From positions 1 to 38,755 of IMG/VR virus record IMGVR_UViG_3300025030_000257: a stretch of 38,755 nt of DNA; one strand, given 5' to 3'. The notes under the pieces were generated by a model. That model worked only from the letters and a program-made list of their open reading frames with translations, did not search any database and was not told where the DNA came from. Source of the DNA: a virus. Taxonomy: Duplodnaviria > Caudoviricetes. The position numbers and the translations under genes were made by a program. This document shows, piece by piece, positions 1-38,755 of this stretch (the first letter of the stretch is position 1; every line of letters begins with the position of its first letter).

Positions 1-1
1 G

Positions 2-268
2 AAACCACGGGATAAGAGTAGCTATCCCAGTCGGCCAAAAAACATGGATAAACCGGGCCAGTCCCGCGATGACCAGCTGGGCAAGATCGAGGCGCTGCTG
101 ACGATCGGGAAAAAGCCGTGGGAATACGCCGACGGCATCGCCCGCCGGGTCTGCAAGGTGGACAAGGTTCAGTGGGTCAAAACAGGGGAGCTCTACAAGA
201 TCATTGCGGCCCTGACCTATCAGGCCAAACGTGAAGGCTGGGACCTCTCGGGAGCACAACAAAAATGA
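2..268 (+). CDS. Mu-like GemA/gp16 (DUF1018) family protein, 5' truncated by window edge
   Basis: The frame is open from base 2. The C-terminal pattern KIEALL...WEYADGIARRVCKVDKVQW...LYKIIAAL matches the DUF1018 C-terminus, and the gene lies just upstream of a Mor-like gene as in Mu-like phages. Confidence 0.75.
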   Translation, partial: KPRDKSSYPSRPKNMDKPGQSRDDQLGKIEALLTIGKKPWEYADGIARRVCKVDKVQWVKTGELYKIIAALTYQAKREGWDLSGAQQK

Positions 269-462
269 ACGAAATCACCATACTCATCATCGGCATCGGT
301 ATCGGCTATTTCTGGGCATTATACCGGGTGGAAAACTTCTCCGTTAAAGTGAAAACCACCGTCAAAATGGATGCCCAGGACTTCTGGAACCGAGCCGAGA
401 TCTGGCGCAACCATGCCGACCGGAAACAGCGGGAACTGGAAGCGGAGGCCACAAGTGAGTAA
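265..462 (+). CDS. Small membrane-anchored hypothetical protein
   Basis: ATGA overlap with the upstream stop; N-terminal hydrophobic stretch ITILIIGIGIGYFWAL. Confidence 0.6.
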   Translation: MNEITILIIGIGIGYFWALYRVENFSVKVKTTVKMDAQDFWNRAEIWRNHADRKQRELEAEATSE

Positions 463-1000
463 CGGAAACTATCGGGCCCAGTTCCACATATATCGTGAGT
501 ACTACCAGGGCAGCCCGCTGGCCGACATCTGGGACAAGATCATTCATGTTCTGGAGGAACACGGCATGGAAGGCTCCCATGCAGAATACACCGGCCTGCT
601 GATCACCGAGTGGATCCGCACAACCTGGGGCGGCCTGCTCCTGGTGGAGCGGCATATCGGTGATTCAAAGGAAGTCAGTCGTTTCGACCAGCTGCGCGAC
701 CGCGCCGTCACGATCCTGGCCGAGGTAGCTCCGGATCTGCCCGGTCATGGGCCGATAATCGCCGAAATCGTCCGGGTCGTGCGAATCGATTACCGGGGCA
801 AGTACATTACAAAGATCAAGAGCCTCGACCAGCTGCAGCGGGATCATGAGATCTGGAGCCGGGCCAATACGCCTGCCCAGATGGAGCAAATGGCGATTGA
901 ACACGGGATATCGGTGGTACGTGCCTACCAGATCAACAAGGTAGTCCAGCAGCGAAAGGATAAGCGTGATCAGCCGATGCTGCCGGGGGTGACGGCATGA
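455..1000 (+). CDS. Mor/C-family transcription activator
   Basis: GTG start after GGAGG. Has IRTTWGG and GKYITK...RDHEIW...MAIEHGISVVRAYQI, the Mor dimerisation and C-terminal HTH pattern. Confidence 0.7.
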   Translation: MSNGNYRAQFHIYREYYQGSPLADIWDKIIHVLEEHGMEGSHAEYTGLLITEWIRTTWGGLLLVERHIGDSKEVSRFDQLRDRAVTILAEVAPDLPGHGPIIAEIVRVVRIDYRGKYITKIKSLDQLQRDHEIWSRANTPAQMEQMAIEHGISVVRAYQINKVVQQRKDKRDQPMLPGVTA

Positions 1001-1128
1001 GTGCAGATGCAATCCATGTTTGTTTTCTGTTCTTGGTTGCCGTTTTAACAGGCCACCAGGTGAATGAGGGCGAATACGGTTGGGCCGCCACCTTTGCCCT
1101 GATCTTCTTCGCCATGCTGGCCAACTAA
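997..1128 (+). CDS. 43-aa hypothetical membrane peptide (not in ORF track)
   Basis: MSADAIHVCFLFLVAVLTGHQVNEGEYGWAATFALIFFAMLAN; coupled by ATGA and TAATG overlaps on both sides. Confidence 0.55.
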   Translation: MSADAIHVCFLFLVAVLTGHQVNEGEYGWAATFALIFFAMLAN

Positions 1129-1289
1129 TGACGGCCGACAACCTGGATCTATTCGCGGAGCCTGAATGTGATCACCTGCCGGTGCGGCAGCGGGTGTTTA
1201 TCGGTGATTGGCTGGTGTGTGGGCGGTGTGGGGCTAAGTTGAGGTTGAAAAATTACATCTCGGAGGAAAGTCATGAAAAAGGAATGTGA
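1128..1289 (+). CDS. Small Zn-ribbon-like hypothetical protein
   Basis: TAATG coupling; CDH...CGRC motif. Confidence 0.5.
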   Translation: MTADNLDLFAEPECDHLPVRQRVFIGDWLVCGRCGAKLRLKNYISEESHEKGM

Positions 1290-1431
1290 TCATATTTGGG
1301 TGTCGAACAGCGGCCAAGGAGGGACTCCAGATTACAGGCTTAACCGGCAAATGGGGCAGGAACCTGTGATGCACATAAAGTGTTCTAAATGTGATGCCAG
1401 GACGTGGGTGACAAAAGCACAGTGGGAGTAG
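1273..1431 (+). CDS. 52-aa Zn-ribbon-like hypothetical protein (not in ORF track)
   Basis: GGAGG RBS; MKKECDHIW...KCSKCDARTW. Confidence 0.55.
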   Translation: MKKECDHIWVSNSGQGGTPDYRLNRQMGQEPVMHIKCSKCDARTWVTKAQWE

Positions 1432-1437
1432 GATGTT

Positions 1438-1495
1438 CCCGAACGGCTTGAGTACAACAGCGGGCTTCATCGCCTGCTGCTACGTTTTGTTATAA
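1438..1495 (+). repeat. attC-like site 0
   Basis: CCCGAAC ... CAGCGGGC/GCCTGCTG stem with a bulged C ... GTTATAA; 58 bp. Confidence 0.7.
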
Positions 1496-1508
1496 ATCGG
1501 GAGGGACA

Positions 1509-2009
1509 ATGTCGAACCTCAATTTGTTTGGAGATAACGCCGTGGGAGCTATCGAAGTTGACCCGGAAATTGATTATCAGGTGCGCGGTCTGTGTGTAAA
1601 ACCATACCCTCTGCATCCGAAGGGTTGTCCGAATGTTGGCAAGTGCGACCGGTGCCCTCCGAAAGCACCCCTTTTCCATGAGGCGTTCGACTTAACCCGG
1701 CCAGTGTATGCCGTGGTCAATGAATTCGATCTGGCGGCGCATGTGGGGCGAATGAAAGCTGCAAACCCCGCCTGGTCGGAGCGGCAGCTTTACTGTGTGC
1801 TTTACTGGCAGGGAACTGCGCGGAAACAACTGAAGGCCAAAATTGAGGCTGCGCTTGTTTCTTTCCCTGGCTATGAGGAGACATGGTGTCCGGAGGGGAT
1901 GGGCGTGAACGTCACTGATACACTAGCTGCAATTGGTATTGAGCTGGAATGGCCACCGAAGCGGGTTGTCCGTCAGGTGGCATTACTAGGAATTCGCCGA
2001 GATTTATAA
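1509..2009 (+). CDS. DUF2284-like Cys-rich metal-binding protein (cassette 1)
   Basis: GCPNVGKCDRCPP and CPEGMGVNVTDTL motifs; GGAGG RBS; stop codon lies inside the TTATAAC core. Confidence 0.65.
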   Translation: MSNLNLFGDNAVGAIEVDPEIDYQVRGLCVKPYPLHPKGCPNVGKCDRCPPKAPLFHEAFDLTRPVYAVVNEFDLAAHVGRMKAANPAWSERQLYCVLYWQGTARKQLKAKIEAALVSFPGYEETWCPEGMGVNVTDTLAAIGIELEWPPKRVVRQVALLGIRRDL

Positions 2010-2130
2010 CGGTTGCAGCCTGGACGGTTTGCGAAATCAAGGGAGAAATCATGTGCGACAAGTGTAACAGCCACGATCATTCAACAGAAGATTGCGGAGG
2101 GACAAACCCTGCTGCATTTGCTGGTTATGC
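2004..2130 (+). repeat. attC-like site A, whose large loop carries the next gene's RBS and start
   Basis: TTATAAC..TGCAGC..GGTTTG pairs with CAAACC..GCTGCA..GTTATGC; 127 bp. Confidence 0.65.
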
Positions 2131-2419
2131 CGTTAACCCCGCTCTGCCAAAAAATTGGAACAGGGTGTTGTGGTGTATTTATGGCCCTGACTGCTTCCCT
2201 ACTATATTCTGCTGCAAGATCCTGAACCATCCGTCATGCGGCCCCACAGTATGGGGATACAGCGTTTACGAAGGCGAGCCGGGATTCAGGACGCTCGGCC
2301 AAGGGCTAGTTAAGTGGGTTGCTTCAATGCGGGAACTTTATGAACAAGAGGTTGTTTTTTACGACTGCCATGAAGCCGCTGTACAGGCAATTCATCAGCT
2401 AACAACACCATTGACATAA
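2051..2419 (+). CDS. Hypothetical protein (cassette 2); N-terminal CxxC/His peptide encoded inside attC A
   Basis: GGGAG RBS and ATG at 2051; reads through GGT-TAT at the GTT core; stop codon lies in ACATAAC. Confidence 0.65.
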   Translation: MCDKCNSHDHSTEDCGGTNPAAFAGYAVNPALPKNWNRVLWCIYGPDCFPTIFCCKILNHPSCGPTVWGYSVYEGEPGFRTLGQGLVKWVASMRELYEQEVVFYDCHEAAVQAIHQLTTPLT

Positions 2420-2535
2420 CGGTTTAGATCAGCGGAGGGAATCATGAATTGTGAAAGTGAAATAGACGGAAACTGTATAGAAACTCTCGACAAGTGCAAG
2501 GGATGCCTATCTTCCCCTGCATCTGATGGTTATGA
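2414..2535 (+). repeat. attC-like site B, whose large loop carries the next gene's RBS and start
   Basis: ACATAAC-ggttt-AGAT-CAG-CGGAG pairs with CTTCCC-CTG-(C)-ATCT-gatg-GTTATGA. The bulged top-strand C corresponds to the extrahelical G on the bottom strand; 122 bp. Confidence 0.75.
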
Positions 2536-2893
2536 TGCGCTAGATCCACGAAGCAACGAATTTCAGACCGAAGAAATCTCGGAAAAATTCGCGGCGCTCT
2601 GGCAACTCAAAACCATAGTTTCAGCAGGCCAGCAATTCGGGTGTTCTGTAATACAGCGGCATCTCCGGTGGGGATATACCAAATCGTACAACCTCATGGA
2701 GTATGCAGTTGCAAATGGTTTGGCAAAATGGGGCGAGACAGAAAACAGAATCCAATTCAAGCCGGAACTGACAGAATATCGTTGTTCTGGCTGCGGGGTC
2801 ATAGTCATGAAATCTCTGCCGTGGGTACAGTGGAAGCTGTTGACATGTGCATATGGCTGCGGTGAACGTCGATTCATACGGATAGCATCATAA
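2444..2893 (+). CDS. Protein with FtsK-gamma-like winged helix and C-terminal Zn ribbon (cassette 3)
   Basis: GCSVIQRHLRWGYTKSYNLME resembles the FtsK gamma motif SxxQRxLxxGYxRAxxxxE; CSGC...CAYGC at the C-terminus. Confidence 0.6.
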   Translation: MNCESEIDGNCIETLDKCKGCLSSPASDGYDALDPRSNEFQTEEISEKFAALWQLKTIVSAGQQFGCSVIQRHLRWGYTKSYNLMEYAVANGLAKWGETENRIQFKPELTEYRCSGCGVIVMKSLPWVQWKLLTCAYGCGERRFIRIAS

Positions 2894-2949
2894 CGTATCT
2901 AGCACAGCGGCGGCGGTTTTTGCCGTCCGTCTGCTGCGGCTAGTTTATA
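2888..2949 (+). repeat. attC-like site C
   Basis: TCATAAC..GCA-CAG-CGG-CGGC pairs with GCCG-(t)-CCG-(t)-CTG-(c)-TGC..GTTTATA; 62 bp with extrahelical bases. Confidence 0.75.
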
Positions 2950-2969
2950 GTTGCGAAAGGAGATTTTTC

Positions 2970-3545
2970 ATGGATTTGAAACAATTCTGCTGCAAAGACC
3001 CGATGCACCCGAATATTGCGGAACCGTTCACACAGGGCGGCAAAACGTGGGCAACAAACGGATTTCTGGCAATTGGCGTTACTCCTATATTTGGAGTGAG
3101 AAAGCAGGATACGCCGAAGATGGCGGAACTGATATCGAAGGCGGGCGAACCTGGAGAGTGGTACAAAGTCCCGGCTGTCGAAGTCCAGACTTGCAAGCAC
3201 TGTGCAGGAGTGGTGAATAACTGCAAATGCTACGAGTGCGGCGGCGTAGGCACGGTGACACTCAGCAACACCTATACCGAGTACAGCGGCATTGAATGCG
3301 GATCATGCGAAGGCGAAGGCGAAGTGTTGATGTGTCGCTACTGCTCCGGGACCGGCGTTGATGCCGATGAACTGGTAACTATCGGACCCGCCCAATTCAA
3401 GGCAAATGCGCTGCATCTTCTCCGGGATTTGCCGAATGTCGAAATTTCCCCGACCGGAGCGGAAACGTCGGCTCATTTGCGGTTTGACGGCGGGATCGGT
3501 TTTCTGATGCCCGGCAAAGACACCAAAAAAAACAGAGCACTATAA
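2970..3545 (+). CDS. Phage protein with DnaJ-type CxxCxGxG zinc finger (cassette 4)
   Basis: CKHCAG, CYECGGVG, CGSCEGEG and CRYCSGTG repeats; AAGGAG RBS. Confidence 0.75.
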   Translation: MDLKQFCCKDPMHPNIAEPFTQGGKTWATNGFLAIGVTPIFGVRKQDTPKMAELISKAGEPGEWYKVPAVEVQTCKHCAGVVNNCKCYECGGVGTVTLSNTYTEYSGIECGSCEGEGEVLMCRYCSGTGVDADELVTIGPAQFKANALHLLRDLPNVEISPTGAETSAHLRFDGGIGFLMPGKDTKKNRAL

Positions 3546-3603
3546 CGGCTAGCCCCCTGACCCGCCCGGCGGGGTTTGCCGGGTCGGAGTCCTGGGGCTG
3601 GGG
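3540..3603 (+). repeat. attC-like site D, right GTT core degenerate
   Basis: CTATAAC..AGCCCC..GAC-CCG-CCCGGC pairs with GCCGGG-(t)-CGG-(a)-GTC..GGGGCT; ends CTGGGGG rather than CTGGTT. Confidence 0.6.
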
Positions 3604-3641
3604 GAGAAAAACCCCCGGCTACCCGATTGTATCGCGGTTGG

Positions 3642-3809
3642 CTATTTAGGTGGATCAGGGACGGGTTTACGGCGAGAGGGGCGAGGCTTGGATGCATTGA
3701 GTTTACGGGCAGCAAGGGCGGCATCTGACATGGTTTTCTTTTTGCCCTGACCGAGGAGAGAAGCGGGGTTTATCACCCCGCCGCAATGTGGACATTTGCA
3801 CTCAACCAT
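3642..3809 (-). CDS. Small basic Zn-ribbon / putative DNA-binding regulator
   Basis: The start overlaps the upstream stop; CPHCG followed by a basic tail KKTMSDAALAARKLNASKPRPSRRK. Confidence 0.6.
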   Translation of the reverse strand: MVECKCPHCGGVINPASLLGQGKKKTMSDAALAARKLNASKPRPSRRKPVPDPPK

Positions 3810-4002
3810 TGCAGTAATCGTCCCAGAGGCCATTCAGGATGTCACCTGCGGCCTGGTCGGAGGAGGTCCAGTCGCCATCAACGTAATTGCCAGTCGAGCG
3901 GCCAACGGTGGCGGTGTGACCCTGGGTATTCAGCCATGCACAAAATTCATCGGCTTCGGCGTGGTCAACTGCGATTTCGATTTTGTGAGTGTTCGTTTTC
4001 AT
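3802..4002 (-). CDS. 66-aa acidic hypothetical protein (moron)
   Basis: AGGAGG RBS; has its own promoter upstream. Confidence 0.7.
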   Translation of the reverse strand: MKTNTHKIEIAVDHAEADEFCAWLNTQGHTATVGRSTGNYVDGDWTSSDQAAGDILNGLWDDYCNG

Positions 4003-4043
4003 GGTGTAGCCTCCTGAGTTGGTTTGTCCTTCACTGTGATTTA

Positions 4044-4072
4044 ACTATAGCGGAACGTTTCGCTAGTGTTAA
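4044..4072 (-). promoter_or_regulatory. Sigma70 promoter with inverted-repeat operator in the spacer
   Basis: Minus strand reads TTAACA-N17-TATAGT; near-palindrome TAGCGGAACGTTTCGCTA at 4048-4065. Confidence 0.7.
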
Positions 4073-4346
4073 GAGGTTTTTTCAATAAAAAATGCAATAG
4101 GCAAAAATAAATCTTGAGCGGTACAACACCAGCATGGGCGGCACGACCGCCCCTTTCTATCTACAAAAACCTCATGTCAAGCAAAATCCACCACCTCCAT
4201 TAACGATATTTCAACCATTTACGCCACAATCACAAAAAAACATTTACGCAAGGGGGCATAACTACTATAATTTGCCGCACCTGCAATATAACCCCGTAGG
4301 GGCATATAGAGCAGTGAGCCTGCGAACAAGCGACCAGAGGGCGTAA

Positions 4347-4826
4347 ATGTCACGTAAACCACTCAAATCAGCCGACCCAACAGAAACCGTTGAGCAATAC
4401 CGGCAACGGATAGTTGAAATGGTGTGTGAGTCGACCAAGGACACCGAGTATGGTATCAGGCGGATATGTGACGCGTTCCGAAAGGATGACCAAACATTCC
4501 CACCAGCGAGAACAATCAGGACATGGATAAGTGAGAGCGAAGAGTTAAAAGCACAGTACGCGTGCGCGAAAGAGTACCAGATTGAACACATGGCCGATCA
4601 GATATTGGAAATCAGCGATGACAGTTCACTTGATATGGCGTTCAACGAGGATGGCAAGCCGTTTGTAGATCATGAGCATATCCAACGGTCTAAATTGCGT
4701 GTTGACTCCCGCAAATGGTTATTGTCGAAGATTAACCCGAAGAAGTACGGCGACAAGATCAGCCAAGAAATCACCGGCAAAGATGGTGCGGCTCTGTCAA
4801 TCAATATTGTTAAGTTTGGCGAGTGA
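4347..4826 (+). CDS. terS: Terminase small subunit (Sf6/P22-like)
   Basis: P...TIRTWISE..EL..QYACAKE...MADQILEISDD...SKLRVDSRKWLLSKINPKKYGDK signature; directly before terL. Confidence 0.9.
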   Translation: MSRKPLKSADPTETVEQYRQRIVEMVCESTKDTEYGIRRICDAFRKDDQTFPPARTIRTWISESEELKAQYACAKEYQIEHMADQILEISDDSSLDMAFNEDGKPFVDHEHIQRSKLRVDSRKWLLSKINPKKYGDKISQEITGKDGAALSINIVKFGE

Positions 4827-6205
4827 TGCCAATAGTAACCCTCCCTAATAACTGGACCCCCAGAGATTACCAACTCCCCACATGGAAATATTTAGAGTCA
4901 GGCGGCAAGCGTGCTGTTGAAGTGTGGCACCGCCGGGCGGGTAAAGACGAGGTTGCTTTACACTGGACCGCTGTTGATGCAATCCAGCACCCCGGCAACT
5001 ATTGGCACATGATGCCAGAGTATGCACACGGCAGACGTGCTATATGGGATGCAGTCAACCCTCATACCGGCAAGAAGCGTATTGATGAAGCGTTCCCGCC
5101 AGAGATCCGCACAAAGACTAGCCAGCAGGAAATGAAGATCGAGCTGGTATCCGGCGCTGTCTGGCACATTGTCGGCTCTGATAACTTTGACGGCTTGGTT
5201 GGTTCACCTCCCCGTGGTGTCGTGTTCTCCGAGTGGTCATTAGCCGACCCTAGAGCATGGGCATTCATTGAGCCGATATTAGAGGAGAACGGCGGATGGG
5301 CGATATTCCCCTACACCCCGAGGGGCAACAATCACGGCAAGACCATGTATGACCATGCCCGGTCGCATCCTGATTGGTTTGCTGAACTGCTGACTGCCGA
5401 CAAAACAGGGGTATTCACTCAAGAGCAGCTTGACAACATCAAGGCCGGTTTGATTTCCATTTATGGGGATAACGAAGGACTGGCAGTTTTCAATCAAGAG
5501 TACATGTGTTCGTTTGAAGGATGTGTGCCAGGTGCGTACTACTCTAAACAGATGGCAGAGGCCAGACAACAAGGCAGGATAACCCGTGTGCCGCATCAAC
5601 CAGGCGCGGAGGTCAATACCTATTGGGATTTGGGTGTAGACGACTCTATGACTATCTGGTTTATTCAGCACATAGGGCGGTCCCATGCAGTTATTGATTA
5701 TTACGAAAATACTGGTTTTGGGCTAGAACATTATGCCAAGGCGTTGCGCGGAGAGTTACCAGGGTCTGAACACCGCAAGGGGTACACCTATGGGAATCAT
5801 CACATGCCACATGATGCCGAGCAAAGGGAAATGACCAACAGTGAAATAGCCCTCAGCCGCAAGGAAGTGGCGGAGAATTTGGGAATTAAACCGATCATTG
5901 TTGTTTCCCGTGTTCGTAACATTGACACGTTGATTCAGGTACACATTCCGGCTTGCCGCAACATACTGCCCCAATGTTGGTTCGATGAAGAGAAATGCTC
6001 TAAGGGTATTTCAGCACTAGAGGGATATTGCGCTGAATATGACGAAGTAAAAAAGAAGCTCGGCAACCGGCCATTGCATAACTGGTGTTCGCATGGTTCT
6101 GATGCATTCCGTACGTTCGGGGTAGGCTACAAAGATGAAAATGGATGGGATGAAGACGACCACCAAGAAGAACGATCAATCCGCAGCCGCCGTGGAGGCT
6201 ATTAA
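4823..6205 (+). CDS. terL: Terminase large subunit
   Basis: PRDYQ adenine-binding motif, Walker A HRRAGKD, Walker B VVFSE, TPRG coupling motif, nuclease motifs WDLG and SHGSDAFR. Confidence 0.95.
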   Translation: MMPIVTLPNNWTPRDYQLPTWKYLESGGKRAVEVWHRRAGKDEVALHWTAVDAIQHPGNYWHMMPEYAHGRRAIWDAVNPHTGKKRIDEAFPPEIRTKTSQQEMKIELVSGAVWHIVGSDNFDGLVGSPPRGVVFSEWSLADPRAWAFIEPILEENGGWAIFPYTPRGNNHGKTMYDHARSHPDWFAELLTADKTGVFTQEQLDNIKAGLISIYGDNEGLAVFNQEYMCSFEGCVPGAYYSKQMAEARQQGRITRVPHQPGAEVNTYWDLGVDDSMTIWFIQHIGRSHAVIDYYENTGFGLEHYAKALRGELPGSEHRKGYTYGNHHMPHDAEQREMTNSEIALSRKEVAENLGIKPIIVVSRVRNIDTLIQVHIPACRNILPQCWFDEEKCSKGISALEGYCAEYDEVKKKLGNRPLHNWCSHGSDAFRTFGVGYKDENGWDEDDHQEERSIRSRRGGY

Positions 6206-8269
6206 ATGAAACTAGAAAAATGGATAGGCATGACCAACATGGTCAAAGAGTTTACCGACGACCAACTAAACCTACTCGGTCAACAGGTGGTCGAAGATTG
6301 GCAAGCCGACCTGATCACCCGCGAAGATTGGGAGCGCCGTACGCAGGATGGTCTTGACCTTGCAATGCAGATTGAGTCAGCCGGTGACGGTCCATGGCCG
6401 AACAGCGCCGATGTGAAATATCCGTTAATCGCCTATGCCGCTATCCAGTTCCATGCTCGTGCATATCCTGAGATTATCCGTGGTAATGATGTGGTCAAAG
6501 CTAAGGTGATTGGCCGGGACCAGGACGGTAGTAAGCAGGAGCGTGCCGACCGTATCAGCAAGCACATGAGCTATCAGGTGCTTGAAGAGATGACCGAGTG
6601 GGAAGAGGACACTGACCGGCTCCTGATGATGTTGCCCATCATCGGCACGCTGTTTAAGAAAACATACTTCTGCCCCATCCGCCGCCGCAATGTTTCATGC
6701 CTCCGCAAGCCGCTTGATATCGTGGTCCACAATGACGCCAAGAGTATAGAAGACGCCAGAAGGGTGACAGACCAGGGGATATGGCTGTACCGCAATGACG
6801 TACACGAGCGCAAGGCGGACGGTATCTTTGTTGACGAAGACATCATGTACGAGTTTGACGAAGAGAAGCAAGCCGCCGAGCAATTTCTTGAACAACATCT
6901 ATGGTATGACCTTGACGACGATGGATACCAGGAGCCGTACATTGTCACCGTTCACCGGGCATCCGCTAAAGTGGTCCGTGTGTATCCTTGCTATGACAAA
7001 GAGGCTATCATTGTCACCAAGGACGGCAAACTAGCCCGTATTGAACCCACACAGTATTTTACCAAGTTCTCATTCCTCCCCTCATTCGATGGCACGTTTT
7101 ACGATATCGGATTCGGTCAACTGTTGGCGCCGCTGAACGAAGCAATCAACACCAACATCAACCAACTCCTTGACGCTGGCACGCTGTCCAACATGCAGGG
7201 CGGTTTGATTTCACGGGGTATCAAAATCAAGGGGGGCAAATACCAGTTCCAGCCCGGCGAGTGGAAAATGACAGACGCAAGCCCGCAAGACCTGAGAGAT
7301 GGTTTTTTTTCTCTCCCGGTCAAGGAACCTTCCGCTGTTCTGTTCACCATGCTTTCATTCCTTGTTGACGCTGGCAAACAATTATCAAGCGTGGCTGATG
7401 TCATGTCCGGTGAATCCGCAGGGCCAAACGAGCCAGTGGGGACCATGCTTGCACGTATCGAGCAGGGGATGAAGGTGTTTAGCGGTATCCACAAGCGCAT
7501 TTACCGATCCCTTAAGTCAGAGTTCAAGAAGCTAGCAAAGCTGAATCGTGATTACATGGATGATGAATACTATTTCCGCGTGCTGGATATCGAGCAGGTA
7601 GCAATCCGCGCCGATTACAACGAAAAGGATCTTGATGTTGTGCCAGTTTCCGACCCGAACCAAGGGACGGATATTCAGAGGCTTGCCAAAGCACAGGCAT
7701 TGATGCAGGTCAAGGGTGCGCCGGGTATTAACGATTGGCAGATTGTTCACAATTACCTCGAAGCAATCAAGATTGACAACATCGAAGAGATCCACCCGAA
7801 GGAAGGTAAAGAGCAAGCGGGGCAACAGCCGCCGAACCCGGAGATGATTAAGATTCAAATGGACGCAGAGATCAAAAAACACGAACTTGCATTGAAAGGC
7901 GAGAAACAAGCCGCTGAAATCGCCTTACTTGACGCACAGATTGAGAACACCCGCGCTGATACCATGGCAAAAATAGCACAAGCGGAAGCCGCCGAACTCG
8001 GCCCGCAGTTGGAATATTACCGGCAATTCGCTGGGCAACTAGGTCAAGAAAATGACATGATGAGACAATCTATGCAAGAAAGGATGACCGATGGAAACAT
8101 TGACGAGAGCGGAATGGGTGGAATGGAAGAGCCAAGCGACGACGGAGCAGGTTTTCAAGTTCCTGAGGGAGTACCGGCAGAACTGGGAACAGAAATCCCC
8201 ATTGCACCAGACAGCGGAGCAGACCTTCCGGGCGGCTTCGATCAGGGAGGGGGTATTGTTGGGCCTTGA
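6206..8269 (+). CDS. Portal protein (P22-like)
   Basis: Follows terL; 687 aa; GTLFKKTYF and FYDIGFGQLL..LNEAINTNINQLLDAGTLSN motifs; C-terminal coiled coil. Confidence 0.9.
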   Translation: MKLEKWIGMTNMVKEFTDDQLNLLGQQVVEDWQADLITREDWERRTQDGLDLAMQIESAGDGPWPNSADVKYPLIAYAAIQFHARAYPEIIRGNDVVKAKVIGRDQDGSKQERADRISKHMSYQVLEEMTEWEEDTDRLLMMLPIIGTLFKKTYFCPIRRRNVSCLRKPLDIVVHNDAKSIEDARRVTDQGIWLYRNDVHERKADGIFVDEDIMYEFDEEKQAAEQFLEQHLWYDLDDDGYQEPYIVTVHRASAKVVRVYPCYDKEAIIVTKDGKLARIEPTQYFTKFSFLPSFDGTFYDIGFGQLLAPLNEAINTNINQLLDAGTLSNMQGGLISRGIKIKGGKYQFQPGEWKMTDASPQDLRDGFFSLPVKEPSAVLFTMLSFLVDAGKQLSSVADVMSGESAGPNEPVGTMLARIEQGMKVFSGIHKRIYRSLKSEFKKLAKLNRDYMDDEYYFRVLDIEQVAIRADYNEKDLDVVPVSDPNQGTDIQRLAKAQALMQVKGAPGINDWQIVHNYLEAIKIDNIEEIHPKEGKEQAGQQPPNPEMIKIQMDAEIKKHELALKGEKQAAEIALLDAQIENTRADTMAKIAQAEAAELGPQLEYYRQFAGQLGQENDMMRQSMQERMTDGNIDESGMGGMEEPSDDGAGFQVPEGVPAELGTEIPIAPDSGADLPGGFDQGGGIVGP

Positions 8270-8300
8270 TGCACTTCTTGAGATGGATGTGGAGGAATAA
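8091..8300 (+). CDS. Small head-module protein overlapping the portal 3' end
   Basis: AAGGA RBS; EWVEWKSQATT..VFKFL...EGVLLGLDALLE resembles the small gene usually found after podophage portals; its stop abuts the next ATG. Confidence 0.65.
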   Translation: METLTRAEWVEWKSQATTEQVFKFLREYRQNWEQKSPLHQTAEQTFRAASIREGVLLGLDALLEMDVEE

Positions 8301-8735
8301 ATGGATGTTCAACAGCTATTGCGTGGAATTGAAGCTATTTGTGAACCATCTGGTGAGATATATTGCAGCAATGTGTCTCTAGGAAATGGGAGAACAATAA
8401 AGGCTATTGTGATAGATGGCGAGGGAATCAAAAAAGAAGGTGAGAGAATTTCCGCTATCTATAGTTCGCCAGAAATAGCTTGCCAGAAGTTGTTAGATTC
8501 ATTTAAACGGGTATGGGAATCCAGCGGAAGACCTGACAGCATGTTCTGGCGTCGTAAGCCTGAACTGACGAAGATAAACACTGATGGCTATTGCTACTAT
8601 GTGGTTACTGTGCGAGTTGCTTTTGTTCCCCAAAGGGAGAAACCAAACCAACCGCAGACCCGAACCGTGATGGATGGGGTTAACGACATGGTCAACATAT
8701 ACCGATTAAATACGACACAGTGGACTGGCCTTTAA
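8301..8735 (+). CDS. Hypothetical protein (accessory insertion in head module)
   Basis: GGAGG RBS; more AT-rich codons than neighbours; FWRRKPEL motif. Confidence 0.65.
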   Translation: MDVQQLLRGIEAICEPSGEIYCSNVSLGNGRTIKAIVIDGEGIKKEGERISAIYSSPEIACQKLLDSFKRVWESSGRPDSMFWRRKPELTKINTDGYCYYVVTVRVAFVPQREKPNQPQTRTVMDGVNDMVNIYRLNTTQWTGL

Positions 8736-8754
8736 ATGAAGACTCACAACATTA

Positions 8755-8784
8755 TTGACCAACGTAGATAAAATGTGAGATAGT
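8755..8784 (+). promoter_or_regulatory. Putative sigma70 promoter for head genes
   Basis: TTGACC-N18-GATAGT with TG extended -10, in an AT-rich gap. Confidence 0.45.
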
Positions 8785-8830
8785 ATCAACCGTGTTATAA
8801 ATTAACTCACTAGTGTACCACGGATTGGCA

Positions 8831-8956
8831 ATGAAAACAGTGGAAGAAGTCATAAAGCAGTTGAGGGCTTCAAACTTCCATGGAAACGTCACGATCCATT
8901 TTGCAAACGGACAACCGAAGAAGATTGAGACAAAGACAACCGAAGATGTAGCGTAA
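8831..8956 (+). CDS. 41-aa DUF2292/YezD-like small protein (not in ORF track)
   Basis: MKTVEEVIKQLRASNFHGNVTIHFANGQPKKIETKTTEDVA fits the FxGxvxIxxxxGxxxxIE pattern. Confidence 0.6.
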   Translation: MKTVEEVIKQLRASNFHGNVTIHFANGQPKKIETKTTEDVA

Positions 8957-8991
8957 GGCAGTTCACAACCGAATATCGCCTTTATCGTAAT

Positions 8992-9033
8992 AAGAGGGGC
9001 AATCATCATAAACGATGGTTGCCCTTTTCTTTT
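8992..9033 (+). terminator. Intrinsic terminator/attenuator upstream of groES-scaffold-capsid
   Basis: GGGCAATCATC-ataaac-GATGGTTGCCC stem followed by TTTTCTTTT. Confidence 0.7.
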
Positions 9034-9061
9034 ATCCAGCCCAAAGGGGAAAGGAACACAA

Positions 9062-9361
9062 ATGATTGAGCCAAGCGGCCACAGAGTATTGATTCAACCG
9101 GAAACGGTGGAAGAGAAAACGGCAGGCGGTATTATTCTCGCCGCCACTACCAAGGAGCGTGACCAGCAAGCAACCATGCGCGGCACTGTAGTTGCCGTTG
9201 GTGTGAACGCATGGAAAGCGTTTGACGATGGCACGCCATGGGCGCAGGTGGGTGACAAGGTTATCTTCCGCAAGTATGCCGGTGAGAACGTCAAGGACGG
9301 CGAGATTGATTACAGGGTGGTTAATGACGAAGACTGTCTTTGCGTAGTTAAGGAGGGCTAA
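9062..9361 (+). CDS. groES: Co-chaperonin GroES (Cpn10)
   Basis: EPSGHRVLI...EEKTAGGIIL...GTVVAVG...VGDKVIFRKYAG...YRVVNDED. Confidence 0.93.
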   Translation: MIEPSGHRVLIQPETVEEKTAGGIILAATTKERDQQATMRGTVVAVGVNAWKAFDDGTPWAQVGDKVIFRKYAGENVKDGEIDYRVVNDEDCLCVVKEG

Positions 9362-9367
9362 AGAGCC

Positions 9368-10126
9368 ATGGAAGAAACAACCGGAACAGAGCAGGAACAA
9401 GCGCAGGTTGACCCGTTCATTGAAAAAGCATCAGCCGCAGGGTGGCGACCACTGGAGGAATACGATGGCGACCCCGAACAATGGGTAGACGCTAAAGAGT
9501 TCGTCAAGCGTGCGCCACTGTATGAACAGATGCGGAAGATAAAAAAGGAAAACAAAGAGTTCAAGACCACGTTGCATGAGGTCAAAGGGTACATCACCAA
9601 AGTATCTCAGGCGGCATATAACAAGGCCGTTGCCGACCTTACCGCGCAACGTGACGAAGCTATCGACCAAGGTGACCGGGAGCAGGTACGGGAGATTGAC
9701 AAGGCAATCAAGGAAGCGGAAGCAATCAAGGTGCCGATTGATAATGTCCACCCTGCTATCACAGCATGGGAACAGGATAACGGCGAATGGTTTTATGCCG
9801 ACGACAAGATAGTTCGCTTTGGCAAGGCATACGCCAGAAACTACCTTGAAGATAATCCTAACGACATGGCCGGGGCGCTGGAAGCGATGGAAAGCGCAAT
9901 CAAAATCAAGTTCCCTGAGAAGTTCGAGAAAGCACCGGACAAGCGCAAAGACCCACCAGCCGTTGAAGGTGGCAAGCGCGGCGAGGGGAAAAAGACATAC
10001 ACCATGGCTGATTTAGACGACGAAACCCGAAAGGTAGTACGCGGATTTGTCCGGCAAGGCGTTATGAGTGAAGAAGAATACATCAAGGGACTCGTCGATA
10101 GCGGCGTTTTAGGAGGTAAGAAATGA
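9368..10126 (+). CDS. Capsid scaffolding protein
   Basis: GWRPLEEYDGDPEQWVDAKEFV, coiled coil and C-terminal MSEEEYIK; position before the capsid genes. Confidence 0.8.
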   Translation: MEETTGTEQEQAQVDPFIEKASAAGWRPLEEYDGDPEQWVDAKEFVKRAPLYEQMRKIKKENKEFKTTLHEVKGYITKVSQAAYNKAVADLTAQRDEAIDQGDREQVREIDKAIKEAEAIKVPIDNVHPAITAWEQDNGEWFYADDKIVRFGKAYARNYLEDNPNDMAGALEAMESAIKIKFPEKFEKAPDKRKDPPAVEGGKRGEGKKTYTMADLDDETRKVVRGFVRQGVMSEEEYIKGLVDSGVLGGKK

Positions 10127-10545
10127 GCAGACACAGCACCAGGCCCATAGAGGGAGCAAGCAGAGCGGAACGTCCCGAACGTATCCCGCTACACAGGCAG
10201 AACATCATTCGCGCTGACACCCGGCCCGGATTCGTGCGCCGGTTGGTCAACGACACTGACGACCGCATAGAGCGGTTCAAGATTGCAGGCTGGACACCCG
10301 TAGAGGATGAGCAAGTAGGCGACCCACATGCAGGCGACCCATCAAGCGTTGGTTCAATGACTGTGAAGTCAGTCGGAGCAGGGACCAAAGCCGTTTTGAT
10401 GGAAATACCTGAAAAATACTATCAGGAAGACCAGAAAGAGAAACACGTAAAAGTTGACGCGCTGGAAGCAGCCATGGAGCAAGACATCAAAACTAAACTT
10501 GGTGGCTCCGCAATTGGCGAGGGCATCAAGATACAAAGGGATTAA
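10123..10545 (+). CDS. Conserved head-module protein
   Basis: RPGFVRRLVND...GWTPV...AVLMEIPEKYYQED; translationally coupled to the scaffold gene. Confidence 0.75.
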   Translation: MSRHSTRPIEGASRAERPERIPLHRQNIIRADTRPGFVRRLVNDTDDRIERFKIAGWTPVEDEQVGDPHAGDPSSVGSMTVKSVGAGTKAVLMEIPEKYYQEDQKEKHVKVDALEAAMEQDIKTKLGGSAIGEGIKIQRD

Positions 10546-10548
10546 GTT

Positions 10549-11106
10549 ATGGCAAATACAGATCGTCCTAACGGGCTTCGACCCGTAAGAACCCTGAGCG
10601 GCGCTTCATGGCGCGGATCAATCAGGACTATAGGCGTCGCAGATGGTGCCGACATTTTTGTCGGTGATCCTATCAACCTGGAATCCGGCCTTGCCGCTCC
10701 CGGTGCGACAAATGACACCGGCTTTCTCGGTGTTGCAATCGGATTCGGTAAGTTCGTTGAGGGTGGCGCAGTTGGACCTTTCGACCCGGCCAATGACAAC
10801 GCAACATTCTACGATGACAGCGCGTCCACACATACCGAGTGGGTATGCTTCTACGTCCCGGCAGATGACATGCTTTTCGAATCTCAGACCGCTACCGCCC
10901 TGACTCTCGTTGTTGGTGATACCTGTGACCTTTCGTACACAGCAGGCAGCACACTGACCGGGACTTCCGCTTGTGAACTGACCACCAACAGCAGCGCTGA
11001 TTTCACCGTGGTTGAAATTCCGAGCCTAATCGACAATGACCCTACTCTGGTATGGGGACGTTACAATGTAATGTTCACCCGCGCAGAGCAGGCATTCCAC
11101 GCATAA
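10549..11106 (+). CDS. Capsid decoration/cement protein
   Basis: MANTDRPNGLRPVR...IFVGDPI N-terminus typical of the gene before the MCP in this phage type. Confidence 0.7.
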   Translation: MANTDRPNGLRPVRTLSGASWRGSIRTIGVADGADIFVGDPINLESGLAAPGATNDTGFLGVAIGFGKFVEGGAVGPFDPANDNATFYDDSASTHTEWVCFYVPADDMLFESQTATALTLVVGDTCDLSYTAGSTLTGTSACELTTNSSADFTVVEIPSLIDNDPTLVWGRYNVMFTRAEQAFHA

Positions 11107-11118
11107 AGGAGTCTTACA

Positions 11119-12033
11119 ATGCCCATAATGACTACAGGCGGGTTTGCTAAACTCCTTACGCCGGGAATTAAGAAGATCTACGGGGACAAGTACAACAAGC
11201 ACAAAACCGAGTACACCGATATCTTCAACAAGGAAACGTCCACACGGGCGTATGAAGAGTATCAGGGACTTTCCGGTTTCGGTCTGGCACAGCGTAAATC
11301 TGAGGGCCAACCGATTGCTATGGACTCCATGAAGCAGGGTTTCACCACACGTTCAACCAACGTGACCTATGCTCTTGGTTTCATCATCACTCGTGAAATG
11401 TACGAGGATGACCAGTACGACAAGATTTCCACTCAGCGGTCCCGCGCACTGGCAAACTCCATGCGCCAGACCAAGGAAATCGTGGGCGCGAACCTGATTA
11501 ACCGCGCCTACACCGCAGGTTACACATTCGGAGATGGAAAGGTGCTGTGTGCTACCGATCATCCGAATGCTGCCGGCGGTACGTTCTCCAACACTCTCGC
11601 AGTGGCTTCCGACCTGAACCAGGCCGCACTTGAGCAGATGGCAATCGACATTTCCAACTTCACTGATGACCGTGGGCTGAAAATTGCCGTAATGCCTAAG
11701 AAACTGTTGGTGCCGCCCTCCTTGATGTTCGAAGCAGAACGCATCCTGAAATCTTCCCTTGAGTATGATACCGCCAACAACGCTATTAACGCACTCAAGG
11801 CCAAAAACATCTTTCCTGAAGGCATCGCAATCAACCACTACCTGACTGACACAGATGCTTTCTTCATCCTGACCGATGCAGAGGGTCTGGTGTATCAGGA
11901 GCGTAGGGCTGACGAGTTCGAGCCTACCGCAGAAAATGACTGGGATACAGAGAACGCGAGATACAAAGCATCGTCACGGTACGCCTTTACTGCGTTTGAC
12001 CCTCGTGCGCTGTACGGTTCTCCCGGAGTTTAA
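11119..12033 (+). CDS. Major capsid protein (HK97 fold)
   Basis: AAGGAG RBS; LLTPGI...STRAYEE..GLSGFGLA..KSEG...YALGFIITREMYEDD...PKKLLVPPSL...DPRALYGSPG. Confidence 0.93.
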   Translation: MPIMTTGGFAKLLTPGIKKIYGDKYNKHKTEYTDIFNKETSTRAYEEYQGLSGFGLAQRKSEGQPIAMDSMKQGFTTRSTNVTYALGFIITREMYEDDQYDKISTQRSRALANSMRQTKEIVGANLINRAYTAGYTFGDGKVLCATDHPNAAGGTFSNTLAVASDLNQAALEQMAIDISNFTDDRGLKIAVMPKKLLVPPSLMFEAERILKSSLEYDTANNAINALKAKNIFPEGIAINHYLTDTDAFFILTDAEGLVYQERRADEFEPTAENDWDTENARYKASSRYAFTAFDPRALYGSPGV

Positions 12034-12057
12034 CCAATAACATAACATCAACCCTTT

Positions 12058-12077
12058 GAGGGGGCTTTAGCCCCCTT
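12058..12077 (+). terminator. Hairpin after major capsid gene (weak terminator or stabiliser)
   Basis: GAGGGGGCT-tt-AGCCCCCTT; weak U tract. Confidence 0.5.
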
Positions 12078-12104
12078 GCAGTCAACCCTGTGAAGGAGAA
12101 CAAC

Positions 12105-13079
12105 ATGGGCCTCACCAATTTTCCCAACGGCATATCTTCATTCGGCGTCCCTGTAATGGGTGGCGGCGTTCCCGCAACTCCCGGCAATTTTCTTTTTGTC
12201 GATTATACCCTTGGCAATGACGGTATCAGCGTAAAGGCTAACAGCGCCCAGCGTCCGTTTAAAACCATTGCCGCAGCATACGCCCAGGCAAGAACCAATA
12301 AGGATGATGTGATCGTACTGATGGGCAGTGCTTCACACGTCCTTACTGAGATGCTGACCGTGGCTAAAAACCGAGTCCATTTCGTCGGTATGGATGGTAC
12401 AAGCCGCATGTATGGGCAGAATGCCAAGATTTCAATGGGTGTGACAACCGCAGCTACCGACCTTGGTGCCCTGTTGAATACGGGGGTGCGCAACAGCTTC
12501 CACAACATCAAGTTCACGTCAGCCAACACCGTGGCACAAAGCCTTTACTCAGTGCTTGAAGGCGGCGAATACTCGGTTTACAGCAACTGCGAGTTCTACA
12601 AGGAAACCGACCTTGACCAGACTGGTGCCGCTGAACTGGTTATGAATGGCGATTCAGCACAACTCATCAACTGCACTATCGGCTCAAATGCAAACGCAAT
12701 CGCAGGCGCAATTGTCCGCGCTAACGTTCTGATGACCAAAGAAGTGGCCGGGGCCGGCAAAGTGTCCCGCGACGTACTATTCAAGAATTGCCTCTTTTGG
12801 AAGAAAGCTGGTCACGTCAACAACCGATTCGTCTATGGGGCTAATGCAACCGATGTGGAGCGCATGTTGCTGATTGATGACAGCGTGTTTTTTACTACGA
12901 AGTTGTCAACCGCTGTACCGGCTCAATGTGTGGCTTTTGCCGCTGAACAGACTGAAGGCTTTGCCCTCATCCGCAACTGTTCTAGCATCAACAATACTAA
13001 GCTGTCTACCACTACAGGCGTTTACATTGACGGCGCGGTTCCTACCTATGCCACTTCCGGCATTGCAGTAGCTGCTTAA
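12105..13079 (+). CDS. Beta-helix virion protein (head fibre/spike)
   Basis: AAGGAG RBS; MGLTNFPNGISSFGVP anchor, GND G..A.RPFKTIAAA motif and pectin-lyase-like repeats. Confidence 0.7.
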   Translation: MGLTNFPNGISSFGVPVMGGGVPATPGNFLFVDYTLGNDGISVKANSAQRPFKTIAAAYAQARTNKDDVIVLMGSASHVLTEMLTVAKNRVHFVGMDGTSRMYGQNAKISMGVTTAATDLGALLNTGVRNSFHNIKFTSANTVAQSLYSVLEGGEYSVYSNCEFYKETDLDQTGAAELVMNGDSAQLINCTIGSNANAIAGAIVRANVLMTKEVAGAGKVSRDVLFKNCLFWKKAGHVNNRFVYGANATDVERMLLIDDSVFFTTKLSTAVPAQCVAFAAEQTEGFALIRNCSSINNTKLSTTTGVYIDGAVPTYATSGIAVAA

Positions 13080-13312
13080 TGTACCGGCCAGGTAATGCGT
13101 GGGCTATTTGCGATAGCTGCGGCTACCGTTTTTACCTGTCCGAACTGAAAAAGGATTGGCGGGGATTCATGGTCTGTAAAAAGGACTATGAACCCCGTCA
13201 TCCCCAGGACAGCGTTAAATCATCCAATGACAAGATAGTAATCGACAATGCCCGCCCGCAAGTAACCGACATTTTCCTTGAACCCGGCGATGTGACACCG
13301 GAGGATTTATGA
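13079..13312 (+). CDS. Small conserved Cys-rich virion-module protein
   Basis: AICDSCG...WRGFMVC..DYEPRHPQD; TAATG coupling. Confidence 0.75.
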   Translation: MYRPGNAWAICDSCGYRFYLSELKKDWRGFMVCKKDYEPRHPQDSVKSSNDKIVIDNARPQVTDIFLEPGDVTPEDL

Positions 13313-14019
13313 CCGTTTCAGGTGTTCACACATTCACGCTTAACCGTGACGAGATTATAAGGGAAGCCGTTGACCTCACCAGCATGCTTGATATTGAGTC
13401 AGCCATTCCTGCCGCGCTGTTAGAATCTTTTTGCCGGTCCTTGAACCTGTACGCTAAATCGTGGCAAGCCAAAGGGTTATTCATCCACACGTATCAAGAC
13501 GCTATTTTGCCGCTCGTCGTCGGGCAAGAGTCGTATTTACTTGGCCCTGATGGAGATGCGTTTGAATCCGATGGTGTGACAAAGATCATCCGCCCTATCA
13601 AGATTGCTGATGTGCGCCTTGACTTTAATGACACACAAACCCCCATCAACAAAGTATCCATCAGCGAATACAACGAACTGACCACCAAGGACACGGCAGG
13701 TCAACCGATACAGTACGCTTACGACCCTCAACTTGATAATTCTCGGCTGTATGTGTGGCCGGTTGCCGATGACGCAACACAGCAATTGCTTTTCAAATAT
13801 CAGAAGCCTGTTGATGATTTCACCACAGCAGAAGATACCGCAACCATGCCGGTTGATTGGTTACAATGTTTCACTATCGGACTTGCTTACACTATTGCGC
13901 CGAAACTGAGAGTACCGCTTGACGAGCAGGTCGCGCTTAAATCGAGATATGAGCAGGCGCTGTCTGATCTGGATGACTTTGAAGAAGTGTCGATCTACTT
14001 CCAGCCGGGGGGGCGGTAA
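13309..14019 (+). CDS. Head-tail adaptor (P22 gp4 / tail tubular A-like)
   Basis: SG..TF.L.RDEII.EA...RSLNL...GQPIQY...LYVWPV..., and its position in the tail module. Confidence 0.75.
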   Translation: MTVSGVHTFTLNRDEIIREAVDLTSMLDIESAIPAALLESFCRSLNLYAKSWQAKGLFIHTYQDAILPLVVGQESYLLGPDGDAFESDGVTKIIRPIKIADVRLDFNDTQTPINKVSISEYNELTTKDTAGQPIQYAYDPQLDNSRLYVWPVADDATQQLLFKYQKPVDDFTTAEDTATMPVDWLQCFTIGLAYTIAPKLRVPLDEQVALKSRYEQALSDLDDFEEVSIYFQPGGR

Positions 14020-14336
14020 TGAGAATACCCAAACGGTTTAAATTGATGGGGCAGACCATAGAAGTCACATGGGATACCGTGCATTTTGCGGAAAAGACCG
14101 ATGTTTGTGGCTTCGCTTCATATCGCACCAATGAAATACAGATGAACCCGAACATGCCATACAAGAGCGACAGCCAACGGGAACAAACATTCCTCCACGA
14201 ACTCATGCACTTTGTGGTGTACCACTCGCAGACAGCCAAGGCGAAAGACTGTGATTATCTGCATCAAGACGAGCCTTTCATCGACTTGACCGCCCATTTA
14301 CTGCATCAGGCACTGACCACGATGGAGTACGAATAG
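14019..14336 (+). CDS. Small HExxH zinc-metallopeptidase-like protein
   Basis: REQTFLHELMH motif with a downstream E (HQDEPF). Confidence 0.7.
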   Translation: MRIPKRFKLMGQTIEVTWDTVHFAEKTDVCGFASYRTNEIQMNPNMPYKSDSQREQTFLHELMHFVVYHSQTAKAKDCDYLHQDEPFIDLTAHLLHQALTTMEYE

Positions 14337-15797
14337 ATGCCACTTAAACCCCTTCCCATAGGTGCCGGTATCAACTTGGATGTTGACGACTCCACGCTCC
14401 ACGATGGTTCGTCTGTTGCCTATTACAACTGCTACATGGACCGTGGGCAGGCCATCCGCACCATACCGGGATTGACGCTCAACGCTGATATCGGTGTCGG
14501 CCCTGGCGTTGAGGTGTTCTGCGAGTTCATCCGTGGGCATAACGTGCTGATGATAGTCGCCGCTGGCCGTGTATGGGCTAAAACGTCGGCACTCGGACCT
14601 GTCACCGAACTGACCGGGGCAGTATTGGAAAGTGGCTACCCCCCCGTGTTCACCGATGACGGCACAGATATCTTCTTTGCCGCAAACGGTCCTATCAACA
14701 AATACGGCGCGACGATCACACAGCTTGCCGGTAACGCTCCTGACAAGGTGACAGGCCTTGCCTACATCGGCGGATATCTGCAAGCCATTGGTGATGATTC
14801 AACTGGAGTGGTTGACGGGGACACGTTCTACAGCGACGACAAAGTGAATGGGTACGCATTGTGGGAAGTGTACAACAACGAGAGCAATCCTGATGGAGTG
14901 CAGGCGCTGGTTGTGGCTTACGAGCAGGTTTACAACATCGGAGAGAGGACGCTGGAAGTCACCTATGTTGACGGTACTGTTCCATTCTCCGTGAACAAAA
15001 ACGCCGCTCAACACTTCGGCACTCCTTCCCCTCACTCGGTGGCGTTTGATGGGGAGAGTATTTATTACATCTCCCAAGTAACCGAAAGCCGCAAGGTTGT
15101 GAAACTGACCGGAGGGGGCGCTCCTGAAATCATCTCATTTCCCATTGACCTACCTATCGAGCAGTTTGAGCGCGTGGACGATGCGAGGGGCTTCATTGTC
15201 GCATTCAAGGGTCAGAACTTCTATGTGTTGGACTTCCCCACTGCTAACACGATCATCGACGAGCAGTATTACCCCTCCGTGACCTTTGCCTATCACATCC
15301 AAACTAAGATGTGGCTGATATTCGCTAAGTGGGATGGTGATTCAGGACAGTGGCAATCATACCGGGGATGCTCGTTTACCTACGCCGAGCCATGGGGGCT
15401 ACAGTTCATCGGCGGGCGTGACGGGAAACTTTACACTCTCGGCACTGATGCCGTTATTGATTATGACGCAGAGCCGGTATTTACCCACCGATGGCGAGAT
15501 AACGGCAAGAAAATATGGAGCAACCCCCGAACCATATCCCTTGGCAAGGTTGGTGATTATCGTCGCCCCTCAGATTCGGTCCAGTGCGGTTCTTACGTGT
15601 ACCGGCAACATGAGATAGGCTTTTCCGACTTAAGCGACGCAGGGGCGATATTTCGCGCTCTGGTGAAGAGTGGACATATAAACCACCAAGTAGACGTTAC
15701 CAAGGTGGCTAATTTCTACAGGTACAACGTAAAGCGCGGTACGGGCGAGTTTGTCATTAATACGATCAGCGAAGATGTCACTTATTTGAGGCGATAG
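14337..15797 (+). CDS. Tail nozzle / packaged DNA stabilisation protein (P22 gp10-like)
   Basis: ESNPD, IGERTLEV, GQNFYVLDFPTA..TFAY and RWRDNG...WSN...SLGKVGDY motifs of the gp10 family. Confidence 0.85.
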   Translation: MPLKPLPIGAGINLDVDDSTLHDGSSVAYYNCYMDRGQAIRTIPGLTLNADIGVGPGVEVFCEFIRGHNVLMIVAAGRVWAKTSALGPVTELTGAVLESGYPPVFTDDGTDIFFAANGPINKYGATITQLAGNAPDKVTGLAYIGGYLQAIGDDSTGVVDGDTFYSDDKVNGYALWEVYNNESNPDGVQALVVAYEQVYNIGERTLEVTYVDGTVPFSVNKNAAQHFGTPSPHSVAFDGESIYYISQVTESRKVVKLTGGGAPEIISFPIDLPIEQFERVDDARGFIVAFKGQNFYVLDFPTANTIIDEQYYPSVTFAYHIQTKMWLIFAKWDGDSGQWQSYRGCSFTYAEPWGLQFIGGRDGKLYTLGTDAVIDYDAEPVFTHRWRDNGKKIWSNPRTISLGKVGDYRRPSDSVQCGSYVYRQHEIGFSDLSDAGAIFRALVKSGHINHQVDVTKVANFYRYNVKRGTGEFVINTISEDVTYLRR

Positions 15798-16466
15798 ATG
15801 GCCGGTGAAAACCCACAAACCACACTCCCCCCCGTTCCGCGTGAGCCGATCATAAACGCACGTGGGGGGATGTCTCAGCAATGGGAGCGGTGGATACAGC
15901 AACTGCAAAGGGTGCTGTCATTCGCTGGGGGCGTGGCGTGGGGGATCATCAATAAAGCCGGTTCGAAGTTAAGCGACATTGAGACACGCACCCATGCCAT
16001 GTTGACCGACGTACTCGGCTGGACTACCGGAACCGACACAGCGCAGGTAAAGCACATATCCAACGCCGATGGCAAGGTGTGGCAGGACCATGTCGAAGTG
16101 ATAGACGGCAACCCGCACGGAACCGACCACGACATGCTCGAAGCGATAGGGGTGCTTGACCCATCGGACACGGACGTTGTTAAGGACAAGCACCTGTCAA
16201 ATGGGCAGGCCAAGGTGTGGCAAGACCACACGGCAGATGTAACCATCCATCACACGCTTGAGGATATTCAGGACAATATTGCAAGCATGTTGACTGCAGG
16301 CAACGCTGTGACGCTGACTTACGACGATGTAGCCAACACATTGACTGTATCAGTGGCACAGACAGCGGCACACGCCAACAGCACCGCCATTGATGTACCC
16401 GGCATTGTGACAGATTTCAACGCGCTTTTAGCCAAACTGAGAACATCGGGGATATTGGCGACATGA
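15798..16466 (+). CDS. Tail needle/fibre-like protein with internal repeat
   Basis: Follows gp10. LPPVPREPII..G.MSQQWERW N-terminus, two KHxSNxxxKVWQDH repeats and C-terminal DFNALLAKLRTSGILA fibre motif. Confidence 0.65.
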   Translation: MAGENPQTTLPPVPREPIINARGGMSQQWERWIQQLQRVLSFAGGVAWGIINKAGSKLSDIETRTHAMLTDVLGWTTGTDTAQVKHISNADGKVWQDHVEVIDGNPHGTDHDMLEAIGVLDPSDTDVVKDKHLSNGQAKVWQDHTADVTIHHTLEDIQDNIASMLTAGNAVTLTYDDVANTLTVSVAQTAAHANSTAIDVPGIVTDFNALLAKLRTSGILAT

Positions 16467-17380
16467 CCGTACTCAAGCAGACCATATCACTTTGCCCGCG
16501 CTGTCTTTGCGACATTCCAGCGACCATCTACGAGATTGACGGCATGGCGGTTATGCGGAAGGTATGCCCTGAACATGGGTTATTTCACGGGATAGTCGAA
16601 AGAGATGCGTCATTTTACGGGATGGTGCAGCGAAATAACGCGAAATACTTTTACCCGGGCTTAATCATTGACGTGACCTACCGCTGCAACCTCCGCTGCA
16701 AGTGGTGTTTTCAGCACCTGGACAATTATGACGTGCCGGTCGAGCGGATAATGACTCTTGCCAGCCAAATGCCGCAGGGTGACTTGATTATCCTATCCGG
16801 TGGTGAGCCGACACTGAGAGAGGATCTCCCCGCCATTGTTCAAGCGCTGAAAGAGATGGGGTATCGCGTTTCCGTTATCACCAACGGATACAAAATTGAT
16901 TGGAATTTACCGTGTGAGTGGACGCTATCACATCACCCCGAATCGGAAGAGTTGTTCAATCAGCGGGTGGAAGAGGCCAAAGACAACGGGCATAGGTTTG
17001 CTTCGATCATCTACACCGACAACAGCCTTGATGGGTATTACCAGCATATCCAAGATGCGGCCGTAATCGGCAAAGACCTTTGCGACGTGTTCAGGATGCA
17101 CATGGCCGCGCCGGTAGGTGGCAACATTGAAGACCAGACAGCGGGAATCTTCGTTTCTGATATGTACAAGCTCCTTGTCGAGAAAGGTCACTGCATGGGG
17201 CGCATGTTCTCCCCTAAGACCATATTCTGCCCGGTGGAGATGGACTATATCAACCTCATGCTGATTTCATGGAACACCGCACAGAACGTTGACATCATGG
17301 AGAACTTTTGCGCTCCCTGGTATCACGGCAAAGGGAACAAGATCGACAACCTTGTAACGAGGATCATCCGTGATAATTGA
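16463..17380 (+). CDS. Radical SAM protein with MJ0619/GDGT-MAS(Tes)-type N-terminal metal-binding domain
   Basis: CNLRCKWC (CxxxCxxC), LSGGEPTLR and ITNG; N-terminal TISLCPRC...MRKVCPEHG. Confidence 0.85.
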   Translation: MTVLKQTISLCPRCLCDIPATIYEIDGMAVMRKVCPEHGLFHGIVERDASFYGMVQRNNAKYFYPGLIIDVTYRCNLRCKWCFQHLDNYDVPVERIMTLASQMPQGDLIILSGGEPTLREDLPAIVQALKEMGYRVSVITNGYKIDWNLPCEWTLSHHPESEELFNQRVEEAKDNGHRFASIIYTDNSLDGYYQHIQDAAVIGKDLCDVFRMHMAAPVGGNIEDQTAGIFVSDMYKLLVEKGHCMGRMFSPKTIFCPVEMDYINLMLISWNTAQNVDIMENFCAPWYHGKGNKIDNLVTRIIRDN

Positions 17381-17843
17381 CACCCCCACCATGAAAGACC
17401 TTGCCGGTCTGATGATCGAATCAAAGCCGATGTTTGATGAAATGGGCTTTGAGGAAACCGGCAATTCATGGGAGTACGATGCAATGGTGGAGTGGTGGAC
17501 CTCAGTATTGACACAGCCGAACCATGACATTGTTGTAGCACGTGAAGGAAGCCGCATCGTGGGCGTGTCAGTGGTTTATTACCCCGCTAAAGGGTTATGG
17601 CATAGGGTGAACACACAAGCCCTGGAAATGGCACATCACGCCGCACCGGACCTGCCAACGTTTCAGAGGTGCAAGATAATGATAAAGATGCTTGACGCGA
17701 TAGTGGAGAAAATCAGAGAGAGGGGGCCGCTGTATTTCAAGATTAGTTATGTTCCCAAACCAGAGTTCAAAACATGGGGCGACTATTTGAGAAAACGCGG
17801 ATTCATGGAGTCAGGGATTCAATTGGCTCAAAGGATAGGGTGA
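17370..17843 (+). CDS. GNAT-fold acyltransferase-like protein
   Basis: IVVAREGSRIVGV strand and YLRKRGF C-terminal motif; standard position before podophage ejection genes. Confidence 0.65.
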   Translation: MIIDTPTMKDLAGLMIESKPMFDEMGFEETGNSWEYDAMVEWWTSVLTQPNHDIVVAREGSRIVGVSVVYYPAKGLWHRVNTQALEMAHHAAPDLPTFQRCKIMIKMLDAIVEKIRERGPLYFKISYVPKPEFKTWGDYLRKRGFMESGIQLAQRIG

Positions 17844-17847
17844 TAGT

Positions 17848-18804
17848 ATGTGCGCAGATTTTAACCAGGCCGTAGGCTTAACAGATGATCCAGTTGACGC
17901 GATTAAGGACGGCAGCAAGAAGCAGAAGCAAGCTTCCGATGCCGATCTGCAACTACGGCGGGAACAGTTAGAATATCAGAAGTCACTATCCGACCCGTTC
18001 TTTAAAGCGTCCCTTCCGTCATATTACAGCCTTGTGGATGCTATCACGGGCAAACGCCAGAGTTACGCCGACCCGAACTATACTAAGCTATCCGCCGACG
18101 ACCTGAGAAAAGCCAATTACGACGATATAGTGTTGAGAAAGACCTCCGGCGACCCGGAGGCGATGCAGATTAAATACAAGGACATTGACACCTACCTTGG
18201 CCGGTATCGTGACAAGCAGAAATACAACGAAGCTGGCACGTATTACCGGGACGCACAAGGGAACATCACCGACCAAGCGCCGCCGATGATGCAGAGTGAA
18301 GCATTCAACCCCACCGAGACAGACGCCTACAAATGGCAGCAGTCGCAGATGGAGAAGAACACCGGGCGCACGCTTCGCAGCCTTGGCCGCGCTAATTCCA
18401 CCTACGGAATGAACGTGATGGCGGATTCAAACAAGAACCTGGCCGCGAGTGAGTACGATAAACAACTCTCGAGACTTGCCGACCTGACCAACATCGCACG
18501 TGGTGGATCTTCTTCACTCGCTTCCGCTTCCGCTGGATTCTCAACCGGAGCCGGTAATAACCTCACAAATCAGGGCAACAACGCCGCCAACGCATCCCTT
18601 GGTATCGGTATGGCGAATCAGAACAAGATGTACAACAGCCAGCAGTCAATGAACAGCCTGGCTAACTTGGGGCTGAAAATTTACGACATAAACAAGAACA
18701 GCGGTGGAGATACCAGCGGATGGGGTAGCTACAACGGCACTGTTGACAATTACGATGCAAACACAACCTATGCCGGTGACTCTGCCGGACCGTGGGCAGG
18801 GTAA
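17848..18804 (+). CDS. DNA ejection protein (P22 gp7-like)
   Basis: Met-Cys start; AYKWQQSQ...LAASEYDKQLSRLA..G; G/S/N/A-rich. Confidence 0.75.
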   Translation: MCADFNQAVGLTDDPVDAIKDGSKKQKQASDADLQLRREQLEYQKSLSDPFFKASLPSYYSLVDAITGKRQSYADPNYTKLSADDLRKANYDDIVLRKTSGDPEAMQIKYKDIDTYLGRYRDKQKYNEAGTYYRDAQGNITDQAPPMMQSEAFNPTETDAYKWQQSQMEKNTGRTLRSLGRANSTYGMNVMADSNKNLAASEYDKQLSRLADLTNIARGGSSSLASASAGFSTGAGNNLTNQGNNAANASLGIGMANQNKMYNSQQSMNSLANLGLKIYDINKNSGGDTSGWGSYNGTVDNYDANTTYAGDSAGPWAG

Positions 18805-18813
18805 GGGGGCATT

Positions 18814-20229
18814 ATGGCTGAACCAAATTACATGGCTTATGCCCAATACATGGGCGCACGTAACCCGATGGCCGAGGGTATGGACCAGATCAGCGGCACG
18901 CTCTCCGATATCCAAAAACGCGGAGTCGAGCGGGAAGACCGGACGCGGCGGAACTCGCTGGCGGATTTGCAGATGCGACGTGGTGAGATGGAGATGCAGG
19001 GCGCAGAAGCGCAGTTACAGGACCAGCAGGCGCAACAGGGGGCGAGACAGTCGCTTTACGGTGTCAATAACCCACAAGACGCTTACCTGGCTGAAATGAA
19101 AGCCACGCAGGAAGCCGCCAAGAAGAAGCAACGGGCTGAAATGTCTGCCAAGCATCTTGATAGCATCAAGACGTATAAATCCCTGGGGATGCGTCCTGAA
19201 TTTCTGACCGAGTACACCAAAGCGGAAATGATGAAAGACCCGGAGCTTGCACCGATGGCTCAATATGTATCCTTTGCCGATGATACCAAAATGGAGATTA
19301 CCAAACCATTCAAGGACGGTGAGTTGCGTAATCCGATGAACCCGCAAGAGTTCTTGCCGGCCGGCACGTACAAAGTAATAGGGACGGCAACGGGCAACCC
19401 AGAACAGCCGTACCAGTTCAACAAGATTGAGCCGGTGGAGCAGAAAGCAGAATACAAGTTCCGCGAATACAACACCGGAAACACCACTGTGGCCGAAGAG
19501 TCACAGGACGGCGGTAGAACTTGGAAGAAGGTAAGTAGCGCACCGAGGTACAAGCCTGCTTCTGGTGGCAATGGTGACATGGGCGATGACGTAGAAGCAT
19601 GGGGTAGAGCGATACAGGAAGGCCGCGCTAATCTCCAAGATGTGCCAAATAGAGGCACAGTCAGAAGCAGCGTTATCAAGTGGGTAGAAAAGAACGGTGG
19701 GGCTGATTACGCCGGTTCACGCGCTGAAAACTCTGCTTACTCTTCATCGCTGACACAACAGCAAAAACAGCTAGGTTCGATGGGCTCTTTTGTTAAAAAC
19801 CTCAACGCACAAATTGACCGTGTGGGGCAAATTGGAGCAGAACTTTACACCGCCGACGCAAGGTTGATGAACGTACCTATCCGCAAATTCCGACAGATGA
19901 TAGCGGGTTCTCCGCAACAGTCCATATACGACATGTACATCACGGAAATCGAAAACGAGATCGGCAAACTTTCAACTGGATCGACTGCCAGCGTCGCAGA
20001 ACTTTCAGTGGGCGCTCAAGAGAAATGGGCCAAGATTCACGACAAAAACCTGTCCGTCAATGACATGTTGAAAATCCTTAAAGAGACTAAACATGCCGGG
20101 GATATGCGGATTAAATCAGTGAAGGAGCAGATAGAAGATACCCGCAATGACCGCAAGGGCAGAATAGGCAATAAAGGCGGCAATCCTGCACCTCCCAAAG
20201 GCAAACAAGACCCACTCGGAATACTCTAG
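18814..20229 (+). CDS. DNA ejection protein (gp20-like)
   Basis: Q/A-rich helical protein ending DPLGIL; second gene of the ejection trio. Confidence 0.7.
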   Translation: MAEPNYMAYAQYMGARNPMAEGMDQISGTLSDIQKRGVEREDRTRRNSLADLQMRRGEMEMQGAEAQLQDQQAQQGARQSLYGVNNPQDAYLAEMKATQEAAKKKQRAEMSAKHLDSIKTYKSLGMRPEFLTEYTKAEMMKDPELAPMAQYVSFADDTKMEITKPFKDGELRNPMNPQEFLPAGTYKVIGTATGNPEQPYQFNKIEPVEQKAEYKFREYNTGNTTVAEESQDGGRTWKKVSSAPRYKPASGGNGDMGDDVEAWGRAIQEGRANLQDVPNRGTVRSSVIKWVEKNGGADYAGSRAENSAYSSSLTQQQKQLGSMGSFVKNLNAQIDRVGQIGAELYTADARLMNVPIRKFRQMIAGSPQQSIYDMYITEIENEIGKLSTGSTASVAELSVGAQEKWAKIHDKNLSVNDMLKILKETKHAGDMRIKSVKEQIEDTRNDRKGRIGNKGGNPAPPKGKQDPLGIL

Positions 20230-20237
20230 GGGATATC

Positions 20238-22094
20238 ATGGGCGAACTTGCATCTAAAATAAGGGCGAAGTATCCCGGCGCTTACGATTCATTACCCGAT
20301 GGGGAATTGGAATCAAAGATCATTGCCAAGTACCCGGGAGTGTATGACCATTTGGCAGGTGGGACTGACAAACCCGCCGCACCGCAACAAACGCCACAGG
20401 AGTACACAAAACAACTCGTCAATGATCCCAAATACCGCGCTGGCATGGCGCAATTCATCCGCTCACAGGGCAAGCGGGACTTGAAGCAGGAAGCTGTCAG
20501 ACGCTTGCCTCTCGCGGGGCGTGTCGCTGATGCCGCCTTGGGTAAGTATGCCGACCCGGTGTATGCCGAGCGTACCGTGGATGAAACATTGGGGCCACAG
20601 GTAAGCCCAACCACGGGCGGGGCGATGCTGTCCGGTATCAACCGCGTTATCAATAATCCCGACAAGTCACTTACTAACCTAGCCTACGCCATGCCGGAAC
20701 TGGCAAAAGGGGCGTACAGTGCCGCTACGAGTCCAGAACAGGGGAGCGTGGGGCGCTTTGTGGGGGAGAACGTCAAGGGGATGCTGGCACCCACGGGGCT
20801 TGTTGACCTGGCAAAAGGGAATATGGATATGCCCGCCGCCCGTGAAGCGTGGGAAAACGATGCGCTCGGCTCGGGGCTAATGGCGTTCGGGGGTATGGCA
20901 GCTAAAAAGTCTCTGCGCGACCTTGCATCAGCAGGAGTGGAGAAAGTCGGGCTTACCCCTGAGAAGCTTTACGCCAGTTCAATCAAGCAGAGTACCGTCA
21001 TACCGATGGCACAGAGAGCCGCCAACGTCAAGGCAGGTCTTGAAGGCGGATATGTTCCCAACAAGAAGGGACTCGGCAGACTGTACGACAACATCAACGA
21101 CCTTAACAGCCAGATCGGGCAGAAGATAAAAGAATCCACGCAAGGCGGCAAGATGATTAACGTGGAGGATATCGTTAGCCGTTTGGATGATGTGAAACAG
21201 CGGGCGATTGACTCCTTTGGTGACAACAACAACGTACTTGCCAAGATCGACGACTTTGCCGCTTCATTACGCGACCACCCCTCAGTGGTAAACGGGCAGA
21301 TACCGGTAGACGTTGCACAGACCATGAAGGTCAACACATATAAGCAACTTAAAAATGCATACGGTGAACTGAAAGGGTTTGAGGTCGAAGCAAAGAAAGC
21401 CATGGCCAGAGGCGCCAAGGAAGAGATTGTCAACCAGATACCAGAACTTGCCGAACTGAACGCGAAAGACTCCACCCTTATCAATCTGGAAAAGGTGTTG
21501 TTTAAGGCCGTAAACCGCATAGAGAACCGGGACATGGTAGGCATAGGTGTACCAATAAAAATGGCGACAGGGGCGATGGGTGGGCCAAAAGGGGCCATTG
21601 TGGGCGCACTGGTAGGGCTTATTGATACTCCCGCCATTAAAGCCAATCTTGCCATTGCTATGCACAAGGCGAGAGGTCGAGCAGTTCCGAAGGCTGAACT
21701 TAACAACAGGCTCGGAGCAATAAAAGCGACTTTACAGTCCAAACTTGATGAATTGAGGAAGGCGGGGGCAGTGCCGAAGCTACAAGAAGAGTACGGGGCG
21801 ATCAAGGGTGATGCATCAAATCTCCCGGCAGTAAGGCCCGCTATAGAGGGTGAATATATCCCCCCTGTCCGTACTCAGGATTTCAGACCGCAACGCCAGC
21901 CGGCAACAGTGGATATGGAGCGTCCGGTTGCCGGTCTTCTTCCGAACCGTCAGAAACAATTGCCGTCGTCACGGACATTTATAGCAGGGGAACGGGGCGG
22001 GGTGTATGACCCAAGCGCCATGAAACAATCGGGGATGACGCCGAGAGAAATAGCCGCAGCAAGGAGAAGGATCAAGGGTAGGAAAGGTCAGTAA
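20238..22094 (+). CDS. DNA ejection protein (gp16-like)
   Basis: Duplicated IxAKYPGxYD N-terminus, Gly/Ala-rich hydrophobic segments; third gene of the trio. Confidence 0.7.
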   Translation: MGELASKIRAKYPGAYDSLPDGELESKIIAKYPGVYDHLAGGTDKPAAPQQTPQEYTKQLVNDPKYRAGMAQFIRSQGKRDLKQEAVRRLPLAGRVADAALGKYADPVYAERTVDETLGPQVSPTTGGAMLSGINRVINNPDKSLTNLAYAMPELAKGAYSAATSPEQGSVGRFVGENVKGMLAPTGLVDLAKGNMDMPAAREAWENDALGSGLMAFGGMAAKKSLRDLASAGVEKVGLTPEKLYASSIKQSTVIPMAQRAANVKAGLEGGYVPNKKGLGRLYDNINDLNSQIGQKIKESTQGGKMINVEDIVSRLDDVKQRAIDSFGDNNNVLAKIDDFAASLRDHPSVVNGQIPVDVAQTMKVNTYKQLKNAYGELKGFEVEAKKAMARGAKEEIVNQIPELAELNAKDSTLINLEKVLFKAVNRIENRDMVGIGVPIKMATGAMGGPKGAIVGALVGLIDTPAIKANLAIAMHKARGRAVPKAELNNRLGAIKATLQSKLDELRKAGAVPKLQEEYGAIKGDASNLPAVRPAIEGEYIPPVRTQDFRPQRQPATVDMERPVAGLLPNRQKQLPSSRTFIAGERGGVYDPSAMKQSGMTPREIAAARRRIKGRKGQ

Positions 22095-22161
22095 ACCCGC
22101 AGCCATAGGTAAGCAGGCACAAGAATATACCCAAGATGAGCAACATCAATAATTGTTCCAT
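22072..22161 (-). CDS. 29-aa hydrophobic membrane peptide (not in ORF track)
   Basis: MEQLLMLLILGIFLCLLTYGCGFTDLSYP; AAAGGA RBS; upstream TTGTGC-N17-TACTCT with TG (22186-22214). Confidence 0.55.
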   Translation of the reverse strand: MEQLLMLLILGIFLCLLTYGCGFTDLSYP

Positions 22162-22229
22162 TATTCCTTTTGACCACATTTACAAAGAGTACCACCGCAT
22201 CACATCACGCACAAGAAAGGAACGAGGCC

Positions 22230-22316
22230 ATGATGAGCAGAAAAGGGATTATGAAGCCGATGAGCAGCGCAAAACCAAAGCCGCCTGTCAAAAAGGGCGG
22301 GAAGAAGTCCTGCTGA
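22230..22316 (+). CDS. 28-aa basic peptide
   Basis: MMSRKGIMKPMSSAKPKPPVKKGGKKSC; GAGG RBS; TGATG coupling to the next gene. Confidence 0.5.
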   Translation: MMSRKGIMKPMSSAKPKPPVKKGGKKSC

Positions 22317-22624
22317 TGCCCGCGCCCGCAATGGAGATGATAGTACAACCGGACATTATCACAGCCGCTATCAAGTTACTTGCGGGCGCAGTAATCACGC
22401 TCGGTGGCATGTTGGTGGCCGGTGGTCGATGGGTGGCCATGTATCTTGCCAAGCAGATGAACCAGCGCATGGACGGTATGGAGGGCAAACTAGGCAGGCT
22501 GGCTGACGGGATGGAGAGTTTAGCACTTACCACGTCAAACCAGATAACTAAAATTGAGACACGGTGTGATGAACGCCATGCTAACCACAGACGCAATGAT
22601 GATGATAGGGGGCAACATGTTTAA
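22316..22624 (+). CDS. Single-TM coiled-coil protein, possible holin
   Basis: TM segment IITAAIKLLAGAVITLGGMLVAGGRWV followed by a heptad region. Confidence 0.5.
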   Translation: MPAPAMEMIVQPDIITAAIKLLAGAVITLGGMLVAGGRWVAMYLAKQMNQRMDGMEGKLGRLADGMESLALTTSNQITKIETRCDERHANHRRNDDDRGQHV

Positions 22625-24761
22625 CCGACTGATACTTTTACTCGTACTGTTTACACTGACCGCGTGCGGCGACGCTACCGCAGCCAGCAAGGGTCAAGTA
22701 TTTGACGCGCTGTTAGTGTCCCAACGTGCCGGGGGCGTTACCCTTGCCGGTGGGAAGGCATATTTCTATGTGCCGGGGACCACGACCTACAAGGCGATTT
22801 ACGCGGACCGGAATAAGACCACTCCCGCCGCCAATCCCTATACGTTATCCGCAGACGGTACGGCGATGGTTTACGGGGATGGTTTATACGACGTGAAGAT
22901 CACTAATTCTGCAGGGGTTCAGAAATTCCTATGGGAGGATGTGCAGCTACGGGACGCGCTCTCAACTTTTATCGAGGTATCTACCTACGCGGAACTGTTA
23001 GCATCTGTAACGTCAGCAGACGCGGCAGGCGGGACAGTGCGAGTCACAGCCCCTATTGTCGTTACCAGCGCAATATCATGGCCGTCTGACAGGGCGATAG
23101 AGTTTTCCCCTGGTGGATATGTCACCTTCACGGGATCAGGTGCATTGACCGGCCTGAAGGAGGCGCGGCCTGAGTGGTTCGCGGTCAACACAACTCCCGG
23201 AACGACAGATATGTCTGGAGCCTGGACGAAGGCTATCGCCGCTGTTTCTGGAAGCAGTGCCCACGTCGGGACAGTGTTGGCGCAAGGCCGATACGGGATT
23301 GCGTCATCTATCGACGGATCAGGCAAGAATAATTATACCATTCGAGGCGTTCCTGCCGGCACCCCCTACGGTGGCGGTGAGGCGGCGAGCGCCTACGCCG
23401 GGACCGTGATCGTTCCCGCTGCGGGATGGGCCGCCGATACGCCTGTAATCAATATGCGGCAGTCGAAAAACTCGCATGTTTACGATGTCGGTATATTGAT
23501 GGCAAACGGCGGGAACGGATACGGTATTGCCCTGGGTAACACATCAGGGACCGACACCTACCCCAACCACAATATAGAGCGTGTTGCGGTTTTCGGGGGC
23601 CAGAGGGGCATCAGTGCGAGGTATGCGGGGCTCATAAAAGCGACCGGCAATAATATTTCAAATGCCTCGGAGCAGGGCGTTTACTCCGAGGTTTCAGGGG
23701 ATTCTGACTATGACGGAAACTACATACAAAATACCAATGTAAGTTACATCGGGGACACCCTATCGACGGGCGCTGCCATGTATTTTGTGGACGGTGGCGG
23801 CGGCGTAAGCATCAGGGGCGGGAAAATTGAGTACAACGCCAAAGGGATTGTTTTTGCAAAAAACTCAAGTCGGACACGGGTGACAGGGGTGGAGTTCGAC
23901 GCTAATAGATTTTTCCATATCGCGTCCATGTCCACAGGCACAGGCACGATCGACTTCAACAATACCATTGTCGGCAACTCGTTTAGTGGAGGCGGTACCG
24001 TTGAGGATAGTAGCGGAATCGGCAAAGCGTCCATTGTCGTGGGTCATTACGGCACAGTGTCTTCGATAATGTCCCGAGGCACAGTAACGGGGAACAGTTT
24101 TACTCAAAATTCAGACGGGCTCATAAATCCAGAGGATGGCACGGGGGTTAACCCTGGACCCACTACGGCGGCGATTAAGCTACTCAAAGGGGGCGCTGTA
24201 ACGGGCAGCATGTACTGGCAAGTTTCAGGAAACATGATGGCTGTGTCCTCCCTGCTATACAACATATACGCTGATGGCCCTTCAATCTACGTGAAGAGTG
24301 GTGACTTTAGCAATCTAGCAAACTACAGCGCAAATGGTGCCTCAATCCGAAACTACCAGTTAGAGCCTGTGTGGAGCAACTTCGCCTTTGATGCAGCAAA
24401 TTTTAGTGCTAGCACTGGTAATCACTGGACGGTGGCATCGGGAGACCAGAAACATATCCGTTACACGGTTTCGGGGAAAGTTATGACGCTGACCTTCTCC
24501 ATATTTACTACAACCGTTTCCAATGCCCCCACGTATCTAACTCTCAAAGTGCCAGGGGGCTATACGGTTGAGTCCCAAGCTGACAGCTTTTATAGCCATG
24601 TATTCATTCGGAATGGCGGGGCTACCCAATCGGGAGTGGCTTTTGCAACCCAAGCCGGTACTACGATACGGTTTTACAAAGACCCTTCCTTTACCACTGC
24701 ATATACTAATGAAACCGATCTGACCGGGGTTTTTGGGACGATTACATTTCCTATCCAGTAA
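22617..24761 (+). CDS. Tailspike (particle-binding domain + beta-helix) with N-terminal lipoprotein signal peptide
   Basis: AGGGGG RBS; MFNRLILLLVLFTLTA-C; LAGGKAYFYVPGTTTYKAIYAD...ANPYTLSADG head-binding domain; RPEWF..TTDMSGAWTKAI; beta-helix repeats. Confidence 0.85.
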   Translation: MFNRLILLLVLFTLTACGDATAASKGQVFDALLVSQRAGGVTLAGGKAYFYVPGTTTYKAIYADRNKTTPAANPYTLSADGTAMVYGDGLYDVKITNSAGVQKFLWEDVQLRDALSTFIEVSTYAELLASVTSADAAGGTVRVTAPIVVTSAISWPSDRAIEFSPGGYVTFTGSGALTGLKEARPEWFAVNTTPGTTDMSGAWTKAIAAVSGSSAHVGTVLAQGRYGIASSIDGSGKNNYTIRGVPAGTPYGGGEAASAYAGTVIVPAAGWAADTPVINMRQSKNSHVYDVGILMANGGNGYGIALGNTSGTDTYPNHNIERVAVFGGQRGISARYAGLIKATGNNISNASEQGVYSEVSGDSDYDGNYIQNTNVSYIGDTLSTGAAMYFVDGGGGVSIRGGKIEYNAKGIVFAKNSSRTRVTGVEFDANRFFHIASMSTGTGTIDFNNTIVGNSFSGGGTVEDSSGIGKASIVVGHYGTVSSIMSRGTVTGNSFTQNSDGLINPEDGTGVNPGPTTAAIKLLKGGAVTGSMYWQVSGNMMAVSSLLYNIYADGPSIYVKSGDFSNLANYSANGASIRNYQLEPVWSNFAFDAANFSASTGNHWTVASGDQKHIRYTVSGKVMTLTFSIFTTTVSNAPTYLTLKVPGGYTVESQADSFYSHVFIRNGGATQSGVAFATQAGTTIRFYKDPSFTTAYTNETDLTGVFGTITFPIQ

Positions 24762-24779
24762 AGAGTGGTGAGGGTGAGC

Positions 24780-24881
24780 ATGATCAAAATCGACCAATTC
24801 ATAAAATTATTCCCAAACGCCAAAACCCCCGCTGCATGGGTGGAGGCGCTTAATAAAAAACTCGAAAGGGCGGGGATTTAA
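24780..24881 (+). pseudogene. Remnant N-terminus of a GH19-type endolysin
   Basis: MIKIDQFIKLFPNAKTPAAWVEALNKKLERAGI then stop; resembles the first helices of phage GH19 lysins, which normally continue I-N/T-T...AAFLAQ. Confidence 0.55.
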
Positions 24882-24883
24882 TC

Positions 24884-24985
24884 ATGACGACTCCACTAAA
24901 GAAATGTCCGGTGTATGGCTACGTGCTAATCACGTTTGCGTGTAATGAATGCCCACAGAAGGATTATGCAGAGAGGAATAAATGA
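24884..24985 (+). CDS. 33-aa Cys-containing peptide
   Basis: MTTPLKKCPVYGYVLITFACNECPQKDYAERNK; ATGA coupling with the endolysin. Confidence 0.4.
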   Translation: MTTPLKKCPVYGYVLITFACNECPQKDYAERNK

Positions 24986-25590
24986 TATACGCAATAATCG
25001 CCATTCTTTTAATGTCAAATATCTGCCATGCCGCCGATATTAAGCCAGCACTTATAAACACATTTGGACACGAGGGCGGTTTTCAAAGAGATCCCAACGA
25101 TTCAGGCAACTATGCAAATGGAGTTCTGAAAGGGACAAAATACGGCATTGCCGCTGCGTCGTATCCGAAAGAAGACATCCGAAATCTGACACTGGAAAGA
25201 GCGTCTGTAATATACAGCCGTGACTTTTGGGGGGCTTCTCGGTGTGGAGAATGGAAGAGCCAGATTATCGCCAATGACTATTTTGACGCCGCTGTCAATT
25301 TGGGGCAGGGAACCGCTGCCAGGATACTCCAACGGGCTATTAATTACGCTGGCTACCCCGCAAAGCGAATCGCTGTTGATGGGAATATCGGCAAAGCTAC
25401 AGTTGCTCGACTGAACAGTGTCAATCAGGAACTTTTGTATGTCCACATGATAGGGCTTATCCACAACCGATACGTGCAAATAGTAGACGCAAACTCCAAC
25501 AAAGAAAGATATTTGAGCGTATGGGCACGAAGGGTAAAAGGAAATGTCCAGCGGTCTGTAATTGCATACGAAAGTAAAACCAGAAGATAG
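24982..25590 (+). CDS. GH108 endolysin with N-terminal signal peptide
   Basis: HEGGFQRDPNDSG, GTKYGI, IRNLT...IY.RDFW, FDAAVNLG, VDGNIGKAT; N-terminus MIYAIIAILLMSNICHA. Confidence 0.9.
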   Translation: MIYAIIAILLMSNICHAADIKPALINTFGHEGGFQRDPNDSGNYANGVLKGTKYGIAAASYPKEDIRNLTLERASVIYSRDFWGASRCGEWKSQIIANDYFDAAVNLGQGTAARILQRAINYAGYPAKRIAVDGNIGKATVARLNSVNQELLYVHMIGLIHNRYVQIVDANSNKERYLSVWARRVKGNVQRSVIAYESKTRR

Positions 25591-25598
25591 GGGATGAT

Positions 25599-25715
25599 AT
25601 GACCTGCAAAGATTGCCGATTCTGGAACCAGACTAACAGGGGATGCGCTTTGACATGGGCTATCCGTGATTCATGGGGTACCTGCGAAACGTGGACGGCT
25701 AAAAATGGCCGGTAA
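25599..25715 (+). CDS. 38-aa Cys-rich peptide
   Basis: MTCKDCRFW...GC...TCETW. Confidence 0.5.
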   Translation: MTCKDCRFWNQTNRGCALTWAIRDSWGTCETWTAKNGR

Positions 25716-25833
25716 CTCATTCATATTGAAATGCCGGATATGCGGAGAAAAGGCGCTCCACCAGAAAGCGGCGAAGGTGGGCGGGCTGATTATCTGGCAG
25801 GCGGTGTGTCGAAAGCACAGGGAGGAAGCGTGA
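25705..25833 (+). CDS. 42-aa Zn-ribbon-like peptide
   Basis: MAGNSFILKCRICG...VCRKH; GTGA coupling to the next gene. Confidence 0.45.
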   Translation: MAGNSFILKCRICGEKALHQKAAKVGGLIIWQAVCRKHREEA

Positions 25834-26261
25834 ACGGGAAAGTAAAGTACATCGAGGTCAATTACAAATATCGGCTTGCGGAAGCTTATGTTATCCAGAC
25901 CGCAATTCGCCCCATGAAGCACATTGCCACTGATTACGCAATACTCAGCACAGATGGAGTTTTGATAATCGACAAGGGCTTTTCGTGGGATGGTGCCAGC
26001 GGTCCAGCAGTGGATACAAAAAGCATGATTCGGCCGAGCTTATTGCACGATTGCCTTTATCGTTTGATGAAGGATGGTTTACTATCCCTGAAATGGAGAA
26101 AAGCCGCAGACAAGGAATTTAGGCGGATTTACATTGAGGACGCGCAAGGGTGGAAAAAGTGCGTTGCACCGATCCGCGCATGGTGGCTATTCCGTGGAGT
26201 GCGGGATTTTGGCCGAAGCTCGGCAGTCCGTAGCAAGCCAGTAATTTTGGAGGCTCCATGA
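25830..26261 (+). CDS. DUF1353 family protein
   Basis: GTG start after GGAGG; KGFSWDGASGP...SLLHDCLY...ADKEF...GVRDFG. Confidence 0.8.
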   Translation: MNGKVKYIEVNYKYRLAEAYVIQTAIRPMKHIATDYAILSTDGVLIIDKGFSWDGASGPAVDTKSMIRPSLLHDCLYRLMKDGLLSLKWRKAADKEFRRIYIEDAQGWKKCVAPIRAWWLFRGVRDFGRSSAVRSKPVILEAP

Positions 26262-26419
26262 AAATATACTTAATCGCAATATTTACCATTTGCGCCGGTT
26301 GTAGTACAGTGAATTGCAACTTTCACGGCGATTACAACAAAGTTCAGATTGAGCAGCCGAAAACAGTGCAGACTAATCCATCGGTGCAGGCTGATGGTAA
26401 TACAGTTCCTTTGAGGTGA
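26258..26419 (+). CDS. Small lipoprotein, possible o-spanin (not in ORF track)
   Basis: MKIYLIAIFTICAG-CST lipobox-like; GGAGG RBS; in the lysis cluster. Confidence 0.6.
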   Translation: MKIYLIAIFTICAGCSTVNCNFHGDYNKVQIEQPKTVQTNPSVQADGNTVPLR

Positions 26420-26421
26420 TT

Positions 26422-26769
26422 ATGAAAAAACTAATACTGATTCTAATACTACTCCCCACACTGGCATTTGCCGACACAAGCACGTTTACGTTCTCTATTG
26501 CGTCAAGTGCTACAACGGCTACACCTAACCTCCGTATTGCCAAAATGAAACCGGTGATGGCGCAGTTTCCGCAATCGGCGCAGGCGTTTGTGTGGGATGA
26601 AACGTCAAACCACTACCTGACTAAAAGTACCGCTATTTCATACAATAGCGTGCTGACAAAGGTTATCAAGGTACAGGCCGACCAAGACACGAAAGTCTAT
26701 CTCGGCAGCGACTTGACCAATTACATTCTTATCAAAGCGGATATTGATGAACTGATAGTGTTGCGATAG
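26422..26769 (+). CDS. Signal-peptide hypothetical protein
   Basis: MKKLILILILLPTLAFA-D Sec signal (AxA); GAGG RBS. Confidence 0.7.
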   Translation: MKKLILILILLPTLAFADTSTFTFSIASSATTATPNLRIAKMKPVMAQFPQSAQAFVWDETSNHYLTKSTAISYNSVLTKVIKVQADQDTKVYLGSDLTNYILIKADIDELIVLR

Positions 26770-26777
26770 GGGGCGGC

Positions 26778-29375
26778 ATGAGGAAAATACTCTTATTTTT
26801 AACGCTACTCTGCCTTTTGCCTATGCAGGTATGGGCGGCAGCAATCACATCAGCACAATCCGGCAACTGGTCGGCAACAACGACATGGACAGGCGGGGTC
26901 AAACCCGGAGCAGGTGATACCGCTGTAATCGCCACGGGGCATACTGTTGTTGTGGATGAAAATACCACTGTTGGCAGCAATGCCGCCGTTGTCGGCCATG
27001 CTGTTACGATCCAGGCCACTAATTCGACTACATATGGAGTGTTGACTGTCGCCACTGGTGTGACCCTCACGTTGCGGGGTTTTGATTTAACTAACAACAC
27101 CTGCATACGTGTAAACCAATATGCCAAGTTTACCCCTGCGGCTGGGAGTTCAATCCTGTTGGATCTTGCCGCCGATAACGGTAGTACAGTATCAAATAAC
27201 GGCCACATCATCGCTGATGGTGTGACGATCAGCATACCGGCTGCAAAGGTCAAGTGGGATAACGCGGTGACCAGTCAGTCGGCTAACGGGTCAACTATAG
27301 TTTATGACACAGCCACGCCAACAATTTGCATCATGAAAATAAAATTCGGCACTAATTTAGACCCTGGCCCTATCTCAAACGCCGCAAACAACGGTATCGG
27401 CAGTTTTGGAGATACCAGTTTTGTTGTGAATTCATCGAATGTTCTCACCAATCACGTAGCTAGCTATGCCGCCATTGCCAACTATGGTGACTACTATGTT
27501 GACCACGCAAAGGGGATTATTTATTACAGGGTAAATAAAAGTGTTTTCACTACACATACAACCACCTACAGCTACAAATATGCCAACTGGTTTAGCGCTA
27601 GCATCTCCAGCTCTGCAAATACTGTGGGTTCATCTGTATCTATAAAAAATTGCACTATCCGATATATGGGGAGTCAAACGTCACAGTCAACGATGGCGAG
27701 TGGTACGGGCATTTACGCTAAATACAAATACTCACCTGGACTGGACTCGGATCGTAGGGTGGAAATAACGGGAAACACATTTGAATACTGTACCCGTCCC
27801 GTCACGTTAGATACCTGTACTGGGAATTCGGCTAATGTGGTTCCAGTAACGGGTAACACGTTCCGGCATTGTCGGTTTAGCACGTCAAACTACGGTAGCC
27901 TGATCCATGTGCAAACATCACCGTTTGTCAGTTTTTCAAATAACACACTAGATTCTTACTCTCGGTTATTTGCCGATACGGGAGGTACGCAATCCGACAC
28001 AATTTATGTGCGCTATAACACCGGATTTATCGAGTTTGATAATTTCATCCCTCTGAGAACCCACCCAGCGTATTTCGAATACAACACACTATCCGGGTAC
28101 ACCGCATCGTATGATTCTGGCGGATTCATGAACGAGGGAATTGTTACTGGTGCCGCATACTACCGCTATAATAATATGTCCTACGGAAACAGGGTTGTCA
28201 GAATCGGTAATTACATGGTCGTGACAGATAATGTATTTAGCAAAATCTGGCACCATGGCGCGGTTCATCGTTCCATCAACGGGTATTTAACCGGATACCA
28301 ATTTGCTAGAAATATTATATCAGACAGTGATGCGGCAGATATGGGGGGTGGCTGGACTCTCGGATACAATGGCGCTCATTGGATCGACAACGTAGAAATA
28401 GCAAACAATACGTTTGATTCCAGTGTCAGAACGATCAATTTTAACGATGGCGAAACCACTGTTGTCCTCGGCACTCGACTCAAAATCTATAACAACAACT
28501 GCACCAATTCCAAACAGGGGATTTATCGCCCCGCTGATAATGCAACGAATGTAACTAGCATGGCCCTGGCAAGGCTGGATTTTAACAACGACTACGGCAA
28601 CACAACGACACCAACGAATGTTAAACAGGCAACATTTGTTAAATCTGGAGCCGAATACAACACCAACAGCCGCAGCTGCGCAGGAGTTTACCTTTTCGAC
28701 CCATCGTACCCTCTCCCCATGTCGGTGGGTAAAAGTCTGGAACTGGTTGTCTCTGGGACACCGGGAACAGATGCCGCGTATAATCTTTCCTGGGAAGGCG
28801 GTTCAGCACAAAATCTAGTCATACACCAGGGAACAGCAACAGGGGGTGTTGCATCCGTAATCAATGGTAGTACCGGCGCAATCACCACCTATGGAACGCT
28901 TGTAAAATCCGGTGCTGGATGGACAGCTAATCAGTTGATGTCTCAGACGGTTAAAATAGTGAGCGGTACAGGTGCAGGCCAATATGCAATGGTGAAAGCA
29001 AACACAACTGACACACTGACCATAATTCCAATGGTCACAACGGGTGTGTGGGTGGCACCTGATGCAACATCAGTATTTATTATATTTGATTCCGAGGTAT
29101 CGTTAGCGGACGGCGCTAATAGTATCAAAGCTGGTGTGTTTGTACCCGAATTGCCCACAACAGCGGCAACCTACACGGATGCAGATATCAGCATCACTTC
29201 AAACGCACTCGCCGTTGATCCCCAATACAACACATCGTTTGCCCCGCAAAACGCCGCGCTGGATACGTCTGGCTTCGGCGGCACGTATATTGGGGCGCTG
29301 GATTATGTGGCCCCGGCCACCCCATCGGTGGTGACCCGCCGCCCGTTTTCAATGGGATTCACCTTTACATACTAA
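26778..29375 (+). CDS. Large signal-peptide beta-helix protein (G8-like N-domain), probable second spike/depolymerase
   Basis: MRKILLFLTLLCLLPMQVWA signal; ITSAQSGNWSATTTWTGG..PGAGDTAVIATGHTV; many I.GNTF repeats; W.ANQ...VKIVSGTGAGQ...NT.DTLT module. Confidence 0.8.
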   Translation: MRKILLFLTLLCLLPMQVWAAAITSAQSGNWSATTTWTGGVKPGAGDTAVIATGHTVVVDENTTVGSNAAVVGHAVTIQATNSTTYGVLTVATGVTLTLRGFDLTNNTCIRVNQYAKFTPAAGSSILLDLAADNGSTVSNNGHIIADGVTISIPAAKVKWDNAVTSQSANGSTIVYDTATPTICIMKIKFGTNLDPGPISNAANNGIGSFGDTSFVVNSSNVLTNHVASYAAIANYGDYYVDHAKGIIYYRVNKSVFTTHTTTYSYKYANWFSASISSSANTVGSSVSIKNCTIRYMGSQTSQSTMASGTGIYAKYKYSPGLDSDRRVEITGNTFEYCTRPVTLDTCTGNSANVVPVTGNTFRHCRFSTSNYGSLIHVQTSPFVSFSNNTLDSYSRLFADTGGTQSDTIYVRYNTGFIEFDNFIPLRTHPAYFEYNTLSGYTASYDSGGFMNEGIVTGAAYYRYNNMSYGNRVVRIGNYMVVTDNVFSKIWHHGAVHRSINGYLTGYQFARNIISDSDAADMGGGWTLGYNGAHWIDNVEIANNTFDSSVRTINFNDGETTVVLGTRLKIYNNNCTNSKQGIYRPADNATNVTSMALARLDFNNDYGNTTTPTNVKQATFVKSGAEYNTNSRSCAGVYLFDPSYPLPMSVGKSLELVVSGTPGTDAAYNLSWEGGSAQNLVIHQGTATGGVASVINGSTGAITTYGTLVKSGAGWTANQLMSQTVKIVSGTGAGQYAMVKANTTDTLTIIPMVTTGVWVAPDATSVFIIFDSEVSLADGANSIKAGVFVPELPTTAATYTDADISITSNALAVDPQYNTSFAPQNAALDTSGFGGTYIGALDYVAPATPSVVTRRPFSMGFTFTY

Positions 29376-29399
29376 CCTTAAATAATTCCCCTTGCAATC

Positions 29400-29439
29400 G
29401 CCCGGTATGCGCCTCTCCTTCGCTGCCGGGCTTCTTTTT
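29400..29439 (+). terminator. Late operon terminator
   Basis: GCCCGGTAtGCG-cctctcctt-CGCTGCCGGGC then TTCTTTTT. Confidence 0.7.
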
Positions 29440-29441
29440 GC

Positions 29442-29571
29442 CGTAGTCAATGGTAGTCACGAAATTGCTCTCAAACGTAGTATTCATGGGCATGGCAATT
29501 TCAAGGCAGTAAATGAACACGTTTCATTTTCCTATCTATTTTCAGCTACTTAACCCACATTAAAAATTGAC
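29442..29571. other. Putative attP region
   Basis: Non-coding gap downstream of int; tandem GTAGTCA direct repeats (29443, 29453) like arm-type sites; IHF-like TTTCAGCTACTTA. Confidence 0.6.
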
Positions 29572-30579
29572 TCACTGGACAACTTTTCTCATCTTGCCGG
29601 ACTTGTTGGCGAAGTCGACGAGCATATTTAATCCGCGCTCATGGGCTTCCTGGGAGTGTTCGATATAGCGGAGGGTGGTCTGTACTTTCTTATGCCTCAA
29701 CAGTCGCTGAACTAAATGTATATCGCCGGTCATCTTGTACAGGTGATTCGCAGCGCATCTCCTGAATGTGTGCGACGAGATCCGCAGGCCGATGTGTTCC
29801 CCCGCCTGTTTCCATATCTTCCACAGGTACGTGTACGGCTGGCCTTTGGTTCTCCCCTCGAACACCGGGCCGCTTTCCTTTTGGTTCTCTTTCAGCCATG
29901 GGAGGACAGGCGCGGGGATCGGTAACACGTCCTCGATATCAGTTTCTGCCAGCTTATACACTCCATCCTTGATAGACACGTTTTCCCATCTGACATTTCT
30001 GATTTCATTCCACCGCAGGGCGGAAAATAGCATCATGTAAAACATAACGCGATGTACCGGCTTGTCCATTGATTCGATGGCGTCAATGATGCGTTCGAAG
30101 GTCGGGAATACCTGTTTGCGTGGGTTCATCCGCGGGCGCTCTGGTTTGAAGTGCAGCGGGTCACAGTAGTCGCGTTTCCGCATCCATGTTGTGAGCGCCA
30201 GCAGTGCGTTCAGGTCCGTGTGGTAGGTGCAGTTGGCAACGGTGGCGGCGTAGCGGTCAAGTAGTTGCTGATTGAGATCACAGACGCGATAAGAACCGAA
30301 GAAGGGGAGGATGTAATTTCGCATCCTCCGTTCCCGTGTCTGATATGTCGCGCCGGCCAGGTTCTTCTTTGCCCACTCTAGATACCCTTCCGCGATCATT
30401 TCCAAGCGGGGATGTGTCACTGGCTCGGCCTTGAGCTTGCGCTGTTTGATAGCTTGGTCGAGCTGATAGGCCGCGTCAAATCCTTCTACCCTGCGTCGCT
30501 GTGGGGGATGGTTGCGCCCCTGTGGATAGTATTTGACGTAATACCATCCTTCTCTTGTGGGGTGTTTCTCGATGCTCAT
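29572..30579 (-). CDS. int: Tyrosine integrase
   Basis: ALRWNE (R), SHTFR (HxxR), LLRH, TTLRY (Y); N-terminal arm-binding-like beta domain. Confidence 0.9.
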   Translation of the reverse strand: MSIEKHPTREGWYYVKYYPQGRNHPPQRRRVEGFDAAYQLDQAIKQRKLKAEPVTHPRLEMIAEGYLEWAKKNLAGATYQTRERRMRNYILPFFGSYRVCDLNQQLLDRYAATVANCTYHTDLNALLALTTWMRKRDYCDPLHFKPERPRMNPRKQVFPTFERIIDAIESMDKPVHRVMFYMMLFSALRWNEIRNVRWENVSIKDGVYKLAETDIEDVLPIPAPVLPWLKENQKESGPVFEGRTKGQPYTYLWKIWKQAGEHIGLRISSHTFRRCAANHLYKMTGDIHLVQRLLRHKKVQTTLRYIEHSQEAHERGLNMLVDFANKSGKMRKVVQ

Positions 30580-30872
30580 TTGAAGAGTGGCTTGTATCCG
30601 GTCTTGCCGTAATAGTCGATATTTGGCGTTGCTGATTGATTTCTCTCCGGCGTCTTATCATTGTAAGTGGGGCGGTTGGTTCCCTTATTGCCGGAATAGG
30701 GGTTGTAATTGCCCTGTGTGTTGTAATTGTTGTTGTAGGAGTTGTCAGGGGTTGAGCGGTAGTGTGGGGCGACATAGGTTCCGTCTTTACGGGTGTAGCC
30801 CTCCACAAATTGATCCGCATACGCGATTGATGCCATTGATACCAAAGCCATAACTAATATGATTCGTTTCAT
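30576..30872 (-). CDS. Secreted lysogenic-conversion protein
   Basis: GGAGG RBS; Sec signal ...SIAYA-D; VEGYTRKDGTYVAPHYRS...NPYSG motif often seen next to repressor/int genes. Confidence 0.8.
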   Translation of the reverse strand: MKRIILVMALVSMASIAYADQFVEGYTRKDGTYVAPHYRSTPDNSYNNNYNTQGNYNPYSGNKGTNRPTYNDKTPERNQSATPNIDYYGKTGYKPLFK

Positions 30873-31113
30873 AATTCCTCCCTTTTTTTGGTGTGTGACA
30901 CTTTGTGTCCTTGGTGCGTGTTAGATTGAGTATACATTAAAATCGTTGTTCATTAAATTTGAGTGTGTCAAAAAAATGTTTCAGCGATCTACCAAAACTG
31001 TGAGAGGTGTTGTATGGAAGACCAGATCAAGTTAAACCGTATCAAGCGTGTTTTATTGCAAAAGCTACCAGACGCGACAACCGTCCTGATGGTGATGGCA
31101 ATCATTAGTGGGC

Positions 31114-31476
31114 CTATTCCTTTTCGTAATCCGACTCCAACTGCTCTGCCAATCGTTTGTAAAGGTCAGCCTTAAACAGCGACAATCTGCGCCCGTCCAA
31201 CTGATGAATTAAGCTGAGTAGTTCCTGGTCTTCGGGGTGCAACTCAGCTTTTTCTTTTTCAGTATCCGCGAATATTTCCCCTTCGCCGGTTTCCCACCAA
31301 ATACCACTAATCGAATAGTGCGCCCGCAACAAAGAAACCAATGTGTTCGATGGTTCCTTATTGCCGTTTTCAATCTCCGAAATGTAGGAAGCACCCACTC
31401 CGAGCGGTCTTGCAAAATCCTTCTGATTCAATTTAGCGGCCTTTCGTATCGCTATAATTTTATCACCAGTTTCCAT
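31114..31476 (-). CDS. CI-like XRE repressor
   Basis: IRKAAKLNQKDFARPLGVGASYISEIENGNKEPS HTH; WWETGEGE; divergent from a cro/xis-like gene. Confidence 0.9.
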   Translation of the reverse strand: METGDKIIAIRKAAKLNQKDFARPLGVGASYISEIENGNKEPSNTLVSLLRAHYSISGIWWETGEGEIFADTEKEKAELHPEDQELLSLIHQLDGRRLSLFKADLYKRLAEQLESDYEKE

Positions 31477-31480
31477 TAAA

Positions 31481-31542
31481 TCACTCCGTGAAAAATAAAT
31501 TGCAAAAAAGTGATTGACAATATTCACTCAGTGATTTATAAC
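31481..31542 (+). promoter_or_regulatory. Lysis/lysogeny switch: PR promoter and two operators
   Basis: TTGACA(31514)-N17-TATAAC(31537); palindromes TCACTCCGTGA (31481-31491) and TCACTCAGTGA (31524-31534). Confidence 0.8.
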
Positions 31543-31607
31543 GGTATCCACCAAGCAGGAACAAGCCAAAACACATCAAAACGTATCACGTTAAGGAGGT
31601 GATTGCA

Positions 31608-31796
31608 ATGCAAGTGAATACTCAAGTGTACAGCACAAAGGAAGTTTGCGCCCGTTATGGAGTCCATGCCGACACAGTACGGAAGATGTTGAAGAATGGA
31701 ACACTCCGCGCTGGTAAGGCGGGGAAGCAGTTTAGGTTTTCGGCGGAAGAGTGCGACAGGGTTTTTTTGGGGATCGAGCCGAAGGGAAAGCCATGA
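31608..31796 (+). CDS. Excisionase-like / Cro HTH_17 DNA-binding protein
   Basis: AAGGAGG RBS; YSTKEVCARYGVHADTVRKMLKNGTLRAGKAGKQFRF. Confidence 0.85.
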   Translation: MQVNTQVYSTKEVCARYGVHADTVRKMLKNGTLRAGKAGKQFRFSAEECDRVFLGIEPKGKP

Positions 31797-32128
31797 CCTA
31801 TGTTCCGCTACACAAGAAACTTAGCCAGAGTGACAACAAAAGCGAAACGATGCGGTGGTGGTTTAGGGCTTACATGAAACGGAAAAAAGTTTTGTTCCAC
31901 GACGAGGCCGAAAGGCTGTGGTCGAAGCTAAAAAAACACAACACCGGAAGATGGCATCTAACCTTTGATATTTACGTTTATTACGGCAAGAGCTGTTGTG
32001 GTGTCAGAATGTGGAGTACTCATTTTTTCAAAAAGCAAGAACTCAAAGATCGTTTTTTGACAATGCAACGGGTGGTTCAATTGGAAATGGACCTCAAAAA
32101 GAGGGGGGGATTTGGATCATGGGTTTAA
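31793..32128 (+). CDS. Basic hypothetical protein
   Basis: ATGA coupling; AT-rich. Confidence 0.6.
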   Translation: MTYVPLHKKLSQSDNKSETMRWWFRAYMKRKKVLFHDEAERLWSKLKKHNTGRWHLTFDIYVYYGKSCCGVRMWSTHFFKKQELKDRFLTMQRVVQLEMDLKKRGGFGSWV

Positions 32129-32517
32129 TTGAACAAGAAATAATGGAAATAAGGACATTGGCACAAGAGGTGATGAAGGGAACAATATCAGACGCTAAAG
32201 CCTCATTGATGCTTGGGTTTTACAACCAGACCTCAAAGAGAGTTAGTCAAATGATTCAAATTGCTGGTTTGCAAATTAAAGAAGGGAAAAACGGCAAGTC
32301 TTATAATCGGATGGTTGCTTCAAACCTTATTAGTGATGGTGCCGCAATCACAATTGAAAATAAAACGCCCGAAATGGTGAGATGTCCGGAACAAGGGGGT
32401 AGGTGTATCAGCCGGTTGGATTGCCTTGATTACTCCGGTGACGAAAAACACATAACACCATGTCAACAATGTGAACATTTTACCGTAACCCGCAAGCAGG
32501 TTTTTGTAAAGCCATGA
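32119..32517 (+). CDS. Hypothetical protein with C-terminal Cys cluster
   Basis: G-rich RBS; CPEQ...C....C.DYSG......CQQCEH. Confidence 0.65.
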   Translation: MGLIEQEIMEIRTLAQEVMKGTISDAKASLMLGFYNQTSKRVSQMIQIAGLQIKEGKNGKSYNRMVASNLISDGAAITIENKTPEMVRCPEQGGRCISRLDCLDYSGDEKHITPCQQCEHFTVTRKQVFVKP

Positions 32518-32578
32518 CCCTCGCGCTTTTGGCGGCATAATTACATTCCGCCCCAATAACTTAACTAAAGAGGATGAT

Positions 32579-33157
32579 ATGACACAAATATTGAACAGAT
32601 TTAGTGGGGAAGTTATCACCGAGGGGGATATGCCATTACGTGAACTGGTACTGACTTATGTAAAAAATGCTGGTTTAGAAAGAGTCCCCGACCTGCGCGG
32701 TGCCAACCTGTGCGGTGCCAACCTGCGCGATGCCAACCTGTGCGATGCCGACCTGCGCGGTGCCAACCTGTGCGGTGCCAACCTGTGCGGTGCCAACCTG
32801 TGCGATGCCAACCTGTGCGGTGCCGACCTGCGCGATGCCAACCTGCGCGGTGCCAACCTGTGCGGTGCCAACCTGTGCGGTGCCAACCTGTGCGATGCCG
32901 ACTATGGGGATATAAAAATCAAATCTACATCTGCTTTTACCGGACTATACAAATACATCTGTATGCCAATTATCGGAGAGGACGGGAAAGAGTGGATACG
33001 ATTGGGATGCCACATTAGGACGGTAGAAGATTGGGCTGCTGATTTCTGGAACAACCCCGGCGAGTTCCCAAACATCGGGGATATGAAGAGCCAACTTCGG
33101 TGGATGGCATACCAAACATGTCTATCATGGCTGGCATTAAACCGTGTTGAGCCATGA
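32579..33157 (+). CDS. Pentapeptide-repeat protein
   Basis: A(N/D)L(C/R)(G/D) repeats; [11 protein letters not shown]-terminus and IRLGC..RTVEDW C-terminal domain. Confidence 0.9.
32687..32902 (+). repeat. 15-bp tandem repeat, about 14 copies
   Basis: Unit GCC-(A/G)AC-CTG-(T/C)GC-G(G/A)T. Confidence 0.95.
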
Positions 33158-33321
33158 CTCTAGATGAAGAAGATTTCAAAGTAATCGAGCAAATGCTTAA
33201 CGACCTATTCCAGCGTATGACGCAGAAGAAAGAGGTTCAGATAGACGCCGCGTTTCTGGCGTCACTCAGTCAAGACGAATACAACGCAATTATGGAACCA
33301 CGATTCAGGGGGAAAAAATGA
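33154..33321 (+). CDS. 55-aa hypothetical protein
   Basis: [15 protein letters not shown]...; ATGA coupling on both sides. Confidence 0.6.
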   Translation: MTLDEEDFKVIEQMLNDLFQRMTQKKEVQIDAAFLASLSQDEYNAIMEPRFRGKK

Positions 33322-33464
33322 AAATATTTCTTTCACTAGTTCAATTGGCGTGTATCGGCATAAATGTGCCGGGAGCAATACAAGGCCACTACGTTTCGAT
33401 GGTTGGAGTTGTAGTTTGCTCACTCATCGCTGGATTTTCAATCGGATTTAATGCCGAAAGTTAG
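33318..33464 (+). CDS. 48-aa membrane peptide
   Basis: MKIFLSLVQLACIGINVPGAIQGHYVSMVGVVVCSLIAGFSIGF; coupled start. Confidence 0.5.
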   Translation: MKIFLSLVQLACIGINVPGAIQGHYVSMVGVVVCSLIAGFSIGFNAES

Positions 33465-33472
33465 GGGGGAAA

Positions 33473-33712
33473 ATGGGAACCATACACTACGCTAAGTTGT
33501 CTAGTTCCAAACGCCTCCAGAAACTCCACAGGCTACTTTCCACAGGTGCAGAGTACACCACACAAGAGATATCCATCCTTACGGGCACTCAGGCTGTCTC
33601 AGCGGCAATCACGGAGCTACGCCGCAACGGTATATCGGTAAATTGTCGGTTTATCTCACATGACGCGGTATCAGACAGCCGGACGTATGGCTACCAAATG
33701 GAGGGAGTATGA
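33473..33712 (+). CDS. Winged-helix DNA-binding protein
   Basis: TTQEISILTGTQAVSAAITELRRNG. Confidence 0.7.
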   Translation: MGTIHYAKLSSSKRLQKLHRLLSTGAEYTTQEISILTGTQAVSAAITELRRNGISVNCRFISHDAVSDSRTYGYQMEGV

Positions 33713-33948
33713 GCAACAGAATTTTTAGGGACATACTTGTCACGGTAGACGGAGAACCCGGCACAAATGAACTGGTGGATTGCATGGAGGAACTTCAAAC
33801 AATTTTCGATGAACTCAGCGGCAATCACGGACATTCAGTCTTTGCTCAAGTCTATGGGCACTCAGACACTAAATTTAAATTATACCTTACCGGCAAAATA
33901 CTCACCCCTGATCAGGCGAAAAGGATCAGGGCTATTTTGGCTGAATAA
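33709..33948 (+). CDS. Hypothetical protein
   Basis: GGAG RBS; ATGA coupling. Confidence 0.6.
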   Translation: MSNRIFRDILVTVDGEPGTNELVDCMEELQTIFDELSGNHGHSVFAQVYGHSDTKFKLYLTGKILTPDQAKRIRAILAE

Positions 33949-34150
33949 TTCTTTAGCGAAGCAGGGGAGGGAGTATGAAACTCATTCAACACATCGCCGC
34001 CACTGCCGCATGGCTAACCCTCATGTACTTGGTGATCGCATGAACAAGGGCCAATTAAATGACGCAATAGCGGAGGGAATGGCAAGGGTGGTGGTTCTTA
34101 TCATGATGCTAACATTTATTCTCTATTTTTTCGGGAACTAGGGGGCAGTC

Positions 34151-34573
34151 ATGCAGTGTCCAAAATGCAATGAACAAATGAGTCACCAGCAGAGGGTATT
34201 TAGCAGGGAAAGCACAATTGACGGCCAGTACGGGGAAGCATCGTTCACATCGGGCATGAGTTGTTGGAACTGCGGCAAATGGATTGATGACCCGTTTAAA
34301 CAAGCAATGCCGTTTCCGGGTAAATATCAGCGAATCAAGGTGGAGCGAAGGATTACCGCAACAGACCGCATCATCATGGCGAACAGGGCGCTGGTTCTCA
34401 ACCTCTGCGCCGCTGGCGAATCCTCCGCGCAGATTGCCAGGATACTTCAATTCGGCAACGCCCACGCACGATGCAGGGCAAACGCGGTGCAGGTTAGCAT
34501 ATCACGACTCCAATTGGGGGTACTCGATGGGCTGCAACAACGAGAGGACGCTACAGCGAGCACAACAGAATAG
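34151..34573 (+). CDS. Zn-ribbon + HTH hypothetical protein
   Basis: MQCPKC...CWNCG; GESSAQIARIL. Confidence 0.65.
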   Translation: MQCPKCNEQMSHQQRVFSRESTIDGQYGEASFTSGMSCWNCGKWIDDPFKQAMPFPGKYQRIKVERRITATDRIIMANRALVLNLCAAGESSAQIARILQFGNAHARCRANAVQVSISRLQLGVLDGLQQREDATASTTE

Positions 34574-34679
34574 GGACTACTCGGAACATCCTGATTATTG
34601 GCGGGATGATTATGAGGTGCCGGGGTTTGAAGAAGAGGAGGCCGAAGATGAAGTGGATATTGAAGACCAAATGGAGTGA
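34527..34679 (+). CDS. Small acidic hypothetical protein
   Basis: GGGGG RBS; MGCNNERTLQRAQQ...EEEEAEDE. Confidence 0.45.
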   Translation: MGCNNERTLQRAQQNRDYSEHPDYWRDDYEVPGFEEEEAEDEVDIEDQME

Positions 34680-34800
34680 CGGGCGGGAATCGGAATTGAT
34701 GTTTCGCAACCCGATTGACGCAACCCGCCACAAGGAGTCAATGGATGCGGTATTCGGGGATGACATTTCCAGTATGACAATCGAAAGGAGCGAAGGATGA
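34648..34800 (+). CDS. Small hypothetical protein
   Basis: GAGGAGG RBS; MKWILKTKWSDG. Confidence 0.55.
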   Translation: MKWILKTKWSDGRESELMFRNPIDATRHKESMDAVFGDDISSMTIERSEG

Positions 34801-34958
34801 AGTTTGAAGTGACGATCCCATACACTACCGGCCCTTGGTACACGGGATATTCAACAGCAGATAACGCGGTTCAGGCTATGTCGCTGGTCCTGATGGACGC
34901 GATAAACGCGGGGTTTTTGGGAAAGCATAAGAAGATTCAGGTCAAAGAAGTCAAATAG
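34797..34958 (+). CDS. 53-aa hypothetical protein
   Basis: AAGGAG RBS; MKFEVTIPYTTG...ADNAVQA. Confidence 0.55.
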   Translation: MKFEVTIPYTTGPWYTGYSTADNAVQAMSLVLMDAINAGFLGKHKKIQVKEVK

Positions 34959-35020
34959 AAAAGGCGCTTTGCAGAGCGCCAGTTCCAACAACAAAATCAC
35001 GGAAGGAGGGTACACAAAAA

Positions 35021-35467
35021 ATGGCAATGTCGCAAGCCTATAAAAATGAGTGGCAGCGGAAAGCCAGAAGTGAATTTCAAAAGAAGCACGGCTTCTCGAC
35101 CGCCTCTAATTATTCAAACAACAAGATCAGGTTAGAGATTCTGGAGCGGGATAACTACTCATGTGTGGCCTGCGGCATGACCGACGAGCAGCACAAGGCC
35201 AGGTGGGGCAGACCCATAACCGTGGATCACAAAGACAGAAACCGCAAAAACAACACCCATGAAAACCTGCAGACACTTTGCCTGTCCTGCCACGGAAGGA
35301 AAGACCAGTCCTGGTATCTGAAGCTGGCCAAGGCTCCTATCTACAAGGCTGAGATACTAGCCATGAGAGCCGAAGGCAAATCCTACAAGAACATCGCACA
35401 TGCGCTCGATCTGAGCATAGGCACAATTTGGAAATGGACCCAGAGATGGGAAGGAGAGAACAAATGA
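35021..35467 (+). CDS. HNH endonuclease with C-terminal HTH
   Basis: ILERDNYSCVACG...TVDHKD.N..NN..ENLQTLCLSCH. Confidence 0.9.
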   Translation: MAMSQAYKNEWQRKARSEFQKKHGFSTASNYSNNKIRLEILERDNYSCVACGMTDEQHKARWGRPITVDHKDRNRKNNTHENLQTLCLSCHGRKDQSWYLKLAKAPIYKAEILAMRAEGKSYKNIAHALDLSIGTIWKWTQRWEGENK

Positions 35468-36384
35468 GCAACATTATCCCTATGGCAAGAGAAGCACAAT
35501 CACCTGTAGCCGTGCCTGATTCCGTTATCGAGGAATACTTGGTCAGCTTCGGGAATAAGCTAAAAGACACCCACCGCCGACAATTCATCCAGATATGCAA
35601 GGCTTTTCAGCTGAACCCTTTTATCCGCGAGATTTACGGCATCCAGTACGGCGAAAACTTCAACATCATTGTTGGATACGAGGTTTACCTGAAGCGGGCG
35701 GAACGTAGCGGCATACTGACAGGGTGGAAGGCTTGGACCGAAGGAGAAGGCGACGACATGAGGGGCTGCATCGAAATACATCGTCGTGACTGGACACAAC
35801 CCTTCTATCACGAGGTTTATTTCTCTGAGTATGACCAGAAGAACACCATGTGGAAAACCAAGGCACGAACCATGATCAAAAAGGTTGCCATCGCCCAGGC
35901 ATTCCGCATGGCATTCCCCGAGGAACTTGGCGGAATGCCGTACACATCGGATGAAATTGTCGTACAGGGAGAGACGGTAAATGTTGCCACCGGAGAAATT
36001 ACACAGCCCCAAGGCAAACCGTCCGTTCAGCAGCCACAAACAAAGGCCGCACCGGCAACAGACAATGGAGACAAGGCGACGGAAGGCCAAGTCAAGATGC
36101 TCCATGTAAAGCTGAAGCAAGGCGGTGTGTCCGAGGCCAGCTTCAAAGCCCACTACAAAATTAACAGCGTCTCTGATCTTCCCAAGTCACTTGTCAATGA
36201 TGCTATCAAGGCAATCGGCGCCGGGGAAATCAAATCGGCGGAAGCTGCCACCACAGCCGAACCGGAAAAGGCAGCCGAGCCAGAAACAGAAGTCACGCTG
36301 ATCCAGTGTAAGAACTGCGGCGAGATGGTGGACCCCGTCAAGAACACCGGCCACATGCTGGATTGCCCTTACGCGGGAAACTGA
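35464..36384 (+). CDS. bet: Bet/RecT-family single-strand annealing protein
   Basis: FIQICKAFQLNPFIREIY...AERSG...EY....MW.TK.RTMIKKVAIAQAFRMAFP..LGGMPYT.DE. Confidence 0.9.
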   Translation: MSNIIPMAREAQSPVAVPDSVIEEYLVSFGNKLKDTHRRQFIQICKAFQLNPFIREIYGIQYGENFNIIVGYEVYLKRAERSGILTGWKAWTEGEGDDMRGCIEIHRRDWTQPFYHEVYFSEYDQKNTMWKTKARTMIKKVAIAQAFRMAFPEELGGMPYTSDEIVVQGETVNVATGEITQPQGKPSVQQPQTKAAPATDNGDKATEGQVKMLHVKLKQGGVSEASFKAHYKINSVSDLPKSLVNDAIKAIGAGEIKSAEAATTAEPEKAAEPETEVTLIQCKNCGEMVDPVKNTGHMLDCPYAGN

Positions 36385-36385
36385 C

Positions 36386-36991
36386 ATGGGAGCCAAAACC
36401 TACACATTCGATGAAGAAACCCACACCCACCGCATAGGTGGGCAGAAGGTGCCCGGGATAACAACAGTCATTGACCCACTGTATGACTGGAGCGGGATAC
36501 CGAAGCATATCCTGGAGGCGGCCAAGCAGTATGGTTCCGCGGTCCATAAGGTTGTCGAACTCTACTGCACGGATTCTCTCGATGTGGCAGTTCTTGATCC
36601 TAGTCTGCGTCCGGTGCTGACAGCGTTCCCTCAGTGGCTCAAAGATTATGGATTCAACAAGTCTGATTTTATTGTCGAGCTTCCAATGGGTGACCCGGCT
36701 CTAAGGTATGCGGGGATACCGGACCTTATCTTGGATGGGAAGTTGATCGTGGAGATTAAAAGTCGAGCCTTCAACCAATTGTCTGACCCTCTGCAGCTGG
36801 TAGCACAGGAAAATCTCTGGATTAAAAATAGTGGAGCAAGAACCAAGTATGAACACCGTGTTCTTGAGATACGCCAGGACGGTTCATACAAATACACCAA
36901 GGCCAATGACAAGCAGAGTTGGCCCAGGTTCCGTAAGTTGCTCGATTTCTATTGGGACAAAAGGATGATCGAATCATGGAAAACAGCATAG
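36386..36991 (+). CDS. PD-(D/E)XK exonuclease
   Basis: TFDEETHTH...VPGITTVI...GSAVH...YAGIPDL...VEIKS...QL; follows bet. Confidence 0.85.
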   Translation: MGAKTYTFDEETHTHRIGGQKVPGITTVIDPLYDWSGIPKHILEAAKQYGSAVHKVVELYCTDSLDVAVLDPSLRPVLTAFPQWLKDYGFNKSDFIVELPMGDPALRYAGIPDLILDGKLIVEIKSRAFNQLSDPLQLVAQENLWIKNSGARTKYEHRVLEIRQDGSYKYTKANDKQSWPRFRKLLDFYWDKRMIESWKTA

Positions 36992-37524
36992 TGCCTTTCG
37001 GTTTTTGCCATTGTGGATGCGGAGGTAAAACCGCCATCTCACAAGATAATGACCAATCAAACAACAGAATCAAAGGTATGCCAATGCGCTACCTGACTGG
37101 TCATCATGTAAGAGGCAGGAAAGGTGAGAAGTGCGGAAAGTGGAAGGGTGGAAGGGTTGTCACTGCCAGCGGGTATGTCCTTGTCCATCGGGAAGATCAT
37201 CCGAGGGCTGATAAATATGGGTACGTACACGAACACATCCTCGTTGTTGAGGAAAACTACGGAAGGCACCTTCATCCTCAAAACGTCGTTCACCACATCA
37301 ATGGGATTAAGGCTGACAACCGAATTGAAAATCTTTTGGTGTGTGAAAACACTTCCGCCCACACACAGCTACATACCAGCCTGAGAGCTGAATCAGAGTG
37401 TGGAAACGCCGACTGGCGTAGGTGTTTCGTGTGTAAAAAGTATGATGATCCAACAAAAATGGTTTTTCATTGTGGGTCTTATGTCCATGCGGCATGCAAC
37501 AAAGAGAGACGCAGAAAAAAATAA
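36976..37524 (+). CDS. HNH homing endonuclease
   Basis: CHCGCG; WKGG...GYV...HPRA...YVHEH..V.E...VVHHINGIKADNRIENL. Confidence 0.9.
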   Translation: MENSIVPFGFCHCGCGGKTAISQDNDQSNNRIKGMPMRYLTGHHVRGRKGEKCGKWKGGRVVTASGYVLVHREDHPRADKYGYVHEHILVVEENYGRHLHPQNVVHHINGIKADNRIENLLVCENTSAHTQLHTSLRAESECGNADWRRCFVCKKYDDPTKMVFHCGSYVHAACNKERRRKK

Positions 37525-37532
37525 AATAATTC

Positions 37533-38267
37533 ATGAAGGAACAAATGACCGCTCAAGCGCAAGTAATAGCAATAAGCCCGGAAGTCGAACTGGAAGCCAA
37601 GTGTTTAAGCCTTTACGAGCAGGCCACAAGCCTGACCGTTTCCAATCCTGAAACCTACGCGGCAGCCGGCGAACTCGGCAAGGGGCTTAAAGCACTGGAG
37701 AAGGAAATCACGGAATACTTTGAACCGCTCCGCATCGCCGCAAAGGCGAACTATGATGCAGTACTGAAAAAGAAGAATGACGAACTGGCACCAGTAACGG
37801 AAGCAATGGGGATCGTCCGCACCAGCATGAACACCTATCTCCAGGAACAGGACCGGATCCGCAGGGAAGAAGAGCGCAAGGCGCGGATTGCCGCTGAAGA
37901 AGTTGCCAAGAAAGAGCGCGAACGTCTGGAAGCGCAAGCACTCAAGGCGATGGAAAAGGGCAAAGACGAAAAGGCCGAATCCCTTATGGAGAAGGCAGAA
38001 AACGTGTATGCGGCTCCAGTTAATATCGCCCCGGTTGTTGATAAGACAATCCGCACGGCAGCCGGAAATATCACCCAAGCGAAAGATATCAAGGTTACCG
38101 TTATGCAGCTGATCCCCTTCCTGTTGGAGCTCTGCGAAAAGAATCCCGGTGCCGTGCCGAATCTTATCAAGGTCAATGATGGACCGCTCAAGGCGTTTGT
38201 GAAGACGAACGGGCTCAGGGCGTTTAAGGGCCTGGTGATCGAAGAGGTTTCCGGTGTGAGGTTTTAA
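37533..38267 (+). CDS. Coiled-coil protein of phage recombination module
   Basis: Long E/K/A heptad region; C-terminal KAFVK...FKGLVIEE; stop codon lies in a TTTTAAC core. Confidence 0.75.
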   Translation: MKEQMTAQAQVIAISPEVELEAKCLSLYEQATSLTVSNPETYAAAGELGKGLKALEKEITEYFEPLRIAAKANYDAVLKKKNDELAPVTEAMGIVRTSMNTYLQEQDRIRREEERKARIAAEEVAKKERERLEAQALKAMEKGKDEKAESLMEKAENVYAAPVNIAPVVDKTIRTAAGNITQAKDIKVTVMQLIPFLLELCEKNPGAVPNLIKVNDGPLKAFVKTNGLRAFKGLVIEEVSGVRF

Positions 38268-38313
38268 CGGCCTCTGGCTGAACCGCTCCGGCGGGTCGTG
38301 CCAGTGGTTAAAT
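38262..38313 (+). repeat. attC-like site E
   Basis: TTTTAAC-ggcct-CTGGC-tGA-aCCGC pairs with GCGGg-TC-(g)t-GCCAG-tg-GTTAAAT; 52 bp. Confidence 0.7.
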
Positions 38314-38332
38314 GAGCGAAAGGAGAACCAAA

Positions 38333-38725
38333 ATGGATTTGAGCAAGTGCGGGGGGATATGTCGTGGAGCATGTAAGCACTACGCAATAGGTGTTGAATG
38401 TCCACCAGAAGCTACTTATGAGCCGAGAGAATTGAAGCCGATCACTCTCTCTGACATCAAAGAGTGGATGCAGGTTACCGAGGGCAAAGGGGGAGCCGGG
38501 CGTCGTGACCTCATGAAGTGGCTTATCGCCGAAGTCGAAGGGCTTTCTCTCCACGGGAAAACATGGGAGAAGGTCGCAAAAGACGCACACAAGCAGATAG
38601 AAAAGCTGAAAGGGGCTCTGAAAGAGGTTTCTGGCTGCCATGGGAACCACGGCACCCCTAAACTCTGTGACGGTTGCCTCATATCAATTTATGACGCGCT
38701 GGACGAGGACGAACCGGACCATTAG
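38333..38725 (+). CDS. Cys-rich hypothetical protein (cassette 5)
   Basis: AAGGAG RBS; CGG.C...C.H and C.......LC..C; lies between attC E and F. Confidence 0.7.
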   Translation: MDLSKCGGICRGACKHYAIGVECPPEATYEPRELKPITLSDIKEWMQVTEGKGGAGRRDLMKWLIAEVEGLSLHGKTWEKVAKDAHKQIEKLKGALKEVSGCHGNHGTPKLCDGCLISIYDALDEDEPDH

Positions 38726-38733
38726 CAGAGTCC

Positions 38734-38755
38734 ATTTAACGGTTCAAGCATCACC
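38734..38755 (+). repeat. Start of attC-like site F (cut by window end)
   Basis: ATTTAAC-GGTT; exact complement of the GTTAAAT that opens this cassette. Confidence 0.6.

Follow-up and report, generated by a model that had tools for sequence, protein, structure and literature searches.

Reversed attC-like sites in a phage array carry starts and N-termini that recur, in frame, on unrelated gene bodies

Integrons are known for reordering whole genes, and their integrase, IntI, recombines attC sites as folded single strands. Canonical attC sites have AAC and GTT boxes, an unpaired spacer and an extra base on the R''-L'' arm; the bottom strand crosses over at R' and the top strand at R'' (see PMC5027507, PMC2727003). 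Cutting by IntI normally takes place at R' of the bottom strand, a top-strand cut at R'' being much rarer (see PMC5027507, PMC2727003, PMC8946536); at natural sites, top-strand recombination is ~10^3-fold weaker (PMC8946536), and it has also been documented at R'' of phage sites (PMC9892861). In their study of phage CALINs, clusters of attC sites in a phage without integrase, Qi et al. (2023) found that five of six phage sites recombined with IntI1, top strands at a lower rate (PMC9892861). Such sites can also encode peptides: ORF-11 of attI1 and short ORFs in attC take a Shine-Dalgarno sequence (SD) and ATG from the site and read across the crossover, which aids translation of a cassette gene, ORF-11 being one fixed attI leader that acts mostly through re-initiation (PMC8876359), and protein-coding attC linkers were engineered in 2020 and proposed for shuffling protein modules (PMC7439510).

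The phage locus described here shares traits with all of these. It resembles phage CALINs in its clustered attC sites and lack of an integron integrase, but, unlike what the main text on those elements describes (PMC9892861; its supplement may show gene orientation), its sites are reversed, contain starts and show N-terminus exchange. The boxes, spacer, extra base and predicted crossover positions are those of canonical attC sites (see PMC5027507, PMC2727003), whereas the layout is not: a canonical cassette has its gene upstream of attC on the top strand, while in this locus it is the bottom strand that carries the gene, placed after its site. R'' falls within the reading frame, and the canonical bottom-strand G is usually not the first extra base (it is C in the A/B family of sites). 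In contrast to the single leader of ORF-11, many attC-encoded N-termini (heads; 24–30 residues across the long sites) are fused to the remainder of the gene (the body) and re-paired. New in this locus family is the reciprocal re-pairing of heads and bodies with base-level switch points; the literature searched, which mostly did not extend to subscription papers, describes neither reversed phage cassettes nor natural attC-encoded N-termini exchanged among bodies.

Our reading, to which we give a probability of about 0.65, is that reversed integron-type attC sites ahead of small phage genes encode the RBS, the start and the first 24–30 residues of those genes, and that an integron integrase likely cuts both ends. 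The array would then shuffle proteins naturally, with an integron enzyme as its likely driver, and sites known for reordering whole genes would here appear to recombine protein parts. It would also be a natural version of attC as a peptide linker, an idea so far only engineered or proposed (PMC7439510), using the normally disfavoured box and giving a role to top-strand recombination, which is normally treated as an error.

The window, by which we mean the whole stretch of 38,755 nt analysed, is an incomplete temperate phage contig encoding GemA, Mor, terminase, capsid, lysin, a tyrosine integrase, a repressor and RecT/Bet. Five attC-like sites (0, A, B, C and D; 1438-3628) form a first array between Mor and the terminase, and a second array runs from 38262 through site E to site F, where the contig ends (38262-38755). 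The features are:

1438-1495, minus strand: site 0, a short reversed attC; left AAC (1442-1444) is R', right GTT (1489-1491) is R''
1509-2009, plus strand: cassette 1 gene, 166 aa, DUF2284-like, with its own RBS
2004-2130, polarity ambiguous: site A, 127 bp, a hybrid or degenerate attC; outer AAC 2008-2010, right arm of the family type
2041-2122, plus strand: head A; RBS GGGAG (2041-2045), ATG 2051, 24 codons, C-x2-C-x4-H-x4-C
2051-2419, plus strand: cassette 2 ORF, 122 aa; GGT-TAT crossing at 2123-2128
2123-2419, plus strand: cassette 2 body, 98 aa, a self-contained alpha/beta domain of no named family
2414-2535, minus strand: site B, 122 bp, a reversed attC; AAC (2418-2420) is R', GTT (2529-2531) is R''
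2434-2527, plus strand: head B; RBS GGAGG (2434-2438, in the left arm), ATG 2444, 28 codons, four Cys
2444-2893, plus strand: cassette 3 ORF, 149 aa; GGT-TAT crossing at 2528-2533
2528-2893, plus strand: cassette 3 body, 121 aa; an FtsK-gamma-like region and a C-terminal Cys-pair region
2888-2950, minus strand: site C, a short reversed attC with one extra T in the right box
2970-3545, plus strand: cassette 4 gene, 191 aa, DnaJ-like Cys pairs, with its own RBS
3540-3628, minus strand: site D, right box replaced by a group II intron end (3594-3628, plus strand)
29575-30579: tyrosine integrase, not an integron integrase
38262-38313, minus strand: site E, a short reversed attC of the second array
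38734-38755, minus strand: site F, left arm only, the contig ending inside it

With attC sites clustered within a few kb of one another and no integron integrase nearby, the window has the form of a CALIN. A profile scan found no intI, which together with attI would make a complete integron, in the 38.7 kb of this incomplete contig; the tyrosine integrase scored 32.8 bits against the TIGR02249 integron-integrase profile (cut-off 265). An Rfam scan of positions 1-6000 gave nothing meaningful, and a naive arm-alignment scan did not raise the sites above background. An identical contig of a second study covers positions 1806-2450, site 0 turns up by itself in other contigs, its loose ends lying at 1442 and 1494, and a whole counterpart of site F, its first 19 nt identical, is present in locus L136. 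Since prophages with related arrays were found in genomes that bear the titles Geobacter sp. and Geobacteraceae, and in three more genomes of the same order, the phage host is likely of Geobacteraceae type. The layout (1-1000 and 4347-12033) is mosaic, combining Mu-like GemA/Mor genes with a tyrosine integrase and an Sf6-type small terminase, and a pentapeptide-repeat gene with a near-perfect 15-nt tandem repeat lies at 32579-33157.

The array sites are reversed attC sites whose bottom strand is the mRNA strand, site A, of ambiguous polarity, excepted. Inverted R boxes (AAC and GTT) are present in sites 0, A, B, C and E, and the right box is lost in D. The attC grammar comprises a 5-nt spacer, an 8-nt L'' with an extra base, a 7-nt L' and a 5-10-nt spacer. 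When this grammar was scanned both ways over 20 phage loci, 57 of 59 candidate rows (duplicates included) were reversed; the control, three sites of a host integron, was scored forward throughout by the same script. Within the window, site 0 scored 8.66 reversed versus 6.26 forward (6.5/7 with the minus strand as top), site B, whose extra base sits on the right arm, 6/7 (spacers 5 and 6) with the minus strand as top versus 4/7 forward, site C 6/7 reversed versus 5/7 forward, and site E 5/7 with the minus strand as top. Site A reached 6/7 forward with a weak extension, and reversed 3/7 from its outer box or 5/7 from its inner one; its left arm contains an extra piece of ~15 nt (2011-2025), the last three bases of which (GAC, 2023-2025) are a mutated inner box. 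In bacterial arrays L131, L140 and L168, the A/B family occurs in a gene-then-site layout. Left boxes contain TAA in 90 of the 96 curated sites described below, usually as the stop codon of the upstream gene, and the TAA of cassette 1 falls in the left box of site A.

DNA folding energy is lower on the mRNA strand in 72 of the 96 sites and that strand is G-rich (2121 G versus 1553 C), as reported for attC bottom strands (PMC5027507), but both figures are biased because detection relied on the reversed grammar and was followed by manual curation. For sites A and B, the minus strand folded freely no better than shuffles did (z 0.20 and 0.46), so the attC case rests on box grammar and comparisons, not on folding energy. 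Given the reversed geometry, the textbook cut falls at the left AAC (R') and the in-gene GTT is R'', so that a cut at the left box would move a gene together with its own start. The sequence-only reading had treated the GTT as the ordinary crossover and each start as borrowed from the previous cassette; with the sites reversed, and a sister phage switching at the left box, neither view is supported.

Pattern scans, which demanded an ATG within a distance range and left the frame free, led, after curation, to 96 sites spread over 24 loci of phages or prophages, including 25 long sites of the A/B family. Family sites with a start were found in 6 of 97 stretches, 12 of 76 (three duplicating the window, L001 or L080) and 2 of 85; further scans gave 17, 4 (of 239 genomes) and 10 matches, mostly noise filtered out by eye or script, and in exact-match scans with left-arm pieces 3 of 4 and 19 of 20 matches were chance, only the sister phage being real. 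Curation of 26 loci dropped 14 false or mis-bounded rows, added nine by hand and removed the L001 copies of A and B. Two sites were set aside: the hybrid L298:2501, whose head stops before a gene with its own start, and L308:9755, whose right box is mutated and whose head is nonetheless in frame (both oriented, 0-based).

In each of the 25 A/B-family long sites, the frame opened by an RBS and ATG is stop-free through G/GT-TAT or a variant (slash, cut; shuffle-probability product 3e-16), and the other two frames are open in only 3 and 2 of them. Sites A and B do cross the right GTT in one frame, GGT-TAT, as was first noticed. The broader claim of frame preservation holds for 25 of 25 sites within the family, but the five long sites of other families that also carry starts all use a Val-Met/Val-Ser frame. 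An SD-backed in-frame start is absent from the first 15 codons of all 25 bodies, and the cassette 3 body has no in-frame start codon of any kind until 56 codons from its beginning, close to where the FtsK-gamma-like match ends. We infer that translation begins at in-site ATGs such as 2051 and 2444. These had been placed, with their RBS, in enlarged loops; the starts are indeed inside the sites, but the RBS of site B is in the left stem arm, and in mRNA its predicted pairing partner is the right arm (0.79; mean over the 25 sites 0.76; site A 0.0).

Genes behind the short sites 0, C and E each start from an RBS and ATG of their own downstream of the box, and a script found the same at 46 of 62 short sites. 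No clear case of a start-less body behind a short site emerged among the 62 (46 scored by script, 16 read by eye), and the suggestion that a short site would silence such a cassette thus lacks an example. The two ends of gene bodies (4 nt after GTT and 4 nt before the next AAC) are perfectly complementary in 51 of 62 cases (null mean 6), compared with only 7 of 96 for the same measure within a site; because these ends rebuild a complementary R box, bodies appear to be true circularisable cassettes.

Comparison of related loci located homology switches at both boxes. Among 13 site pairs from eight families at >=88% identity, the upstream flank is unlike in all 13 and the downstream flank in 11 (six of eight families). 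At the left box, the 45-kb sister phage L001 shares the 2.3-kb array, which there adjoins different DNA at a point 2 nt before the site 0 crossover (L-2), and L136 departs from L192 at L-3. At the right box, a head that we call H1 recurs in L171, L186 and L305 as a 112-nt block, 92–93% identical from L-3 to R+5, on three unrelated bodies, two of which recur under unrelated heads in L135 and L123; altogether, four body families were found with unrelated heads. Homologues therefore re-pair at the Gly-Tyr junction, as had been predicted. The L135 and L186 bodies have 311 nt in common at 80% identity, including the first 22 nt after G/TT and the stop, under unrelated heads, and since the arms differ at the base before G, the switch is confined to ~6 nt (about -1 to +5 of G/TT). 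L123 and L171 have the same body start, with a switch resembling this one. The gene behind site E has an unrelated short site upstream of it in L136, homology beginning 4 nt before G/TT (R-4), and in five pairs of near-identical short sites homology is lost at R+2 to R+6. Run X5, from another study, contains a relative of head B (40/44 nt) that keeps the frame but has different flanks, as judged over 30 letters; cassette 3 had no coverage in this run, which carries no weight either way.

From 12 body pairs we dropped five (the identical L001 array, which retains its site; two repeats internal to a body; and two whose match began >200 nt away from the site); the homologous pairs that remained keep their upstream site in one of seven cases and their downstream site in none of four, two of the seven being distant (34% and 49% identity). 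Heads and bodies travel together in L136/L192, where the loop is 75% identical at 60% body identity, and in L001/window, while heads are unrelated in other pairs at 78–88% body identity. Recombination joints or circles were not seen in the contigs, which drop rare variants. Reversed geometry, in-site start, fixed frame and homology switching at both boxes are shown. Headless, headed and re-headed versions of a gene make it testable how a gene gains or changes its attC site; at L136:3690-3906 (oriented), a headless copy of the L171/L123 body has another natural N-terminus, the homology beginning 3 nt after the crossover position.

Several other explanations have to be weighed against integrase-driven exchange. 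That no swapping occurs, and copies of an existing site are repeatedly attached to new genes, is in our judgement unlikely. Near-identical sites flank unrelated genes in chromosomal integrons as well, and repeated building would account for one head on three bodies, for the existence of headless ancestors and for the group II intron end in site D, group II introns having been proposed as helpers in cassette building (PMC3001079). It does not explain L135/L186, where the same body with the same capture ends stands under unrelated heads, nor the same start in L123/L171: because the L135 and L186 bodies keep both end bases, a single capture followed by exchange is needed. Fast evolution of the loop, which would make heads look unrelated that were never exchanged, draws on the build-up of non-synonymous changes in related heads (18 codon changes versus 8 synonymous ones, from four non-independent pairs) and on the two distant body pairs, but a loop still 75% identical at 60% body identity in L136/L192, unrelated heads at 78–88% and one head on three unrelated bodies largely refute it, and we regard it as very improbable.

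The two other candidates concern which box recombines, and how. Annealing by Bet/RecT across the ~20-nt right arm might swap heads while an integrase acts at the left box only: the window encodes a Bet recombinase over cut-off, family arms have 16–20 nt in common, body matches reach R-16 in family sites, and hybrid sites from other deletions exist (site A; L298). We nevertheless consider this rather improbable, as the L135/L186 arms differ at the base before G/TT, unrelated short-site families switch there too (L136 versus site E, matching from R-4), and homology ends at R+2 to R+6 in the five near-identical short-site pairs. Homology this short is probably insufficient for annealing recombinases. 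Quite improbable, finally, is a forward attC with GTT as its normal crossover, in which starts come from the previous cassette and cassette order acts as an on/off switch; the common switches at G/TT, the forward fit of site A (6/7) and the 25 of 25 bodies without an early start of their own are as it would predict, but it is contradicted by the reversed rows (57 of 59, with a working forward control), the unlike upstream flanks in 13 of 13 near-identical site pairs, the left-box switch of L001 and the lack of a clear start-less body after any of the 62 short sites.

Under the preferred reading of exchange by an integron integrase at both boxes, the usual bottom-strand cut at the left AA/C would move a gene and its head as one cassette. 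A rarer top-strand cut at the in-gene G/TT would instead excise a body together with the next site, fusing the upstream head to the next body and, in the excised circle, placing the downstream head on the excised body, so that each such event would give two new in-frame chimeric proteins. Despite the ~10^3-fold weaker top-strand reaction, switches at the right box are only slightly outnumbered here by those at the left box, which selection or cassette building may explain.

The integrase would act in trans, supplied by the host or by another prophage resident in it. IntI exceeds the TIGR02249 cut-off in all five host genomes with such prophages and in none of five related virus records; the former count is weak support, since 33 of 61 genomes of the host order encode IntI. 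Two prophages carry an IntI-family gene within or beside reversed sites:

L307:4050-5213 (G147:C53): IntI-family gene over the TIGR02249 cut-off, in a prophage operon, adjoining a reversed attC
L291:10721-11746 (G002:C71): IntI-family gene over the TIGR02249 cut-off, in a prophage operon, adjoining a reversed attC

These are concrete candidates for a phage-borne enzyme. The L291 prophage also contains an Avd-like ORF, an RT-like ORF and an Asn-rich frame (L291:7540-9304), which we take to resemble a diversity-generating retroelement. More tentatively, phages of Geobacteraceae-type hosts might run a combinatorial protein library, in which an integron integrase, possibly of a phage-encoded clade with relaxed strand choice, cuts reversed attC sites at both boxes and deals RBS-plus-zinc-finger heads and bodies independently of each other, always in frame, and the head alters the function or metal control of the body; we think this possible but doubtful.

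Judged from their sequences, the heads likely serve initiation in the first place and metal binding in some cases. Their basic role would be to supply translation initiation, and about half would likely contribute a small module for binding metal as well. As the RBS is predicted to be paired in an mRNA stem, initiation is likely coupled to ribosomes halting at the upstream TAA; attC hairpins have been reported to hinder translation (PMC8876359, section 3.2). Across the 25 heads, 56 of 515 codons are Cys in frame, as against 8 and 10 TGY in the other frames and a dinucleotide null with mean 22 and maximum 35, and CxxC occurs in ten heads (P=0.015, within-head shuffle). Head A has the CCHC zinc-knuckle spacing C-x2-C-x4-H-x4-C (residues 2–15 of ORF 2051), and two zinc-knuckle Pfam profiles match it under cut-off, at E values of 0.15 and 0.26 (PF21759, 12.6 bits, cut-off 27; PF16641, 11.7 bits, cut-off 25). 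Residues 1–23 of this ORF have a pLDDT <50, as expected given that the model included neither head homologues nor metal. The sequence-only view of heads as interchangeable metal-binding N-termini is therefore upheld in part: heads are Cys-enriched and re-paired, but 10 of 25 have 0–1 Cys, and bodies occur with a Cys-free head or none.

At site D, window positions 3594-3628 (plus strand) are identical to the final 35 nt of a group II intron and stand in place of the right box. Copies of this intron end in the host order lie downstream of RT genes (YADD/YVDD motif in five of eight) and have no attC-like boxes downstream of them; RF00029 matched in two of seven loci (Rfam). Group II identity is shown by these matches; membership of the IIC-attC class, whose introns insert at R'' of the bottom strand, would be tentative.

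Relatives of the two headed bodies give a similar picture at the protein level. The cassette 2 body, with a mean pLDDT of 89–96 in blocks covering residues 31–120, has eight homologues with other heads or headless: the head differs in P0002, P0003 and P0004 (the last in the Val-Met frame; all three compared as proteins) and is missing in P0005–P0009 and L002. A fold search gave a 96-aa viral match (E 3e-7), the best match among solved structures being uninformative (Z 4.0). The cassette 3 body matches PF09397 under cut-off (E 8e-5), the FtsK-gamma-like part lying at body residues 26–60. In P0010, a body 88% identical to it has an unrelated, Cys-free head, and unrelated heads also occur in P0013 and P0014 (P0010 and P0014 compared as proteins), while P0011, P0012 and P0016 are headless. 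By eye, the head loop peptide of P0010 resembles that of L189:3576 (oriented), a head of another site family, hinting that loops can pass between site families. The Cys-pair region of cassette 3 (window 2765-2893) is the end of a separate small protein, P0015, and several homologues of the front region end just short of it, so the cassette 3 body is itself a fusion.
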